Part shown: one piece after another, positions 1 through 64,000 of the stretch
How positions within the stretch are numbered: the first letter of the stretch is position 1
How the letters are laid out: every line of letters starts with the position of its first letter
From: a virus
Length of the DNA: 64,000 nucleotides
Reading direction: 5' to 3' (one strand)
Virus record (IMG/VR): IMGVR_UViG_3300015371_000009
Location: 1-64,000 of that record
Translations under genes and position numbers: made by a program
Notes under the pieces: model-generated
The model's input: the letters and a program-made list of their open reading frames with translations, nothing else
Told to the model about the DNA's origin: nothing
Database searches by the model: none

Positions 1-16
1 GCAGCGGGGGCAAGAA

Positions 17-268
17 ATGAGCCGGGCCCTTGCCCTCACGCTGGCGCTCGCGCTCACGTGCGTCAGCGCACACGCGCAAACCCAGCAGCGGTTTTATGAT
101 CCGCGCGGCAACAGTGTCGGCACGGTCACCGTCGGGCCCAGCGGGCAAATGCGGTTCTACGATGCCAGAGGCAATAGCCAAGGCACGGCAACCACGAACA
201 GCCAAGGCACCACGACGTTCTACGATGCCAAGGGCAACGTCACCGGCCGTGCGGCGGGGAGGAAGTGA
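17..268 (+). CDS. small secreted protein with three FYD(A/P)xGN repeats
   Basis: Signal peptide ending AHA; repeats FYDPRGN, FYDARGN, FYDAKGN. Confidence 0.7.
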   Translation: MSRALALTLALALTCVSAHAQTQQRFYDPRGNSVGTVTVGPSGQMRFYDARGNSQGTATTNSQGTTTFYDAKGNVTGRAAGRK

Positions 269-519
269 TGCAACGCTTTCTCAGCATCGCTCTGGCACTG
301 AGCCTCGCCGGCTGTGCGACGGCTGCAGAGCGGCTCGCCGCCGACAACGCGCATTGCCAAAGCATGGGGCTCAAATTCGGCACCCCTGAATTCGCGCAAT
401 GCCGGATGGTGCAGGACTTGCGACACGACGCCGATCGCCGTGCTGCGGCCGCCGCTATTTCGGCGGCCGGCCGCAGTTTCCAAACGCCGAGTGTCAACGT
501 CTACCATTACGGGCGATGA
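265..519 (+). CDS. small lipoprotein
   Basis: Lipobox LAGC after hydrophobic leader; GTGATG-type stop/start coupling to the upstream ORF. Confidence 0.7.
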   Translation: MMQRFLSIALALSLAGCATAAERLAADNAHCQSMGLKFGTPEFAQCRMVQDLRHDADRRAAAAAISAAGRSFQTPSVNVYHYGR

Positions 520-539
520 TCGGAACTTAAAGCAAACAC

Positions 540-572
540 AAGGCCGCCGCACATGGCGGCCTTTTTTGTTTT
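540..572 (+). terminator. Rho-independent terminator
   Basis: aaggccgcc-gcacat-ggcggcctt followed by T tract, between convergent genes. Confidence 0.8.
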
Positions 573-690
573 CAGCACTCCCCGCCGCGTTTGCCCAGGT
601 CCTTGCAAATAGCCGGCCGCTTGTCGAAGCGCTCGGCCGTGCTTGAGCACGACGCCAGCAACACCGACATGGCCAGCAGCGCTGCGATGA

Positions 691-1008
691 TCATTGCCGC
701 AGATACTCCTCAAGCGCGCGTGCCGCGGCCTGCTTGCCTTCCTCGGTCGTGGTGTCGGCTTCGATGATCTTGTCGGCGATCCGCGCCAGTCGCGGCGGCA
801 GCGCCTGACCCGGCGCCGTGAATACGACAAACGGTTTATCGAGCACCACCGCGGCGCCGATTTGCAGCATGAACTGAATGTCGGTGGCGCCGCGCTCGGG
901 CGCGATGACCAGGAAGTGCGCCGACCCGGAAATTTTCGGCAGCACCAGCTTGCGAAAATCCTCGGCGTAGCGCCGCCAGTCATCACTTTCAAACGGATCG
1001 TTGCTCAT
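691..1008 (-). CDS. hypothetical protein
   Basis: RBS GGAG, last gene of a leftward operon. Confidence 0.6.
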   Translation of the reverse strand: MSNDPFESDDWRRYAEDFRKLVLPKISGSAHFLVIAPERGATDIQFMLQIGAAVVLDKPFVVFTAPGQALPPRLARIADKIIEADTTTEEGKQAAARALEEYLRQ

Positions 1009-1011
1009 GGT

Positions 1012-1620
1012 TCAACTCCCAAATTTGCTGATGAACTCGGCGAGCGGCCGTTCGGGCACCGACGTGCCGTTCCGAATCTCGTGCCATTGGCCATCAACCA
1101 ACGACGGCGGCAACAGCGTGAATGCCTTTTTGGCGTCGTAGCGGATCAATGCGGCGTAGCCGTCACGGCCGCGCCGATCGAGGTAGGCGAGCAGCGCCGG
1201 ATCACGCCATGCTTCCGGAAACGCCGGATCGACCCACACTTGAATCACCGGAATGTCGCGATGCGTCGCAACAGGATCATCCGGGTCATTGAGCGTGATG
1301 TAATCCGGAATGACGTCGAGCACATAGTGCACGCGATCGGGCCGGTGCAAGTCGGCGGTATCGTCCATCGTCAGCCAGCGGCAATTCCAGTGCTTGCACG
1401 ACTTCGGCATTCCTGGCTTGTTGTAGACCGCACAGCCTTTCTTGAAACGCTGGTGCGGGCAGCGCTCGCCGGCTCGCTTGTAGAAGTTGCCCGGCAGATC
1501 GACACCGTTGACGCGAAGGTCGCCGTGCACCGGAAGTAGGCGGCAACACAAAGTGCAACCGCCGCAGCTCCGCGTCGTGTCGGGATTGGAAATTGTAATC
1601 GTGACCTTGTCGCCAGTCAT
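1012..1620 (-). CDS. cysteine-cluster protein (YkgJ-like CxxCxxCC)
   Basis: CGGCTLCC...CPH...CAVY...PKSC...C pattern. Confidence 0.65.
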   Translation of the reverse strand: MTGDKVTITISNPDTTRSCGGCTLCCRLLPVHGDLRVNGVDLPGNFYKRAGERCPHQRFKKGCAVYNKPGMPKSCKHWNCRWLTMDDTADLHRPDRVHYVLDVIPDYITLNDPDDPVATHRDIPVIQVWVDPAFPEAWRDPALLAYLDRRGRDGYAALIRYDAKKAFTLLPPSLVDGQWHEIRNGTSVPERPLAEFISKFGS

Positions 1621-1859
1621 TGCTCAAACTTCGCAATCTGCGGCGCGCATTCGATGCAAATCTTTTTCGGGTTGCGCGGAGCGTGCCAGCGGAAGATCAC
1701 GCGCCGGCCACAGCGGCAGCACAGCCCGACCAGGTTGTCAGTGAACGGCGACTTGGTGCCCTCGAGCATGCACACGACATAATCCGCATTCTCGGCCTCG
1801 TTATCGGATACCACTCTCATCGGCACGCCGGCCACCGTGACCGTTTTTCTTTTGGTCAT
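1617..1859 (-). CDS. small Zn-ribbon protein
   Basis: CCRCG...CIEC; 4-nt overlaps with neighbours. Confidence 0.55.
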   Translation of the reverse strand: MTKRKTVTVAGVPMRVVSDNEAENADYVVCMLEGTKSPFTDNLVGLCCRCGRRVIFRWHAPRNPKKICIECAPQIAKFEQ

Positions 1860-2028
1860 GGCGCGTCCTGCTCTTTGCGGAATTGTCCGATCGCCGCGAT
1901 CAGGTCGGTGAGGCCCTGCGTCAGCGCTGCGATCGCCTGGGTGTGATAGTGCTGCGCCAGTCCAACCAGCACGAGCGTGATGCCGTTCAAGATTAGGACC
2001 AGCATCAGAAAAAAGTATTGGGTGTCAG

Positions 2029-2259
2029 TCATGTGACTGGGCGTTCCTTCGGTGGCCACTCCGCTTGCCAAATCCACATTTTGATGTCGGGTGACCATTT
2101 ATAGATTTCGACGCGACACGGTTGGCTCTCGGCGCCGCCGGTTGGATCGAGCGTGATGCCGCCGGTCTTGATCGGTATGCGCACGATTGGCATTTGCGCC
2201 GCCATGTCACGGCCGTTCAATGGACCACCAGCACAGCGCCCGGCATACTTTTCAGTCAT
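2029..2259 (-). CDS. hypothetical protein (GGPxxG motif)
   Basis: CAGGPLNG N-terminal motif common in small phage proteins; start reassigned to MTEKY. Confidence 0.5.
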   Translation of the reverse strand: MTEKYAGRCAGGPLNGRDMAAQMPIVRIPIKTGGITLDPTGGAESQPCRVEIYKWSPDIKMWIWQAEWPPKERPVT

Positions 2260-2695
2260 TGCTCGGGCTCGGTTCGATTTCGATGACGTTGACAGCAAAC
2301 CGGTTCGGCGAAAATTCCTCGATCCACATCCGGCCGGTGGCCGGGGCCGGCGGGAATTTCCGAAAGCCGAATTCCCTGCTCAAGTCGGCCATCAGCGCCG
2401 GGTGTGGCAGATGGTCTTTGCCGGGCTTGCCGGTCGACACCGAGAGGTGACGAAACATGCCGGCCGGCTGCTCCTCGAAACTGAGCGCCGCGGTAACGCC
2501 GCCCTCGAAATGCACCGCGATCGACGGCGGCACGTCATCCGGCCGGGTGCCGCGTTCGTTGAGCATCAGCGTTGGCTTTGGATCGGCGATGGCGATGTGC
2601 TTGAGCCGCTCCCACATGATGACGTTGGCGCGGGCAACTTCGATGGCGCGGGCAATCTCGCCGCGCTTGGCTTGGTCGATCACCAGGATTGTCAT
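2252..2695 (-). CDS. hypothetical protein
   Basis: Start reassigned to MTILVID after GGAGG; HLSVS motif. Confidence 0.55.
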   Translation of the reverse strand: MTILVIDQAKRGEIARAIEVARANVIMWERLKHIAIADPKPTLMLNERGTRPDDVPPSIAVHFEGGVTAALSFEEQPAGMFRHLSVSTGKPGKDHLPHPALMADLSREFGFRKFPPAPATGRMWIEEFSPNRFAVNVIEIEPSPSND

Positions 2696-2964
2696 AGCCA
2701 CACCTCCACGACCGCTCGATCGTCTTTGTCGAACCGTGGCAGACAGTGTAACCCGCGCGGCACCAGCCGGCGCAGTTCGTCGACGGTCTTCGCCTTCCAA
2801 GCGACGCTGTCGGCGTAGACCTTGCCGCCGGGCATGATGAAAAACGCCCGCAGCACGAAGTCCTCCGGGTGATCGGCCGGGCGATCGAAGATGACCCATT
2901 GCACCATCACGGTGCCGGGCGGCGGCTCGCGCTCGGACGGCCGGCGGTCAACAACGTCGTTCAT
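2692..2964 (-). CDS. hypothetical protein
   Basis: Start MNDVVD overlapping upstream stop. Confidence 0.55.
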   Translation of the reverse strand: MNDVVDRRPSEREPPPGTVMVQWVIFDRPADHPEDFVLRAFFIMPGGKVYADSVAWKAKTVDELRRLVPRGLHCLPRFDKDDRAVVEVWL

Positions 2965-3236
2965 CCCGCCCCCTGCGCTTGCATTTTTTCCATGATCATC
3001 TGTTCGTTTGGCGGGATCAGCTCGCGCACGCATTTTATGTGTTCCTGTAGCAGCACCTCGCGCCACTCCGCGGCGTCGGGGCCCATGTGACCGGCCAGCA
3101 GCATCGCCAGCAAGTCGGCGAGCGCGCCGGAGACAACGCCGGGATCGTTGCCGGCGAGGATCGGGCGGATGCGCTCGACAAGCTCTTGCGACTTCAAGGC
3201 CGCTTCGACCGGGTCCATCATGATTGTCGGTCCCAT
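2961..3236 (-). CDS. hypothetical helical protein
   Basis: Operon-coupled ORF. Confidence 0.5.
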   Translation of the reverse strand: MGPTIMMDPVEAALKSQELVERIRPILAGNDPGVVSGALADLLAMLLAGHMGPDAAEWREVLLQEHIKCVRELIPPNEQMIMEKMQAQGAG

Positions 3237-3517
3237 TCCGGTGGCGCGTCGCCGTCGCGGATCGCGGCCCTGAGAATTGTCGGCACCAGCTCATCGGCCA
3301 AGCCGACCAGCGTGTTGCGCACGTCGGCGCGATGCACCGGCGCCACCGCGGCAAGGTGGTGCGCGAGCAGGATGGCGATCGCGGCGCCCTGAATCACCGG
3401 CGACTCGTCGGCTATCTCGTTGGCAAATTTCTTGACCAGCGCCTCGGCGGCATCGCATGCCGTTTCGAACTGAGTGGTGACCATCGACTCATCGCTTTCC
3501 GACCCCTTCAAACGCAA
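3218..3517 (-). CDS. hypothetical helical protein
   Basis: Operon-coupled ORF; loosely resembles 2961-3236. Confidence 0.45.
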   Translation of the reverse strand: MRLKGSESDESMVTTQFETACDAAEALVKKFANEIADESPVIQGAAIAILLAHHLAAVAPVHRADVRNTLVGLADELVPTILRAAIRDGDAPPEWDRQS

Positions 3518-3522
3518 TCAAT

Positions 3523-3930
3523 TCATGCAGCACCATTCCGCTTTTTCTTGGCCCTGGCCACGCGTTTTTTCGCCTGGGCCTTTTGCTTTGGCGTGCCGTA
3601 CTTCAACAGCCACGTGGCCTGCTTTTCCATCTCCTGGCGCCAGTCGAGGTCGCGCACGCGCTCGAACGCTGGCGTCACGGTTCCGTCCTTGTTCAAGTGA
3701 TCGTGCCGCACGAAGCCAAGCGACCCGGACACGCTGGTCAGCGTGTCATTCTGCGGCCGGCGCGTCGCGCCAGTGCGCCAGCCTTCGATGGTGCCGGTGG
3801 CCACACCGGATACCGCGCTCACCGCGCTGGATTTCAGCCCCACGTCTTCGATCGCGGCGTTGATCGCGTCGCAAATTGGGTCCTTGTCATGCCAGCGATA
3901 CGTGCGCCGATAGATTTGAATCCGGGCCAT
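3523..3930 (-). CDS. putative HTH DNA-binding protein
   Basis: SAVSAVSGVATGTIEGWRTGATRRP resembles an XRE-type HTH. Confidence 0.55.
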   Translation of the reverse strand: MARIQIYRRTYRWHDKDPICDAINAAIEDVGLKSSAVSAVSGVATGTIEGWRTGATRRPQNDTLTSVSGSLGFVRHDHLNKDGTVTPAFERVRDLDWRQEMEKQATWLLKYGTPKQKAQAKKRVARAKKKRNGAA

Positions 3931-3933
3931 GGG

Positions 3934-4305
3934 CTACGCCTTGCCTTTGGCGGTCAAGGACCAGACGCCTTCCTTGTCGCTGCGGATTTTTCCCACACTC
4001 TTGAGCGCGTGAATTGGCGACTCAATCGAGCGCGCCGATCGGCCTTGCTCCTCGAACGCCTTGCGCAGCTCCGGCCGCCTCATTCCGCCTTTGGCCAGCA
4101 GCTTCAGGATCGCAACATCGCCCGACTCAGTGAACGTGCCGCGCGGCTTGCCGGCGCCGTTGGCCTTGGCCGGCTTGCCGGTCTTGCCGGGCCGGTCGAG
4201 GTCGAGGTGCAACTTGACCACGCCCGGCATGCTGTTCAATTTGCGGATCACCTTGCCGAATAAGGCTTCCTCGACTTCGACTCCGACGATGAAAGGTTTT
4301 GGCAT
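3934..4305 (-). CDS. putative winged-helix protein
   Basis: C-terminal ILKLL...LKSVGKI...GVWSLT wHTH-like pattern. Confidence 0.5.
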   Translation of the reverse strand: MPKPFIVGVEVEEALFGKVIRKLNSMPGVVKLHLDLDRPGKTGKPAKANGAGKPRGTFTESGDVAILKLLAKGGMRRPELRKAFEEQGRSARSIESPIHALKSVGKIRSDKEGVWSLTAKGKA

Positions 4306-4439
4306 AACGCGTTACTCCGTTGGTTTGGGTTGACGGTGCGGGAACCGCCGGTCCCCCTCGCTGCGGCTCTCTCTCGCAAAGCCGGCGGCTCCCGCTCGAG
4401 GAGTGGCGGCGACGGGTTTAAGCCGCCACGCCCTCGAAT

Positions 4440-4715
4440 TCATGTCCTCCTCTTGCGCCGGTCGGGCGGTATTGGCGCACCGACGTCTTCGAAAAAATTC
4501 TTGACTTGGCAGTGCAGCGCGTCGGCCAGCGATTGCGCCACCGACGAATTCAGTTTGGTGCGGCCGTGTTCGATGTTCTTGATGGTTTGCAGACTCAAGC
4601 CGGCCGCGTTGGCCAGCTTGCCTTGCGTCATGACCCGCGCGCCGCGAATCGCGCGCAGCCGTTTGCCAAAGCTATCCCTGTTGCCGGCAGCGGTCGGTCT
4701 GGCCGAACTGGGCAT
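4440..4715 (-). CDS. XRE-family HTH regulator
   Basis: FGKRLRAIR...MTQGKLANAAGLSLQTIKNIEHG...LADAL. Confidence 0.85.
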   Translation of the reverse strand: MPSSARPTAAGNRDSFGKRLRAIRGARVMTQGKLANAAGLSLQTIKNIEHGRTKLNSSVAQSLADALHCQVKNFFEDVGAPIPPDRRKRRT

Positions 4716-5031
4716 AACAGCGTTTCCAGTATCGAGGCAGGGCTATAGTGTAGGTGACGATTTTACCTTGCGCAACTTGATGTGGCCGGATTCCGGGCGC
4801 CTAAATATTGAGTTGGGCCCGAGGCCTTCAGACTGGGAATTAACCCTAGTAACGCCCCTCGGACCGCGTCTTCCAGGTGCGTCGGCGTGAAGGGTCGGCG
4901 CACCCACGCTCTGCGAGGCGCTGTGGTTACGCCCTGCCGAACATGCGAAGCGATCCGTCGGGCCGCCCGTGCGGCCGCTGCTCGTTTAATGGGCAAGGTT
5001 AACCCCGCGCCGCCAACACCGGGAGGCGCCG

Positions 5032-5268
5032 ATGATCGAACCAGACCCCGACGTCCTGTCGGACATCCAGGTCGCCAACTCTTACCGAATCGGCAATTGC
5101 GACAACCCTGAGTGCCGGGCGTTTCACATCATCCTGCTGGATGAGGACGACGAACCGTTCGCCGCCTGCTCGATCCCGTTCGACAACATCGTCAGCTTGA
5201 TGGAAAAAATGCGCGACCACGTGCACGAGCAACGCAATCGCGGACCGGAGGTCGACGGCCATGCCTGA
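5032..5268 (+). CDS. hypothetical protein
   Basis: GGGAGG RBS; acidic with CxxxxC. Confidence 0.55.
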   Translation: MIEPDPDVLSDIQVANSYRIGNCDNPECRAFHIILLDEDDEPFAACSIPFDNIVSLMEKMRDHVHEQRNRGPEVDGHA

Positions 5269-5659
5269 CCGCCGGTGCTGCATTTGCGGCGGTGCATTCG
5301 AAACCAGGTGCAACAAGAAAACTTGCAGCCCGGCCTGCGCGAAGGAGCACGAACGGCGGCGCAATCAAGCGTACGAACGCAGCCACGACCGCCGCGAATA
5401 CTATCGGCAATATCATCAGGCCCATCGCGAGCACCGCAACGCCATGATGCGCGCGCGTTACAAGCTGTATGGCGAGCAAGATCGGCAGAACACCGCGCTT
5501 CATGCGCGCGAGAAACAGGCGGCGCGGTTGGCGCAGCGACATGCGCAAATGGCGCGGTGGCGGCAAAAAAACGCGCTGGCGCTCAAGGTGCAGCACGAAT
5601 GGCGCGTGACAATTCGCGAAGCCCGGCGCATGATCGAAACCGGCACTTTCCCTGAGTAG
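5261..5659 (+). CDS. Zn-finger helical protein
   Basis: CCICG...CSPAC; similar to 15126-15362. Confidence 0.6.
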   Translation: MPDRRCCICGGAFETRCNKKTCSPACAKEHERRRNQAYERSHDRREYYRQYHQAHREHRNAMMRARYKLYGEQDRQNTALHAREKQAARLAQRHAQMARWRQKNALALKVQHEWRVTIREARRMIETGTFPE

Positions 5660-6353
5660 GAGCACGCGCCGCCGGGCCTAATCATTTCTGACGCCCATGA
5701 TGAAGGTGCCCGGCGGCGCTGTTTACCGAAAACCAAATGACCCACGAACGCGACCACCGCTGCGTCCTGAATGACTTCGGCGAATGCATCAGCTATCGCG
5801 CCGCCGACTGTTTGTGCGCGCTGATGCCGCCCGACGTCTATCGCATGGCGCAGCGACTGGCGGCGGCCGCGGCGTGTCCGACATGTGGCGCGACTCAACC
5901 TATCCGCGCGGTCGATTCCAAACCCGCCGAAAAAATTTTGCTCAAGGACTTAGCGCCAGAACTCGACGGCGCCGATTGAGGAATTCGCCGCGGCTCGAGC
6001 ACAACCGAATTGCGATTCTCACGAATTGTTACACCTAACTCTGAGCAATCCGCAGCACGATCGGTGCTAAGTCTTTGATCGTCGCGCCTGGTTGCATTCA
6101 AAATCGCCAGCAAAACCGTAATTCATTTCGGCCGAAAGTGCCGGATTGTCTTTTCGCGTCAACGGCAAAATTTTCAGAATCGCAGTGCTGCGGAGAGTGT
6201 CCCGCGCCGCGTGATAAAATGCTGTTGCGTTCCGGTCAGAGCGGGACGCGGGCTGTTTGACATTGTGAACCGAACAACGGCCAAGGCCCGACCGCCGCGT
6301 GAACGGCGACCGGGCCCCTGACACCCAACGTGAACCTGAGAGGATAAAACCAA

Positions 6354-6896
6354 ATGACGACACTACAGACGCGCCGACATAACGATCTTGTCGCACAGCT
6401 GGGAAAAGAAAACCAGCGCCGTGATGACCTGATCGCGAAACTGGTGAAGTCCGACGGCAAGGTCCAGAAGCTGCGCCGGGCGGTGGTCCGGTCGAGCAAA
6501 AGACTGGATAGCCTGCGGCTGCAGGGTCCATCGACCCCGCCGCCGCCGGCACCGGCACCGGCGCCAGCGCCGGAACCGAAGCCAGCACCGAAGTCCGGTG
6601 ATGTCACGGAAATCTCATGGGCCGAGATGACCGGCGCCAACCTAGTCGAAGCCGATGAGCCGCCGATCCCGGCGTTCCTGGATCGGAAGGCCAACGGCAA
6701 GCCAGACCCTGACGCCGACATCCGGCGCGAAGCCGACCGGCGCTGGCGGAACTGGACGCCCGGCAAGAACGCCAAAGGCCAGACCAAGCTCAGCCGGCCG
6801 CCGCTGCGCTCATTCATCAAAGAGGTGAAGGATGAGCGGACGCGGATGCCACTGACCGGCCGCGCCGCGCTTGAGGCGATCCGAAAGGCCAAATGA
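6354..6896 (+). CDS. hypothetical protein (coiled coil, Pro-rich linker, IPAFL motif)
   Basis: GAGG RBS, followed by a terminator. Confidence 0.65.
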   Translation: MTTLQTRRHNDLVAQLGKENQRRDDLIAKLVKSDGKVQKLRRAVVRSSKRLDSLRLQGPSTPPPPAPAPAPAPEPKPAPKSGDVTEISWAEMTGANLVEADEPPIPAFLDRKANGKPDPDADIRREADRRWRNWTPGKNAKGQTKLSRPPLRSFIKEVKDERTRMPLTGRAALEAIRKAK

Positions 6897-6901
6897 CCAA
6901 C

Positions 6902-6933
6902 AGCCGCCCCCTCACCGGGGCGGCTTTCTTTTT
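6902..6933 (+). terminator. Rho-independent terminator
   Basis: agccgcccc-ctcacc-ggggcggct then ttcttttt. Confidence 0.75.
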
Positions 6934-6976
6934 GCGCCGATGGTTGGCAAGCTGCTACCAGAGGACGGAGGCCATA

Positions 6977-7270
6977 ATGACCGATTTCAAAGATTTAGCG
7001 CCAGAGCAGCGACTCGGCGATGCGCCGATCGAGGAAAAAGCGCGCGGGGTCATGAACGCGATCGCGCGCGGGCTCGATCAAATCCTCAACGGCGACGCCA
7101 AGGGCAAGGACAAAAAGGTGGGCTTCGTCGTGATGCTGTTCGAGTACGGCGACCACAGCGGCCGCTGCAACTACATCAGCAACGGCGCCGATCGGAAGGA
7201 CGTGGTCGCGCTCATGAAGGAAATGATCGCGCGCTTCGAAGGCCAGCCGGAAATGAAGGGGCACGCATGA
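6977..7270 (+). CDS. hypothetical phage protein
   Basis: Start MTDFKD after GGAGG; CNYISNG motif. Confidence 0.65.
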   Translation: MTDFKDLAPEQRLGDAPIEEKARGVMNAIARGLDQILNGDAKGKDKKVGFVVMLFEYGDHSGRCNYISNGADRKDVVALMKEMIARFEGQPEMKGHA

Positions 7271-7497
7271 GCGACGGGCCCGGCAACGTCCACGAGATAA
7301 CCGGCTTCATACATTGTGGCTTGTGCCTCGCAGAGAAACCGCCCGATCAGTCGGCGCAGGAGTGGGCGCGGCTGGAAGTCGGCTGGACCAAGCGCGGCTT
7401 TCAGGTTTGGTGCTACCGGCACAATTGCAATGTGATGCACGTCGATTTCGAAGGTCAGACTCACCCGGCCAACGTGACTCGAAGGGGACATTCATGA
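7267..7497 (+). CDS. small Cys/His protein
   Basis: ATGA coupling; HCGLC...WCYRH. Confidence 0.6.
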   Translation: MSDGPGNVHEITGFIHCGLCLAEKPPDQSAQEWARLEVGWTKRGFQVWCYRHNCNVMHVDFEGQTHPANVTRRGHS

Positions 7498-7823
7498 GAG
7501 CCACCGCTGCTGTGTTCGCGCTGCTGATTGCGCAAGCTGCGCTCGCCCAGGATCAACCAGGCGGCGAGGAGTTGTGCCAACGCGGCGCCGTGATCGTGGT
7601 CGAGGGCTTCAAGAAAGAGAATCCGAATCTGCCGCCGGATTACTTTCATCTTGAGAACGTCAAGCTGGCGTTCCCGACTACGGACGGCGTGATTTGTCAG
7701 GCCGATTTTGTGTTCAGCGATCCGCGGATCGCGCCGCGCAACCAGCCGTTCCCGGTGAAGCCTGCCGCTGACGGCAAGATTCAGGTTTGCAATCGGCAGG
7801 GTAAGTGCACGGACCCGCAGTGA
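7494..7823 (+). CDS. secreted Cys-containing protein
   Basis: Signal peptide MRATAAVFALLIAQAALA. Confidence 0.55.
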   Translation: MRATAAVFALLIAQAALAQDQPGGEELCQRGAVIVVEGFKKENPNLPPDYFHLENVKLAFPTTDGVICQADFVFSDPRIAPRNQPFPVKPAADGKIQVCNRQGKCTDPQ

Positions 7824-8010
7824 TGCCGCTCGACGAATCCGTGCCGCGCTATTGCTCCGACCACGCGACGTTCAAGATCGCCGCCGATCGGCGCAGCATC
7901 AAGTTCTTTCCCTGCGGCACTGTCAGCCATCACGCCGAAGACGTGCGGCATCGCTACTGCGCAAGGTGCCACCGGTTTTTCGAGCAGAGCAGCGAGCGCA
8001 AGGACCAACC

Positions 8011-8244
8011 ATGACAACGAAAACCTACACTGCCGAAGTGCCGGTGATCCTGACCCTGGAAGTCGAAAGCTCGATGGACCCGGAGCAGACCATCGCTGCG
8101 CTGATGGAAACATTCGAGGCGAAGACCGATCCGCTGCTGGGCACCAACCTGAAATACTGGCCGGGCGCGCAAGCTCTCAAGCAGGGCTTCATGATCGCGC
8201 GCCCCCGCGGCGCCAAGCTCAACGGCAAGGTCAAGCTGGAGTAG
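8011..8244 (+). CDS. hypothetical protein
   Basis: AAGGA RBS, start MTTKTY. Confidence 0.5.
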   Translation: MTTKTYTAEVPVILTLEVESSMDPEQTIAALMETFEAKTDPLLGTNLKYWPGAQALKQGFMIARPRGAKLNGKVKLE

Positions 8245-8247
8245 ATC

Positions 8248-8511
8248 ATGCGCACGCACGAGCATCTATCCGACGCCGCGCTCGAGGCGATTTCCAAAGG
8301 CGACTGTCCCAGCTGCGGCCACCGCGGCTTTGTCATCGGTCCGTGGGGCGGCGCTTCAATCAACATCGAATGCGCCAATCCAAGGTGCCGGGAGCGTTTT
8401 AATGTCACGCTGGTGTCTGGCACCGCGCTGATCGGTCAGAGCATCGAACGCGAAATCGACGGCGGCAGCGAATGGCCGTCGAAGCCGCGCGGGCCGGTGC
8501 CGGTGCAATGA
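8248..8511 (+). CDS. Zn-ribbon protein
   Basis: CPSCG...CANPRC. Confidence 0.5.
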   Translation: MRTHEHLSDAALEAISKGDCPSCGHRGFVIGPWGGASINIECANPRCRERFNVTLVSGTALIGQSIEREIDGGSEWPSKPRGPVPVQ

Positions 8512-8964
8512 TGAAGCTGCGCCGCTACTGCGTCACCGTCATGGACCACTGGACGCCGATGCGCGAGTTCTGGACCTTTGGCGGGGCGCTTGCCTTTGCC
8601 GCGCGCCACTTGGGAGCATCGCATTTGCATGTCTGGAATAGCGCCACCAAAACCTGGGAGGAGATACAGCGAATCTGGCTGCGCAACATTCACGATCGCT
8701 GAACCACGCCCATGACCCTTGACGAAAAAATCCGACTGATCACCACCAGGATCATGCGGGAGCGATCCGGCTCAGAGCGAATGTCGCTTCAGGAGTGGGA
8801 GGCGTTTTTGCGGGAGCTTCTCTCAACGCCATCGGCATGACTGACATCATCGCACTGATCGGGATTGCGCTTGGATGCTTCCTTTGCGGGTTCAGCCTTG
8901 GAGGCCGCGCGGATCGTTGGCTTTGTAATTACAAGGGCGGACGTTATCGCCCAAGGTATTAGGA

Positions 8965-10164
8965 ATGATCATCGCGTGCGAAACGACCGACAAGGGCTGG
9001 CGGGCGCTGACCCAAAAGGGTGAGGTGCTGGACGTCGCCTGCCGCGGCCTAGTCGCGGTGCCGGCCGGCCAGCGTGTCAAGCTCGACGGCGCCGAGATGA
9101 CGGTGCCCGATCCGCAGCCGGAAATCGTCGCCCGCTATCTGCAGCACTACAACGGCTCGGCGTCCCTGCTGCAGCTGGGCGACGCCGCCGGTGCGCTTGA
9201 GCAAATCGACGCCGCGATCGCCATCGCGCCGACCGCGCTGGCCAAGTTCAACCGATCGATCGTGCTGTTGCATCTCGGGCGCTGGGCCGAAGGCTTTGCC
9301 GGGTTTGAGGCGCGGCTGGAGCTGGGGCTGGGAAATCCGCTGGTGAAGCAAGCCAGAGGCCTGCCGCGCTGGCACGGCGAGAACCCGCGCGGGCGGCGCC
9401 TGCTGCTGGTGCACGATGCCGGCTTTGGCGATACCATAATGCTGCTGCGATACGTGCCGGTGCTGCGCGGTGCCGGCGCCGAGGTGCGGCTGCTGTTGCC
9501 GCCAGAGTTGCAACGGCTGGGCAGCCGGCTGGCGCCCCTTGGGAGCGTCGCTGAGGCCGATTGCTGGGCGCCGATGATGTCTCTCCTGCACATCGCTCGG
9601 CAAACGCCTGAGAGCACGCCGCCGGCCGCCTATCTCTATATGGCGGTGGATCGGGAGCTGACGGAGCGCTGGCGCGCTCGGCTGGGCCATGGCACCCAGC
9701 GCCGCGTCGGCATCGCGTGGTCGGTCGGTCCGAATTGCTCGGCTGATGATAACCGGCCGGTGCCGCTCGAGCGGCTTGTCGACATGATCGGGCCCGACGT
9801 CGACCTAGTGAGCGTGCAAACGCAAGGCGCCGAAGAGGCCGACCGCCACGGTATCGCGCGCTACCGGCTTGAGGACTTTGCGGACTGCGCGGCGTTGATC
9901 GCTACGCTCGACGCGGTGGTCACGGTGGACACTGCGGCGCTTCACCTTGCCGGCGCGATCGGACACCCGAAGGTCACCGGGCTATTGCCGTACGCTGCGA
10001 GCTGGCGCTGGGCGTCGCCGTGGTATCCACAAGCTCGACTGATCCGGCAGACGGCGCCCGGCGACTGGGCCAGCGTGGCTGCACAATTCCGAGAACGGAT
10101 GCCCGGCGGCGGACTCATACCAGCCATCCACCATGTCCGCATAGCTGGCGGCCTAACGCGTTAG
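8965..10164 (+). CDS. TPR-containing glycosyltransferase (GT9/heptosyltransferase-like)
   Basis: TPR-like helices, GFGDTIMLLRY, VVTVDTAALHLAGAIG, WRW...SPWYP...RQ..PGDW motifs. Confidence 0.8.
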   Translation: MIIACETTDKGWRALTQKGEVLDVACRGLVAVPAGQRVKLDGAEMTVPDPQPEIVARYLQHYNGSASLLQLGDAAGALEQIDAAIAIAPTALAKFNRSIVLLHLGRWAEGFAGFEARLELGLGNPLVKQARGLPRWHGENPRGRRLLLVHDAGFGDTIMLLRYVPVLRGAGAEVRLLLPPELQRLGSRLAPLGSVAEADCWAPMMSLLHIARQTPESTPPAAYLYMAVDRELTERWRARLGHGTQRRVGIAWSVGPNCSADDNRPVPLERLVDMIGPDVDLVSVQTQGAEEADRHGIARYRLEDFADCAALIATLDAVVTVDTAALHLAGAIGHPKVTGLLPYAASWRWASPWYPQARLIRQTAPGDWASVAAQFRERMPGGGLIPAIHHVRIAGGLTR

Positions 10165-10394
10165 GCGCGAAGTTGAAACGGGTTGCCGACGATCGCTGCA
10201 CGTGAAACACTGCGGTGCGTTCGGCGCCGGGCCAACGAACAGGTGACACCCGTTTGATGCTTGCCCGCTCCGCCGACGCCTGACTGGGCCAGAGCAGACA
10301 CGTCACCCGTGAAGGAATTGCCCCGTCAGTCCCTACCCGCCGCCGGGCCATCGACGCCTTGATGCCCAATAAGCGGATGCCCGACGGCGGCCCT

Positions 10395-11507
10395 TTATCG
10401 TGGCCTCAGTGAGCCTTTTGATGGGCCGCCCCTCTTTAATGGTTTGCGCATCCTGTCCCATTCCGCCAGCGTGTCAGGCAGCGGACCGATTTCGGTCGGC
10501 GAGTCCTTTTCGTTGAGCAGGAATTTTTCCAGCGCCATGAACGTGTCGAATGCCTCGCCAAGCACCTTGTCGCTGATCGAATTGCGGCTGTCCGGATGCA
10601 GGGCGCGCCTGATTTTGTTGAACGTGTCCTTATCCATCAGGCCCCTGCGCCGGGCGTAGAGTTCTTGCGCCTGCTCGATTCTCTTCCTCCAGAGCGGCAG
10701 TACGATTTCATCGATGCGTCGTTTGACTTCATCAAGCACGCGCATTTCAAAACTCAAGTCGAGCTTGCGCTGGTGGGTTCGCATTGCCGCGTCGAGCTTC
10801 TCCTGGGCCGACATCGACAGCGCCACTTCCGGCGGTGGCGCGACTTCGCGGCGACCTTGCTCTTGTGCGACTGCGGTCTTGACCACTTGCACTGAAGCCA
10901 GACCGGATTGGGCAGCGGCCTGTTCGAGCGTGTAGCCCTTGTCCAGAACCAGCGCGCCGGCAAGATCGGCCTTCGCCGCTTCGGTTCGGCGGCGCGGTCC
11001 ACTGGTGCTGCCCTTGGGCCGACCCGCCCCCTTCGGATTGCTCGCGGTCTTGGCAGATTTTGATTTATTCCGTTGGAATAAATTACCGAGGTCCTTGCTG
11101 ATCGTTCCCTGCGTCACATCCAACGCCTCCGCGATCCGCTCCATTGTCCACTCGCGCTCGCCGTAGAGATATTTAGCAATGCGTTGGCGCTCGGGCTTGG
11201 TCATCGGCTTGGTGCCGACGTTTGAGGCGATAGCGATCTTCAAGCGCTCGGCATCGGCTTCGTCGCCTTCGCCAAGTTCGAGCATCACAACGACGGGCTC
11301 GATCTTCAACTCCTTGGCGATCTTGAGCCGACGATGGCCGACCAGCACGACGCCGCGCTCGTCTTTGTAGGCCGGGAATTCCTTGCGCCAGCCGAATTGC
11401 TTCATCGATCCGCGCAGCTCGGTATCGTCATCACCGTCTAGCAGGCGGATGTTGTCGCGAAACTCACCGGTCTTTGGGTTGAATGGATCGTTGAGCTTGT
11501 TTGTCAT
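10395..11507 (-). CDS. ParB/Srx-like N-terminal domain plus HTH protein
   Basis: LRGSMKQFG...VLVGHRRLKIA; HTH MERIAEALDVTQGTISKDL. Confidence 0.75.
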   Translation of the reverse strand: MTNKLNDPFNPKTGEFRDNIRLLDGDDDTELRGSMKQFGWRKEFPAYKDERGVVLVGHRRLKIAKELKIEPVVVMLELGEGDEADAERLKIAIASNVGTKPMTKPERQRIAKYLYGEREWTMERIAEALDVTQGTISKDLGNLFQRNKSKSAKTASNPKGAGRPKGSTSGPRRRTEAAKADLAGALVLDKGYTLEQAAAQSGLASVQVVKTAVAQEQGRREVAPPPEVALSMSAQEKLDAAMRTHQRKLDLSFEMRVLDEVKRRIDEIVLPLWRKRIEQAQELYARRRGLMDKDTFNKIRRALHPDSRNSISDKVLGEAFDTFMALEKFLLNEKDSPTEIGPLPDTLAEWDRMRKPLKRGGPSKGSLRPR

Positions 11508-11827
11508 TGGTCAGCTCCCCCACTGCGGCGGCGCTGTTTACGCGACGCCCAATAGCGACGCAGCACAACGCCAAGAGCTTTGCTTATGTCCGCGAGCTTT
11601 GCTGTACCGACATCACGCATTTCGAGGTCGCACATCTCCAAAGCTTTTTCGCGGATCATCGTTGCCGCCGCGAAATCATCTGCAGCGAGCGAGCCTTCAA
11701 TGGCCAATTCGTTATAGAGCGCTTTCAAAAGCGTGCGATAACGCTCGTTTTCCCACAGTAAGATATGGATGCTTTCCACTTGGTCGTTGAAGCTGGGTGG
11801 CCCAATAGGCCGAAAACTTTTTGACAT
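11504..11827 (-). CDS. hypothetical protein, tandem paralog A
   Basis: AIEGSLAAD...MIREKA...LGVVLRRYWASRKQRR shared with the next gene. Confidence 0.65.
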   Translation of the reverse strand: MSKSFRPIGPPSFNDQVESIHILLWENERYRTLLKALYNELAIEGSLAADDFAAATMIREKALEMCDLEMRDVGTAKLADISKALGVVLRRYWASRKQRRRSGGADQ

Positions 11828-11919
11828 CGCCGTACTCCTGTTTGCGCGACGCCATGCGCGCGGGGAGAGAACTGGGGCGGTTGCCCGCCCCAGTCGTTTT
11901 CAAAGGGACTTTGGCAAAT

Positions 11920-12318
11920 TTAATCGCCGTTGCCCTCGCTGGGGACTTGCTGCCCGCCAACCGTATTCCGGCGCTGCTTGCGTGATGCGTTGTAGCGACG
12001 CAGCACGACACCGAGAGCAAGATTGATGATGGCGAGCTTCTCTTCGGCAACTTCGTTGCTGCCGATTTCCTTGGCCTTCTCCCGAATGATCATGGCGGCC
12101 AGCACGTTGTCGGCTGCCAGTGATCCCTCGATCGCGTGGGCGTCGTAGGTTGCCCTGAGATAAGAGCGATACTTCGGGTCCTCATTCACCAGGATGCGGT
12201 GAATGTCCTCGACCAAGTCGTTGAGAGTGCGTTCGGCTTTGATATGCCGTTCCCAGTCTTCAATTTTCTCGGGGAGGGGAGGGGCTTCGCGAAGTGAGAC
12301 ATTGCTATTACGCGACAT
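11920..12318 (-). CDS. hypothetical protein, tandem paralog B
   Basis: AIEGSLAAD...IIREKA...LGVVLRRYNASRKQRR. Confidence 0.65.
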   Translation of the reverse strand: MSRNSNVSLREAPPLPEKIEDWERHIKAERTLNDLVEDIHRILVNEDPKYRSYLRATYDAHAIEGSLAADNVLAAMIIREKAKEIGSNEVAEEKLAIINLALGVVLRRYNASRKQRRNTVGGQQVPSEGNGD

Positions 12319-12391
12319 ATTGACTTACTACCTTTCTGCGGGGGCACCATGCTCCCGCAGCTGCAAATCTAGGCGGTCAAATTGACCGCCG

Positions 12392-12922
12392 TCAACCACC
12401 AAAATTCTGGAGCCGCTTTACCTCATCTGCGAACCAAGCGTTGCGCTGGGGTCCGTTCTTGAAGGGCTTTGGCAAGTAACCTTGCTTGACCCATCGAATG
12501 AGCGTGCTGCGGCTGATGTTGAGCTGCTTGCAGACTTCCTGCGAATGCACGAGTCGCCGATTCTCTGGCGCTCCAATTTCGCGCCGATTTGCGATCCATT
12601 GGTCAACCTGTTCGGCTGGCCAAACCACGGTGCGCTTGCCGTAGGGTTGCGGCGCCGGAAACATTCCACGCTCGACCCAGCGATCTAAGGTCGCACGATG
12701 GATGTTTAGCCGCCTAGCCACCTCCGGCGCGCGCAGCAGTTTCTTTGGATTCGTCAATCGCTCGTGCGCGGCACGGCCGGCCTCGGTGATCTTCCATCCA
12801 CGCGGCGGCTTGGCCAAACCCAGCGCGGCCAACTCTTGCAATTGTGCCTCGGTCACATGACCGATGGTTCCCTGCCAGAGCTTGGACAATGTGCGGAGTT
12901 GCTCGTTGGTCAGCGTTTTCAT
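12392..12922 (-). CDS. tandem AlpA-domain regulator/excisionase-like protein
   Basis: Two AlpA HTH domains; start reassigned to MKTLTN downstream of a promoter. Confidence 0.8.
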   Translation of the reverse strand: MKTLTNEQLRTLSKLWQGTIGHVTEAQLQELAALGLAKPPRGWKITEAGRAAHERLTNPKKLLRAPEVARRLNIHRATLDRWVERGMFPAPQPYGKRTVVWPAEQVDQWIANRREIGAPENRRLVHSQEVCKQLNISRSTLIRWVKQGYLPKPFKNGPQRNAWFADEVKRLQNFGG

Positions 12923-12930
12923 CCTGGCCC

Positions 12931-12961
12931 TGATTAGGTCATTCTGGCCGGTAACGTCAAG
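12931..12961 (-). promoter_or_regulatory. sigma70-type promoter with GGYCA-N3-TGRCC operator
   Basis: Minus strand cttgacg-ttacc-ggccagaatgacc-taatca. Confidence 0.55.
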
Positions 12962-13020
12962 GCGACGGCCGGCCGTGTCCAGAAAGTTGCGCTCGGGTGA
13001 AGTGAGAACGGACAAAGAAT

Positions 13021-13286
13021 CTGCGGGTGGTTTTGCGGGTGGTTTTTGTCACTTTGCGGGTGGTTTTGGCCATTTTGTTCGCATTCGTTCTCATGTGAAA
13101 ACGGCTCCCGATTTTGGCGGAAGCCATTGACGTGAAAGGTGTTTTCTATGGCGCGCTCGGAGGGATTCGAACCCCCAACCCTCGGCTTCGAAGGTCTACG
13201 TTGGATCGACCAATTGTTGTTGATGCGCCAGCAGCTTAGACCGTCTTCAGCCGGCGCTGCGGGTGGTTTTGCGGGTGGTTTTTGTC
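13021..13286. mobile_element. attP site: tRNA-derived core plus arm-type repeats
   Basis: Identical 30-mer ctgcgggtggttttgcgggtggtttttgtc at 13021-13050 and 13257-13286 (extra monomer at 13055-13067) flanking a tRNA 3' half next to the integrase. Confidence 0.85.
13149..13194 (-). other. 3' half of tRNA-Arg (anticodon loop CT-TCG-AA to CCA), att core
   Basis: Minus strand ccttcgaagccgagggttgggggttcgaatccctccgagcgcgcca; T loop and CCA present, no D arm or 5' acceptor strand. Confidence 0.85.
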
Positions 13287-14480
13287 GGCCTTCTTGCCAA
13301 GGCGCGCCTTGCGGGCGGTCGTCAGCTTCTCGCGCAGCTTCGCGGTCGCGTCGGGCAGCAAGTGTCCGTAGATGCGCAGCGTCGTGGCGTAGTCGGAATG
13401 GTCGAGGCCCTTCGACACCATCATCAGGCCGTCGGCGCCGCTGGTGCGCAACGCCTTCGACGCGAAGTCATGACGGAAGTCGTGGATGCGAAACCGCGTG
13501 GCAAAGCCGGCGTGCTTGCTGAGGGTGTTCCAGACGCCGCGGAAGCCGGCGTTGGTGATCGGATAGCGCAGCCCCTTGACCCGTTTGACCCGCGTTTCGG
13601 TGACACCGCCGTCGAGCCGCCGGTGACGCGTCACATAATCGCTGTTGTGATCGGCCGTGTAGGTGAACACGCGGCGCTCAGCCAGCGACTCGCCGACGTT
13701 GTCGTGACGCTTGCAGTAGAGCGGCCACAGCAGCTCGCGGATGGTATCGTCAATCTCGAACACAATGCGCTTGGGCACGCCGCGGCGGCCCTTGCCCATC
13801 ATTTCGATGACGCCTTCCTCCCATTTAACTTGCCGCCACTCCAGCTCGATACAGTTCATCTTGCGCTTGGCGACGTGGTTGATGAATGCGATCAGCGGCC
13901 AATAGTCGGCGCGGTGGTCTTCGATGGCGCGATCCAGTCCGCTTTCCTCCTCGGCCAGCAGCTCGCGGGTGTGCGGCTTGACTTCCGGCAGCCAGAGATT
14001 TCGCCAGTCCGGTTCATCGGGGAAATGCGCCTTCGGTTTGCAGAACGTGAACAGCTCCTTGAGCTGCTTGATGCTGTCGTTGACGGTCGCATTCTTGATC
14101 GGCCGCGCGTTCTTGCCTTTGCCGACCTTGTCCTTGGCGCGCACGCGGATCATCACGCGCACAGCCTCGGTGTCGATTGCGGTCAGCAGCTTGGCCGCCC
14201 CGAAATAGCGGACCAGCCAGCTGACCTTGCGCTCGTAATTGATTCGATCCGTGAAATATTGTGCCTTGTCGAGCATGAAGCGCGAGCCGACATCGCCGAT
14301 TTGCAGCGACGTGCCGGCGACCGCCTCGACGTCCAGCTCTTTTATTTTGGCTTCTGCCCACGCGTCGAAAGCCGTTTGCGCATCTCGCTGATTGGTGAGC
14401 CCTGTAGAGTGAGTATGTTTTTTGCCCCGGTGCCAGAGGTCGCCGCGGTACTTGCCCCGCTCTTTGTAGACGTTCGGCAT
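13236..14480 (-). CDS. int: tyrosine recombinase (integrase)
   Basis: RIHDFRH, LDHSD...TTLRIY catalytic motifs; adjacent attP. Confidence 0.92.
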   Translation of the reverse strand: MPNVYKERGKYRGDLWHRGKKHTHSTGLTNQRDAQTAFDAWAEAKIKELDVEAVAGTSLQIGDVGSRFMLDKAQYFTDRINYERKVSWLVRYFGAAKLLTAIDTEAVRVMIRVRAKDKVGKGKNARPIKNATVNDSIKQLKELFTFCKPKAHFPDEPDWRNLWLPEVKPHTRELLAEEESGLDRAIEDHRADYWPLIAFINHVAKRKMNCIELEWRQVKWEEGVIEMMGKGRRGVPKRIVFEIDDTIRELLWPLYCKRHDNVGESLAERRVFTYTADHNSDYVTRHRRLDGGVTETRVKRVKGLRYPITNAGFRGVWNTLSKHAGFATRFRIHDFRHDFASKALRTSGADGLMMVSKGLDHSDYATTLRIYGHLLPDATAKLREKLTTARKARLGKKADKNHPQNHPQRRLKTV

Positions 14481-14677
14481 TCCTCTCTCCGTTTGCGCCG
14501 CTCGATGAAGGCAACCACATCGGTGGCCTCGAACATCATCACGCGGTAGCGCCTGCGTCCTTTCCGGTTGCGCGCCATCTCGACATACGGCAATTCACCG
14601 TCCGCGACATAGCGCCGAAGTTGCGTGCCGGAACAACGCAGCTCGCTGGCAGCTTCCTTAGCCGTCAACAGAGCCAT
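14342..14677 (-). CDS. excisionase-like HTH protein
   Basis: LLTAKEAASELRCSGTQLRRYVADGELPYV; directly upstream of int. Confidence 0.8.
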   Translation of the reverse strand: MALLTAKEAASELRCSGTQLRRYVADGELPYVEMARNRKGRRRYRVMMFEATDVVAFIERRKRREECRTSTKSGASTAATSGTGAKNILTLQGSPISEMRKRLSTRGQKPK

Positions 14678-14693
14678 GGCAACTTCCTCCACT

Positions 14694-14723
14694 CATATAG
14701 GCCATTCTGACCGCTCTGGCAAG
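14694..14723 (-). promoter_or_regulatory. promoter for xis-int with shared operator
   Basis: Minus strand cttgcca-gagc-ggtcagaatggcc-tatatg. Confidence 0.65.
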
Positions 14724-15125
14724 CCGGTCATTTTTGCCTGTGTTTCCAGTGGTTTGAATTGGTGCCGCCGGGCATGCTGTTCCTGGGCGTCAAGGGGGGC
14801 ACGGCCCGGCGGCTTTCGCGGCACCGTGGTCATGGGCGTCAGCACGCTGATGGCCGCGAATCTGAATTGGTGCCGCCGGGCACGGTTCTTATGGGCGTCA
14901 GCGCGTTTGCGGCCCGGCGGCGGCGTCGCGGCATCCATTATGTGGGCGCCTTTCGGCGTCGACGTTACGCTGGCCGCGACGTTTGTCATTATAGCCAACC
15001 TCGCAATGTTCGGCGACGGCGGCGCCGGGAGATGGCGGCCCGCACCCAATAGCCGATGCCAAAGCCGATCAGGATGCCGCCCAGCACGGTCACAACAATC
15101 AGACCGGGATCGAGCTTCAGGGGAA

Positions 15126-15362
15126 TCATCGGTGCTGTCGCTTGTAGTAGCGCGCAAGGTTGGCCGCGTTGCGCTCCTCACGGTGGGCGGCGTGGTACTG
15201 GTGCCAGTATTCCGCCATGTCACCCTTGTGATCCTTGAACCACTTCGCCCGCTGCGCCTTGGCGCGCTGCTCGCGGCATAATTTGCTGCACATTTTGTCG
15301 TGCTTGGTCTTTGCCCGGAACGGCTTACCGCAGGCCACGCATGCGATGATGATCATGGGCAT
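15126..15362 (-). CDS. Zn-finger protein
   Basis: CVACG...CSKLC; similar to 5261-5659. Confidence 0.55.
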   Translation of the reverse strand: MPMIIIACVACGKPFRAKTKHDKMCSKLCREQRAKAQRAKWFKDHKGDMAEYWHQYHAAHREERNAANLARYYKRQHR

Positions 15363-15820
15363 TTGCCTTTTTGGTGGGACGGCCCTGACAAGGGAGTAAA
15401 CAAGCCATGCCGTCCCCGCGGGTGTTGTTTCATCTATGCGGCATCACTTGCCCGCTTGACGCCGTCGCAGCTATCCGCGCGCGCCAAAACCAAACACGCA
15501 CGGCCCTCTGCGCAAGGGTCCTACGATAAGAGCGTCGGATACTTGGTTCGGATAAACCGGATCGCCTGCATGCGCTCGGCTTCATCCATTCGATCGAAAG
15601 CAGCGAGCACAATCGCCAGTCGCATCAGCCAATTTTCCGGCGCCGATGCCGGCTCGCCCATCGCCTGAATTGGTGACGTCACCGCGATTGCCTTGCGTGC
15701 GCGTCTAGCCATTTTCTCCTCCTCTCTGTCAGAAAAACCGGCCGCCCATGACTCGGAACGCGACCTCAAGCAGCGCAATGATGCCGACGAACAACAAGAT
15801 GGCGGTGCTGGTGTCGATCA

Positions 15821-16234
15821 TCACGAATCCTCCTTGCCTTGGCGCCACGGTGCGATCCGTTGGCCGTTGAAATAAACCCGATACGGTTTGGCGTCGGCCT
15901 CCTCGATCACATAGCCGGCGCATTCTTTGACGCGCAGCCGGTGCAACGCGCGCACGCGATGGTGCCCCTCGATCAGCCACGCCCGATCGTCTTCGATCAC
16001 GAGAATCAACGGCGGCGCTTTTGCCAGCCGCGCCTGGTCGGACACCATCGCGTCGACCTTGGCGGTGTCGACTTCGACATTGCGGTTGGCGGCGAACAAC
16101 TCCGGCACCGACACCACGTGCAGCTTGTGCCGGCCAGCGGCGCAATCACGTGCGGCACGCGTCACGTTCCACGATCCGTGGTCGGAATCGAACGTGTCAT
16201 CGCCGATGTCGAGATTCGAAATGACCAGCGTCAT
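15821..16234 (-). CDS. ParB/Srx-like domain protein
   Basis: PPLILV...LIEGHHRVRAL. Confidence 0.65.
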   Translation of the reverse strand: MTLVISNLDIGDDTFDSDHGSWNVTRAARDCAAGRHKLHVVSVPELFAANRNVEVDTAKVDAMVSDQARLAKAPPLILVIEDDRAWLIEGHHRVRALHRLRVKECAGYVIEEADAKPYRVYFNGQRIAPWRQGKEDS

Positions 16235-16449
16235 GCCGGTCGGCGTTTGTTCAGGTCTTCGAACCATTGATCGACTTGCTCCGCTGGCCATACGACGATG
16301 CGGCGGCCGTAGCGCCGCGGTGGAGGGAAGATGCCTTTTTCAACCCAGCGATCCAGGGTGGCGCGATGGATTTGCAGCCGCTTGGCAACCTCCGGCGCGC
16401 GCAGCAACTTCGCGTTGCTTATGGCTTTTTCGTAGTGCTGCTGAGCCAT
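16231..16449 (-). CDS. AlpA-family regulator
   Basis: LLRAPEVAKRLQIHRATLDRWVEKGIFPPP...VVW. Confidence 0.8.
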   Translation of the reverse strand: MAQQHYEKAISNAKLLRAPEVAKRLQIHRATLDRWVEKGIFPPPRRYGRRIVVWPAEQVDQWFEDLNKRRPA

Positions 16450-16604
16450 TTTTCGACCTCGTCCTCGAACCACGCGTTACGCTGCGGACCATCCTTGAAC
16501 GGCTTGGGGAAGTAGCCCTGCTTCACCCAGCGAATTAACGTGCTGCGGCTGATGTTGAGCTGCTTGCAAACCTCCCGTGATCGAACCAGCCGACGCACCG
16601 TCAT
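16419..16604 (-). CDS. AlpA-family regulator
   Basis: EVCKQLNISRSTLIRWVKQGYFPKP...AWFEDEVEKW. Confidence 0.8.
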   Translation of the reverse strand: MTVRRLVRSREVCKQLNISRSTLIRWVKQGYFPKPFKDGPQRNAWFEDEVEKWLSSTTKKP

Positions 16605-16873
16605 CAGCCCAGCCCGCTCATTCGGTGTTCGGCGCAGATGTTGCAGACCCGCTCGCGCATGTCGCTAAACAGCGCGGCAACGCCCTCCAGCGCAAAATCG
16701 GTTTTGTAGAGCGCCGCGTGACAGATTTCGAAGGCGATGACGGTGGCGGCGCACATGACGATCAGCTCGCGCCGTTCCATGTCGCCCAGCTCATCGATGC
16801 CGACGATCGGCGGATCAAGGTCATCCTTCAGCGCTTGCACCAGCGCGGCGCGCGATTCGATCAGGTCGGCCAT
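16604..16873 (-). CDS. hypothetical protein
   Basis: Coupled ORF starting MADLIE. Confidence 0.5.
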   Translation of the reverse strand: MADLIESRAALVQALKDDLDPPIVGIDELGDMERRELIVMCAATVIAFEICHAALYKTDFALEGVAALFSDMRERVCNICAEHRMSGLG

Positions 16874-17224
16874 CACGATTTGCCTCCTGCCTCGGTGACC
16901 ACGTCGGCGATGCGCTTGATCGAGTGCGCCAATGACAACAGCAGCACGGGCATCGCCTGCATTTCCGACAGGCTGAAATCCCAATCCTTGCGATCGGCCG
17001 GCAGCAACTCGAGCGCCACCGGCTCGAGCGCGCGCTTCAGCAGCTCGGCTGGGATCATCGTCGGCATGATGTCAACGCCAAATTGGCCGCGGTCATTTCA
17101 AAATCTCCTCCACCCCAGTCGCAGGATCGCGACCGAGAGCGCGACGATGGAAAGCGAATTGATGATCGAGATGCCGGCGGTGACGATCAGCGCGATGGCG
17201 ACTTCGTCGGTCATGATCCGCCCT

Positions 17225-17881
17225 TCAAGCTGGAATGAGTTTCATCGCCTGCAGGCGCATGCGATCGAGCGCCTCGAGCGCGTCGACCTGGAGCCCAGCC
17301 TGGGCGCGCAGCGCCGGGTAACCGGACTCGATCGAGTCGAGCACCTCACGCCGGGTCGCCGGCCGGCCTTCGCAGAACCAGCCCAACCGCGACGGCGCGC
17401 CGATCCGGAACAGGATTTCATTGCCGTTGCCGAGAAAGCGGTCGTAATGGTCGGTGACCCACACCAGCGCCACGCCGGGATTGCGCGAGATGCCGGTCGG
17501 GCTGAAAAACGAGTCTTCCGGCAGCTCGGTCTTTTCGTTCCTGCGCATGCGCGGCCGGGTCAGGAACGGGCAGGCCTGTACGGCAAATGTCGCGCAGTCG
17601 AGATGACATGGCGGCTCACCGGAAACGCGGTTGATCGCGCACATCGGGCCGATGACAAAAGCCTTGTGGCGGCCCAGCACCTGACCGCACAGCCAACACA
17701 GATTGGCGCGGATCGCGTGGTGCATCTTGCCTTTGCCGATGACGCGGAAGTCCGGAGCGTGGTCCGCGTTCCAATGGACAAACCACGGCACCACGAAGCC
17801 GCGATGGTCGAGCGGCAGCCGTTTCATCCGATTCGGGATCGGCGGCTGCGACGGGTGCGGCGTGATGGCGGCGGCGGTCAT
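17225..17881 (-). CDS. Cys-rich phage protein (paralog of 45179-45796)
   Basis: CWLCG...EPPCHLDCATFAVQACPFL. Confidence 0.7.
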   Translation of the reverse strand: MTAAAITPHPSQPPIPNRMKRLPLDHRGFVVPWFVHWNADHAPDFRVIGKGKMHHAIRANLCWLCGQVLGRHKAFVIGPMCAINRVSGEPPCHLDCATFAVQACPFLTRPRMRRNEKTELPEDSFFSPTGISRNPGVALVWVTDHYDRFLGNGNEILFRIGAPSRLGWFCEGRPATRREVLDSIESGYPALRAQAGLQVDALEALDRMRLQAMKLIPA

Positions 17882-18303
17882 GCTCGCCTCCGCAGCTGCT
17901 TGCGAATGCGCGCCGGGATGACCACGAATGTCGTGCAGCGATCGCAACACCGGCCCGACTTCACCGGCGTGGCATCGCCGCCCCAGCCGTCATATGGCTG
18001 GCGGCAAATCGCGCAGAGCTGGTCGCCGTCGGCGTAGCGCGACTTGCGGCGTTTCAGTTTTATGACCTCCGCCATTTCCGATCCTCCAAAAAAGTGCGGG
18101 GTTTCTTATCTCGACACCCGCCCCGGTTCTGCCCCGGCTCGGCGCTTGTGGTTATCCAGCCCCCACAGCGGCGCGTTCCTAGTGCTACGCTGGCGGAAAT
18201 ACTTGCGCCGCCGGGCCGAAACGCACAGACAGGAAAGCCCGGCGGCGCGCACCGCACAGCACCCCGATAGGGGTCGTACCGAGAGCTGGGCGATGGTTCG
18301 GAT

Positions 18304-18675
18304 TCATTGCGTGCTCAACCGATCCTCTTCATCAAGTTTGTCCAGCTCGGTGAAAACCTTGCCGCTGGTATCGTCGGAGCGCTTCGCCTCTTGCATCGCC
18401 AAATTGCCCAGCAGATAAAGTTGGGTGATGCCGTTTTTCAGTTTGCTGATGCGCTCGAGCACGCGGTGCTCGATTTCATCGGCGTTCTTTTTCGACCGCT
18501 GCAGCTCCTGCACGAAGCCGTTGCCGATCTTGTCAAGCGAGTCGTGCAGGAGGTCATGGTCACGCTGAATCCCCAGCATCGGTGGCGTGGCGCCGTTGCC
18601 GGTGCGTTGCGGCACCTGATGCGCTGCGGTGATCGCCTTCATCTCATTGAGCATCCGGTCATCGTGTTCGGCCAT
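18304..18675 (-). CDS. coiled-coil hypothetical protein
   Basis: GAGGAG RBS. Confidence 0.55.
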   Translation of the reverse strand: MAEHDDRMLNEMKAITAAHQVPQRTGNGATPPMLGIQRDHDLLHDSLDKIGNGFVQELQRSKKNADEIEHRVLERISKLKNGITQLYLLGNLAMQEAKRSDDTSGKVFTELDKLDEEDRLSTQ

Positions 18676-18687
18676 CGCCGTTCTCCT

Positions 18688-19179
18688 CTATGTGCTCATG
18701 CGTAACCGGCCGGCATAAGCGTTCGGCCAAACGTGTTTGAGCGCGATCCAGGCCAGCACCGACGCGCCGATCGGCACCATCAGCAGCGGCCACAACAGCG
18801 ATTGCGGTTCGCGCGGTGCCGGCTCGCGCACCGGCTGCAGCGGCACCGCGAGCCAGCGATCGAGGAATAACAGCTCGGTCGGCGGGTCGGCGGTATCGTC
18901 GGCGGTATCGCCCTGCTCGAACGACTCGGCGCGGAGCCAGCGCGGATCGACCGTGACCGTTTCGTAGCGCGGCAGCGGCACCGGCTGCGGCCGCGCGGTG
19001 GTGCGCCAGTGCAGCCGCGACTTCGGCATTCCGGGCCGGCCGACGTACCAGCATTTCCGGCCATCCACATATCGCCAACTCTGGTAACCGCCGCCGCCGC
19101 GGCTCGAGCGGCAGTCGATCGCCGCCGCCACCGTCGCGGTGATCAACAACAGCAGCATGGCGACGGCGAACCTCATCAC
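18688..19179 (-). CDS. membrane-anchored or secreted protein
   Basis: Signal peptide, WRYVDGRKCWY motif, C-terminal transmembrane helix. Confidence 0.6.
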   Translation of the reverse strand: MMRFAVAMLLLLITATVAAAIDCRSSRGGGGYQSWRYVDGRKCWYVGRPGMPKSRLHWRTTARPQPVPLPRYETVTVDPRWLRAESFEQGDTADDTADPPTELLFLDRWLAVPLQPVREPAPREPQSLLWPLLMVPIGASVLAWIALKHVWPNAYAGRLRMST

Positions 19180-19250
19180 GCGTCCTATTCGGTGCGGGCC
19201 CGGTGGCCGACAGACTGCACGAGAGGCCTGCCGGGCCCGCTGCGGGGGGT

Positions 19251-20384
19251 CTACCCCGCATTGCTAAGCGGGATTCCGTCCCAGCCCTTCAGCCAAGCCG
19301 CCGCCAGCGCGGTGGCGTCCTGGCCACGGTATTCGCCGGGAATGGCCTTGCGGGCGTGGCCGTCGGCTTTGGCCTTCATGCCCCTTTCCCATGCGGCCTC
19401 AGCGGCCGCCGCAGCAGGGTCCGAGGTGTCCGCCGATTGCTCGGCGGTGGAAGCGTCGGAGTTTTGCTGCGGGGGCTCGCTTTGGGCCGGCGCCGGCTCG
19501 GTCCCCAGTGATCCAAGTGGAGCATTTGCCGGCGAGGACTTCGGTGGTGACGGCGCGTCTTCGGCGCCGCCGCCGAACTGGTCGAGGGCCGCCGCGACGG
19601 AGGACGGCCGCTGTGCTGGTGCGATGGCTTCACGCTTGTCGCCGGCACCGGTGAAATCGTAGAGCGCATCGTCGCGCTGCAAGAGTCGATCGAGGTCGGT
19701 CGACTGCGGCAGTTGCTTTGAGTGCAAGCGCGCCACGGTCTTGCGCGCCATTTCCGGATAGAACGTCGGGTCCGACCACGGCCCGCGCTTGGCTTTGGAT
19801 TTTTTCCTGATGTCTTCGATCTGGTCGAAGTTCATCACCTCCCTAGACTTGGTGCCGTCCGGAAAAGTCGCGATGCTGTAAGCGAACAGCACCTTGCGGG
19901 CGCGGCCGCCGGTCGGTGCGGGCTTGTGATGGATGTACGGAGTGTCGCCCAGCGCATAATCGAACTGGTCGCCTTCCTGGACCACTTGCACATTCCAATC
20001 GCTGAGAATTCCGGCGTTGCGCACTTTCTTGCGCAGCCCGGCCACCATCGGTATCCATCCGGCCTGATCGGATTTGCCGCCGCGGCCATCCTCATCCTCG
20101 GAAAATGGCACGATCGCGCCTTCGCGACCGTCGGGCAGCAAGCCGTCGTTGGCGGCTGACATGCAGGCGTTGAAAAAACTCTGCCGCGTGCAGCGGAGCA
20201 ATTTCGGATTGCGCTGGACCGCGGTCATCACCACGCGAATGAAGCGCTCGGCCGGAATGTGTGCCGGCAGCGCGTACTTGAACTGGTCCATCATCCGACC
20301 GAGGTCTTCGCGCAGCGTTTTGACAGCCAGCGGCATCTCGCCGCCTTTGGTGATTTCGTTGCGCGTGGTGTGCGTGTCGGTCAT
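19251..20384 (-). CDS. recT: RecT-family single-strand annealing protein
   Basis: ALPAHIPAERFIRV...GLLPDGREGAIVPF...PW...EMARKTV. Confidence 0.92.
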   Translation of the reverse strand: MTDTHTTRNEITKGGEMPLAVKTLREDLGRMMDQFKYALPAHIPAERFIRVVMTAVQRNPKLLRCTRQSFFNACMSAANDGLLPDGREGAIVPFSEDEDGRGGKSDQAGWIPMVAGLRKKVRNAGILSDWNVQVVQEGDQFDYALGDTPYIHHKPAPTGGRARKVLFAYSIATFPDGTKSREVMNFDQIEDIRKKSKAKRGPWSDPTFYPEMARKTVARLHSKQLPQSTDLDRLLQRDDALYDFTGAGDKREAIAPAQRPSSVAAALDQFGGGAEDAPSPPKSSPANAPLGSLGTEPAPAQSEPPQQNSDASTAEQSADTSDPAAAAAEAAWERGMKAKADGHARKAIPGEYRGQDATALAAAWLKGWDGIPLSNAG

Positions 20385-20399
20385 TTCCAAATCTCCGGT

Positions 20400-21110
20400 T
20401 CAGGATGTCGTTGTTGTTGTTGATGCTGTCGCTGCTGGTTTGGATTTCGCGCTGCGTTGCTGCGCCTTGTTGATGGCTGTCCAGGCGTGGACGATGCGAT
20501 CCATCTGCTCAGCGAACGCGGCGGTGCTTGGCCACATCTTGGCTTCCAACAAATCGGCGAGCTGCCGCGCGTGGAACGTGGCTTTCAGCCCGCTGTATCT
20601 CCGGTTGAGGTCTTGCTGATGGTCGGTCAGCGCGCGGCCGTGCAGATGATCGAGCCCGCCCTTCAGCGCGATCGGCCTGCCGTCGCTGGCTGAAGTGGCG
20701 AAGCCGCGTTCGATCTTGTCGATCTGATCAAGCGGCAGCCGCACGACTTCGGAAATCTGATTGCGCTCGTAGCCGTACTCCAGCAGACGGATGATCGCGT
20801 TGCGCACCGAATACTGGTCGAGCTGATCGCCATGTCCGACGTTCAGCCGCACGGCGTCGGCATAAAGGTCGGCCTCACTGGCGTAGGTCTTCAGTTCGAC
20901 TTCGCACTCGGTGAGGTCGAGCCGTTTGTAGGCGAGATAGCGATGACGGCCGTCGACCAGTCGGTACGTCACCGAGTCCACAGTCAACGGAGGGAATGTG
21001 GCTCCAGCTTTCGCGGCATGAACCAGCCGCGTGGTGTTGAAGTCATTGACGCCAGAGCCTCTCGGATAAATGCTGTCGTCGATGATGATCTGACTGAGAA
21101 GCATTTTCAT
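20400..21110 (-). CDS. ParB/Srx-like domain protein directly downstream of the array
   Basis: IYPR...FPPLTVD...LVDGRHRYLAY; ATG lies about 5 nt after the last array unit, whose AGGGA could be its RBS. Confidence 0.8.
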   Translation of the reverse strand: MKMLLSQIIIDDSIYPRGSGVNDFNTTRLVHAAKAGATFPPLTVDSVTYRLVDGRHRYLAYKRLDLTECEVELKTYASEADLYADAVRLNVGHGDQLDQYSVRNAIIRLLEYGYERNQISEVVRLPLDQIDKIERGFATSASDGRPIALKGGLDHLHGRALTDHQQDLNRRYSGLKATFHARQLADLLEAKMWPSTAAFAEQMDRIVHAWTAINKAQQRSAKSKPAATASTTTTTS

Positions 21111-21115
21111 TTTTC

Positions 21116-22060
21116 AATTCCCTGCCTTGCCGTGCCACGCCCCGCCGCACCCGACCGTGCCCAACCGAGCCGGGCCCTGCCGGAGCCGCAAAAAATGGAT
21201 TGGACGAATCCCTGCCTTGCCTTGCCAGACCTCGCCCCGCCACGCCCGGCCTCGCCAGACCTAGCCGCGCCCAACCCGGCCTCGCCCGAAAATTGATTGA
21301 ACGAATCCCTGCCTTGCCTCGCCGTGCCCCGCCCAGCCGAACCAGACCCGACCGCGCCGAGCCTTGGCTTGCCCAGCCGCGCCCTGCCGGACCCAACCTG
21401 AAAATTTGAAAACAATTCCCTGCCTTGCCGCGCCGCGCCAGACCCAACCGCGCCGTGCCATGCCCGGCCGCGCCTCGCCATGCCGCGCCCCGCCGTAAAA
21501 AATTGATTGATCGAATCCCTGCCTTGCCGTGCCTCGCCATAGCCGGCCGCACCTGACCAAACCCAGCCCGGCCGCACCCAGCCGCGCCTCGCCGCAAAAA
21601 ATCGATTGAACGAATCCCTGCCGTGCCACGCCGCGCCTCGCCCGACCAGGCCACGCCTCGCCAAGCCCTGCCTAATAAGGCCGTCGCAAAAATCGATTGA
21701 ACAAATCCCTGCCTTGCCCTGCCGTGCCCGGCCGCGCCTCGCCACGCCTAGCCACGGCTTGCCTGACCCCGCCGCAAAAATTGATGAACTATTCCCTGCC
21801 TCGCCTTGCCGTGCCCCGCCGCACCCGGCCAGACCGCGCCGAGCCGGACCTGACCAAGCCAAGCCTCGCCTGACCTGACCGCGCCAAAAACCTGACTGCA
21901 ATCTTTGAAAACAATTCCCTGCCTTGCCGCGCCGCGCCGCGCCTCGCCCCGCCAAGCCTTGCCAAGGCTTGCCATGCCTCGCCGTGCCTCGCCAAATTGC
22001 TGCCGTTGAAAAATTCATTTGAACTATTCCCTGCCTTGCCGTGCCTCAGCTCGCCCCGCC
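21116..22060 (-). ncRNA. array of 10 (GGY-NN)n units; putative guide RNAs
   Basis: About 141 phased pentamers, about 134 with RCC on the plus strand (GGY on minus), in 10 blocks separated by linkers like aaaaatcgattgaacgaatccct. Confidence 0.85.
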
Positions 22061-22657
22061 TCAATGAATCGCGTACTCCACGACGCGGAAGCGACCGAAA
22101 CGTGGTCGGTAATCTCCACATCCAATTCGATTTCCGGCGTCGGCCAGAATGTCGACGATCAACCGCGGGTTTTTGATCAGCTGAATGTCGTGTTCGATCG
22201 TGCACGTCGCCGACCATTGTTCGAATTTTGGTCTGGCACGCACGACACCGGCGCGCATGACGCGAACGCGGCGGCGATCGATGGCGTAACTGGTCAGCGG
22301 ACTGCCATCGACCGGATGCACGAGTGGCACCAAATCCTCGACGGCGCTGATATGAGCAAGCGCACTGCGCATTGAAGCGCGCTTGATCTTCCAGGCCGAT
22401 GCTGCAGCCAGCACCGCGCCGACAAACATTTCGCCCTTCATGCAAAGATTGCCATTTTCGTCACGATAGGTGCCGGCCTCTGCCTCAACCTCCGGCTCCG
22501 GGATGCGCGTGCCGCGCTTGGCGTCGACGTTGGCGCCAATTGATGCCGGGTTATGGGTGAGCAGCGGCTTGATGCCGACGACTCTGAAAGTCACCTTTCC
22601 GCTGATTGGCGGCTCAGTCTCCAGCTTGGTCATCGGTGGTGTGGTCACGTCGAGCAT
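22061..22657 (-). CDS. stand-alone Cas7/RAMP-like protein
   Basis: N-terminal strand FRVVGIKPLLTHN, middle RRVRV...VVRARPKFEQW, C-terminal Gly-rich loop AGNRIGCGDYRPRFGRFRV; GAGGAG RBS; stop codon abuts the array. Confidence 0.75.
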   Translation of the reverse strand: MLDVTTPPMTKLETEPPISGKVTFRVVGIKPLLTHNPASIGANVDAKRGTRIPEPEVEAEAGTYRDENGNLCMKGEMFVGAVLAAASAWKIKRASMRSALAHISAVEDLVPLVHPVDGSPLTSYAIDRRRVRVMRAGVVRARPKFEQWSATCTIEHDIQLIKNPRLIVDILADAGNRIGCGDYRPRFGRFRVVEYAIH

Positions 22658-22680
22658 TGGTTGGGTTCTCCTCGGTTTTT

Positions 22681-23634
22681 TTATGCAGCACGTTCGTCGG
22701 ATTCGTCTTTGATGGCTCGCAAAACACGGAAACTTTTTTCCGGCACGACATATTGCTTTCTGGTTTGCAGCTTGTAGGTGAGCCGCCAGCCTTGAACGAT
22801 TGCCGCCTCGGAATCCTGCAGCCGAAATTTCACTTCGGTTTCGATGGCATCGCGGCGCTTCTCAAGTTCGGCGAGTTGTTCTTTCAGCTGCTCGCGTTCG
22901 GCCAACAGAACAGGCAAATTGTTGTCGGTGCGAAGATCGGCGACCTTGCCGGGCTGCTCGCGCGGATAGATGATCGGCAACAGCGCCGCGTCGCGATCGA
23001 AGTCGAGCTTGGGCGCGCGGCCGGCGGCGATGTCCGACCAGAATTGTTCGACGGTGTCCTGGATGCGCCGCTCGGCCGCCGGGTGCCGCGGCACGACGTA
23101 GGTGTAGAGCTTGAACTGATAGCCATCGCACACCAGCGCGGCGATCAGCCCCAGCTCCACCTTCATCAGCATCATTTCCGTGAGCGCCTGCAGCGTCACC
23201 CAAGTCGGCGGCGTGTCCTCGGTCCAGCTCCGTCGAAACACATGCGGCGCGGTGGTTTTGGTTTGCAGGACGCCTTTTTTGCCGGCCGGGTCGATGACGT
23301 GGAAATCCGGCGTGCAGCCCAGCCGCAGCTTCGGCGCGCGGGCGTAGAGGTGCGCCTTGTTGATTTTCCAGCCTGGGTGCTCCTCCAGGAATGCTTGCGC
23401 GACTGCGTTCTCCAGCAGCCGGCCGCGGCGCATCGCGATCGTGTCCTCGACCTCCGGCATGGCGACGCCGGTATGTTTGGCGAACAGGCCCATCGCGGTT
23501 TCGTACGGGTGCAGGCCGAACAGCGCCGCGACCACTGACGCGGTGATGTCGCCTTCGCGCAGCGCCAACCATTGCTCACGCGTGACGATGCGATGCTTCT
23601 GGATTTGCAGACGGCGTGGCCGCGGCAATTTCAT
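22681..23634 (-). CDS. YqaJ-like viral recombinase exonuclease
   Basis: WLALREGDITASVVAALFG...RGRLLE...CTPDF...LQTKT. Confidence 0.9.
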   Translation of the reverse strand: MKLPRPRRLQIQKHRIVTREQWLALREGDITASVVAALFGLHPYETAMGLFAKHTGVAMPEVEDTIAMRRGRLLENAVAQAFLEEHPGWKINKAHLYARAPKLRLGCTPDFHVIDPAGKKGVLQTKTTAPHVFRRSWTEDTPPTWVTLQALTEMMLMKVELGLIAALVCDGYQFKLYTYVVPRHPAAERRIQDTVEQFWSDIAAGRAPKLDFDRDAALLPIIYPREQPGKVADLRTDNNLPVLLAEREQLKEQLAELEKRRDAIETEVKFRLQDSEAAIVQGWRLTYKLQTRKQYVVPEKSFRVLRAIKDESDERAA

Positions 23635-23639
23635 CGCAG

Positions 23640-24090
23640 GCTCCAGACATTTTCGTCGGAAGCTCGGCAGACCACCGTCTAGAGAACGGGTTCCAATGTC
23701 GATAGGGAGCAAAATCGGGGAGCAGGAACGCCGCACGCAGAACAAGAAGGTCGCCTAGCTCGTGTCGCGGATCATGGGCAACCTATTGCAGATGACAACA
23801 TGAAACTTGATGCAGATAATTTGCTAATGAAATGCAGATGAAAGTTCAGATACGCCGATGGCATCGGCATAATTGACATTGCAGGGTTCGAATTTTTGAT
23901 CCTTTGGATTACAAAACTAACTCTTGTGAAAATGCACATCTGCGTTTCAAATTTCGCAATGCGGCTTCGCTTGCCTAAGCCGGTCAGCGGTCGCAAGGTA
24001 AAGCTCTAAGCTGACTTTTTGCTATCGATTCAACGCCGCGCCGGGGTTCGCCCCTGCGTGCGCGGCATCCTATTACCGTCAGGGAGCACA
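23640..24090. promoter_or_regulatory. AT-rich divergent control region
   Basis: Strand switch between leftward and rightward operons; low GC; TTGACA at about 23873. Confidence 0.5.
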
Positions 24091-24093
24091 TGC

Positions 24094-24483
24094 ATGGCGC
24101 GTGCCACGGGGTCAAACCAGTTCGACGCTGAGCAGATCAGCCGGTTCCTTGATGCCATCGATCGCGAAGATGACACGCTGTTGACGCTGGCCAGCGACCA
24201 CATGGCCAAGTGCAAGGGCCCGCGGGCGCGGATTCGCGACACCATGAAAGCGGCCAAAGAGGCCGGCCTGAACATGGCGAGCTTTCGCACCGTGGTCGCC
24301 CAGCACCGCAGCGAGCGCAAGATCGAGGAAAAAATCGCCAAGCTCGAGGAGGACGATCACGCCGATTTCCTTCAGATGAAAGAGGCGCTCGGCGAATTCC
24401 TCGACACACCGTTGGGCCAGGCGGCGGTCGATCGCCATCCGGCGGCGCGCAGCGAAGACCTCGACAACTTGAGCAGCGGCTAA
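24094..24483 (+). CDS. GapR/DUF2312-like DNA-binding protein
   Basis: ISRFLDAID...IRDTMKAAKEAGLNMASFRTVV...ALG resembles the GapR pattern. Confidence 0.6.
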   Translation: MARATGSNQFDAEQISRFLDAIDREDDTLLTLASDHMAKCKGPRARIRDTMKAAKEAGLNMASFRTVVAQHRSERKIEEKIAKLEEDDHADFLQMKEALGEFLDTPLGQAAVDRHPAARSEDLDNLSSG

Positions 24484-24487
24484 GCTG

Positions 24488-24910
24488 ATGATCCCCGACG
24501 AGCGCCGACCGACGTGTCCGAGTTGCGGGCAGCTGCTGACCGCCTACCGGCTTGGCGTGCGCTTGGGCCCGCTGCGGGCGCGGCTGTTCGATTGCATCAA
24601 GCGCGCCGGGCCTGACGGTATCGCCGCCGCGGATTTGTTCGAGCTGATTTTCGCCAGCCGCAACGTCGGTCGCCAAGCGCTCAAGGCCCACGTGTGGGCG
24701 ATCAACATGCTGTTGCAGGACACCGACTGGAAGATCGGCAGCAACCGCGGCCGCGCGTACTGCCGCTACTGGATTGAACGCCGCACCATGAAAAGGGGAC
24801 ACCATGGACCAGACCACGCCCACGCGCGACCTCGACAAGGCCAGAAAATTTCGCGAACTCGCCGAAGCGCGAGTATCGGCGACGATATGGCGAATTCGGC
24901 AAATCGGTAA
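24488..24910 (+). CDS. Zn-ribbon plus winged-helix protein
   Basis: CPSCGQ; LFDCIKRAGPDGI...LKAHVWAIN. Confidence 0.55.
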   Translation: MIPDERRPTCPSCGQLLTAYRLGVRLGPLRARLFDCIKRAGPDGIAAADLFELIFASRNVGRQALKAHVWAINMLLQDTDWKIGSNRGRAYCRYWIERRTMKRGHHGPDHAHARPRQGQKISRTRRSASIGDDMANSANR

Positions 24911-25070
24911 GCTCGCCCGCCGTACCAGCTACGCCTTCAATCAAGAGCAGCTCGAGGCGATTTTCAAAGCGCTGCGCGACGAAGTCGACGCCGCCGAAAA
25001 AGCCTTCGCGCCGCCGCCGCCCAAGGAAAAGTTCGGCCGCCAGCACACGTTGTTCAAGCTGGAGGACTGA
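24804..25070 (+). CDS. hypothetical protein
   Basis: KFRELAEARV...IGKLA...Y motif; AGGGGA RBS. Confidence 0.6.
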   Translation: MDQTTPTRDLDKARKFRELAEARVSATIWRIRQIGKLARRTSYAFNQEQLEAIFKALRDEVDAAEKAFAPPPPKEKFGRQHTLFKLED

Positions 25071-25449
25071 GCCATGGCCGCGGAAGCGCTCGACCGCATG
25101 CTGGTGCGGCGCTGGGTGACGTTTGCGATGACGCTGCGCTGCGACCATTGCGGCATCGCCATGTTCGAAGACGAAGCGCCGGCCCGCAAGGCCGCCGAGT
25201 CATTGATCCGCGACGGCCAGACCGATCCGTTGATCATGCGGGAATATCACATGCTGTGCGTCGAGTGCGAAGACGATGAGGCGATCGTATGAGCGAGCTG
25301 GCCAAGGCGATCAAAAAGATTCGCGCCGACCTGGTCTGGCGCGGACCGACCGGCCGTCAGGCCGGCGTGATCGTGCTCGATCGCGCCATGGCGGAGGTGG
25401 TGCTGGAAGCGCTGGAGAAAAAGCAAAAGCAACCGGAGCCGGTCAAAGC

Positions 25450-26475
25450 ATGAATGCGGCCACGCTGTTTTCCGGAATCGGTGCGCCAGAGGTTGCCATG
25501 CCGCATTGGCGCTGGCTGTGGCATGCCGAAGTCGAGCAATTTCCGAACGCGGTGCTGTGCTTGCGGCATCCGCAATCGATCAACCTCGGAGATGTCAACG
25601 CCCATGACTTCACGCAAAGGGCCGAAGCCGTCGGACGGCCAGACATCATTGTTTTCGGAAGCCCCTGCCAGTCATTCAGCATCGCCGGAGAACGTCTTGG
25701 CCTGGATGATCCGCGCGGTAACTTGGCGCTCATCGCCCTGGGAATTGTTGACCGACTTAAACCCGCTTGGTTCGCCTTTGAGAATGTGCCCGGACTCCTG
25801 TCATCAGGAGATGGACGGGACTTTGGTGCCTTTGTCCGGACGGTGGATGAACTCGGGTATTCTGGCGCATGGGCAAGCCTGGACGCGCAATGGACCGGAG
25901 TGGCGCAGCGGCGCGAGCGTCTGTTTTTTGTCGGACACCTTGGAGACTGGCGACGTGTCGCCGCGGTACTTTTTGAGCCGGAAAGCTTGTGCGGGCATCA
26001 TCCGCCGCGCCGCCAGCCGGGGCAAGGAGCTGCCGCGGCAATTGCAGGCGGCGCTGCAGGCGGGAGCGAATGCGACGGCGTGACCGCCGACGTGGCCGAC
26101 CCGATCAGCGCCAACGAAGCCAAGACCTACACCCACGAAGGCACCAACAATTTCCGCATGCACAATTTGGTGTTCGGCGGCAACAACACCGTCGGGCCGA
26201 TTGACGTGGCGACGGCTTGTCGCGCCAAGGGCGGCAGCGGCCATTTCGATTTCGAAAGCGAGAGCTTTGTCGCCACGGTCGGCACCGGCATGGTGCGGCG
26301 GCTGACGCCGCGCGAGTGCGAGCGGCTGCAGGGCTTCCCCGACGATTACACGCTGGTGAATTATCGCGGCCGGCCGGTTTCCGACGGCCCGCGCTACAAG
26401 GCGCTGGGCAATTCGATGGCGGTGCCGGTGGTGCGCTGGATACTCAGCCGGATCGAAGCGGTGGAGCAATTATGA
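25450..26475 (+). CDS. DNA cytosine-5 methyltransferase
   Basis: LFSGIG, GSPCQSFS, FENVPG, QRRERLF, RRLTPRECERLQGFPD, GNS motifs. Confidence 0.95.
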   Translation: MNAATLFSGIGAPEVAMPHWRWLWHAEVEQFPNAVLCLRHPQSINLGDVNAHDFTQRAEAVGRPDIIVFGSPCQSFSIAGERLGLDDPRGNLALIALGIVDRLKPAWFAFENVPGLLSSGDGRDFGAFVRTVDELGYSGAWASLDAQWTGVAQRRERLFFVGHLGDWRRVAAVLFEPESLCGHHPPRRQPGQGAAAAIAGGAAGGSECDGVTADVADPISANEAKTYTHEGTNNFRMHNLVFGGNNTVGPIDVATACRAKGGSGHFDFESESFVATVGTGMVRRLTPRECERLQGFPDDYTLVNYRGRPVSDGPRYKALGNSMAVPVVRWILSRIEAVEQL

Positions 26476-26492
26476 AACGCTCTGCCGCAGCA

Positions 26493-27578
26493 TCAGCTCC
26501 CGGTGTGCGCCGCGCGGCGCAGCACCTCATCGATCATTTCCTCGGTCGCCATGTCGGCGTCGGATATGTCGATGCCAAGCTCGCGGGCGAAGATGTGAAA
26601 GGCTTCCTCCGCCGCGGCTTGCCGATCGGAGCCCCAGTCATCGCCGCCGTCGCGCTCGCGATTGCCGGGCGGAAAGATCGGCTGGGGGCGCGCCGCCTCG
26701 GCGAGCGCGTGCAGCTTTTTGCGCTGTTCGTCGGTCATGGTTCAGCTCCCGGCGCGCGCCGCGCGGTCGACAACGGCCTCGGTGTTGTAGGGATATTTCT
26801 TGATGAACGCGGGAATGTCGTGCTCGGCCTCGCCGGCAAGCCTGATGATGCCCTTGAGGTCCTTGGCCTCGGTGCAAGCAACCTCGCAGAATTCGGCATC
26901 GTAGACGCCGATCATGTACGGCTCATCGAGCCGCTCGCCCAGCTCGACGCCGTCAAGAACGGTGATCCAAACACAATAGCCGTTGATGACGCGCTCCCAG
27001 GCAAGGCAGCCGCCGCCGGTGTGGCGCACTTCAAAGCCGGCGCGCGTCATGCGCTTGCCGACCGTGCTGCGGTAGGCCGCGGCCTCGGTCCGCTCCAGCC
27101 AATTGAAAAACCGATCGGTGTCGCTTGTCATGATTCAGCGCTCCACGATGTCCCAGCGCCGGCAGAAGTCCCGCAGCCACGCGTGCTGCGCCTCGGTCAG
27201 GCTTTCGTCGAACAGATGTTCGTCGGCGGAGCCCAAGTTGAGGCCCTGCGATTCGTTCCATTGCTGATATTCGTCGATCAGCGAATCCAGCGCCTTATCG
27301 TCGGCGTAGCCGGCCGACATGGCGAAATCAAAAAGCTCGCGCTCCAGTTTTTCCAGGTCATCGCTGATCCATTCGTCGCGGCCGATCATCAGATACCACT
27401 GGCCGCGGGCGCGGGCGTTGTTCGGCCAATCCGGCCGCACCTCTTCGATGTAGAGCGCGCCGAGATAGAGCAAGCCGCTGGCCGGCGATTTGTCCTCTTC
27501 CCATCGTGCATCATCGAGCGCTTTGCCCAGGTCGGCGCATGGCCGGCGGGTTGCCTGAAACTGTTCGAACGTCATCAT
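26493..27578 (-). other. three-gene reverse-oriented cassette (27135-27578, 26742-27131, 26493-26738), hypothetical proteins
   Basis: Closely spaced ORFs with their own promoter, opposite to the flanking operon. Confidence 0.65.
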
Positions 27579-27597
27579 CGATTTCTCCTCTCCGCTC

Positions 27598-27627
27598 TAT
27601 ATAGGTCATTCTGGCCGCTGCGTCAAG
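27598..27627 (-). promoter_or_regulatory. sigma70 promoter with shared operator
   Basis: Minus strand cttgacg-cagc-ggccagaatgacc-tatata, then RBS gaggag. Confidence 0.75.
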
Positions 27628-27660
27628 CTGCCGAAATCGCCGGTATTTCAGGGGGTTGCC

Positions 27661-28176
27661 ATGTATGACGGGCCGACCCCGATCGTGGTCACTCTGACCT
27701 ATGCGCAAATCAGCATGGCCGCGCACGTGGCGGTGATGCGCTTGACCAGCAACATGAAAGCCGGCCGCAAGCCGCGCAACGGCGCCAGCCGGATATGGGA
27801 CATGGACGTCAACGGCGCCTGCGGCGAGCTGGCGACGGCGCTCTGGCTCAATCTGTTCTGGTGCGGCGCGCTGAACAATTTCGAGGCGCGCGATGTCGGT
27901 GGCCTGATCGACGTGCGGGCCGGCTCGAAAGCCGACTACCGGCTGATCCTGCACGACGATGATCCGGATGACGTGCCGTTCGTCAACGCCTGGGTCGAGC
28001 TGCCGATCGTCAAGCTGGCCGGCTGGGCGTTTGCGCATGAAGGCAAGCGTCGCGAGTTCTGGCAGGACCCGCTGGGTTTTCGGCCGGCGTATTTCATGCC
28101 GAACAAGTTGCTCCACCCAATGGCAGAGCTGCGCCAGTGGGTGGAGCGCGTGGGGGTGATGGAGGTCAGCACATGA
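27661..28176 (+). CDS. hypothetical protein, possibly restriction-endonuclease-like fold
   Basis: GACGE...DVGG..IDVR pattern. Confidence 0.55.
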   Translation: MYDGPTPIVVTLTYAQISMAAHVAVMRLTSNMKAGRKPRNGASRIWDMDVNGACGELATALWLNLFWCGALNNFEARDVGGLIDVRAGSKADYRLILHDDDPDDVPFVNAWVELPIVKLAGWAFAHEGKRREFWQDPLGFRPAYFMPNKLLHPMAELRQWVERVGVMEVST

Positions 28177-29687
28177 GCGGCTTTCTTGCCTCGATCGTGC
28201 AGCGTTGGCACCGCCTGCTATTGATATTCCGTCGCCGGCCGCTGCCGGCGCCGCCACCGCCGGCCGTGGTTGAGGCGCCACCGCCGCCGCCACTGCCACC
28301 GGCAACGCCGTTGCCGCCGGCCGACGCGGATTTGCGGGATGATGACCAGGTGGTGCTGCGCTACGACGATGTGCCGCAAAAAGTGCGGCGCAAGCCGGAT
28401 GTCTGGTTGCCGGGCCGTGCGCCGAAAAAGCGTGAGCGCAAACCGCGCGATCCCAATGTGCCGGCAGCGCCGCCACGCCCGCGCCGGGCCAAACAACAAG
28501 TTGCCACGGCTGGCGCCGGTGCGGTGTGGGATATGAGCCGGGCTGGCGTCGAGGAGGCCGGCACGTTCTATTTCCGCGGCGCGCTGCTCAACGATCTGCC
28601 GCGGTATTTCCGGTCGTTGCGCCGGCTGCGCGGCGCCGATCCGAATTCTTATCATCTGTGCTCGACCATCGGCATGAGCCTGATGCCGGTGCGGATGATC
28701 GGTTTCATCGGCGAGCTGCCGGTATGGTGGCATGATGCCAGCAAGCGACCGAATTTCGGCGCGGCGTCGTTTGCCGATCACGACCTGGATGAGGGCAACA
28801 CGCTGCGGCTGACCTACTTCCAGCACGTGGCGATTCCGTCGGCGGACGTCGAGCCGACCAGCGGTCAGGTCTATCGCGTCACATGCTACTTCGACGATTT
28901 CAATACAGAGCAACATCCGACCAGGCGGCGCGCGCCGAAATGGCTGCGCAAGCACGGCGTTTGCCTTTGCTATTACGTCAGCGTTGACGTTGCCAGCAAG
29001 GTCAGGGTGCTGAGGCAGCTGCAGCTGCGCTATCAGCATGTCAGCTATCGCAGCGGCCAGCATTCGCCCAGCAACCGGCCCAGCAGCTCGAACGGCAGCC
29101 GCACCCGCAAAATGCGGTTCACCCACTCGATTCCGATGAAGCTATGGGACTATCCGGAATTCATGCGTGACTGGTATCGCGAGCGGTTTGACGATCGCAA
29201 CGACCCGCGCACCAAGGACGATGAGCAGATGGCGCGGCACTTCGCGCGCACATTCATTTGCATCACCAGCTTTGCCAACGCCAACGACACCGGTGTGCGC
29301 GTGGCCATCACCGCCCGCGATGGCCTGTGCGCCAGCTTTGCCTTGGACATGAAACGGTCGGCGTATTTTTTCAAGGACCGCGACGTGGTGCTGACCGCGC
29401 AAGGCAAGCGGGCACGGGTGTTTCACGTGGTGCGGCCGCACATCCGGCATCTGCAGGATGGCCGCGAGCTGCCGCTGAAAATGCACTTCCGGGGTTTGCG
29501 CAAATTCCCGTGGGGCGAATACCAAGTGCACATCACCGTGCCTGGTTTGCATCACTCGCCGCTGATCGAGCTGATGCCGGAGCTGTACGACTACAAGACC
29601 GCGCTCGGCCTCGGCCACGATGAGAAAGACCTGATGACCACCAAGGCCGCCGCCAAGGAAATCCGCGAATATCTGGAGCAGTCGTAG
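28173..29687 (+). CDS. large hypothetical protein
   Basis: Long ORF with Pro-rich N-terminus and FHVVRPHIRH motif. Confidence 0.7.
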   Translation: MSGFLASIVQRWHRLLLIFRRRPLPAPPPPAVVEAPPPPPLPPATPLPPADADLRDDDQVVLRYDDVPQKVRRKPDVWLPGRAPKKRERKPRDPNVPAAPPRPRRAKQQVATAGAGAVWDMSRAGVEEAGTFYFRGALLNDLPRYFRSLRRLRGADPNSYHLCSTIGMSLMPVRMIGFIGELPVWWHDASKRPNFGAASFADHDLDEGNTLRLTYFQHVAIPSADVEPTSGQVYRVTCYFDDFNTEQHPTRRRAPKWLRKHGVCLCYYVSVDVASKVRVLRQLQLRYQHVSYRSGQHSPSNRPSSSNGSRTRKMRFTHSIPMKLWDYPEFMRDWYRERFDDRNDPRTKDDEQMARHFARTFICITSFANANDTGVRVAITARDGLCASFALDMKRSAYFFKDRDVVLTAQGKRARVFHVVRPHIRHLQDGRELPLKMHFRGLRKFPWGEYQVHITVPGLHHSPLIELMPELYDYKTALGLGHDEKDLMTTKAAAKEIREYLEQS

Positions 29688-29696
29688 GTTAGGCTG

Positions 29697-30143
29697 ATGG
29701 CAAAAAACAATATTGCAGACCGAATGTTGGATTGGGTTGAACCAGCTTCAAACCTGATCTGGAAGCAATTGAAGATTAAAAATATCGAGGCGCTGTGCAG
29801 TCAGTGTGATCGGGAGTTTGACGAAAACGATCTGGCGGCAGCAAGTGTGGTTGCAACGTCGCGCGCCAATTTCAGTGTTGTGGCGGATAAGATCAGCTCT
29901 CGGCGATCCTTCGCTGTGGGGAAGGAGATTGAGACTAGCATTGCGAAGATTCAGAAAAAGCTTGCACGAGAGATTGGAAACGACAAAGCAGAGCGCACGA
30001 TGGCCGCTGCGATCGGTTTTGTGAACTGCAGGATGCTGGTCAACATCATTGTCATGCGTTCGGTCACGAAAGAAATCGAACGAATTATCGAGGAGGAGGA
30101 CGAAAAGGATCGCCGTAAGAAGATCGGGGCTAGGCAACCATGA
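29697..30143 (+). CDS. hypothetical protein, lower GC
   Basis: Fills the gap between coupled genes. Confidence 0.55.
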   Translation: MAKNNIADRMLDWVEPASNLIWKQLKIKNIEALCSQCDREFDENDLAAASVVATSRANFSVVADKISSRRSFAVGKEIETSIAKIQKKLAREIGNDKAERTMAAAIGFVNCRMLVNIIVMRSVTKEIERIIEEEDEKDRRKKIGARQP

Positions 30144-30706
30144 CCGACATTCTGGCCCTCGACATTGCGACGGTGACCGGCTGGGCCCGCGGCCGCGTCG
30201 GCGAGGAGCCGCGTTGCGGTTCGATTCGATTCTCGACCAAGGGTGCGTCACAGCTGGCGATCTGCGGCCGCGCACTCGACTGGATGATTCAGACGCTGAA
30301 GCCGCCGCTGCCCGACGTGGTGGCGATCGAGGGCTTGCTGCCGCCGCACACCATCAAGAAGCAATCGAATGTCGATCATGACTTGCTGGCGCAGTTGCAC
30401 GGAATTGTGCTCGGCGTCTGCTTCATGCGCGGCATCTACAAAGTGAATCGGCACGCGCTGCCCAGCATCCGCGCGCACTTCATTAACGGTCCGTGCGCCA
30501 AGGGTCAGGCCAAGCGCATGGTGATCGAGCGGTGTCGTTGGCTCGGCTGGCTGGAGGCAGCCGACGATGACGCTGCCGATGCGTTGGCCGTCTGGAGTTA
30601 TCAGGCGGCGCTGATCGACCCCGAACAGACGATCCGGATTTCCCCATTATTCCGCAAAAATTTTTTGACGAAAAAGCTTGGATTGGCTGCAGACACAAAG
30701 GCTTAG
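30140..30706 (+). CDS. RuvC-like Holliday junction resolvase
   Basis: ILALDIATVTGWA, VVAIE, DDAADALAV. Confidence 0.8.
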   Translation: MTDILALDIATVTGWARGRVGEEPRCGSIRFSTKGASQLAICGRALDWMIQTLKPPLPDVVAIEGLLPPHTIKKQSNVDHDLLAQLHGIVLGVCFMRGIYKVNRHALPSIRAHFINGPCAKGQAKRMVIERCRWLGWLEAADDDAADALAVWSYQAALIDPEQTIRISPLFRKNFLTKKLGLAADTKA

Positions 30707-30717
30707 GAAGGTGACCC

Positions 30718-32856
30718 GTGGCGACCATTTCCGACGCTGGTCATGCCCTTGCGGCGCTGATCGAGCCCGTAGCGCGCCTGCTGCTGGGCGAGCCGAACAC
30801 GCGGCTGTCATCCGATCATGAACTTCGTTACGGCAGCCGCGGCAGTTTTTCGATCGATCTGCAAAAAGGTGTTTGGCACGACCACGAAACCGGCGAAGGC
30901 GGTGGCGTGCTCGATCTGGTGCAACGTGAGACTGGGCTGACCGAAGCGCGCCGTTGCGTGCAGTGGCTGGAAGAGGCCGGCTTTGATCTTGAGCGCGAGC
31001 AGCCGCCGCGCAAGGGCAAGCCCAAGCCCAAGGACAAAGATAACGGCAAGGGCTCGCACTTCAACATCGTTGCCACCTATGACTACACCGACGAAATCGG
31101 TCATCTGCTGTTTCAGGTTTGTCGGCTCGATCCGAAAGATTTCCGCCAGCGCAAGCCTGATCATGGTGGCTGGTCGTGGTCGGTGCGCGGCGTGCGCAAC
31201 GTGCCATACCGATTGCCGGAGCTGCTTGAGCAATTGGCGGAGCAGCATGTTGTGTTCGTGGTCGAGGGTGAAAAGGACGCCAACAATCTTTGGCAGCTCG
31301 GCATTCCGGCGACCACCAATGCCGGCGGCGCCGGCAAGTGGCGTGCGGAGCTGAACGAATTTTTTTCCGGCGCCGACGTGGTGATCATCGAAGACAACGA
31401 CCCACAGAAAAAACATCCGAAGACCGGCGAGCTGATGTTTCATGACGATGGCCGGCCGATCCTGCCCGGCCAGGATCACGCGCAAGCGGTGGCCGCGGCG
31501 CTCGACGGCATCGCCACACGGGTGCGGGTGCTGAAGCTCGTGCAATTTTGGCCGGCGATGCCGCTCAAGGGCGACGTTTCCGATTGGCTCGAGCACGGCG
31601 GCGGTTCGCCCGAGATGCTGTTCGAAATTATCGAGCAGCTGCCGGATTGGCGGCCACCGGCCAAGCCACCAGAGCAGCAACCACCGCCGCCCGAATGGGG
31701 CGAGCTGCCCGCGGTCAGCGATCTGCCGCCGCTCGACGTCATGGATTTGGTGGCGCTGCAGGGCGTGCCGGTGCCGCTGCAGCGCTGGCAAGTGCCGGGA
31801 CTGGTGCCGTCCTGCAATGTCAGCCTGCTGTCAGGCGACGGCGGCATCGGCAAAACATTGCTGATGCAACAGCTCGCGGTCGCCACCGTGCTCGGTCGTG
31901 ACTGGATCGGATTGTTGCCTGAACCAGGTCCGGTGCTGCTGATTTCAGCGGAGGATGACGTCAACGAAATTCATTTTCGGCTGGACAAAATTATCCGCCG
32001 CTATGGTGCGAGCTGGACCGACCTCAAAGACCTCCACATTATTTCGCTGGCCGGCAAGGACGCAGCGTTCGCGGTCGCCGGCAACAATCACATCGTCAAA
32101 CCCACATTGCTCTGGTTTGCGATCTGTGAACTGGCCCGGCGTATCCGACCGAAAATGATCGGCATCGATACCGCGGCCGACGTGTTCTTGGTCGAGGAGC
32201 GCGATCGCGCGCAAGCCCGGCAATGCATCTCGCTGTTGCGCGGCCTCAGCATGGAAGTCAACGCCGCAACGCTGCTGCTGTCACATCCAAGTTTGCACGG
32301 CATTCAATCGGGCAGTGGCCAGAGCGGCTCAACCGGATGGAATAATTCGGTGCGCTCGCGGCTCTACCTCTACACGCCGCAGGATGACGAAATCGCGACA
32401 AGCAAAGACATTCGCGTGCTCGAAACCAAAAAAGCCAACTACACCGCGCACGGCCAACAGGTCCGGTTGAAATGGAATGAAGGCCTGTTCGAGCTTGAGA
32501 GCAGCGGGCAACCGCAAACCGCCTACGACAAGGCGTCGGTCGAACAACGCGCGCTGTCAATTTTCAAGGCGCTGCTCAACGTCCACAACAACGGCGACAT
32601 CCCGGTCAGCGCCACCATGGGCGCCCGCAATTACGCGCCAACGGTGTTCGCCAGAATGGATCAAGCAAAGCTGCTGGCACCCAATCACAAGGGACGAATG
32701 AACCTCCTGCGCGACGCAATGTACGCCCTGCTGAAGACCGGCGAGGTGGCCAACGGCCAGGGTCCAGCCTGGAAACCGCCCTCAAAACAGACCGCGTGCC
32801 TCTACACGGTGAAGTTGCCGGAGCCTGAATTTATCCAGGAGGAGTTGAAAATATGA
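30718..32856 (+). CDS. TOPRIM primase / RepA-like (AAA_25) helicase fusion
   Basis: VVEGEKD, DND, KGDVSDW; Walker A GDGGIGKT; SGSTGWNNSVR. Confidence 0.9.
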   Translation: MATISDAGHALAALIEPVARLLLGEPNTRLSSDHELRYGSRGSFSIDLQKGVWHDHETGEGGGVLDLVQRETGLTEARRCVQWLEEAGFDLEREQPPRKGKPKPKDKDNGKGSHFNIVATYDYTDEIGHLLFQVCRLDPKDFRQRKPDHGGWSWSVRGVRNVPYRLPELLEQLAEQHVVFVVEGEKDANNLWQLGIPATTNAGGAGKWRAELNEFFSGADVVIIEDNDPQKKHPKTGELMFHDDGRPILPGQDHAQAVAAALDGIATRVRVLKLVQFWPAMPLKGDVSDWLEHGGGSPEMLFEIIEQLPDWRPPAKPPEQQPPPPEWGELPAVSDLPPLDVMDLVALQGVPVPLQRWQVPGLVPSCNVSLLSGDGGIGKTLLMQQLAVATVLGRDWIGLLPEPGPVLLISAEDDVNEIHFRLDKIIRRYGASWTDLKDLHIISLAGKDAAFAVAGNNHIVKPTLLWFAICELARRIRPKMIGIDTAADVFLVEERDRAQARQCISLLRGLSMEVNAATLLLSHPSLHGIQSGSGQSGSTGWNNSVRSRLYLYTPQDDEIATSKDIRVLETKKANYTAHGQQVRLKWNEGLFELESSGQPQTAYDKASVEQRALSIFKALLNVHNNGDIPVSATMGARNYAPTVFARMDQAKLLAPNHKGRMNLLRDAMYALLKTGEVANGQGPAWKPPSKQTACLYTVKLPEPEFIQEELKI

Positions 32857-32858
32857 CT

Positions 32859-32991
32859 GCCGCACCTTCCGCACCCCCTGCCGCACCCCCTGCTTCACCG
32901 GGTGTCGCACCCCCTGCCGTACCCCCTGCCGCACGTCGAAAAAGCTGCCGCACCCCCTGCCGCACCCCCTGTGCCTCTGTCCCCTTATATA
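32859..32991 (+). repeat. 12-bp iterons (cgcaccccctgc, about 6 copies); putative replication origin
   Basis: Copies at 32870, 32882, 32906, 32918 (variant), 32949 and 32961, followed by ttatatat, right after the primase-helicase. Confidence 0.65.
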
Positions 32992-33130
32992 TCCTAGCGC
33001 GTTCGCTACGGCGTAACGCGCGCCTCATAGAGGCGCACGCCTTGCTCACGCTGCATTGCGGTAGATCGGTCAGTGATGCTGACCGTTATGAACTAACCCC
33101 GACGATTGTTCATAACGGCGAGGTGCGATC

Positions 33131-33436
33131 ATGACCCGCCGCACCCTGCCGCAGCGCCGGCATGCCGAAACTTTTGAATTGAAGTTCGGCGCCAATCAAA
33201 CCGTCTTCCAGGTCACGCTGGGACGCTACGCCAACGGCGACCTTGGCGAGGTCTTCATCAGCAACGCCAAAGCTGGCAGTGAGCTGGATGCAATCGCTCG
33301 AGATGCTGCGGTGTTGTTGTCGATCGCGATCCAATTCGGAATTCCGCTCGACGTCATGCGCCATGCGATCACGCGCGAAGCAAGCGGTGCCGCCTCCACG
33401 ATTATCGGCACGCTGCTCGATCGGCTGGAGGCGTGA
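33131..33436 (+). CDS. ribonucleotide reductase C-terminal-like (TSCPD-like) protein
   Basis: RRTLPQRR...GDLGEVFI...LLSIAIQFGIPL. Confidence 0.75.
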   Translation: MTRRTLPQRRHAETFELKFGANQTVFQVTLGRYANGDLGEVFISNAKAGSELDAIARDAAVLLSIAIQFGIPLDVMRHAITREASGAASTIIGTLLDRLEA

Positions 33437-33819
33437 CGTGAAGATCATCCAGCACCCAGCGATGAAACCGGGACTCGTCGCGCTGCGACGTCGACACAAA
33501 ATCGTTTGGATGGGTCCGCTGTCGCTGGCAGCACCGTGGACCAAGGTCGAGTGCGACGCCATCATCGTGTCGCCAGAAGACTACGCCAAAATAAAACAGC
33601 TCGCCGAAGAGGACATGCAATGACCTGGTTTGGGTATCGGCTTTCGATGTGGGGCCCGCCGCTCGCGTTCAAAACCGAAGTGCAGCCGTCGGCCAATCTC
33701 ACACCGGTCACGCGATACGATCACGAATATCCCAATCGACAAATTCGCAAGCTCACTGATGCCGACGCGGCGTTGACGATCGATGCGTTGAAGCAAAAAT
33801 TTCCGTACGTGAGGGAAGC

Positions 33820-34290
33820 ATGAGCTACTGGGCCGTTGCTCAGACCGAACCGCAGCGCGAGCACATCGCGCGAGTGTTCCTGATGCGTCACGGCTATGAG
33901 ACTTACGCGCCGAGAGTCAAAATTCAGGGACGTGTGGCGCGGCTGTTCCCGACCTATATTTTCATCCGGATAGTCGACCGCTGGTATCCCGCGCGGTGGT
34001 CCATCGGCATCCAACGGATTCTGATGGCCGGTGAGGTCCCGGCAAAAGTCCCGGAGCGCGTCTTGAAGGATTTACGCGAGCGCGACAGCGGTGGCTTCGT
34101 GAAGCTGCCGCCAGCGAACAGATTGCGCATTGGCGCAAAAATGCGCGTCCTGCGCGGACCGTTTGCGGGCCACATCGGCCTTCACGACGGAATGTCCGGA
34201 GCTGACCGGCAACGCGTGCTGCTCGAGCTTTTGGGCCAGCACGTCAGCGTGGAAATGCCGGCGCGCGATATTGTGCCGTTGCCGTATTGA
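33820..34290 (+). CDS. NusG-like antiterminator
   Basis: WAVAQTEPQRE...LFPTYIF; KOW motif RVLRGPFAG. Confidence 0.88.
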   Translation: MSYWAVAQTEPQREHIARVFLMRHGYETYAPRVKIQGRVARLFPTYIFIRIVDRWYPARWSIGIQRILMAGEVPAKVPERVLKDLRERDSGGFVKLPPANRLRIGAKMRVLRGPFAGHIGLHDGMSGADRQRVLLELLGQHVSVEMPARDIVPLPY

Positions 34291-34660
34291 GCCCACCGCC
34301 GCTTGCGTCTGCAACGGTCTTGCGCTACTAGCGAAACACCCAACCGAAAAAAATGGCTTTGCTGCTCAAGCGGATGGCTCGAAAACCGAGTCCCGCCGGT
34401 GTGCAGCGCGTTCGCTCCCGTAGCGGTTTTTCGGTTGGGTAGTTTACCGCTGCGGCTCTCGGTGCTAGGCGCCTTGTCCTCCCTCCTCCGACCCAGCTCG
34501 CGGCAAAGTCCCCCGATTTTTCCCGCATGCGCGGTCATTGGCGCCTAGCACCAATTTTCCCAGTTTGTTCTCGGTGCCCGGATTTTCGGGTAATTTCATA
34601 TCCACGGTCGGGTTGCTGTTCCGTTCACGCCTGCCGATTTAATTTCCACTGGGGCGGACC

Positions 34661-34975
34661 ATGTTCGGACGAAAGCCCCCTCACGATGAGTGGTACGGCA
34701 CGGCCCGCTGGAAAAAGCGCCGTCGTGCGCAGCTGCTCCGTGAACCGCTGTGCGCCATGTGTTTGGCCAAGGCTTTGGTGGTGCCGGCGGAGGTGGCCGA
34801 CCACGTCATCCCCCACAGGGGTGACCCGAAACTGTTTTGGTTTGGGAAGCTCCAGTCCCTATGCGCCAACCATCACAACAGCGCTAAAAAGGAAATGGAA
34901 ACAAGGGGTTATGCCTCAGACATTGGCATAGATGGGTATCCTATCGATCCCATGCACCCTGCAAATCGTGTTTAG
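34661..34975 (+). CDS. HNH endonuclease (terminase-associated)
   Basis: CAMC...DHVIPHRGD...LQSLCANHHN. Confidence 0.9.
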   Translation: MFGRKPPHDEWYGTARWKKRRRAQLLREPLCAMCLAKALVVPAEVADHVIPHRGDPKLFWFGKLQSLCANHHNSAKKEMETRGYASDIGIDGYPIDPMHPANRV

Positions 34976-35299
34976 GAACAAGGACTTACACCTACAACCC
35001 TGCCGTGCTGGCCTATATACGTGCACAGTGTTGACACAATCCCACAACCTAGAGTTCTAAGGGGTTCCGAGTGCGCAACTTTATTTCGAGGTCATTTTGA
35101 CCGTTGCAAGCCATTGATTTGATTGAGGAAATAGCGCTGCGTTTTCGGGAAAAAGATTGAACAATATCAATGGGTTACAAAGTGGGTTTGGGTCCATTCA
35201 ATAGGAAGGGCGTGGGTGAGCTGTAATCGCGACCCATTCCCTTCCTTCGTCCAGGGGGGCCGGGCCGCATGGGCGGCCAGCTGCGGCCAGCTGGCAAGG

Positions 35300-35375
35300 C
35301 ATGGGGCCGGGGGGGATGTCCAAATTAAAATAGATAGGACAGAATTCCAGCGCGGCGGCGCTGCAAAATTTCCAT
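35300..35375. other. possible cos region
   Basis: G tract and cgcggcggcgc between HNH and terS; positional inference only. Confidence 0.3.
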
Positions 35376-35432
35376 TTCACAAAGGGGGTCGTTTGGGGTT
35401 TTTTCTTCCAAAGTTCCAACAATGAGGCGCAA

Positions 35433-36248
35433 ATGCGGCACAAGCCTAAAAAGGGCATACGACAGGTTGCAAAGGGTTGTGCCGGGGAACCCGAGGAACT
35501 TGGTCTGCAACCTGTAGCATACACTGCGGAACTTCCTGGCGATCGCCCGCCCGCCCCGGAATGGTTTGAGGCTGACGAACGCGCCGAATGGACTGCCATT
35601 GTCGACCGCATGCCTTCGGGCTGGTTTACGCGCGAGACACATCAATTGCTTGCCGAGTTGTGCACGTTGACGTGCCTGTCCCGGAAGGTGACCGAGGAGT
35701 TGCAGGCGGTTCGGCAGAGGTCGCTTTCGATCCCCGCGCACATGGCTGACTTCGGTCGGCTGACCACGATGAAAATCCGGCTGACCAGCGCGATGGCGAA
35801 CGTCGCGTCGAAGCTGCGCCTGACCCATCGAAGCCGCTACGACGCGAGAGCCGCAGCCGATGCCGAAAAGAAGGGCACTCGACACCAAAAACCGTGGGAG
35901 CTTGGGCGCGGAGATAATCCAATGGATCGAAGCCGCGTGCTTCGTCCCGGAGGGCGCGCTAGTTGGCCAGCCGCTGATTCTGGCGCCGTGGCAGCGCCGC
36001 GAGATAATCAGAATCTACGACAACCCCGCGGGGACCAGGCGCGCGATCCTGTCGTTCGGCCGCAAGAATGGCAAAACCGCGCTGGCCGCGCTGCTGATGC
36101 TGGTGCACTTGCTGGGCCCGTGCCGGCGGATCAACAGCCAACTATTCAGCACGGCTCAGAGCCGCGACCAGGCGGCGCTGATCTTTCGGCTGGCAGCGAA
36201 AATTGTGCGCATGTCGCCGATATTGTCGGCGGCGACCGTGATCCGTGA
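35433..36248 (+). CDS. terS: terminase small subunit (core about 35433-35900)
   Basis: PPAPEWF...EWTAIV...LRLT..SR...KPWE; position before terL. Confidence 0.75.
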   Translation: MRHKPKKGIRQVAKGCAGEPEELGLQPVAYTAELPGDRPPAPEWFEADERAEWTAIVDRMPSGWFTRETHQLLAELCTLTCLSRKVTEELQAVRQRSLSIPAHMADFGRLTTMKIRLTSAMANVASKLRLTHRSRYDARAAADAEKKGTRHQKPWELGRGDNPMDRSRVLRPGGRASWPAADSGAVAAPRDNQNLRQPRGDQARDPVVRPQEWQNRAGRAADAGALAGPVPADQQPTIQHGSEPRPGGADLSAGSENCAHVADIVGGDRDP

Positions 36249-37407
36249 AGGATCGAAGCAGCTGATCTGCGAGGAGGTTGGCAGCGTCTATCGCGCACTG
36301 AGTGCCGAGGTGCCGACCGCGTTCGGCTTGTCGCCAAGCTTCACGATCCACGATGAGCTGGGCCAAGTCCGCGGTCCGCGCTACGCGCTGTACGAAGCGC
36401 TCGAGACAGCGACCGGCGCGCAGTCCGATCCACTCTCAATCATCATCAGCACGCAAGCGCGCACCGACGCGGATTTGCTTTCGATCCTGATCGATGACGC
36501 GTTGCGCGGCGACGATCCCTCGACCGTGGTTTCGCTTTACACCGCCCCGATGGATGCCGATCCGTTTGCGCTCGAGACACTGCGGCTGGCGAACCCGGCG
36601 CTGGGCAACTTTCTCAACCCACGTGAGGTCATGGCGATGGCCGAGGATGCACGCCGCATGCCCGCGCGCGAACCGGAATTCCGCAATCTGATTCTCAATC
36701 AACGCGTGGAGGCCAACAATCCATTCGTCAAGCCGGCACTCTGGAAAGCTTGCGCCGGCGAGCCGGTCGATCTGCGCGGCCGCGAAATTTATGCCGGCCT
36801 CGATTTGTCGGAGACTTCCGACCTGACCGCGCTGGTGATCATCGGCAAGATCGACAAGGTCTGGCGCGTCCAGCCGACGTTCTGGCTGCCGGGCGTCGGC
36901 CTCGCCGACAAGGCTCGAGCCGATCGCGTGCCGTACGACACCTGGGCCAACAAAGGCTTCCTGCTGACGACGCCGGGCAAGTCGGTGGACTACGAGTTTG
37001 TTGCGCACTTCCTACGCAACGAATTGTTTGAAAAATACAAGGTCAAAAAAATTGCGTTCGATCGCTGGAATTTCAAACATCTCAAACCGTGGTTGCTCAA
37101 CGCCGGGCTGAGCGAAAAGCTTGTCACTGACACGTTCGTCGAGTTCGGTCAGGGCACGCAGTCCATGTCACCGGCGCTGCGCGAGTTGGAGTCGATGATC
37201 CTTGAGCGGCAAATCCAACATCCGGATAACCCCGTGCTCAACATGTGCGCCAGCAACGCGGTCGTGGAAGGCAACGACAGCTCGAACCGCAAGCTTTCAA
37301 AGAAGCGCTCAAGCGGCCGGATCGACGGCATGGTTGCGCTTGCGATGGCCGTCGGCGTGGCGCCGCTGAAGGCGAAGGCGATCGACATCTCGGCGCTCAT
37401 TGGCTGA
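35860..37407 (+). CDS. terL: terminase large subunit
   Basis: GRKNGKT, IHDELG, GLDLS, RIDGMVALAMA. Confidence 0.95.
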   Translation: MPKRRALDTKNRGSLGAEIIQWIEAACFVPEGALVGQPLILAPWQRREIIRIYDNPAGTRRAILSFGRKNGKTALAALLMLVHLLGPCRRINSQLFSTAQSRDQAALIFRLAAKIVRMSPILSAATVIREGSKQLICEEVGSVYRALSAEVPTAFGLSPSFTIHDELGQVRGPRYALYEALETATGAQSDPLSIIISTQARTDADLLSILIDDALRGDDPSTVVSLYTAPMDADPFALETLRLANPALGNFLNPREVMAMAEDARRMPAREPEFRNLILNQRVEANNPFVKPALWKACAGEPVDLRGREIYAGLDLSETSDLTALVIIGKIDKVWRVQPTFWLPGVGLADKARADRVPYDTWANKGFLLTTPGKSVDYEFVAHFLRNELFEKYKVKKIAFDRWNFKHLKPWLLNAGLSEKLVTDTFVEFGQGTQSMSPALRELESMILERQIQHPDNPVLNMCASNAVVEGNDSSNRKLSKKRSSGRIDGMVALAMAVGVAPLKAKAIDISALIG

Positions 37408-37413
37408 CGTCGG

Positions 37414-37914
37414 TCACTCAGCCGCGACCAGACGCGGGCGGAACGGCTCGGCTGGCTGCTCGGGCTCGGCTTCCGGTTTGGGCTTCCGCAGCCGCTTGAG
37501 CCGTGATGCCGAGATTTCCCGCGACCGTTTCAACTGGCGCCGTAGCTCGGTGTTCTGTTCTTCGAGATGCCTGTAGCTTTGGTCGGTCGGGTTGCCCCGC
37601 AATACAACATCGAGAGCCTTGCTGGCCCATGCAAACAGGTTGTCGCGGGGCTGTAACGGCTCGACCTGCCAACTGTGGTTCAAGAAATACTCAGGCACCG
37701 TGACTTCGCCGCAGACATGGCTGTGTCCGACTTGCTCGGCCTTGGGAAATCGAAAGCACCAGCCTTCAAGCCTGCCGTGATTTTTGACGTACTGAACCCA
37801 CGTGTATTGATCCCAGTCGTCGCCGCATAACCCTTCACATCGGCCAGCTTCACGATCGGCCTTGTGCTGTGGCGGCTCGGTTGCTCGGAAGTAGCGGCAG
37901 ATCAAACATGGCAT
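37414..37914 (-). CDS. moron: Cys-rich protein with C-terminal coiled coil
   Basis: AGGAGG RBS, reverse orientation, flanked by duplicated terL end. Confidence 0.65.
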   Translation of the reverse strand: MPCLICRYFRATEPPQHKADREAGRCEGLCGDDWDQYTWVQYVKNHGRLEGWCFRFPKAEQVGHSHVCGEVTVPEYFLNHSWQVEPLQPRDNLFAWASKALDVVLRGNPTDQSYRHLEEQNTELRRQLKRSREISASRLKRLRKPKPEAEPEQPAEPFRPRLVAAE

Positions 37915-38102
37915 GGTCGTTTCCTCCTAACGCTCACGAAGGCGATCGACATTTCCGCGCTGATCGGATGATACCGGCCGGGCACACCGGATGTGGGCGT
38001 CACCTGACCATTGGCCCGGCCGGTATCCTGGGGTCGGAGGGCAACAGCGCCGTGGATGACATGCATCGCTTGGCCACACCGACCTTGCGCAGATCGTAAC
38101 CC

Positions 38103-38351
38103 ATGAGTGAGCTAGAAATCAAAGCTGTCGAAATCGCGAAGCTGCAGCTGGCGCCCGGCGACATCGTGCTGCTGAAGGTCAACGAAATTCTAGCGGCGGA
38201 TCAAGTCGATCATTTGCGCAAGATGATGCTGCCGCTGCTGCCCAACGACGTGCGCTGTCTGGTGCTGAGCCGCGGCATGGACGTTTCGGTCTTGACCAAA
38301 GCCGAGGTCGAGCGCATGGCCGACACCGGCATCGCCAACGGTTGCGACTGA
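38103..38351 (+). CDS. hypothetical protein
   Basis: LQLAPGDIVLLK motif. Confidence 0.55.
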   Translation: MSELEIKAVEIAKLQLAPGDIVLLKVNEILAADQVDHLRKMMLPLLPNDVRCLVLSRGMDVSVLTKAEVERMADTGIANGCD

Positions 38352-38630
38352 CCATGAGCATGACCACCGCCAATCTTGCCGCCGTGTTAACGGCGCCGAA
38401 GGCTCTCAGCGCCGCCGACGTGGCGCGCCTCAAGCGCGAATGGGAGCGCTGCTACACTGGCAAAGGCCACCGCGTGGCGATCCTTACTGAGCCGCGCGCA
38501 TCGACGCGCCGTTATGATCCGTACTTCTGGCAGGCGCCGCCGCTGGTGATCCGCAGCGCCACGGAATTGCTGATGCAAGCAACCGTCATCGGCGGCACCG
38601 CGACAGCGCTGCTGGCGCTGTTGTTCTGAA

Positions 38631-39194
38631 ATGCTGCCGACCGTCAAGCTCGAGGCGCCGCCGATCGCCGGCCCGTTCAGTCAGTATTTGAACGCGCGCG
38701 AAACGTCGGTGCTCGTGCACCTGGTCGGCCGGGTCAACCCGTGCACCATGATCGAGTTTGGCTGCAACGTCGGCCGCACCGCGTGTCGCGTGCTCGACAA
38801 CGTGCCGTCGATCGAGACTTACGTTGGCATCGACGTGCCGACGTTGTTTCGGCCGGTGCTGCATTGCCAGCGCAATGAGGTGCCGGCGCGCGCCGGGATC
38901 GAGGCCAGCGATCGCGACAATTTCTATCTGCTCGAGTGTCCCGGCGGCGCCACCGAATTGCTGGAAAACGACCTTGAGCGCTGCGAGGCAGTGTTCATCG
39001 ATGGCTGCCATAGCGAATACGGCGTGCTGGCCGATAGCCGGCTGGCCCGCGCACTGCTCAAGCCCGGCGGCGTCATCGTCTGGCACGATTACGCCAATCC
39101 CGGCGTCGAGGTGACGCGCGCGCTCGACCAGCTGCACGCGCAAGGCTGGCCGCTGCAGCACGTCGAAGGCACTTGGTTGGCGTTCATGCACTGA
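38631..39194 (+). CDS. class I SAM-dependent methyltransferase (Methyltransf_24-like)
   Basis: IEFGCNVG; VFIDGCHS...LLKPGGVIVWHDY. Confidence 0.85.
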   Translation: MLPTVKLEAPPIAGPFSQYLNARETSVLVHLVGRVNPCTMIEFGCNVGRTACRVLDNVPSIETYVGIDVPTLFRPVLHCQRNEVPARAGIEASDRDNFYLLECPGGATELLENDLERCEAVFIDGCHSEYGVLADSRLARALLKPGGVIVWHDYANPGVEVTRALDQLHAQGWPLQHVEGTWLAFMH

Positions 39195-39346
39195 GTTGGG
39201 GGGTTTTGAAGTTGCTTCAAAACCCAGGTCAGACTTCAAGGCGCGCGGTTCTGCCGTGCCCCGCGCTCCGATCCCGGAGCGAAGCCACTCCGGGCTTTTT
39301 CGGTAATTTATTCCAACGGAATAAATCAAAAATCTGGAGGCCGCCC

Positions 39347-39730
39347 ATGTCGTCGCTGCAAATCATCACCGGTCCGGTGATCGAAGCCGGCGAAAGCCTG
39401 TCGGACGCAATCGACTGCGGCAATGGCGAGATGGTTCGCATCACCATGCCGGCGGATTGGAGCGGCGGCGTGCTGACGTTTGCAATCTCAACCGACGGCG
39501 AAGGCTTCAACGACGTCTACAGCTTCGACGGCGACGAAGTCGCGATCAACGTGGTGCGCGGCTCGGCAGTGTTTGTGCCGCAGGCCATGGGACGCGCGGT
39601 CAAGTTCATCAAGTTTCGGTCTGGCACCAGCAAAAATCCGCAGCCGCAAGAGCAGCGCCGCGAATTCGCGGTGGCGGTCGAGCAGGGCGGCGGCGCCGAC
39701 ATTGAAGTAACGCCGCAGCGTCGCTCCTGA
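39347..39730 (+). CDS. hypothetical beta-rich protein
   Basis: GGAGG RBS; IEAGESLSDAID...MPADW. Confidence 0.65.
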   Translation: MSSLQIITGPVIEAGESLSDAIDCGNGEMVRITMPADWSGGVLTFAISTDGEGFNDVYSFDGDEVAINVVRGSAVFVPQAMGRAVKFIKFRSGTSKNPQPQEQRREFAVAVEQGGGADIEVTPQRRS

Positions 39731-39878
39731 TCGAGATTGACAACGATCGCGATTGAGGAAAAATTAAAACCGCCTTCAGTCGGGGTCGTTGAGGGCGCCT
39801 CACAACTTGCAACGACATTTACCCGCGGTGATGTCGGCCATCCTGGCCGGCACACCTAAACTGAAAGGACATAGCGTT

Positions 39879-40475
39879 ATGGCACGAGCAAGTCTGGCCT
39901 ATATCATTCTGCTCGAGGATAGTGGCGGCGGCTCGCCGCCCGGCATTTGGGGCGGGCCGCCGTTGTATCCCGACCAAGGTCTGCCGGGATGGCAGCCGCG
40001 TCCCTCGCATCCGATTGCACCCGGTGGTCAGCCTCCCTATCCATCTCAGGGTCCGGGCTTTCCTACCCATCCCATCGCTCCGGGTGGTCAGCCTCCCTAT
40101 CCATCTCAGGGTCCAGGCTTTCCGACGCATCCGATCGCACCGGGCGGCAAGCCTCCAGGCATTTGGGGCGGCCCACCGCTCTACCCTGACCAAGGCCTTC
40201 CTGGTCCGCAACCAACGCCGACTCCGCCGATCTATCTGCCGCCTGGGACTATACCGGGGCATCCTTCGCATCCGATCTACATCCCGCCATCGATCTGGCC
40301 GTCGCCGGGCGTTCCCACGCATCCGATCGTGCTGCCGCCGGAAGGTTCGGGCGACAAGCCGGAGGTGCTGGAAAACTGGGAGGTGAAAACCGCGTGGTCG
40401 CCGAATAGCGGCTGGGTAGTTGCCATCGTACCTTCGGAGGAGCATCCGGGCGTGCCAACGCCGTCAGAAAAATGA
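39879..40475 (+). CDS. proline-rich HPI-repeat protein
   Basis: P(S/T)HPI repeats; 60-bp tandem duplication at about 40009-40128. Confidence 0.7.
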   Translation: MARASLAYIILLEDSGGGSPPGIWGGPPLYPDQGLPGWQPRPSHPIAPGGQPPYPSQGPGFPTHPIAPGGQPPYPSQGPGFPTHPIAPGGKPPGIWGGPPLYPDQGLPGPQPTPTPPIYLPPGTIPGHPSHPIYIPPSIWPSPGVPTHPIVLPPEGSGDKPEVLENWEVKTAWSPNSGWVVAIVPSEEHPGVPTPSEK

Positions 40476-40687
40476 CGTCGCAACACTAGCGCGGCCCGTT
40501 TCGAATTGGCCTTCGTTGGCGGGCCGCGCCAAAGACTCACCGAACTGCGTCGACTGGTGGGGTTCAAGCCGGACAAGCCTGCTTTACCAGCAAATTGATG
40601 CTTCCCCTCGGTGAGGGCGGCGGCGCCTAGCCCGCACGCAAGGTGCCGCCGCCACAAATTTCAGGGGATCGCAGTGTGACCCGACCG

Positions 40688-40867
40688 ATGAACGACTGGC
40701 GCCCGATCGACAGCGCGCCGCGTGACGGCACGGAAGTCTACTTGCATTTGAATTTTCCGAACGGCGTCCCGGCCTACTGGGACCGTGAGCTGAAGACTTG
40801 GGTTTTGTGTCGGCCGCTGCACATCGAGTCGCTGCGCGAGCCGAAAGCCTGGAGGCCTAAGCCATGA
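40688..40867 (+). CDS. DUF551-like small protein
   Basis: [12 protein letters not shown]. Confidence 0.6.
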
Positions 40868-41484
40868 TCGTCTGGCTGCTGACTGTCACGCTCAAAGCCA
40901 ACGCGGTGCTCGGGCTCGGCGGCATCGCCACCGAAGCCGAATGCAAACGGCTGGCGCCGCTGATCGAGCAAGGTGCCCCCTACACTTGCATCCAGTACGA
41001 TGCCGCAAATCTCGGCGCCGGCATGCAAGGCCCGCCCGGTCCGCAAGGCCCCGCCGGTCCGCCCGGTCCGACCGGCACAACCGGCGCTCGCGGTGCCACC
41101 GGTCCGGCCGGTCCAACCGGTCCCACTGGAACTGCTGGGCCTGTCGGTCCCGAAGGTGATCCCGGTCCGCAAGGCATCGCCGGCCCGGTTGGTCCCAAGG
41201 GCAACACCGGCGCGACCGGTCCCGCCGGTTCTGTCGGGCCGATCGGTCCGCAAGGCGTCGCTGGCGCGAAGGGTGATGTCGGGCCCGTTGGTCCAGTTGG
41301 TCCGATGGGGCCGCAAGGTCCGGAAGGGCCGCAGGGTCCGCCGGGTCCTGCCGGCAGCGGCACCGGCGCGAGCTTGCCGGCGCAGCCGAAAGCCGAATGT
41401 CTCTGGAGTGGCACGGCCTGGGTCTGCAAGGAAACAGCTCAATACCTGACCGACGAACCAACGCCACCACCGCCAGCAAAATGA
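40864..41484 (+). CDS. collagen-like protein
   Basis: More than 30 Gly-X-Y triplets. Confidence 0.8.
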
Positions 41485-42167
41485 CCGAGACTCTGCTTGG
41501 CAATCTCTCGCCGGTGGAGCGCCTCGAGCTGAAGGTCGCCGTTGCGCGCGCCTATCTTGCCGGCAAGCCGGTGAACGAATTCATGGTCGAGCATGCCGAC
41601 TGCTCGATGCCACGCTGGCTGATCCAAAAGCTCTACCGCAAATGTTTCGACGTCGACGGCGACAAGGCGCCGCGCTGCCGGCATTGTCCGGACAAGCACG
41701 TCGGTCACAAAGGCGTTTGCCGGGTCGCGCGGCCAGCGCCGCCGGAGCCGCCGCCGCTGCCGGATCAATACGTCAGCACCGCTTGCCCATGTTGCGGCAA
41801 CGAACTCGGACGCGAAACGCTGGCGATCGACATCAACAGCAACCGCATGGCCTACCGCGGCCAGCATTGGAAATTGCAGCCGCAAGTCGCGGTATTTATG
41901 CAGACCGTCGCGCAAGCTTGGCCGAAGCCGGCCGATGCCGCTTCGTTGCAATTCGCCCTATGGGGCGCCGCCGATGGCCCGCGTTGCGCCGATACCACGC
42001 TGAAAACGTATGCCAGCAAGCTGCGCGGGCTGCTGGCCGGCACGGGTGTCGAATTACATACCGGCAACCGCCCCGGTTCCTATTTGCTATGGCTGCCGGA
42101 AGGCCAGTCCGTGCATGCCGCCTGCACGGAACCCAGTCCAAAAAATAATAGTGCGATCGCGGCTTGA
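41481..42167 (+). CDS. Cys-rich protein with C-terminal winged helix
   Basis: CPCCG; [13 protein letters not shown] resembles an OmpR-type wHTH. Confidence 0.6.
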
Positions 42168-42339
42168 CTCGGAGGTCCAAAAAACGAATCGTTCTCGCTT
42201 CAGCATCCCGCTCCAGAGCACAAGATGGCGCAGGAATTCTGAAAATCGCAATGCTGGTTGGGCCGGGTGGAAGCGCGCTCTGACCACGTTTTCGGAAAGG
42301 CTCGGCAATCCTGCCGGCCTGTGTAGGAGGCTTGTTCCT

Positions 42340-43161
42340 ATGAAGCGAGCACTCGCGTTACTGCTCTTGCTATCGGCCGCGTTCATCGGCCCTGCCAAGG
42401 CGGACCTGGTTTTGTCCGACTTGGTGTTTCGTGACCTCGGAGCCACCGGATTCGGCAGCGCCCCCAGGCTGTTGACCCTGCAAAATGATCCACTTGAAAG
42501 CGGCGGCACCATTGCCGGCGCTGGCGGCACCACGACGTTCTTTTACGGCGGCGTGCCAACCGTGACGCAGACCACGTGCACCAGCAACGGCACGTGTGGA
42601 GCAGCTGGCGGCGGCACCCGCACCGGCACCAACGAGTCACTGGTCTACAGCGTCGGCGCGCTCGGCTGGCTCTCCGGTGCCCAGGTCGGCATCGGTCTTG
42701 ACACCAACCAGACCGGCAATTCCGGTCCGCTGAGCTTCAACACGTTGACGTTGACGCTCTACAACTCGGCCGGCACCGCGCTCGGGTCATTCTCGGGCAA
42801 CTCGCCAGTCGACATCAGCGAGGCACTGCTCGCGGCCCAGCAGGGCAACGGCAACAGCGTGTTCGACATCCGACTCGATGCCGCACAGCAAGCCCAGTAC
42901 GACGCAATCCTCGCCGCCAACGGCGGCGCATTCAACGTGTTCGAAGGCCTGCGAGCCTCATTCGGCTGCGGCGCATTCGGACCATCGGTCTGCGGCACGA
43001 CCGGCAACTTCTCGTCAAACGACGGCGCGGAAAGCTTCCTCGCATTCCAGGCCGCGGCAGTGCCCGGCCCGATCGCTGGCGCCGGTCTGCCCGGCATCAT
43101 CGGAGCAATGTCGTTTGGCCTTGTCTGGCTGAACCGGAGGCGCCGGCAGCTTCTCGCTTGA
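42340..43161 (+). CDS. secreted protein with VPxxxP/PEP-CTERM-like sorting tail
   Basis: Signal peptide; C-terminal AVPGPIAGAGLPG, TM helix, RRRR. Confidence 0.8.
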   Translation: MKRALALLLLLSAAFIGPAKADLVLSDLVFRDLGATGFGSAPRLLTLQNDPLESGGTIAGAGGTTTFFYGGVPTVTQTTCTSNGTCGAAGGGTRTGTNESLVYSVGALGWLSGAQVGIGLDTNQTGNSGPLSFNTLTLTLYNSAGTALGSFSGNSPVDISEALLAAQQGNGNSVFDIRLDAAQQAQYDAILAANGGAFNVFEGLRASFGCGAFGPSVCGTTGNFSSNDGAESFLAFQAAAVPGPIAGAGLPGIIGAMSFGLVWLNRRRRQLLA

Positions 43162-43165
43162 TGCC

Positions 43166-43378
43166 ATGCGCCTCTACATTCCGGTTTGGCTCGACGACTG
43201 GCTAAACCGCGACGTCTACCGGCGAGTACGCAGAATTGATATTTTTCTCGTGCTCGCCGGCATCGGCTGCGTCGCGTGGTACGGACACTCCTACGGCATC
43301 CGCGGTGCGGTCGCCGGCTTCGTCGCCTACGTGGCGATGTTGTGGGTCGGCTTGTTTATGCGGAGCCAGTCCGAATAA
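43166..43378 (+). CDS. small membrane protein
   Basis: Two hydrophobic helices. Confidence 0.5.
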   Translation: MRLYIPVWLDDWLNRDVYRRVRRIDIFLVLAGIGCVAWYGHSYGIRGAVAGFVAYVAMLWVGLFMRSQSE

Positions 43379-43500
43379 CGAAGTTGGCGGGGCGCCGGAA
43401 ATGCCCCCAGCCCCCACTGAGAAATCCGGCGCAACGCCGGGCCGCGGCCGGGACCACCATCTCGGCCGCGGTTCAATTTTTCCCAGGGCTGGCTGATGGT

Positions 43501-45113
43501 CTAGTCCGCTTGCTTCTCCTCTGAGCGAACAAAGGCCATCAGCCCCTCTGGAATCGAATCGACGGTGCCGAATTCCTCGCCAGCGAGGTGCACGGTGTAG
43601 CGCCCGGTCCAGCGGTGCCGCTCCGTCACCGCCCAGCCGCGGCGCTTCACCGCTGCCGGCATTTCGCGATCGAGCCATCCGAGAATTTCGCGGCCGCGCA
43701 TGACGTAGACGCGATCGCCCGCGCGCTCGGTTCGAATGTCGGTCGTGTTCATGCTGCTTGCCTCCGTTGCTCGGCTTGGCGCTTTTCGGCCATCGCCGCG
43801 GCGTACATGGCGCGCCACTGCTCGGGCGTGCGGTTGCTGCGGTCGCGCATGGCGGCGGCGTTCTGCCGGCGCCGGTTCTGCTCGCGGATCGCGCGTTCGA
43901 TGTCGGCGGCATTGTTGTGGAACGTGCCGCTCGCGCAGTTCGGTTTCGGCAGCGGCGTTTCGCTCCTCGGCCGCTTGGCGCGGATCGCGGCCTCGACGGC
44001 TTCGGCGTAAGCCCGCCGATGCTGCGGCAACATTTTGCTGATGCTGCCGACATGCCGCGCGAGCGCGCGATACTTGCGCAACGCCGGGCTGTCCAGGTTG
44101 TAGGCCGGGCCGAACTGTTCGACGATGTTTGCCATGGCGCTCACCAATGCACGACGAAATCGAGGAGGGCACCGCCGCGGGTGGTGCCGCCGTACATGTC
44201 ATAGAGCCAGCTAAAGCGCGGCTCTTGCGGTTCGCCGTCGGCATCGCGCACCACGTCGACCACGGTCATGCCGTCGCTGGCGAGGCCCGCGATGGCCTTT
44301 CGGCAGGCGGCATCGTCCGCCGCCTCAAGACCGGAGAAGTCGCCATTGACCAGCGCTGACGCCCAGTCGGCGGGCAGGGTTACGGTAGAGACTTTCATTT
44401 CAAGCTCCCACTGTTGCGCGGGCTTCGCGGCCCGACTCGTAATACGACTTGGAGGAGGGAACGCCGCGGCACATGCGGGCCGAATTGTCGGCGCAGATGC
44501 TATGGGCGATGTCCCAGCGCGCGACGGTCTTGCCGTTGCTCCGAACGTGGAGATAGAGCACGTCAGCGTGCAAGCCGGCAGCGGCGACGTAGCCGTTGCT
44601 ATGGCCGTCGGGATAGAACGAAAAGCGGAGTTCATCGCCGACCCGCAGCGACTTCAGCGCCGAAGACACGGGCGTATGCTGGTCGTGGTAGATGCCGGCC
44701 ATCGCGAAACACTCGACCTTGCCGGCCTTGGCTAGCTCGCGATGCTCCCAGTTTTCGAAATCGACCTCAGCCGGCAGCACGTGCTCCGTGTCGACGGCGA
44801 ACGGGTCGCGCTCCGTGATCCGCTTGCGCTTGATCAATCGCACCAGCCCCTCGGGATGGCGCGCGCCGAAATGGACGCAGATGTCGTTAGCGGCGCGGAT
44901 GGCAGCAATGTCGAGCTTGGTTAGCATGGTCAGGGTTCCTTTCGTTCAGCCGTCAATTTCGACGGCATACCGGACCGCGCCGTCGGCGCGTTTGCGGCTT
45001 TTGATTTCGGGGTGCTCGCACTCGGCGACTTCGCCGGTTGCGAAATAGTCCTCCAGGGCGCGCTCGGCGGCCGCACGGGACTTGTGGCTGGAGTAGGCAA
45101 AACGAACGGTCAT
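43501..45113 (-). other. five-gene reverse cassette (44946-45113, 44400-44927, 44141-44398, 43749-44135, 43501-43752), hypothetical proteins
   Basis: Closely spaced ORFs behind the promoter at 45136-45165. Confidence 0.6.
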
Positions 45114-45135
45114 GGCAGGGCTTCCTTTCACCCTG

Positions 45136-45165
45136 TATATAGGCCAATTTGGCATACCGGTCAAG
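45136..45165 (-). promoter_or_regulatory. sigma70 promoter with operator variant
   Basis: Minus strand cttgacc-ggta-tgccaaattggcc-tatata. Confidence 0.7.
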
Positions 45166-45178
45166 ATGGCCGGTGTAA

Positions 45179-45796
45179 TTATTTTCGGTGCTGTTTCAGC
45201 CGATCCAGGGCGTTAACCATGGGTTCCGCCAGTCTGGCGCCCTCGGCCGGATCGAGCTGCTGGCCATGGCGCCAATATTCGACCTTGCGATAGGGCTTGC
45301 GCGGCTGGAGGTGGCGCACGACGGGAATGCCGGCGACGAAGTCGTTGATCCAGCGCGGTTGGCCTATGAACATCACCGCGACAAACAGCTCCGGCCGGGT
45401 CGGGTCCATGGTCTGGTCGAATAGCAGGCCGGCGGCCTTGCGCGCCTCGGGGGTCAGCGTCTTATCGTCGATCCGCCTGCTGTAACTCGGCGCCGCAAGA
45501 TACGGGCAGGCCTGCAGCGCGTAATGCACGCATTCGTCATGCATCGGCGGGTCGATATAGGCGCCGCGCGCGTGGAACGCCGAACCCGGTCCGCCGACCA
45601 GCCAGCGGCCGCGCAACAGCCGCTGGCCGCAGATCGGACAGCGGTCCTGCACGATGACCCGCTGGCGCGCCGCTTCGTTGTTGATGGTGAAGTGCGGCCG
45701 GCCGTCGGTGCCGCGCAGCACGGTCACCGGAATCGGATAGCCGCGGGCGTCGCGCTCCAGCTTAGCCATGCGGTCGGGAATGCGGATGGCGGTCAT
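45179..45796 (-). CDS. Cys-rich phage protein (paralog of 17225-17881)
   Basis: CPICG...DPPMHDECVHYALQACPYL. Confidence 0.7.
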   Translation of the reverse strand: MTAIRIPDRMAKLERDARGYPIPVTVLRGTDGRPHFTINNEAARQRVIVQDRCPICGQRLLRGRWLVGGPGSAFHARGAYIDPPMHDECVHYALQACPYLAAPSYSRRIDDKTLTPEARKAAGLLFDQTMDPTRPELFVAVMFIGQPRWINDFVAGIPVVRHLQPRKPYRKVEYWRHGQQLDPAEGARLAEPMVNALDRLKQHRK

Positions 45797-46241
45797 GGCC
45801 GATTGCAAAGGCCGGCGGCCTTGCTGACTTCGTCCCAGGAGGCATCCCACAGCGCGCGGGCGCCGTTGCGGTCCTCCTCCAGCTCGACGCGGCGCACGCG
45901 GCCGCCGCTGTAGCTGATGCCGTCGCGGGCGTATTCCATCGCCGCGGTGTAGGTGTGGAACGACGTGTCACGGTCGACGGAGCCGTTGGCGAAATGCACG
46001 GCGATGACGTAGCGCTTGCGGTGGATCATGGCTTCACCAGCGACGCGATTGCCACTAGGCCGATGAACTTGCCTTCAAGGCTCTCGACAAAGCAGTGGCC
46101 CATGGCGCCGATCGGCGGGCAGCCGTAGGGCGTGCAGACCCGCACCTTGGTGCCATTGGCCGGAGTGTTGGACTTGCGATCGCAGATGTCCCAGCCGGAG
46201 GCCTTGAACGTCCAGACCGATCCTTTGCGCGGCTTTTTCAT
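45793..46241 (-). other. two small ORFs (46026-46241, 45793-46029)
   Basis: Coupled ORFs behind the promoter at 46267-46296. Confidence 0.55.
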
Positions 46242-46266
46242 TTCGGATTCTCCTCTGTTCACCTCC

Positions 46267-46296
46267 TATATAGGCCAAACGGGCAGATAGGTCAAT
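46267..46296 (-). promoter_or_regulatory. sigma70 promoter with operator variant
   Basis: Minus strand attgacc-tatc-tgcccgtttggcc-tatata. Confidence 0.7.
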
Positions 46297-47823
46297 ATGG
46301 CCGGTGTAATAAATTCAGGCCAGAATGGCCTTTATGTTGAATGGCTTGTGGCCAGGGAACTGGCGGAGCGCACGCTGGCGCGGCTGCGCGAGAAGTTCGA
46401 TCCGAACCAGCCGCGCGACGAAGACGGCAAATGGACCGACTCCGGAGGCGGCGGTGGCGGTGGCAAGCCGCCGCCGCAGGGCGAGCTATTCCCCGGCAAG
46501 TTTCCGCCGATCCCGGAGCCGGGCAAGCCGGTCAAAGATGACGACTTCAAAGACAAGGTGAAGCTCAGCAGCCGGCTCAGCGATGAGAAAAAGCAGCGAC
46601 TTTTCCAGGAATGGAATACGCGGGTGAAGGAGCCGCCGGAGGAATTCCGCCGCGAGTTCATGGGCGGGCTCGACGGCACGATGACGATCGGACTCGGTCC
46701 CGAAGATGAATGGGTGATCGAAGGCAAGATCACCGATGCCGCCGGCAACACCATCGGCACCTACAGTCGCGAAATCAATTTCGAGCGCGGCCAGGCGGAG
46801 AGCGCGTACTTCAAATTGAACGCCGACCAGACCGGCAAGGACGTCGGCAAGAAAATGTTGGCGGCCAACGTCGCCAAATATCAGGAGCTGGGACTGACCG
46901 AGGTCAGGGTGCACGCCAACATCGATGTCGGCGGTTATGCCTGGGCAAAATACGGCTACGTGCCAGACGAAGGTTCGTGGCGCGATCTATCGTCGGAATT
47001 GTCCGACAAGCTCGGCGGCGGTGGCGGCTACAAGCCGGAGAGCTGGGACGAAATCTCGAGCGATCAGCAGGATGCGATCTATCGCGCTTGGCGCGACTCG
47101 ACCTACGACGAATTCTATGACAGCGAAGTCGAAAGCTGGCGCGACAGCGACCAGCCGCTCGAGGACATGAAAAAGAAGCTGGCCGAGGACTTCGACAAGG
47201 GCGATGCCTGGGCGGTTGCGGCGGTGCAAGCGTGGCGCGAAAGCCGGCCGGCTGATCGGCCGCCGCTGACTCTCAGCAACGATGAAATCCTCAACGCCAC
47301 CGATGTCAGCTATGAGCCGGCGCGCAGCTCGACACGGGTCGGCCAGAATGATCCGGACATTTACGTCAAGGAGAACATCACGCCGACGTTGACCGATGAC
47401 GATCGCGCCGAGATTTCCGACAAGCTGGTCGACGCGTTCAATGCCAAGGCCGAGGCCGACGCGCCCGACATGGACCCGCCGGATTACGTGGCCGAAGGCG
47501 TCGCCGATCGACAGAGCGAATACTGGGATTCAATGCGGGACCGCGACAAGTATCGCTGGGCCGATGACAACGGTTACGTCGAGGAAACCGAGAGCGACAG
47601 CGACATCGAAAACGCCGACGAGCTGCGCGATCTGATCGACAGCAGCGATCCGAAAGCGATTTGGGCGATCGCCGATACACCGGGCGGCAAGGAATTGCTG
47701 CTCGGCACCGACTGGAACGGCACGATCGATCTGACCGACAAAGAAACCATGGCGCGGTTCAATGCCTACATCGGCAAAGCCAAGCAAAGCGAGCGAGCTG
47801 TTCCAAGCCAATCCGCGGCGTGA
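46297..47823 (+). CDS. acidic protein with QPR..GKW motif and GNAT-like domain
   Basis: FDPNQPRDEDGKWT; QTGKDVGKKML...HANIDVGGYAWAKYGY; start uncertain. Confidence 0.7.
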   Translation: MAGVINSGQNGLYVEWLVARELAERTLARLREKFDPNQPRDEDGKWTDSGGGGGGGKPPPQGELFPGKFPPIPEPGKPVKDDDFKDKVKLSSRLSDEKKQRLFQEWNTRVKEPPEEFRREFMGGLDGTMTIGLGPEDEWVIEGKITDAAGNTIGTYSREINFERGQAESAYFKLNADQTGKDVGKKMLAANVAKYQELGLTEVRVHANIDVGGYAWAKYGYVPDEGSWRDLSSELSDKLGGGGGYKPESWDEISSDQQDAIYRAWRDSTYDEFYDSEVESWRDSDQPLEDMKKKLAEDFDKGDAWAVAAVQAWRESRPADRPPLTLSNDEILNATDVSYEPARSSTRVGQNDPDIYVKENITPTLTDDDRAEISDKLVDAFNAKAEADAPDMDPPDYVAEGVADRQSEYWDSMRDRDKYRWADDNGYVEETESDSDIENADELRDLIDSSDPKAIWAIADTPGGKELLLGTDWNGTIDLTDKETMARFNAYIGKAKQSERAVPSQSAA

Positions 47824-48985
47824 CGCGGAGCTGCACGAATCGATCCTTGAGGCCGGCGACGCCGACGCGGCGACCGCGGTCGGCCAGGCGGTGGCGGCAA
47901 GATTGCTCGGGCCGGAGCGCGCCGCGCGATTGTTCGGCAAGCAGCCGGCGAAGGCCAAGGCGTGGAGCCAAAAAGAAACCAACGCCCACACCGACTGGAT
48001 GAACGAATGCGTTCCCAAGCTGATGGGTTTTGGCAAGGAGCAGGATGTTGCGATTGCCGCTTGCTTGAACATGTGGCGCGACGCCTGGGAGGAAGCACAC
48101 CCCGACGGCGCTCCCGATCCAGGACCGTCGCCGCCGCAGGCGGATGAGAAAACCCACGCCATCGCCCAGCAGCTGCTCAAGGCCTACGACGAGTCAGAAC
48201 ATCCGCGCGACGATCACGGCCGCTGGACCGATGCCGGCGGCGGTGGTGGAGCTGAGGCGGCGCCCGCCGTCGGCATGAGCCACGAAAAGATTCAGGCGGC
48301 GATCAAAAACGTCGCCAAGTATCACGACTTTGATCCTGGCCGCATCGAAATCAGTGATGGCGAGCACAACTTCGAACTTGGCGGGACCGCGCGCAGCGCG
48401 GCTGGTGTTGCCTATACCAGCAAGGTTACGTCATATGGCACGCAGCGGCCGGGCGACACGCTGATCACGATTTACAGTCGACACGTCACGCCGGAAACCG
48501 TCGAAGGCGTGATTTCGCATGAGATTGAGCACATCAAATTTCAGCACGCGTTGAAGCGCCACAAGCTCGAATGGAATGCGGTCAATGCGCTGGCTGTGCC
48601 GACTGATGACCTGATGTACGCCGATGGCCGGCTGAAGCCGCCATACGATGAAAAATATCCGGCCTATCAGGCGATCGAGACTGCTTTTTATATGCCCAGC
48701 ACTGAGCAATTTGCTGCGGCCGATGGCGTGTCGAATTACAGCTACGATTGGTGGCTCGAGCAGCGCGCCAACAACGCGACCAAAGTCCAGACGGCTCACG
48801 AAACGCTCGCGGAGATGGCGCGGATCAAATACGAGAGCGGCAAATTTCCGGATCACATGGGTGAACGGATTCTCTCCTGGCGCGGCGAGGACAACAAACC
48901 ATCCCAGGCTGAGATTGCCGCCAACGCCAAACTCTGGCGCGACCTTTACCGCGCGGTCGACAAGGTTTGGAAAATGCCGCCATGA
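47762..48985 (+). CDS. protein with HPR..GRW motif and zincin-like metallopeptidase domain
   Basis: YDESEHPRDDHGRWT; ISHEIEH; VSNYS...HETLAE. Confidence 0.7.
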   Translation: MPTSAKPSKASELFQANPRRDAELHESILEAGDADAATAVGQAVAARLLGPERAARLFGKQPAKAKAWSQKETNAHTDWMNECVPKLMGFGKEQDVAIAACLNMWRDAWEEAHPDGAPDPGPSPPQADEKTHAIAQQLLKAYDESEHPRDDHGRWTDAGGGGGAEAAPAVGMSHEKIQAAIKNVAKYHDFDPGRIEISDGEHNFELGGTARSAAGVAYTSKVTSYGTQRPGDTLITIYSRHVTPETVEGVISHEIEHIKFQHALKRHKLEWNAVNALAVPTDDLMYADGRLKPPYDEKYPAYQAIETAFYMPSTEQFAAADGVSNYSYDWWLEQRANNATKVQTAHETLAEMARIKYESGKFPDHMGERILSWRGEDNKPSQAEIAANAKLWRDLYRAVDKVWKMPP

Positions 48986-50613
48986 TCGAAACCACCACGG
49001 TCAACGGCCGGCCGGCGCACGTCGCCTATATCGATGACAAGCATCAGCCGGTCGAGCCGGCGAAGGCGACGCTGATCAAGGTGCTGTTCGCTGACGAACA
49101 AGGTGGCATCGTTTACCTGGTTGGCGACGGCGCCCGTCCAGAAAAGGCGAATGGCAAGGCCGGTCATGTTGGCCTATATAACAAGGCTGCGTGGGATGAA
49201 AACGAGCACCCGCGCGCGCCAGCCGGTTCGCCGGATGGCGGGCAATTCGTAGGAGGTGGCGGTGCCGGTGGAGGACAAGGAACTGGAAGCCAAGCTTCGA
49301 AGCCTGACGCCGCGGCAACAGGAGCTGGTGCGCGAGGTCATGCAGGACCACCCGACTCTTACGTTCGAGGAAGCCCTGGAGATGCTGAAAAGCGCGGGCA
49401 TGTAGTCGCGGTCTACACGCCGTCGGCGGCGCAGCTCGCCGCCGCCAAGCAAGCCCAACGCACCCCGCAGACATTCCACGCGCTGGCGCCCGCAGGCGCC
49501 GACAAGTTCTACGCCGCCATCACCGAAGCCAAAGCCGCCGACACCAAATACGGCTCATCGGTGCACGTCTACGACGCCGAAGCCTACAAGGGCATGAGCC
49601 TGTTCCTGACGGCCGACGGCAAGTCGGGATTTGCGCTCAAAGGCAACGACATCGTGTCGTGCTTCAAGCACCCGGCCTCGACTGCCGAAGGCTTTGCCGA
49701 CGAAGCGCTCGGACTGGCGACGCAGCTCGGCGGCCGCACCCTCGACGCCTTCGATACCGTGCTGCCGCAGCTCTACAGCAAGAGCGGTTTCCGCGCGGTG
49801 GCGCGCATCCCGTGGAACGACGAACACAAGCCCGACGGCTGGAATTACGACGCCTACAAGAAATTCAAGGATGGCCGGCCAGACGTCGTGTTCATGATCT
49901 ACGACCCGGCCAACGCCAAGCGCTACAAGCCGGGCGATGGTCGCACTTACGGCAGCTACGATGACGCGTCACGCGCCCAGCATCGCGCGCTTGATGACGT
50001 GGCGGTCAACACCGCGGTCACCTCGACCAAAGAACGCTGGTACTCGGCATCGCCGTTCAAGGGCAACCTTGCCGGCGCGATGGCCGCGGCGCCGGTGGCG
50101 CAAGCGCAGCTGGGCCCGGTCGGTGAGGCGATCGCCAAAAAGTACGGCGTGGTGTTCAAAAATCCCGGCGTCAAAAAGGACGTCGCGCGCATCCAGCAAA
50201 AGGTCGCCGATCGCGGCGGCGTCGAGCGCGTCACCGATCTAGCGCGCGCCACGTTCCTGATCCGGACACCGGAGCAAGCCGAAGCGATCGCCACCGAACT
50301 CGGCAAGCATTTCGAGGTGGCGGTCGAGCCGTGGCGCATCACCGACGTCAACTACGCCGATCGCGCAATCCAGGTCAGATTCAAGGGCGGGCTGATTGGT
50401 GAGGTGCTGGTAATGGACGCCGACATGGCGCACGCCAAGTCACCGGATGGCGGCGGCGGCCATGACCTCTACGTCGAGCAGCGCAAGCTTGATCCGGTGA
50501 AAGATGCAAAGCGCTGGCAGGAGCTGCACAAGCAGCAGCAAGCGCTCTACGGCCACGTGCTGGACAATTATTCGCGGCCCTGGAAAGCCGCCTTGGGCAT
50601 CGAAGGCAGCTGA
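48982..50613 (+). CDS. protein with HPR..GQF motif, GNAT-like and RelA/SpoT-like nucleotidyltransferase domains
   Basis: WDENEHPRAPAGSPDGGQF; LDAFDTVLPQLYSKSGF; KKDVARIQQK...TDLARATF...YADRAIQV...GEVLV...GHDLY. Confidence 0.7.
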   Translation: MIETTTVNGRPAHVAYIDDKHQPVEPAKATLIKVLFADEQGGIVYLVGDGARPEKANGKAGHVGLYNKAAWDENEHPRAPAGSPDGGQFVGGGGAGGGQGTGSQASKPDAAATGAGARGHAGPPDSYVRGSPGDAEKRGHVVAVYTPSAAQLAAAKQAQRTPQTFHALAPAGADKFYAAITEAKAADTKYGSSVHVYDAEAYKGMSLFLTADGKSGFALKGNDIVSCFKHPASTAEGFADEALGLATQLGGRTLDAFDTVLPQLYSKSGFRAVARIPWNDEHKPDGWNYDAYKKFKDGRPDVVFMIYDPANAKRYKPGDGRTYGSYDDASRAQHRALDDVAVNTAVTSTKERWYSASPFKGNLAGAMAAAPVAQAQLGPVGEAIAKKYGVVFKNPGVKKDVARIQQKVADRGGVERVTDLARATFLIRTPEQAEAIATELGKHFEVAVEPWRITDVNYADRAIQVRFKGGLIGEVLVMDADMAHAKSPDGGGGHDLYVEQRKLDPVKDAKRWQELHKQQQALYGHVLDNYSRPWKAALGIEGS

Positions 50614-50786
50614 GGATAGCTGGCGCGGAAGTTGGCTTCCGACATCGGTCGAACGAACTGGGTGACTTCGGCGAGGTTCAGCTGGCGCCAACCTTCGCCG
50701 CGATCGAACGTCACCCAGGCCTCACGATCGTCGTAGACGCAAGGGTGACCCTCGAACGTGCCGTAGTTTTGCGTGGTCATGTTCAT
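50568..50786 (-). CDS. small hypothetical protein
   Basis: AGGA RBS; convergent with and overlapping the previous gene. Confidence 0.45.
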   Translation of the reverse strand: MNMTTQNYGTFEGHPCVYDDREAWVTFDRGEGWRQLNLAEVTQFVRPMSEANFRASYPQLPSMPKAAFQGRE

Positions 50787-50815
50787 CTTCCTGGACGATC
50801 CATAGTAGCAGACCA

Positions 50816-51454
50816 TCACGCCCCACGCTCTTTGCCTGCGCCGAACGGCTGTGAAGGTTGGTTGCCGAAGGGCTGTGTTGCGTCGGGTTTGCCATAAGGC
50901 TGTGATGTCCCGCCGCCACCGCCACCTTGGATTGTCGCGGCGACGCAATTGGTGAAAGCTTTGGAGACTGTTCGACTGCCCGTCATATCGAGCACCCAAG
51001 GCTGCTCGCTGCCTTGGCTGAATCTGATCCAGAACTTCGCTGCCGCACCAAACTGCTCGATAAAATCAGCGAACTTGTCGGTCTTGATGTAGAATTCGAC
51101 AATCGGCATCAGCTTCCCCGCGTAGCCGAGTGCTTCGGCTTCCCACAACACCTCTTTATCAACGCCGATGACGACTGGCACGTTGACGGCATTGGTGGGC
51201 ATTCGCCACGTGCTTTTCATCAGCTGAATCGTGGTGTGCTGGTTGCCAGCAAAATATTTGACATGCATCCCACCAGTGGCTCCGCTGTTAAAATTGATGA
51301 CAGTGAGCATGCCGCACATGGATTGTCCGCCGTCGGACGTGCCCTGGAATGCCTCCCAATGTCCGGCGCGTGCGGTGGTGTAGGTGTCACCACCAGCGTG
51401 TGCTGACGGCATCATTGCCGCGAGCAGCGCGACGGCAGTCAGTAGCTTTCTCAT
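50816..51454 (-). CDS. secreted protein, lower GC
   Basis: Signal peptide MRKLLTAVALLAAMMPSAHA; GHWEAF. Confidence 0.65.
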   Translation of the reverse strand: MRKLLTAVALLAAMMPSAHAGGDTYTTARAGHWEAFQGTSDGGQSMCGMLTVINFNSGATGGMHVKYFAGNQHTTIQLMKSTWRMPTNAVNVPVVIGVDKEVLWEAEALGYAGKLMPIVEFYIKTDKFADFIEQFGAAAKFWIRFSQGSEQPWVLDMTGSRTVSKAFTNCVAATIQGGGGGGTSQPYGKPDATQPFGNQPSQPFGAGKERGA

Positions 51455-51458
51455 TTTT

Positions 51459-51797
51459 TCACTCTCCGTTGGTTGGGTTTGGTTGGGATAGCTTGGCGCG
51501 AAACCGGCGACACTGCGCGGGCTTCTGGCCGTAGGCACCGGCGGCTTTTTCGCCGATGTAGTGGAGCAGGATCGCGCGGGCGGCCGGCGGCAGATCGGCG
51601 CCCAGCATGCGGTTGACGATCCCGGCGGTGAGGCCGGAGCCTTTGTGCTCGGCGCGTTGGATGGTCCAGGCGGTGCTGCGCGGAATGCCCAGCGCACGCG
51701 CCTGCTGATCGAGCGAGCGGATGCCAGACGCGGCCAGCGCCGCGGTCAGCTCAGCGATCCGCTGGCGCTGCAAGGCTTTCATGTCGCGCGGGCTCAT
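51459..51797 (-). CDS. HTH protein
   Basis: SLDQQARALGIPRSTAWTI. Confidence 0.65.
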   Translation of the reverse strand: MSPRDMKALQRQRIAELTAALAASGIRSLDQQARALGIPRSTAWTIQRAEHKGSGLTAGIVNRMLGADLPPAARAILLHYIGEKAAGAYGQKPAQCRRFRAKLSQPNPTNGE

Positions 51798-52097
51798 TTA
51801 TGCGGCCTTCCTATTGCGAAGACCGAACACGTCGCGCGCGGAGGGCGCGATCGACAGGGCTTCTGTTTCGATGATCCGCGCGGCGCATTGTGCTGGTGAT
51901 TGACCATCCTTCTCGGATGCATCGATCATCGACAGGTCAGCCCGGCACAGACTTTGCGCGAGCAGGCCATGGCCGGCCGCGGCCAGCACTTGGACAACGG
52001 CGTTCGCATATTGCGTCGCTGGCTTGCCGCGGTTGGCAACGCGCTGCTCAGCCTCACGCTGCAGCCGCGCAACCTCGATCAGGATTTCGTCACGCAT
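51798..52097 (-). CDS. hypothetical protein
   Basis: Coupled ORF. Confidence 0.5.
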   Translation of the reverse strand: MRDEILIEVARLQREAEQRVANRGKPATQYANAVVQVLAAAGHGLLAQSLCRADLSMIDASEKDGQSPAQCAARIIETEALSIAPSARDVFGLRNRKAA

Positions 52098-52518
52098 TCC
52101 ATTTGTCCTTAGTCAGAATTTCCCAGGCCGCGACGTAGCGGCAGCGTAGCGAGCCCGGCAGCGATGCCGGTCTGGCAAAGTGGTCGGCGATGTCGGCGAG
52201 CTTGACCTTGATAGCGAGCGTGTTGCCGCTGGCGCCAAGCTCAGTGATCCAGTCGAGGTAATCGCGGCCTTTGGGCCGGCTCAGCAAGCCGACGGCGGCG
52301 ACAATCTGCTCGGAATAGCCAAGCTCGCGCAGCACCTCTAGCGTGACGAAAGTGTCCTCGATCACGTCGTGCAACAGCGCCACGGTCTTCGCGGTGTTGC
52401 CGTCGAGCCGGCCAGCGACCGCGACCAAGTGCTCCCAGTAGGGAGCGCCGGCAAGATCGAGCTGGCCGCCGTGGGCGGCCTTCACGAACTCCAGGGTTTC
52501 GACCAGCGTCGGACTCAT
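52090..52518 (-). CDS. HD-domain small alarmone hydrolase-like protein (SpoT/Mesh1-type)
   Basis: AHGGQ...GAPYWEH...ALLHDVIEDT...KVKLAD. Confidence 0.85.
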   Translation of the reverse strand: MSPTLVETLEFVKAAHGGQLDLAGAPYWEHLVAVAGRLDGNTAKTVALLHDVIEDTFVTLEVLRELGYSEQIVAAVGLLSRPKGRDYLDWITELGASGNTLAIKVKLADIADHFARPASLPGSLRCRYVAAWEILTKDKWNA

Positions 52519-52522
52519 CGCG

Positions 52523-52834
52523 TCACCCATACCAACTGCAGGACTTCGGCTTGCCGTCCCAGCGATAGCAGCGGCGATACGACGCCAGCTTGACCACGCC
52601 GTCGGCACTCGGCCGCTTGCGGAACACCTCCGGGAAATCCGGGTGAAACTCGAACGGCGCAACCGGCCAAGTTTTCCCGCTCATCGCGCCGGGGCTGTTC
52701 TCGACCGTCACGGCGTTGAGCTGGCGCATTTCGATCATGCTGCCCTTCACCGCGGTGACCTTGAAAAACTCGACGTTGGTCTGGTCATAGCCCCAGCTTG
52801 AGGCCAGCACGTCATCAACTTTGTACGGGTTCAT
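52523..52834 (-). CDS. hypothetical phage protein
   Basis: SSWGYDQTNVEFFKV; GAGGAG RBS. Confidence 0.65.
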   Translation of the reverse strand: MNPYKVDDVLASSWGYDQTNVEFFKVTAVKGSMIEMRQLNAVTVENSPGAMSGKTWPVAPFEFHPDFPEVFRKRPSADGVVKLASYRRCYRWDGKPKSCSWYG

Positions 52835-52972
52835 TACTTCGACTCCTCTTCGCCTCTGACCAGCGCAGCGACCCAGGTGAAAATGATCGCGATGACGATC
52901 GGACTTAAAAGCACAACGATGGTTTCCATGGTGGCGAAGGTCTTCATTTCTTTGCTCCGTTCTTACTGACAA

Positions 52973-53002
52973 TACATAGGCCAAACTGGCCGCAATGGCA
53001 AG
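52973..53002 (-). promoter_or_regulatory. sigma70 promoter with shared operator
   Basis: Minus strand cttgcca-ttgc-ggccagtttggcc-tatgta. Confidence 0.65.
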
Positions 53003-53101
53003 AGCCAGCGGCAAAAAATAAAACCCAACGATAACAATAGGTTCCGGTCATAACGGCCGGAATGGTGAACCGGCCACTATGACCGGGGCAGGAGGTAAGC
53101 C

Positions 53102-55360
53102 ATGCCGATGAAGCCGCACAAAGGCGAAAGCCAGAGCGATTTCATGAAGCGCTGCGTCCCGGAAATGATGGGCAACGGCAAGCGCGAAAACGATCAGGCG
53201 GTCGCCGCCTGCATGCAGATGTTTCGCGACGACAAGAACAAGCAGATCGATCCGGAGGACTACGACACCCTTGAGGAGTTCATGGCCGACTGCACGGCCG
53301 AAGGCGAAGACATCGAGTCGTGCAAGCTGATTTGGGAGCAGCGCAAGCACAAGGGCGCGCCCGCGGTGCTGCACAAGACCCATGCCGGCGCCGTGCAGGG
53401 AATGGAATTCGTGCTGTCCGACGAAACGCCCGATCGCATGGGCGACGTCATCGTGTCGACCGGCTGGCAGCTCGACAACTTCAAGAAAAATCCGATCGCG
53501 CTGTTCAACCATCGCGCCGATTTCCCGATCGGCAAGTGGCAAAATCTGCGCATCGACAAGGGCGCGCTGCGCGGTCATCTGCAGCTGGCGCCAGCCGGCA
53601 CCTCCGACCGCATTGATGAAATCCGCAAGCTGATCGAGGCCGACATTCTGCGCGCCGTATCGGTCGGCTTCCGGCCCGTGGAATCGCAGGCGCGCAAAGG
53701 CGCCGGTGATGTCGTGCTGGGCGAAACCTTCGCCAAGCAAGAGCTAGTCGAAACCTCGCTGGTCAGCGTTCCGGCAAACCCGAACGCGCTGGCGGTGGCC
53801 AAGTCGATGAAGATTTCCGCCGCGACCCTCGACCTCGTCTTCGCCAAGCAAGGCAACAGAAGCGTGGTCCGCAGGACTCAAGGCGTCCCTGGCGAGCAAG
53901 CCGAAACATCTCGTATCGGAAAGAGCAGACAAATGTCGCTCGCACAACGCATCAAAGACGCGGAGGGCCGCATCGTCGGCTTCCGCGACAAGCTTACGGA
54001 CCATCTCGGCAAAGTCGATGACAGCAATGTCAGCGATGCCGACCTCGAGGTGACGCGCGAACTGAACGGCAAAATCGCGCAAGAGGAAAAAGGCCTCGAG
54101 GCACTCAAGGAGGCCGAGAAGCGGCTTGCCCTCACATCCGAGGACGATGCCGACGGCAACAACGGCGGCGCTGAACACCGCGTCACCAACGGCGGCGGCA
54201 ACAACAATCTCGTTGTCGCGCGCGCTGGATCGGCTCGGCCGTTCAACTTCACGCCGAAAAAAATGAAGGCGATCGACTACCTGGTGCGCGACGGTGTCGT
54301 GCAGCTGTTCTCGCATCGCCTGCACAAGCCGATCGATGATGTTCGGCGTGCGATCTACGGCGAAGACGAAGCCACCAAGGCGTTCATCGAGTTCAGCCAG
54401 AAGGCGGCCACGGCTCCGGCCATGACCAACGTCAGCGGCTGGGCCCAGGAACTGGTGCAACAGGTCAACGCCGAATTCCTCGAGCCGCTGAAGGCCAAGG
54501 CGATCTATCCCAGGCTGGCGCAAGCCGGCTTGGCGCTGACATTCGGCCGCAACGGCAAGATCGTCATCCCGACGCGGTCGGCCACCCCGACCATCGCCGG
54601 ATCGTTCGTCGGTGAAGGCAATCCCATCCCGGTGCGGCAGGGCGCCTTCACATCGTCGACGCTCACGCCGAAAAAAATGGCGGTCATCACCACGTGGACC
54701 CGCGAGATTGACGAGCACAGCGTGCCGGCGATTGAAGGCTTGCTGCGCGATGCAATCCAGCAGGACACTGCGACCGCGATCGACAGCGTGCTGCTCGACG
54801 CCAATCCGGCGACCGCGATCCGGCCGCCCGGCCTGCTCAACGGCGTTGCGGCTCTCACCGCCACGACCGGCGGCGGCTTCAACGCACTGGTGGGCGACCT
54901 CAAGCAGCTCAGCGGCGCGCTGATCACCGGCACGCAAGGCCATGTCCGCAACATGGTCTGGTTGATGAATCCTCAGCAAGTCCTGTCGATCGCACTGACG
55001 GCAGCTCCTGGTGTGGGTGCCTTCCCGTTCAAGGAGGAAATCAGCCGCGGGCAATTGCTGACGAACACCGTCATCGATTCCGGCACCGTGCCGCTTGGCA
55101 CCGTGATCGTGGTCGACGCGGCGGACTTCGTCACCGTCGGCGGTGAAGCGCCCCGGTTCGAAATCTCGGACCAAGCGACGCTGCACATGGAAGACACCGC
55201 GCCTCTGGCCATTTCGACGCCCGGCACACCGGCAACCGTTGCCGCGCCCGTGCGTTCGCTCTGGCAGACCGACTCGATGGCGCTGCGGCTGATCCTGCCG
55301 CTGAACTGGACGCTGCGTCGCACTGGCGTGGTCGCCTGGACTCAAAGCGTCACGTGGTAG
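53102..55360 (+). CDS. HK97-type prohead protease / major capsid protein fusion
   Basis: DRMGDVI...NPIALFNH...AVSVGF...ETSLVSVPANPNA, then capsid motifs FVGEGNPIP, LTPKK, SLWQTD. Confidence 0.93.
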   Translation: MPMKPHKGESQSDFMKRCVPEMMGNGKRENDQAVAACMQMFRDDKNKQIDPEDYDTLEEFMADCTAEGEDIESCKLIWEQRKHKGAPAVLHKTHAGAVQGMEFVLSDETPDRMGDVIVSTGWQLDNFKKNPIALFNHRADFPIGKWQNLRIDKGALRGHLQLAPAGTSDRIDEIRKLIEADILRAVSVGFRPVESQARKGAGDVVLGETFAKQELVETSLVSVPANPNALAVAKSMKISAATLDLVFAKQGNRSVVRRTQGVPGEQAETSRIGKSRQMSLAQRIKDAEGRIVGFRDKLTDHLGKVDDSNVSDADLEVTRELNGKIAQEEKGLEALKEAEKRLALTSEDDADGNNGGAEHRVTNGGGNNNLVVARAGSARPFNFTPKKMKAIDYLVRDGVVQLFSHRLHKPIDDVRRAIYGEDEATKAFIEFSQKAATAPAMTNVSGWAQELVQQVNAEFLEPLKAKAIYPRLAQAGLALTFGRNGKIVIPTRSATPTIAGSFVGEGNPIPVRQGAFTSSTLTPKKMAVITTWTREIDEHSVPAIEGLLRDAIQQDTATAIDSVLLDANPATAIRPPGLLNGVAALTATTGGGFNALVGDLKQLSGALITGTQGHVRNMVWLMNPQQVLSIALTAAPGVGAFPFKEEISRGQLLTNTVIDSGTVPLGTVIVVDAADFVTVGGEAPRFEISDQATLHMEDTAPLAISTPGTPATVAAPVRSLWQTDSMALRLILPLNWTLRRTGVVAWTQSVTW

Positions 55361-55366
55361 GCCCGG

Positions 55367-55394
55367 AGGGCCCGCCAAATCCGGCGGGCCTTTC
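55367..55394 (+). terminator. terminator after the capsid gene
   Basis: ggcccgcc-aaatcc-ggcgggcc-ttt. Confidence 0.55.
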
Positions 55395-55430
55395 ACCTCG
55401 CTAAGCGATCACAAAAACAGGAGACAGAAA

Positions 55431-55733
55431 ATGGACGTAACGGAAACTCAGAAAAGTCAGTTGGCCGCCAGCAAAGTGGCTGCCGAAAAGACGCTCCAAG
55501 ATCAAGAGCGTGTTGCCAAAGGCAAGCCGACGCCGACTCAGGAAGAGAATGATTTGGCGCGGGTCGGTGTTCATGTGACGGAGCATGAAGACGACGGCAG
55601 CGGGCCCGATCCGAACAATCCGGTCGGACTTGATCAGCGTCAGATCGAGGCCAAGCGGCCGGGACAGAACTACCAGACCCGTGCAGCGCAACCGGCATCG
55701 CGGCCGGCGGCAACGACTCATCGAAGCGAATGA
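55431..55733 (+). CDS. hypothetical head-region protein
   Basis: AGGAG RBS; KPTPTQEEND; YQTR. Confidence 0.65.
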   Translation: MDVTETQKSQLAASKVAAEKTLQDQERVAKGKPTPTQEENDLARVGVHVTEHEDDGSGPDPNNPVGLDQRQIEAKRPGQNYQTRAAQPASRPAATTHRSE

Positions 55734-57181
55734 ACGCGAAGTCACTCATTCGCCGAATGTTGTCCCCCTTGGTCGCGAAAGCGGCCGAGGGGGAATACCG
55801 TCCTGGGCCATGGCAGCTGCCGATCACCGGCGGCTGGCTGTCCAGCGACGTCGGCCAGTATTGGAATTGGTGGCAGCTCGGCTACAACCCGGAAACCGGG
55901 GCCGGCCGCTCCGCCATCGTCGAAGCTTGCGTGTCGGCGTACGCGCAAACCATAGCCATGTGCCCCGGCGATCACTGGAGGATGAACAAAAAGAAAGGTC
56001 GCGATCGCGTCACCAATTCGGCGCTCGCGCGTATCCTGCGCTATCCCAACGACTACCAATCGATTTCCGATTTCCTGCTCAATCTAGTGCGGCAGCTGTT
56101 CCTTGAGGGCAACGCCTATTGCTTGGCGCTGCGCAATGACCGCTTCGAAGTCGACGAATTGCACTTGATGGATTCGCGGCAGTCGGCGCCGCAGCTCGCC
56201 AGAACCGGCGACGTGTTCTATCACCTCGCCGGCAACAGCGTCATCCAACGCCGGATCACCGGGCCGCTGATCGTGCCGCAGCGTGACGTTTTGCACGTGC
56301 GGCTGGCGTGCGACCGGCGCTCGCCATGGCCGCTGCTCGGCCAGTCACCGCTCGAGGCGGCATTTTCTGATCTTGAAGTCGGCGACGCGCTGCAGCGTCA
56401 GCAGATTCAATATTACCTGAACCAGGCGCGGCCCTCCGCGGTGCTGTCGACCGACCTCGACCTCGACAAGGACCAGACCCAATCGCTGCGCGATCGCTGG
56501 AACGATCAAGTGCGCGGCATGGGCTCGGGCGGCACGCCGATTCTCACACACGGCTTGAAGGTGCAGCCGTGGGGCACTGCGCCGAAGGACGCGATGATCG
56601 CCGACATCGCCAAGCTCAGCGACCAGCGCGTCGCTCTGGTGTTTCGCGTGCCGCTGCAAATTCTCGGGCTCGGCGGCACACCGCTCAGCTCGACCGAAGC
56701 ACAGATGCAATGGTGGATCGCCAACGGTTTGGGCTTTGCACTGAATCATGTTGAGGAGGCGATCGGCGTGCTGTTTCAGTTGGCCGGTCAGCCCGATGAG
56801 TACGTTGAATTCGACACCGCGGCGTTGCTGCGCTCGGCATTCAAGGATCGGGTCGAGGCATTGGCGCGCGGCGTGCAGGGCGGCATTTTTGCGCCGAACG
56901 AAGCGCGCAATCAGGAAGGCTATGACAGCGTGAAGTTCGGCGATGAGCCGCGCGTGCAACAGCAAGTGGTCCCGTTGTCCGCCGCCGCCGAAATCCCCGC
57001 CGCTCCAGCACCGCGGGCGGCGCCGCCCGCAGCCGGGCAACCGGCACCGGTTGATGGCGCCAAGCCCGCGCCCGCTCAAGAAGCCAAGCCCGCCGCCAAG
57101 GAATTTTCCCATGACGACATCAAACGGGAAGCCCGACGAGTCATTGCTTCCGCCGCCAGAATCGGCCGGCGTTTTAACTGA
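55730..57181 (+). CDS. portal protein (HK97 family)
   Basis: VEACVSAYAQTIA, GNAY, GQSPL, VFRVP, PNEARNQEG. Confidence 0.92.
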   Translation: MNAKSLIRRMLSPLVAKAAEGEYRPGPWQLPITGGWLSSDVGQYWNWWQLGYNPETGAGRSAIVEACVSAYAQTIAMCPGDHWRMNKKKGRDRVTNSALARILRYPNDYQSISDFLLNLVRQLFLEGNAYCLALRNDRFEVDELHLMDSRQSAPQLARTGDVFYHLAGNSVIQRRITGPLIVPQRDVLHVRLACDRRSPWPLLGQSPLEAAFSDLEVGDALQRQQIQYYLNQARPSAVLSTDLDLDKDQTQSLRDRWNDQVRGMGSGGTPILTHGLKVQPWGTAPKDAMIADIAKLSDQRVALVFRVPLQILGLGGTPLSSTEAQMQWWIANGLGFALNHVEEAIGVLFQLAGQPDEYVEFDTAALLRSAFKDRVEALARGVQGGIFAPNEARNQEGYDSVKFGDEPRVQQQVVPLSAAAEIPAAPAPRAAPPAAGQPAPVDGAKPAPAQEAKPAAKEFSHDDIKREARRVIASAARIGRRFN

Positions 57182-58613
57182 CCTCTGGCATGAGGTGCTG
57201 GCCGAAACGCTGGCGCTCGAGCGCGAGCAGTGGCAGCGCGATCGCGCGCTGATGCAATCGCAGTCTGACGCCATCATCGCCAATCTGCGCGCCGAAGTGG
57301 CGACGCTGCGCAGCGACATGGTCACGCTGATCACCGAACGGCTGGCCAGCTTGCGCAACGGCGAGCCCGGCCCGCGCGGTCAACGCGGTGAGAAGGGCCA
57401 GCCCGGCAACGATGGCGCACCCGGCAGTGTCGGCGAACCAGGACCGCCGGGGCCGCAAGGCGAACGTGGTGAAGCAGGCATGCCCGGCACCGCCGGCCAA
57501 GCAGGCCCGCCGGGCGAACCGGGGGCGCCGGGTCAACAGGGGCCGCAAGGTCAACCCGGAGAAAAGGGCCAGCCCGGCGCCGATGGTGTTGCGGGCCCGG
57601 CTGGCCCGCCGGGAGAACCTGGGGCGGCAGGCGCGCCCGGTGAGCCAGGACCGCAGGGCCCGGCAGGGCCGCAGGGTGAGGCTGGGCAACCCGGTGAAGC
57701 CGGCCCGCAGGGCGCCGCAGGGCCGCAGGGACCGGCCGGCGAAGCCGGTCAACCTGGGGAGCGCGGCTTGCCCGGTGAACCCGGCGCCCATGGCGAAAAG
57801 GGCGATCCCGGAACCGACGGCGCGCCCGGCGCGCCCGGCGCGCGCGGCGAACCTGGGCAGAAGGGCGAGCGCGGCGACAAAGGCCTCGACGGCAAGGACG
57901 GCGCGATCGGCGCCATGGGCCCGCAGGGTCAGCGCGGAGAGATGGGCCCGCGCGGCCAGCGCGGCGAACCCGGTGAGCGCGGGCTACCCGGCACGCCGGG
58001 GCTGAAGGGCGACACCGGCCCGACTGGCCAACGCGGCGAACCTGGGCAGCCCGGCCTGCGCGGCGAGAAGGGCGACAAAGGTGAAGTGGGCCCGATCGGC
58101 TTGCTGCCGGTGGTGAAGGCGTGGAAGCCCGACACCGTCCACTATCGCGCAGAAGTCGTGATGCATAACGGCGCCAGCTTCCAGGCCACCAAGGACACCG
58201 GCCAGGAGCCGCCGCATTCGGACTGGATCGCACTGTCGATCGCCGGCCGCGACGGCGCGTCGCCGGAAGTGCTCGGCACCTACAAGCCGGGCGAGAAGTA
58301 CAAGCGGCTGAACATCGTCGCGCTGAACAACGGCAGCTTCATCGCCAAGCGCGATGATCCCGGCGAATGCCCCGGGGATGGCTGGCAGCTGCTCACGTCA
58401 CCCGGTCGCAAGGGCGACAAAGGGCTGCCCGGCGATCGTGGCGAGAAAGGCTTGCGCGGCGAGAAGGGCGACCCCGGCGACACCGTGGTCGTGGTCGGCT
58501 GGCGGGTCGAGCGCTCCAAGTATGTCGCGACGCCGGTGATGTCCGACGGCAAGGACGGCCCGCCGCTCGAGCTGCGCGCGCTGTTCGAACAATTCCAGGG
58601 CGAAGCGCGCTGA
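57111..58613 (+). CDS. collagen-like virion protein
   Basis: About 80 Gly-X-Y triplets and a C-terminal domain with VMHNGASF...PPHSDW. Confidence 0.85.
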
Positions 58614-58709
58614 AGCGAAGTGGCACGGCGGCACCGCTCGCTTGGATGTCAATGCCACTGTGGCCGCCGTGCCGTGGTCCTCTCGCGAAGACCGTGAAAA
58701 GCGTAATCC

Positions 58710-59333
58710 ATGGCCGACATAATTATCAAGATACTCACGCCAGCAACTCAGTTCGATTTGCTGACGCTGCAGGAAGCCAAGCTGGCGCTGGGCATCACCG
58801 ACAATCTGTCGGACGCGCAGCTGCAGCAAAGCATCACGGTCTATTCCGACGTCGTGTCGGAGTTGACCAACCGTGTCTTCGCCAAGGAGCGCGTGCGCGA
58901 AACGTGGCGCTGCCTCGGCAGCCGGCGATTGTTTCTGTCGCACTGGCCGATCGTGGAAACCGACATCGAAAAAGTCGAGTGCCCGCGCGGCACGCTGATG
59001 GACCCGGCGACCTACGAAATCGAGGAGCGCAGCGGCAAGATCGAGCTGTTCGGCCCGCAGCCAGAGCCGATCGAAATCACTTACACCGGCGGCGTCACGC
59101 TGCCCGATAAGGCGCCGCCGGCGCTCAAGCAAGCCACGCTCTTGCTGATCCGCGAAGACCGCGCCACGGCGCAGCGGCAAGCGACCAGCGGCATTCGCTC
59201 GCTATCGCACAAGGAAGCCAGGGTCATGTTCTTTGATCCGGCGCAACAGCTGCGGGCGCAGGGCGGCGGCGGCAACCAGACCATGAACGCCGTCAGCGCG
59301 CTGCTGTCCCATTACACGCGGCTCGAGGTCTGA
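58710..59333 (+). CDS. head-tail connector
   Basis: LLTLQEAKLALG...ITYTGG...PPALKQA. Confidence 0.8.
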   Translation: MADIIIKILTPATQFDLLTLQEAKLALGITDNLSDAQLQQSITVYSDVVSELTNRVFAKERVRETWRCLGSRRLFLSHWPIVETDIEKVECPRGTLMDPATYEIEERSGKIELFGPQPEPIEITYTGGVTLPDKAPPALKQATLLLIREDRATAQRQATSGIRSLSHKEARVMFFDPAQQLRAQGGGGNQTMNAVSALLSHYTRLEV

Positions 59334-59334
59334 C

Positions 59335-59718
59335 GTGCTCACGTTCGAGGTCGACACCGACAAGGCGCGGGAGAAGGTCCAGGCGCTGACCGAAAACGTC
59401 GAAGGCCTGAAGGGCCTCAACGGCAAAATGTTCGAGGAGTTCGTCGCGTGGCAGGAAGACGATATGCGGCGCAAGTACGCCAATCTGGTGCCGCAGGGCG
59501 ATGACGCCGGCTACACGCTGATTTGGCCACGCTCGCGATTGTCGACGGAGCGGCGCAAGCGCCGCAGCAGCCGCACGCTGGTGCGACCGCGGACCGAAGG
59601 CCCGCACGTTGGCGCCGGCCGCCCGCATTCAATGCGGCCGATCCTGCGGCCAGAGCTGTTCGAAAAGCTGCAACAGCGAATGTCCGAAATGCTCAAGAAG
59701 GTCGTGCCATGGGCGTGA
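59335..59718 (+). CDS. neck-region protein
   Basis: Position; RPIL motif. Confidence 0.55.
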   Translation: MLTFEVDTDKAREKVQALTENVEGLKGLNGKMFEEFVAWQEDDMRRKYANLVPQGDDAGYTLIWPRSRLSTERRKRRSSRTLVRPRTEGPHVGAGRPHSMRPILRPELFEKLQQRMSEMLKKVVPWA

Positions 59719-60068
59719 ATTTTGCAACGCTGCTGTACGAGCCTCAGTTTGACATGTTCGCGGTGTCGGTGGTGTTCAATCCGCTGGTGAGCCAGCCGGG
59801 GCAGCCGACCTACAACGGCCGCGGAATTTTCGACACGACCGAACTTGACGTCGTGGCGTTGGACGGCTCGATCGTGTCCGACCAGAAAACAATTCTCGAC
59901 ATCCTGGAAAAAGAATTCACCGTGCTGCCGCTGCAGGGCGATCACGTCAACATTCCGGCCGACTGCAACGGCGTGCCGAAGGGCGACTACGAAATCATCA
60001 GCGCCTCGACCAACGGCGGCGGCGAAACCACGTTGACGCTGCGCGAGCTGGTGACGGCGAAGCCGTGA
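59709..60068 (+). CDS. head-tail joining protein
   Basis: RGIFD...PLQGDHV...GGGETTLTL. Confidence 0.7.
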   Translation: MGVNFATLLYEPQFDMFAVSVVFNPLVSQPGQPTYNGRGIFDTTELDVVALDGSIVSDQKTILDILEKEFTVLPLQGDHVNIPADCNGVPKGDYEIISASTNGGGETTLTLRELVTAKP

Positions 60069-60069
60069 C

Positions 60070-60726
60070 ATGGGCATCACCGACACGCAAAGCTATTCGC
60101 AAGTTTTGCGCGATGTGTTCTTCGCGCGGTTGGTGACGCTGCCGTTCTTTGCCGGCTTCAAGGCGCGCCGCAGCAAAATGCTGCAGATCATGCGCGAAAC
60201 CATTCCCTATCTCGGCGTCTATATCGTCGACGAAGGCATGGCGCCCGACGGCGACGGCAACGCCGGCCATATCAAATTCGTGCACACGCTGCGGCTCGGC
60301 TTCTCGGTCATCATCCACAACAACGATGCCGTCGCCGCCGAACTGAAATTGGACGAAGCGTTTTGGGCGATCATGAACGGCCTGTGGCGCGACCCGTACA
60401 TCACCAACATGCTGGACACCTGGAATCCCGCCACCGCCAGCGGCACGCCGGATAACACGCGGTTCGAAGCCGTCGTGCGCGGCAATCGCAAGCACGTGTG
60501 GGGTTCGGCCGGGCTCAACAACGAGCTGCCTTACGGCGAGCTGCAGTACGAAGCATCGGTCACCTACCGCTCAGAGTTCGCGCCGGTCATCACCGATGAC
60601 TTGCTGCATATCCACGTCGAAACCGTGCCGCTTGCCAAGGACGGCACCGTCCCTGCCGCTGATGTCGTGCAGCGCATCATCAGTGAATACGAATTTACCC
60701 CCGCGCAGCAAGGAGAAGGACAATGA
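60070..60726 (+). CDS. putative tail completion protein
   Basis: Position before the sheath gene. Confidence 0.55.
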   Translation: MGITDTQSYSQVLRDVFFARLVTLPFFAGFKARRSKMLQIMRETIPYLGVYIVDEGMAPDGDGNAGHIKFVHTLRLGFSVIIHNNDAVAAELKLDEAFWAIMNGLWRDPYITNMLDTWNPATASGTPDNTRFEAVVRGNRKHVWGSAGLNNELPYGELQYEASVTYRSEFAPVITDDLLHIHVETVPLAKDGTVPAADVVQRIISEYEFTPAQQGEGQ

Positions 60727-61025
60727 CTGATCAAACAACCGCTCCTAGCGAGCGGAAAAAGCAGCTCGACGCCCGGCGCAAGCTGATCGCCGATCGGATG
60801 CCGAAGGTTGAGCGCGTGCGTGTCACGCCCGCGACCGATGACATTCGCAGAGTGCTGACGCATCCCAGCAACGGCACAAAATTCCCGGAAAGCGGCTCGG
60901 TCGAATGGCCGCTCGACAATTTCACGAAGCGCCGCCTGCGCGACGGCAGCGTGGTCCGTGAGCAAGCCCAACCGCAGCCAGCCCGCGAGCAACCGCGCAA
61001 GCCGGCACCGGCGCGCAGCGAGTAA
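60723..61025 (+). CDS. small pre-sheath protein (DUF2635-like)
   Basis: HP...FTKRRLRDGSV. Confidence 0.65.
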   Translation: MTDQTTAPSERKKQLDARRKLIADRMPKVERVRVTPATDDIRRVLTHPSNGTKFPESGSVEWPLDNFTKRRLRDGSVVREQAQPQPAREQPRKPAPARSE

Positions 61026-61058
61026 TTCCGAAACAATCCGAACAGCGGAGACACAATC

Positions 61059-62630
61059 ATGCCTATCTCGTTTTCTCAGATTCCCGCCAACATCAAGGTC
61101 CCGCTTTATTGGGTGGAAGTAGACCCATCGAAGGCGGGACTGCCAGTGATCAAGCTGCCGGCGCTACTGGTCGGCACCATGATCGACGCTGGCGATGCCA
61201 CGCCCGACGTGCCGATTGCGATCGGCAGTCAGGCGCAAGCCGATGCACATTTCGGCCAAGGCTCCGAACTGTCGCGCATGTTCAAAGCGTTTTTTGCCAA
61301 CAACTTCGCAAATGAAGTGTGGGGCTTGGGCGTCGCCGAACCCGGCGCGGCTGTGGCTGGTTCCGGCACCATCACGATCACGACGGCGCAGACCGAAGCC
61401 GGCACCGTGCATCTCTACATCGGCGGCGAGCACGTGCCGGTGAATGTCGGCGCAACCGACACTACCGACCAGGTTGCCACCGCCATTGCGGCAGCGATCA
61501 ACAGCAACATGTCGCTGCCGGTGACGGCCGCGGCGACCACCAACGCGGTGACGCTGACCGCTGCGTGGAAGGGCGTCGGCGGTAACGAAATCCGCGTCGA
61601 CCTCAACTACTACGGCAGCATCGGCGGCGAGCGCTTGCCGCCCGGCATGGTGATCACTCTCCCGGCCACCGGCTTCCTGACTGGCGGCACCGGCGTTCCG
61701 GTGTTCGACACCGCCATCAGCAACCTGGGCGAACACGAGTTCGAATACGTGGCAATGCCATTCACCGACTCGACCTCGCTGTTTGACTGGGAGCAGGAAT
61801 ACGGCTTCAGCGATACCGGCCGCTGGGGCTGGCAGCGCCAGCATTTTGGCCACGTGTTCTCGGCCAAGCGCGGGCTCTACAGCGACTTGCTCACGTTCGG
61901 TCAGACCCGCAACAGCGGCGTGATGTCGATCCTCGGGTTCGAGGTGGCAAGCCCGTCGCCAGCGTTCGAGTGGGCCGCGGCCTACACGGCGAAGGCACAA
62001 CGGGCCTTGATCAATGATCCGGCGCGACCGCTGCAGACGCTGTCGCTCAATCAGATCAAGCTCGCACCGCTCGACCAGCGTTTCAATTTCATCGAATTGA
62101 ATTCGCTGGCGCTCAGCGGCATCGCCATCCAAAAGGCCGGCTCGGACAATCAGCCGATGCTCGCTCGAGAGCAGACGACATATCAGCTGAACTTGTACGG
62201 GCAGCCGGATGACGCCTACGAGCTGGTCACCACGCTGGCGACGCTGGCCAAGGTGCTGCGCAATCAGCGCCAAGCCATCACGTCGAAATTCCCGCGCCAC
62301 AAACTGGCCAACGACGGCACGCGGTTCGGTCCCGGTCAGGCGATCGTCACGCCCGGCATCGCCAAGGCCGAACTGATCGCCCAGTACCGGATGGACGAAT
62401 ATAACGGCCTTGTCGAGGACACGCGCAACTTCAAAAAGAACTTGCTGGTCGAGCGTGATCCCAACGACCCGAACCGGCTGAACGTGCTCTATCCGCCAGA
62501 CCTGATCAACCAGCTCCGCATCTTCGCGGTGCTGGCGCAATTCCGTCTGCAGTACGACCGCGGCATCGACACCGAAATCGCGGCCGGTGCCAACCTCGGC
62601 GTGACCGGACGGTTGCCGCTCACGGCGTAA
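61059..62630 (+). CDS. Mu-like tail sheath protein
   Basis: ISFSQIPANIKVPL, FGQGSEL, DPARPLQTL, PPDLINQLRIFA. Confidence 0.93.
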   Translation: MPISFSQIPANIKVPLYWVEVDPSKAGLPVIKLPALLVGTMIDAGDATPDVPIAIGSQAQADAHFGQGSELSRMFKAFFANNFANEVWGLGVAEPGAAVAGSGTITITTAQTEAGTVHLYIGGEHVPVNVGATDTTDQVATAIAAAINSNMSLPVTAAATTNAVTLTAAWKGVGGNEIRVDLNYYGSIGGERLPPGMVITLPATGFLTGGTGVPVFDTAISNLGEHEFEYVAMPFTDSTSLFDWEQEYGFSDTGRWGWQRQHFGHVFSAKRGLYSDLLTFGQTRNSGVMSILGFEVASPSPAFEWAAAYTAKAQRALINDPARPLQTLSLNQIKLAPLDQRFNFIELNSLALSGIAIQKAGSDNQPMLAREQTTYQLNLYGQPDDAYELVTTLATLAKVLRNQRQAITSKFPRHKLANDGTRFGPGQAIVTPGIAKAELIAQYRMDEYNGLVEDTRNFKKNLLVERDPNDPNRLNVLYPPDLINQLRIFAVLAQFRLQYDRGIDTEIAAGANLGVTGRLPLTA

Positions 62631-62753
62631 ATGAAAAGCGGGACCGGCCGGGCAGAGCTGGTTTGGGTGACACGAATCTTTCGGCCCGACCGGTCCCTGT
62701 GGTGCCTCACGGCAGCACACTGAAATCCTAATCCCCAAAAACAGGAGAAGACA

Positions 62754-63119
62754 ATGGCTCAGCGGTTTGCTGGCATCGCATACATCATGGTCGACGGCAC
62801 TCAGTGGCCGCTCCGCGGCAACTTCACAGTGTCGCCAAGCGCGGTCGAGCGCACGATGATCGCAGGACAAGACGGCGTGCACGGCTATCAGGAATTGCCG
62901 CGCGTCCCGTATATCGAGGGAGACATCTCCACGACACCGGAAGTCAGCCTTGAGGACCTCGAGGCGCAAACCGATGTCACGGTCGTGGCACAGCTCGCGA
63001 ATGGCATGCAGTACACGCTGGCCGGCGCGACGTGCAAAGCCGCACTGGAAGCAAACACCCGCGACGGCCAAGCCCGCGTTCGCTGGGAGGGCATCTGGTG
63101 CGAAGAACTCGCGCTCTGA
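62754..63119 (+). CDS. Mu-like tail tube protein
   Basis: RFAGIAYIMVDG...GQDGVHGYQE.P. Confidence 0.88.
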   Translation: MAQRFAGIAYIMVDGTQWPLRGNFTVSPSAVERTMIAGQDGVHGYQELPRVPYIEGDISTTPEVSLEDLEAQTDVTVVAQLANGMQYTLAGATCKAALEANTRDGQARVRWEGIWCEELAL

Positions 63120-63127
63120 GGTAGCCA

Positions 63128-63547
63128 ATGAACAAGCCGCAAAAACGAGAAGGCTTCATCACGGATGAGCCGCCAGAAAAGCCGCGGACAGTGCCGCAGC
63201 AAATCGACGCGCGCCCAATCGAGGAACCAGCCGCACCAGAGCCGCCGCAGGAGACTTGGCCGGTCAAGGTCAAGCTTCTGCATCGGCCAATCAAAAACAA
63301 TATCGGCGAGGAAGTGCGCGAGCTGATTTTCCGCGAGCCAACCGGCGGCGACATCAACCGCCATGGCAATCCAGTGCGGATCGATCAGTACGGCGAAGTG
63401 CTCATTGATGAGCGCAAGATGACGCTGATCATGGGGGCACTCAGCGGGATTCTGTCGCCGCTGCTCGAGCGGATGGACCCGCGCGATTGGAATTCCTGCG
63501 CTTATCGGTTGCGCAGTTTTTTTCTGCCCGATCCAGCGGCATGGTAG
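63128..63547 (+). CDS. tail assembly chaperone
   Basis: L..PI...LIFREPTGGD...MDPRDW. Confidence 0.8.
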   Translation: MNKPQKREGFITDEPPEKPRTVPQQIDARPIEEPAAPEPPQETWPVKVKLLHRPIKNNIGEEVRELIFREPTGGDINRHGNPVRIDQYGEVLIDERKMTLIMGALSGILSPLLERMDPRDWNSCAYRLRSFFLPDPAAW

Positions 63548-63717
63548 GCGACGAAAGCAATATCATTCTCGACTGCTACCGACTGGCGCGCTGGTATCAC
63601 CAATCCCCCGAAGTGTTCCTGGCCATGCCGCTGGGCGAGGTGCGCATTCACCTGGAGCGCACGATCGAGTTGGCGCGTCTGATGGATCGGGAAACGAGTA
63701 GCAGCGACGATGGCTGA
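63517..63717 (+). CDS. probable -1 frameshift extension of the tail chaperone
   Basis: T7 run at 63517-63523; the -1 frame stays open with LARWYHQSP...MPL. Confidence 0.6.
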   Translation, partial: FFSARSSGMVGDESNIILDCYRLARWYHQSPEVFLAMPLGEVRIHLERTIELARLMDRETSSSDDG

Positions 63718-64000
63718 GTTCGAAGAACTTAAACTTGTCGTTAGCCTGTCCGACAACGCAACGGCCGGGCTGAAAGCACTGAACGCAGAGCTGGAGCGGC
63801 TCGGCGGCATTTCGCAGAAAAACACCACGCAGCTGGCGCAAGCGACGCGTGGCGTATCGCAAATGGGCGCTGCCTCGCGCACGGCAGCGCGCGAAATGAG
63901 GGAGTTGGAGCAACGGTTCGAAGGCCTTGGCAAGGGCATCGGCCAACTGGTCCTGCAGACCGGTTTGTTCACGTCAACGCCAGTGGCCAGCGCGCTGGGC
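63710..64000 (+). CDS. tape measure protein, N-terminus (truncated by window)
   Basis: MAEFEELKLVVSLSDNATAGL; position after the chaperones. Confidence 0.75.
   Translation, partial: MAEFEELKLVVSLSDNATAGLKALNAELERLGGISQKNTTQLAQATRGVSQMGAASRTAAREMRELEQRFEGLGKGIGQLVLQTGLFTSTPVASALG

Follow-up and report, generated by a model that had tools for sequence, protein, structure and literature searches.

A minus-strand VIPR locus with a Cas7-like protein, ten GGY/NN guides and a ParB-like partner gene in a temperate rhizosphere-metagenome phage

The window analysed here comprises the first 64,000 nt of IMG/VR virus record IMGVR_UViG_3300015371_000009. The source record is 87,982 nt long, its first and last 100 nt are each present twice, and the 88-kb phage contig looks complete. 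It encodes an integrase, a portal protein, a baseplate hub and RecT and exonuclease genes, which provide the viral context of the locus described below. A leftward operon runs in the order exonuclease, vipr, array, parB-like gene and recT (Table 1). A metagenome scan for near-identical phages returned distant relatives only, and querying with the window's own exonuclease turned up no close relative.

Table 1. Features of the leftward operon and its repeat array, in window positions.
Feature	Position	Strand	Remarks
Promoter-like site TTGTCA-16-CATGAT	23771..23798	-	Consensus match only; head of the leftward operon, divergent promoter region
YqaJ/RecE-like recombination exonuclease	22681..23745	-	Upstream of vipr; Pfam YqaJ E 1.3e-11; phrog_434 E 5.8e-49
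Own exonuclease site homologous to the predicted u2 target, ETEVKFRLQDSEA	22805..22842	-	Sense; skip bases on codon position 3
vipr	22061..22657	-	198-aa RAMP (Cas7-like) protein; stop codon abuts the first repeat unit
u1	22026..22060	-	Short: 7 pentamers, 4 with variable NN, plus constant handle
u2 repeat tract	21914..21993	-	16 pentamers, 13 with variable NN
u3 repeat tract	21791..21885	-	19 pentamers
u4 repeat tract	21704..21773	-	14 pentamers
u5 repeat tract	21613..21672	-	12 pentamers
u6 repeat tract	21514..21593	-	16 pentamers
u7 repeat tract	21415..21494	-	16 pentamers
u8 repeat tract	21304..21398	-	19 pentamers
u9 repeat tract	21207..21286	-	16 pentamers
u10 repeat tract	21117..21186	-	14 pentamers; parB-like ATG 6 nt beyond its end; without the usual T-rich linker
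ParB/KorB/Noc-like protein, candidate vap	20400..21110	-	236 aa; phrog_1033
RecT-family ssDNA-annealing protein	19251..20390	-	Next gene of the operon; Pfam RecT E 1.1e-32; phrog_148

We found that the array lies on the minus strand (22060-21117) and consists of ten blocks of GGYNN pentamers, 149 in total when each unit is anchored on GGCAGGGAWT. A first-pass annotation of this DNA had placed the array correctly and on the right strand, while some of its unit ends were off by one or two pentamers. The terminal pentamer is GGA(A/T)T in all ten units, with a purine at the Y position. Among the non-terminal pentamers, 133 of 139 carry GGY, and the six internal exceptions are all GCY (GCTGA, GCCTT, GCCGT, GCTAT, GCCAA and GCTCC); the earlier count of 7 deviating triplets in about 141 becomes 6 in 139 once the ten terminal pentamers are set apart. 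The proposed unit end GGCAG-GGAWT was recovered in 10 of 10 units and its longer form, GGCAA-GGCAG-GGAWT, in 8 of 10. This constant handle is followed by a conserved T-rich element after 9 of 10 units, and T-rich linkers of 16-32 nt separate the units. Such linkers had been described as preceding the units; they are indeed present, but that placement is inseparable at this locus from the published VIPR architecture, in which the conserved element sits 3' of the repeat tract as a tail (10.64898/2026.04.26.720920). The short unit u1 is possibly vestigial. Inside the array no promoter-like or terminator-like sites were found, and an Rfam search of the array returned no family, hammerhead included, up to an E value of 1. 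Folding the 3' regions of single units gave results no better than those for shuffled sequences, and RNAalifold on 29 units of this clade gave no conserved structure in the 3' region. Metagenome DNA assemblies break within the array, and in one contig 21016 is fused directly to 21479.

The array is distinct from its surroundings. Across the whole window, on both strands, no other 60-nt stretch contained at least 60% in-phase GGY; beyond the array, the minus-strand background averaged 0.13 and peaked at 0.42, and block-shuffled contigs yielded only 0-4 calls of at least five units. Sequence identity within the array was 0.52, 0.48 and 0.45 at lags of 5, 10 and 15 nt, and 0.26 at lag 3. An information profile anchored on the 3' handle, without presupposing GGY upstream, gave 2.0 (G1), 1.86 (G2) and 1.33 (Y3) bits versus 0.51 (N4) and 0.38 (N5) for the array (n=9 units), and 1.53/1.50/1.21 bits for GGY versus 0.17/0.05 for NN across 61 units of related loci. 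The strict 5-nt phase of a constant triplet and a varying dinucleotide noted at first reading appears as a strong 5-nt periodicity with near-invariant GGY and near-random NN.

Tandem Repeats Finder reported overlapping periods of 5, 10, 15 and about 91-99 nt in the array, and these periods, like the contig breaks and the junction mentioned above, are features that a non-functional pentanucleotide microsatellite or recombination hot spot, situated behind a RAMP-like gene by chance, would also show. We regard such an origin as scarcely credible. Homogenised units would be expected of a microsatellite, yet three positions are fixed and two are near-random, as the first-pass annotation had argued, and the units carry a constant 3' handle and a linker. 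Moreover, same-strand GGYNN arrays were found in 34 of 34 related vipr loci (26-57% protein identity) and in 0 of 5 complete vipr-less RecT-related phages. Homologous genes lacking arrays, named beforehand as evidence against guide RNAs, were thus not found, and the proposed search for (GGYNN)n beside homologs returned a conserved scaffold with differing NN strings, as predicted.

A 303-aa ORF (21107-22018, minus strand) runs through the array, and the frame is open for 303 codons, as it would be if the region encoded a Gly/Arg/Ala-rich repeat protein. However, all three minus-strand frames through the array are nearly open (1, 3 and 3 stops), GC content is flat across codon positions (0.63/0.69/0.66, versus 0.63/0.47/0.68 in vipr), the periodicity is 5 rather than 3, and the ORF has no Pfam match. 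Unit numbers and lengths also differ between near-identical phages, and therefore any reading frame would shift. We consider a repeat protein hardly conceivable; translation under protein-level selection had been listed as an outcome that would count against guide RNAs, and our data indicate that the array is non-coding.

The protein encoded upstream of the array had been called Cas7-like, and our searches support this. It is homologous to the solved SUSP1 Vipr (PDB 36pp_D, E 5.6e-10), its closest characterised relative at 27% identity, and to SUSP2 Vipr (BLASTP E 6e-17, 27% identity), and it has a Cas7/Csm3 fold. Its matches in cultured phages comprise 118 records at about 27-28% identity, nearly all of them SUSP/Felix-O1-like phages of enterobacteria, and Pfam, NCBIfam and PADLOC searches with it gave no match. 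In SUSP1 Vipr, GGY is contacted by H17, E71, M72, R138, D177, W178 and R179, and the target backbone by K33 (10.64898/2026.04.26.720927). The seven GGY-contact residues align with H35, E76, M77, R142, D182, Y183 and R184 here, Y183 being an aromatic residue in place of W, and H35, R142, D182 and R184 are invariant across 42 homologues. K33 pairs with A42 in a shortened, lower-confidence alignment segment, and an alignable counterpart is absent. The SUSP1 structures display one Vipr subunit per GGY with NN presented for pairing (10.64898/2026.04.26.720927); the conserved contact residues suggest that the same arrangement may form at this locus.

Class 1 CRISPR-Cas systems, in which Csm3/Cas7 assembles on crRNA, sequester one in six guide nucleotides and carry a contiguous spacer, whereas here three of five would be sequestered and the guide information is interleaved with scaffold. 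The array is a 5-nt repeat with interleaved variable positions and contains neither identical repeats nor contiguous spacers, in agreement with the earlier statement that it is not a CRISPR repeat-spacer array. In the flanking genes scanned, Cas-like domains or further RAMPs were not found beyond the single RAMP (Vipr), and the neighbours of vipr (exonuclease, ParB-like gene and RecT) matched no Cas/RAMP family and no PADLOC defence model. VIPR loci are expected to pair vipr with a vap accessory gene that takes part in DNA interaction; the present locus is minimal, with vipr and one accessory gene and without a CRISPR array or other cas genes in those flanking genes.

VIPR (Viral Interference Programmable Repeat) was first described in 2026 as a phage RNA-guided DNA-silencing system composed of the RAMP protein Vipr and of vrRNAs with alternating GGY and NN (bioRxiv 10.64898/2026.04.26.720920), and its cryo-EM structures have been reported (bioRxiv 10.64898/2026.04.26.720927). 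The phage systems with a RAMP-like protein and GGY/NN RNAs to which the first-pass annotation had likened this locus are present in the literature. VIPR vrRNA genes are defined by at least four (typically 9-16) tandem YNNGG/GGYNN repeats beside vipr, with GGY conserved and NN hypervariable; here, ten units of 7-19 pentamers extend from the vipr stop codon onward. A VIPR system is further expected to express vrRNAs of about 100 nt that co-purify with Vipr; among the runs recorded as containing this stretch, none is listed as RNA. We conclude that the minus-strand locus is a real VIPR system, with a Cas7-like protein, ten GGY/NN guides and a ParB-like partner gene, and that the repeat region is very probably its guide-RNA array, carried by a temperate rhizosphere-metagenome phage. 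Since VIPR had already been published in 2026 (bioRxiv 10.64898/2026.04.26.720920), the locus is a further member and not a new kind of system.

Among the VIPR types I-VII, the locus resembles type II (SUSP1/SUSP2 and a Pseudomonas fulva prophage) in several respects. Vipr is homologous with its GGY-contact residues kept; the vrRNAs are tandem GGYNN repeats in which NN is hypervariable and the constant 3' end has GGR as its final triplet; the phage-encoded locus is minimal with vipr and one accessory gene; no self-targets were found; and near-targets are coding, the skipped base falling at the wobble position. It also differs from type II systems. While the SUSP1 clade carries a 40-60-nt pseudoknot tail, the linker here is T-rich, 16-32 nt long and without a conserved fold; SUSP2 units are separated by longer conserved spacers, whereas the ten units here stand head to tail, too tightly packed for each to have its own promoter; and this module is embedded in the exo/recT operon of a GC-rich, temperate soil phage rather than carried by a lytic coliphage. 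Experimental work on VIPR covers few systems, mainly SUSP1 and the Pseudomonas fulva prophage, and the present locus adds a clean example from very different surroundings, namely a temperate, GC-rich phage of a rhizosphere metagenome. Its 3' element is short and apparently unstructured, a property relevant to vrRNA processing and capping.

Guide content changes rapidly among related loci. In loci L009 and L011, vipr and the parB-like gene are 98-99% identical, and only 1 of 8-11 guides is common to both. We searched for targets with the published 1-nt skip (NNxNNx) and the natural-target threshold of at least 80% NN match, in the phage's own contig, 31 vipr loci, five complete RecT-related phages and 35 exonuclease loci, about 1.4 Mb. 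For the nine usable guides, the search of this related phage DNA yielded no natural target with a match of 80% or more. On the own contig, no self-target reached 80% and none was above the shuffled-guide null; the VIPR systems of the discovery paper likewise lack self-targets (10.64898/2026.04.26.720920). Skips of 0, 2 and 3 nt performed no better than the 1-nt skip, and local-segment scoring of guides gave nothing above its null.

We found that the NN string of u2, read as NNx codons, resembles a segment of the YqaJ exonuclease. Its top matches fall on one homologous site in the exonuclease genes of six phages; they are sense-oriented and wobble-phased, with 18-19 of 26 positions matching. 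The summed score was reached by 0 of 200,000 unit-order permutations, a figure that is inflated because the site was picked after the matches had been seen. Against the phage's own exonuclease copy, u2 matches 18 of 26 positions, under the published 80% threshold, and 7 of the 8 mismatched positions bear the guide base in homologues. The first 7 units of u4 match the baseplate-hub gene of the related phage G002 perfectly, which we regard as a weak lead. Guides of relatives also gave sense, wobble-phased matches, with L007 on L067 (24/26), L021 on recT of three phages (18-19/20) and L009 on recT (19/22), and at the clade level 12 guide matches were counted versus 3-7 with shuffled guides, a modest enrichment. 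Other candidates were set aside: a u10 match to L024 (19/22) is attributed to chance, with its site in a TnpB-like transposase and not in wobble phase, and the matches of u6 on the portal gene and of u9 on a gene of L001 each involve one conserved site and do not rise above the null level.

These matches also bear on the kind of nucleic acid that is targeted. The best Foldseek neighbours of Vipr, and its closest solved folds outside VIPR, are Csm3 subunits of RNA-targeting type III-A complexes, and a system built on a type III Csm3/Cas7-like backbone could target RNA rather than DNA. We hold this to be very unlikely: the u2 near-target and the L021, L009 and L007 matches all have the same sense as the mRNA, so that pairing of the guide is possible with the template strand of the DNA but not with the transcript, and SUSP1 VIPR binds dsDNA and represses from either strand (10.64898/2026.04.26.720920).

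The shortage of strong targets raises another explanation, that the units are decoys, anti-VIPR RNAs or a decayed array that have no DNA targets of their own and titrate or redirect Vipr proteins. Satellite-encoded solo vrRNAs that titrate or redirect Vipr proteins are published for E. coli (10.64898/2026.10.15.759431), and the absence of a target at or above 80% in about 1.4 Mb, the four variable dinucleotides of u1 and the six internal GCY pentamers are in keeping with decoys or decay. We nevertheless judge this explanation improbable. An intact vipr with conserved contact residues directly precedes the array, and the locus is therefore not of the solo kind; guide turnover is fast even where phages are near-identical; u2 and several guides of relatives show wobble-phased near-matches or matches to phage genes; and the target search spanned only about 1.4 Mb. 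Under the favoured reading, that of a working guide array, these near-targets give a first indication of what guides at this locus aim at, namely the recombination genes exo and recT in closely related phages, while mismatches spare the copy that the phage itself carries.

We propose the following model, drawn from published VIPR systems and from the locus itself. Transcription of the leftward early operon (exonuclease, vipr, array, parB-like and recT) would start in the divergent promoter region at about 23.8 kb, and the array transcript of about 950 nt would be cut in the T-rich linkers to release about ten vrRNAs. Vipr protomers would polymerise on each vrRNA, one per pentamer, with conserved residues of the G-loop, thumb and helix 1 holding each GGY and leaving the NN dinucleotides exposed. 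The end of the filament may be marked by the constant 3' GGCAA-GGCAG-GGAWT, in whose last triplet a purine replaces the required Y. The exposed NN string would then pair with dsDNA reading NNxNNx, according to the published 1-nt-skip rule. Most targets would be coding, the wobble position being the one skipped, and binding would silence transcription of competing phages. The recombination exonuclease gene in close relatives may be the target of at least guide u2, which is mismatched to the own copy. The conserved ParB/KorB-like protein is the putative accessory factor of the clade, and its action is probably on DNA, at the bound site or close to it.

The product of the candidate accessory gene has a ParB/Srx-fold N-domain with a DGRHRYLA motif, followed by a helical HTH region, and thus shares with the CTP-dependent clamps ParB, KorB and Noc both the domain order and the GxxRxxA-type motif. 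Its family profile matches ParB, Noc and Spo0J, and Foldseek with its AF2 model (pLDDT 92.2) retrieved ParB, KorB (8qa9), Noc and pNOB8 ParB-N. CTP hydrolysis is doubtful because the ENLQR-box residues read LNVGHG in an alignment made by eye. Neither a parS site nor a ParA partner was seen among the genes examined. The ParB/KorB-like gene adjoins vipr in 24 of 31 loci. The SUSP2 accessory gene, in contrast, is a 146-aa gene that follows vipr in the vap1 position, and it has no detectable similarity to the 236-aa ParB/KorB-like protein (E 0.11). A literature search for vrRNA together with ParB returned no paper linking the two, and the main texts of the VIPR papers do not mention ParB.

We speculate, with considerable reservation, that in this soil-phage clade a ParB/KorB-like DNA clamp replaces the SUSP1-type Vap1. 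The Vipr-vrRNA filament would mark a site in recombination or structural genes of a rival, and the ParB-like protein would load there or spread from it, turning a footprint of 30-50 bp into long-range silencing. The module would then lie inside the exo/recT operon because it is chiefly over this operon that related temperate phages compete. If this holds true and the ParB-like gene falls outside the published vap1-6 families, the locus would represent an undescribed VIPR subtype with a new effector logic. With ten guides in one operon and a conserved ParB/KorB-like accessory gene, the locus offers constructs for asking whether the 1-nt-skip code and silencing extend beyond type II and what roles the accessory protein plays.

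Array layout varies among VIPR loci. Hammerhead-interspersed arrays contain ribozymes, and staggered arrays have units that overlap or abut within about 1 nt, whereas the present array has neither and its units are joined by 16-32-nt linkers. Abutting arrays occur in the distant loci L029-L031.

Our data indicate that the locus is a bona fide VIPR (Viral Interference Programmable Repeat) locus, of the kind published in 2026 in preprints on discovery (10.64898/2026.04.26.720920), structure (10.64898/2026.04.26.720927) and phage-satellite competition (10.64898/2026.10.15.759431). According to these three preprints, the protein component, Vipr, is a RAMP protein, and its guide RNA, the vrRNA, consists of 9-16 YNNGG repeats and a constant 3' tail, with one protomer per repeat; the GGY is sequestered and the NN pairs with double-stranded DNA, one target base being skipped per unit. 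The same preprints report 664 loci of seven types, mainly viral or proviral, describe a vap accessory gene in the locus, and find targets mainly in coding sequence with the skip at the wobble position. The first-pass annotation had read the region as a VIPR-like array of guide RNAs for a Cas7-like protein, a reading supported by Vipr homology, by arrays throughout the clade and by a GGY scaffold with variable NN. Searches of Pfam, NCBIfam and PADLOC gave no match for the 198-aa product of vipr; it is a member of phrog_4652 and matches PDB 36pp, 'SUSP1 Vipr protein' (E 5.6e-10), and SUSP2 Vipr (E 6e-17, 27% identity). SUSP1 contact residues H17, E71, M72, R138, D177, W178 and R179 align with H35, E76, M77, R142, D182, Y183 and R184, several of them invariant in 42 homologues, while contact K33 has no clear counterpart in the alignment.

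Reading the minus strand from 22800 to 20900, we found that GGYNN pentamers start directly after the vipr stop codon. Anchoring unit borders on the recurrent GGCAGGGAWT gave ten units, u1 (nearest vipr) to u10, of 7, 16, 19, 14, 12, 16, 16, 19, 16 and 14 pentamers, with linkers of 16-32 nt between them; the array had been described correctly overall in the first-pass annotation, which was off by 1-2 pentamers at some unit ends. The terminal pentamer is GGAAT or GGATT in all ten units, and 133 of the 139 non-terminal pentamers begin with GGY. The other six all begin with GCY, a bias that may reflect a tolerated scaffold variant. Since the final three NN per unit are near-constant (AA, AG, then AT or TT), we counted them as a 3' handle and excluded them from the guide sequence. 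In a profile anchored on this handle, which does not presuppose GGY further upstream, information content was 2.0 bits for G1, 1.86 for G2 and 1.33 for Y3, versus 0.51 for N4 and 0.38 for N5; across 61 units of related loci the values were 1.5/1.5/1.2 bits for GGY versus 0.17/0.05 for NN. Elsewhere in the window, on both strands, in-phase GGY stayed below 60% in every 60-nt stretch; outside the array, the minus-strand background had a maximum of 0.42, and block-shuffled contigs gave only a few 5-unit runs.

Coordinates of the locus, its surroundings and related loci (window positions unless a contig or locus is named)
Feature	Position	Detail
Repeated contig ends	1-100; contig 87883-87982	
Divergent region with promoter-like sites	23771-23873	upstream of exonuclease gene
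vipr	22061-22657 (-)	
vipr stop codon	22063-22061 (-)	
GCY pentamers	22050-22046, 21968-21964, 21758-21754, 21543-21539, 21368-21364, 21186-21182	C for second G
u10 constant end	21110-21126	GGCAGGGAAT; 6 nt from parB-like ATG
Junction in 420-nt contig	21016 to 21479	parB-like gene to u7; 462 nt skipped
Portal gene	55730-57181	phrog_12
Baseplate-hub gene	contig 67726-68868	phrog_177 homologue
Arrays of abutting units	L029:6290-6845; L030:6285-7001; L031:2210-2534	0-4 nt between units
L007 guide; match	L007:9148-9227; L067:14989-15026	24/26; open frame just after recT
L009 guide; match	L009:4933-5002; L067:14094-14125	19/22; recT
L021 guide; matches	L021:5774-5838; L035:10595-10623, L036:10601-10629, L037:10625-10653	18-19/20; recT (DLDDLIRRDD)
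TnpB/IS605-OrfB-like gene	L024:7803-8960	about 1.4 kb from a VIPR locus

A 303-aa ORF passes through the array, and translation of the region had been named at the outset as one finding that would speak against guide RNAs. However, all three minus-strand frames are nearly open across the array, GC by codon position is flat (0.63/0.69/0.66), in contrast to the typical drop at position 2 in vipr and the parB-like gene, self-identity peaks at lags of 5, 10 and 15 with none at 3, and the 303-aa ORF has no Pfam match, which together make a protein gene very unlikely. The guide array region likewise has no Rfam match, hammerhead included. There are no promoter-like or terminator-like sites inside the array; the sole promoter-like sites lie in the divergent region.

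We asked whether GGYNN arrays accompany vipr elsewhere, as the first-pass annotation had predicted. We compared homologue loci from genomes (four), IMG/VR (27) and metagenomes (three), whose Vipr proteins are 26-57% identical to that of the window; every one carries such arrays, which lie on the same strand as vipr, immediately upstream of it, downstream of it or both. Five complete or near-complete RecT-related phages have no Vipr and no array of at least 9 units in 328 kb. Guides turn over much faster than genes: related phage loci L009 and L011 share one guide of 8-11 and differ in unit number, although their vipr and parB-like genes are 98-99% identical, and L007 and L009, at 91-92% identity, share none. 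In three loci with distant Vipr homologues (26-32% identity) the units abut, which looks like the published 'staggered' architecture.

The minus-strand operon runs YqaJ/RecE-like exonuclease, vipr, array, a 236-aa gene and RecT, with an integrase gene further left. A profile built from the family of the 236-aa protein hits ParB, Noc and Spo0J. The protein contains a GxxRxxA-type motif, DGRHRYLA, and its model (pLDDT 92) resembles ParB, KorB and Noc as well as the N-domain of pNOB8 ParB. No similarity links it to the 146-aa gene after vipr in SUSP2. Since 24 of 31 loci, including ones with Vipr identity as low as 26%, have this parB-like gene beside vipr, we take it to be the accessory gene of this VIPR clade. 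No separate Shine-Dalgarno sequence precedes its ATG, and AGGGA in the u10 handle may serve for ribosome binding as well. The window is part of a viral contig of 87,982 nt. The 100 nt at either end of this contig are each present twice in it, while 200 nt are not, which suggests a terminal direct repeat or a circular assembly, i.e., a complete phage genome.

For guide targets we searched both strands with nine usable guides under the published rule, which joins successive NN through a single wildcard. No self-target exceeded the shuffled-guide null, consistent with the discovery paper, which reports an absence of self-targeting, and no match reached at least 80% in approximately 1.4 Mb of related phage DNA. 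The top matches of u2 recur at a single homologous site close to the 3' terminus of the exonuclease gene, each time in sense with the skipped base at codon position 3: the phage's own copy scores 18/26, L060 and the vipr-less phage G002 19/26 each, and L007, L067 and L062 18/26 each. Read as NNx codons, u2 is a plausible allele of this segment; the phage's own copy departs from the guide at 8 positions, and at 7 of these the guide base is present in homologues. The summed score was not reached in any of 200,000 unit-order permutations; since the site was chosen after the hits were seen, we regard aiming of u2 at related phages' exonuclease site as a strong lead, not proof. The first seven units of u4 match the baseplate-hub gene of G002 perfectly, against 11/22 in the own homologue, a weak target lead. 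The phage's baseplate-hub and portal genes have close counterparts in G002 and in G001, also vipr-less, so these phages are plausible competitors within one host range. A 19/22 match of u10 to the conserved SILDAGWG region of the L024 TnpB-like gene was out of wobble phase and judged chance.

Guides of related loci, some of which match better than those of the window, gave 12 matches versus 3-7 with shuffled guides, a modest excess. The L007 and L009 matches are sense and wobble-phased, and would fit inter-phage targeting of the recombination module. The guide of L021, a distant VIPR phage, matches three vipr-less phages, again in sense and with all skips at wobble positions, and the three sites are identical except at skipped bases; judged on score only, the family-wise chance is approximately 0.2. 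Because these matches are in mRNA sense, pairing would be possible only with the template DNA strand, which argues for DNA targeting over RNA targeting.

Throughout the clade, units end in GGCRR-GGAT and are followed by T-rich sequence, in many cases with another GATTT. SUSP1 and SUSP2 tails have a stem-loop and pseudoknot, whereas RNAalifold found no conserved structure across 29 clade units and single-unit folds of 3' regions were no better than shuffles. Since GGY to GGA is among the scaffold substitutions that abolish GFP silencing (10.64898/2026.04.26.720920) and the Y pocket of Vipr shuts out purines (10.64898/2026.04.26.720927), the constant GGA at each unit's end plausibly marks a filament stop. 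The ten-unit, tightly packed array, short unstructured 3' element and conserved ParB/KorB-like accessory gene are distinctive, as are the position inside an exo/recT operon and guides seemingly directed at related phages' recombination genes; all of this may or may not already fall within the published type scheme.

The stretch was found in rhizosphere metagenomes, none of them an RNA run, whose DNA assemblies break within the array. The skipping 420-nt contig, from a 2016 rhizosphere run, and divergent contig ends hint at population array variants, or at assembly artefacts in the repeat; several contigs from other runs continue into different GGYNN units.

Follow-up and report, generated by a model that had tools for sequence, protein, structure and literature searches.

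The window, by which we mean the whole stretch of DNA analysed (64,000 nt, positions 1 to 64,000 of IMGVR_UViG_3300015371_000009, a record of 87,982 bases), carries on its minus strand a locus consisting of two genes with an array of short repeats between them. The gene at 22061–22657, vipr, is predicted to encode a 198-aa RNA-binding effector of the RAMP fold. The gene at 20400–21110, an accessory gene (Vap), encodes a 236-aa protein with a ParB/KorB-like N-terminal fold and a helical, HTH-like region. The record (~88 kb, circular) is a virus record with a terminal repeat, and genes for an integrase, RecT, YqaJ, terminase, portal, capsid and tail sheath were found in it. This gene content and the terminal repeat mark the record as a temperate phage. 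Rhizosphere metagenome runs were found to contain it, and its host is probably alphaproteobacterial, judging from the nearest named related locus.

The array is made up of tracts of GGY/NN pentamers on the minus strand, nine of them 11–18 units long and the tenth only 6. The short tract (22031–22060) follows directly after the vipr stop codon. It is followed by tracts at 21919–21993 (15 units), 21796–21885 (18 units), 21709–21773 (13 units), 21618–21687 (11 clean and three partly degenerate 5′ units), 21519–21593 (15 units), 21420–21494 (15 units), 21309–21398 (18 units), 21212–21286 (15 units) and 21122–21186 (12 clean units and one degenerate), with a repeat spacing of 87–123 bases. Each tract closes with a constant GGCAG unit, and after it comes an A/U-rich tail of ~21–37 nt that starts with GGA(T/A)T; the ten tails lie on the minus strand within 21100–22030, the last of them extending into the accessory gene's start codon. 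No consensus fold was found for the tails, nor was the pseudoknot that is described for the SUSP1 clade only. The scaffold was 96% intact while NN was variable: the 138 scaffold units parsed comprised 133 GGY, 3 GCC and 2 GCT. On the plus strand the scaffold appears as GCC/ACC spacers between the dinucleotides. It was in this form that the original prediction had listed nine dinucleotide strings, which proved exact in their starts and in all their dinucleotides (126/126); that list lacked the tenth, short tract and, in every tract, the constant final unit (AG).

Tracts of at least four units occurred nowhere else in the 87,982 bases, and 100 dinucleotide shuffles yielded no tract of at least six units. 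Hence, the array is not a product of chance. Contigs from four public runs, which may include the source sample, covered parts of the array with 0–1 differing letters, and this agreement speaks against an artefact of assembly. In run X7, one contig passed directly from 21016 to 21479, so that four tracts and the beginning of the accessory gene were missing; this contig also had an unlike end and may represent a chimera or a variant.

An open reading frame for a Gly/Arg-rich protein of 303 aa (21107–22018) spans the array, its stop overlapping the next start codon, and the array might on this ground be taken for a gene. However, an equally long frame was obtained in 329 of 500 pentamer shuffles, the array has a period of five and not three, and related arrays lie variously before, between or after the genes. 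A coding role is thus hardly credible, and the frame was rejected as a chance product by the pentamer shuffles.

We compared the array with those of 32 vipr-related loci, several of which are near duplicates. All 32 had tracts of at least nine units on the vipr strand, and none had such tracts on the opposite strand. In 56 related guides the last three units had entropies of 1.9, 1.8 and 2.8 bits, compared to 3.5–3.8 bits further 5′. The two to three units closest to the tail hardly vary, suggesting that the address is carried by units 1 to n−3. In one related array (L001:6542–7212) NN was mostly GC, GA and AA, with repeated blocks; this array may be freshly duplicated or unprogrammed, and may bear on the origin of guides.

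The pyrimidine of the scaffold was not used at random. GGT was found in 15 of 24 units before C, against 10 of 104 units otherwise (p=1e-7), and within this array (21122–22060) it stood before C or T but never before A. For the related loci, the share of scaffold T was 29% before C, 26% before T and 13% before A and G. Eight of the nine tracts folded less stably than their all-GGC version. The enrichment of T before C, along with the weaker folding, suggests selection on the RNA for unstructured guides, and GGT before a pyrimidine, lowering self-folding, is a possible guide-design rule. These data also bear on whether the array is a simple tandem repeat that does not serve as guides, or a VIPR array in decay. 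Some related arrays are indeed low in complexity (L001), and most guides were left without a target in the searches described below. Nevertheless, NN varies within a scaffold that is 96% intact, both genes (vipr and vap) are whole, and the scaffold T enriched before C points to selection on the RNA; we regard such a repeat or relic as most improbable.

The product of vipr was characterized by profile, structure model and aligned contact residues. Homologues numbered 160, and the alignment comprised 114 of the 120 homologues listed. The only PDB match of the profile (E up to 10) was 36PP, the Vipr of SUSP1 (E=3.8e-16), and the identity to the SUSP2 protein was 27%. The model had a pLDDT of 92.7, and its top Foldseek matches were Csm3/Cas7, with a TM-score of about 0.5. 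According to 10.64898/2026.04.26.720927, the RNA contacts of SUSP1 Vipr are E71, M72, R138, D177, W178 and R179; these align with E76, M77, R142, D182, Y183 and R184 of the phage protein. No like residues were aligned with the DNA-clamp lysines/arginines K33, R39 and K82 of SUSP1, H17 lying outside the alignment. The protein is a small single-RRM RAMP with a thumb and a G-loop, and it is located away from any CRISPR locus. By homology and predicted structure, 22061–22657 encodes a Vipr.

Class 1 CRISPR RAMPs (Csm3/Cas7) share with this protein the fold, the G-rich loop and, as stated in 10.64898/2026.04.26.720927, the formation of a filament on guide RNA. The present locus differs in that no CRISPR repeats or cas genes were seen at it, in its neighbours (YqaJ and RecT) and in its specificity, which resides in gapped dinucleotides and not in contiguous spacers. 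An Rfam search gave no match at the array, CRISPR included. A class 1 CRISPR-Cas system was rejected, as there was no Rfam CRISPR match, the repeats were pentamer tracts and no cas operon was found.

The accessory protein matched the ParB-like PHROG phrog_1033 (E=1.4e-9). It had 83 homologues, and in 80 aligned sequences G54 and R57 of the GxxR motif were invariant. The model (pLDDT 94.4) had KorB, ParB and Noc as its top Foldseek matches, over ~140 of the 236 residues and with 16–20% identity. Pfam ParB_N was detected in 6 of 80 family members and was absent from the phage accessory protein itself. The gene was near vipr in 26 of the 32 related loci, several of which are near duplicates. Like the ParB-CTPase clamps (KorB of plasmid RK2, ParB and Noc), the protein has a ParB-N fold and an intact GxxR phosphate-binding motif; unlike them, it matches over a partial length at low identity, and no parA was seen among its gene's neighbours. 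When the family profile was run against the gene after vipr in SUSP2 (vap1 by position), the score was ~0 bits, indicating no likeness. In the searched parts of the VIPR texts (10.64898/2026.04.26.720920,.720927, 2026.10.15.759431 and 2026.10.21.760802) and of the 720920 supplement, no ParB-type Vap is named and the word 'ParB' occurs 0 times; figure labels and data tables S1–S4, which lay outside that search, may classify the accessory gene.

KorB is described as a sliding clamp that is locked into a repressor by a partner (PMC11790492), and the nucleotide preference of ParB-type clamps is not predictable from sequence (PMC12704722). By its fold and by analogy with KorB, the accessory protein might strengthen silencing as a nucleotide-gated DNA clamp, a possibility to which we would give somewhat less than an even chance; it suggests how Vaps may boost silencing. 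By eye, an AGGGA was noted where the last tract closes with its constant sequence (21107–21125), eight bases before the accessory start codon; it may double as the ribosome-binding site of the accessory gene.

Published VIPR arrays consist of tracts of 9–16 GGY/NN units and a tail, and their guides recognize double-stranded DNA while skipping single bases that mostly fall on the wobble position, rival elements being silenced (10.64898/2026.04.26.720920). Repression of transcription by Vipr binding was shown for SUSP1, as given in 10.64898/2026.04.26.720920 and.720927. Compared with the described systems (SUSP1 and the Pseudomonas fulva type II; 10.64898/2026.04.26.720920,.720927 and 2026.10.15.759431), the locus has a homologous Vipr, GGY/NN tracts with a 3′ tail, a two-gene phage locus, no self target and a predicted target in a rival element with the skip aligned with the wobble. 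It differs in four respects: the ten tracts form one block between vipr and vap; the tails are A/U-rich, of 21–37 nt and free of a consensus fold, as against a ~40-nt pseudoknot in the SUSP1 clade; the accessory protein is ParB-like in fold, with no likeness detected between it and the product of the SUSP2 gene after vipr; and the predicted target is a primase instead of a recombinase. The locus thus has a Vipr gene, tracts, 3′ tails with a shared GGCAG-GGA(T/A)T start, a vap predicted to act on DNA and a phage location, but not the vap1-like accessory protein of VIPR type II. We conclude, with a probability of roughly 0.9, that it is a phage-encoded VIPR system with about nine predicted vrRNAs whose guides are most likely directed against rival mobile elements. 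It is a real, intact VIPR locus, with a plausible target. To the family it contributes a large set of guides, carried by a phage from soil.

The original prediction had proposed that one target base is skipped after each dinucleotide, with the skip falling on the wobble position. This is the published VIPR rule (10.64898/2026.04.26.720920), and the locus is a VIPR; with the rule in print, the proposal was right but not new, and the wobble-skip code is not a new core finding. NN usage in the array fitted best to sense-strand codon positions 1–2 (r 0.73–0.76; 0.15–0.72 for other registers). Since antisense positions 2–3 reach 0.72 without the end units, this codon-register fit is only a hint.

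Targets were sought for the guides at several levels. The search that had been proposed, with gaps of 0–3 and shuffled strings as controls, was carried out in this genome and showed no excess at any gap, so that no self target stood above the shuffles. Gaps 0, 2 and 3 were covered locally, and the public collections were scanned at gap 1, with exact 9-unit patterns in viral contigs for seven of the nine long guides (tracts 21796, 21309, 21212, 21519, 21122, 21618 and 21709). These seven scans gave 0, 2, 1, 0, 0, 0 and 1 exact matches, and four matches in seven scans is the chance rate. Tracts 21796, 21519, 21122 and 21618 had 0 viral matches each. The single viral match of tract 21212 lay outside the wobble frame. 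Tract 21309 had 2 viral and 24 metagenome matches, all with flanks at background, and its 13-unit pattern with 3 mismatches was found in 0 of 201 genomes. The protein-like reading SVPQERRAEFLQALG, which had been put forward for this tract (U21311), hence led to no target, the flanks of the 26 exact-core matches agreeing in 3–9 of 18 bases. Neither the 32 related loci nor 20 regions taken from records of related phages contained a target for the guides of the array, and pooled guides (147 and 58) run against related loci and phage regions showed no excess at any gap. Guides read as peptides gave nothing convincing against Vipr and Vap homologues. Six of the seven guides scanned were thus without a credible target.

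The exception was guide 21709–21773, for which the original prediction had read GQKVYVEAR from the reverse complement of U21711. This reading resolves to GHNVYVEART, a motif of RepB-type primases. The guide's 9-unit exact viral match fell within a RepB-type primase gene (PF16793), where it kept the reading frame and placed the skip at codon position 3; the 10.6-kb record concerned also has an integrase. Units 1–10 read G-H/Q-N/K-V-Y-V-E/D-A-R-T, and the consensus among the 120 primase homologues listed is G-H-N-V-Y-V-E-(G>A)-R-T-V. The tenth unit (Thr), which was outside the search pattern and is unmatched in the viral match itself, is consensus in 90 of 108 motif rows; the motif was parsed in 108 of the 120 listed homologues, 12 rows being unparsed. 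Of 256 proteins of the family, 79 matched at least 9 of 10 units (12 matched 10/10 and 67 matched 9). The mean best score of the guide against the family was 8.08 of 12, compared to 4.6–4.8 for shuffles, and no other guide of the array scored above shuffles against primases; when 143 guides of related loci were pooled, the best excess among them was 1.3. The motif ranked 9th of 208 windows in conservation. The match runs from the first unit of the guide up to the constant ones, the three unmatched units being those nearly constant in the 56 related guides.

At the DNA level, the guide scored 18, 17, 13 and 18 of 20 in four primase loci, and three of these had 17–18 of 20 at gap 1 versus 12–14 at gaps 0, 2 and 3. 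No 20-of-20 site was present in the four loci, the 12 perfect cases being proteins. With all 13 units, the best primase site seen scored 20 of 26, below the 80% cut of the VIPR papers.

The phage itself has no RepB-type primase. Named primase homologues came from Bradyrhizobium, Mesorhizobium, Aureimonas and Methylobacterium, the named members being Hyphomicrobiales; 0 were in named phages and 3, all distant, in plasmids. Comparison of the phage's called genes with six primase-element regions revealed no homology, so no helper-satellite link was found, and the other guides of the array had no matches on the primase elements. One such element (in G174, L126:14859 to L127:5513) is small and integrated in a chromosome, with an integrase, a primase-helicase, a terminase and a baseplate hub; it appears satellite-like and recalls the minimal satellites described for SUSP1.

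The same search produced an equally neat near-match in host phoB, according to which the phage would tune the host phosphate regulon. With up to 2 mismatches, phoB was matched in 126 of 401 genomes as against 4 control matches; 18–19 of 20 bases agreed in most of the 126 genomes (12 rows had 1 mismatch), 29 of the 30 loci retrieved could be read as PhoB, and the skip fell on the wobble position. However, unit 8 (GC, Ala) was mismatched in every phoB row listed and none was perfect, whereas primases do match perfectly; moreover, phoB is one conserved gene and counts as one event. We consider phoB a very unlikely target.

As the phoB near-match shows that such coincidences occur, the primase match could itself be due to chance in a genuine VIPR whose true targets are all unsampled. 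The chance expectation for a 10-unit string of such make-up is ~0.5 matches in 2.36e11 residues (50%-cluster protein library), the primase family was chosen by the match itself, and no second guide matches the primase elements. On the other hand, the tenth unit agrees with the family consensus although it lay outside the pattern, the match extends from unit 1 to the start of the constant units, the motif is among the most conserved windows, and the family is mobile, with named members in the Hyphomicrobiales. A chance match is thus rather unlikely, and the probable target of guide 21709–21773 is the primase-helicase gene carried by a small element with an integrase. This amounts to one specific target prediction, wobble-aligned and within a replication gene.

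Our data concern the anatomy, homology, fold and co-occurrence of the components, and the filament, gapped pairing and repression in the following scheme are taken from the VIPR family. The array and vipr would be transcribed together on the minus strand, and processing at the tails would yield about nine separate vrRNAs of 85–120 nt. By homology with SUSP1, Vipr subunits would coat each RNA, one per pentamer, with GGY hidden and NN presented. NN would then read double-stranded DNA with every third target base skipped, and binding of Vipr-vrRNA would silence transcription. The vrRNA of 21709–21773 is predicted to pair with the template strand of the primase gene, and the most likely targets of the guides are mobile elements that compete for the same alphaproteobacterial host. 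By analogy with KorB, the ParB-fold accessory protein would act as a clamp. A bolder version, in which this clade couples the Vipr-vrRNA filament to a nucleotide-gated clamp of the ParB/KorB type that is loaded or locked where the RNA directs it and extends silencing over kilobases from there, with the primase motif and possibly also phoB as targets of the same guide, seems unlikely as a whole. If true, it would amount to an RNA-programmed sliding clamp, a compact programmable long-range repressor.

Elsewhere in the phage, a second ParB-like gene was observed at 10395–11507. The sequence at 13149–13194, beside the integrase gene, is the 3′ half of a tRNA-Arg(TCG) in reverse complement and likely the attP core. 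Its best matches to tRNA-Arg(TCG) genes were 85–89%, with a maximum of 89% in 61 genomes, and when it was used in a search for the host, 0 of 401 genomes matched within 2 mismatches, so that the host was not found by this route. Several copies of the short motif GCGGGTGGTTTT were seen by eye at 13020–13060 and 13260–13285, flanking the attP-like core; these are possibly integrase arm sites.
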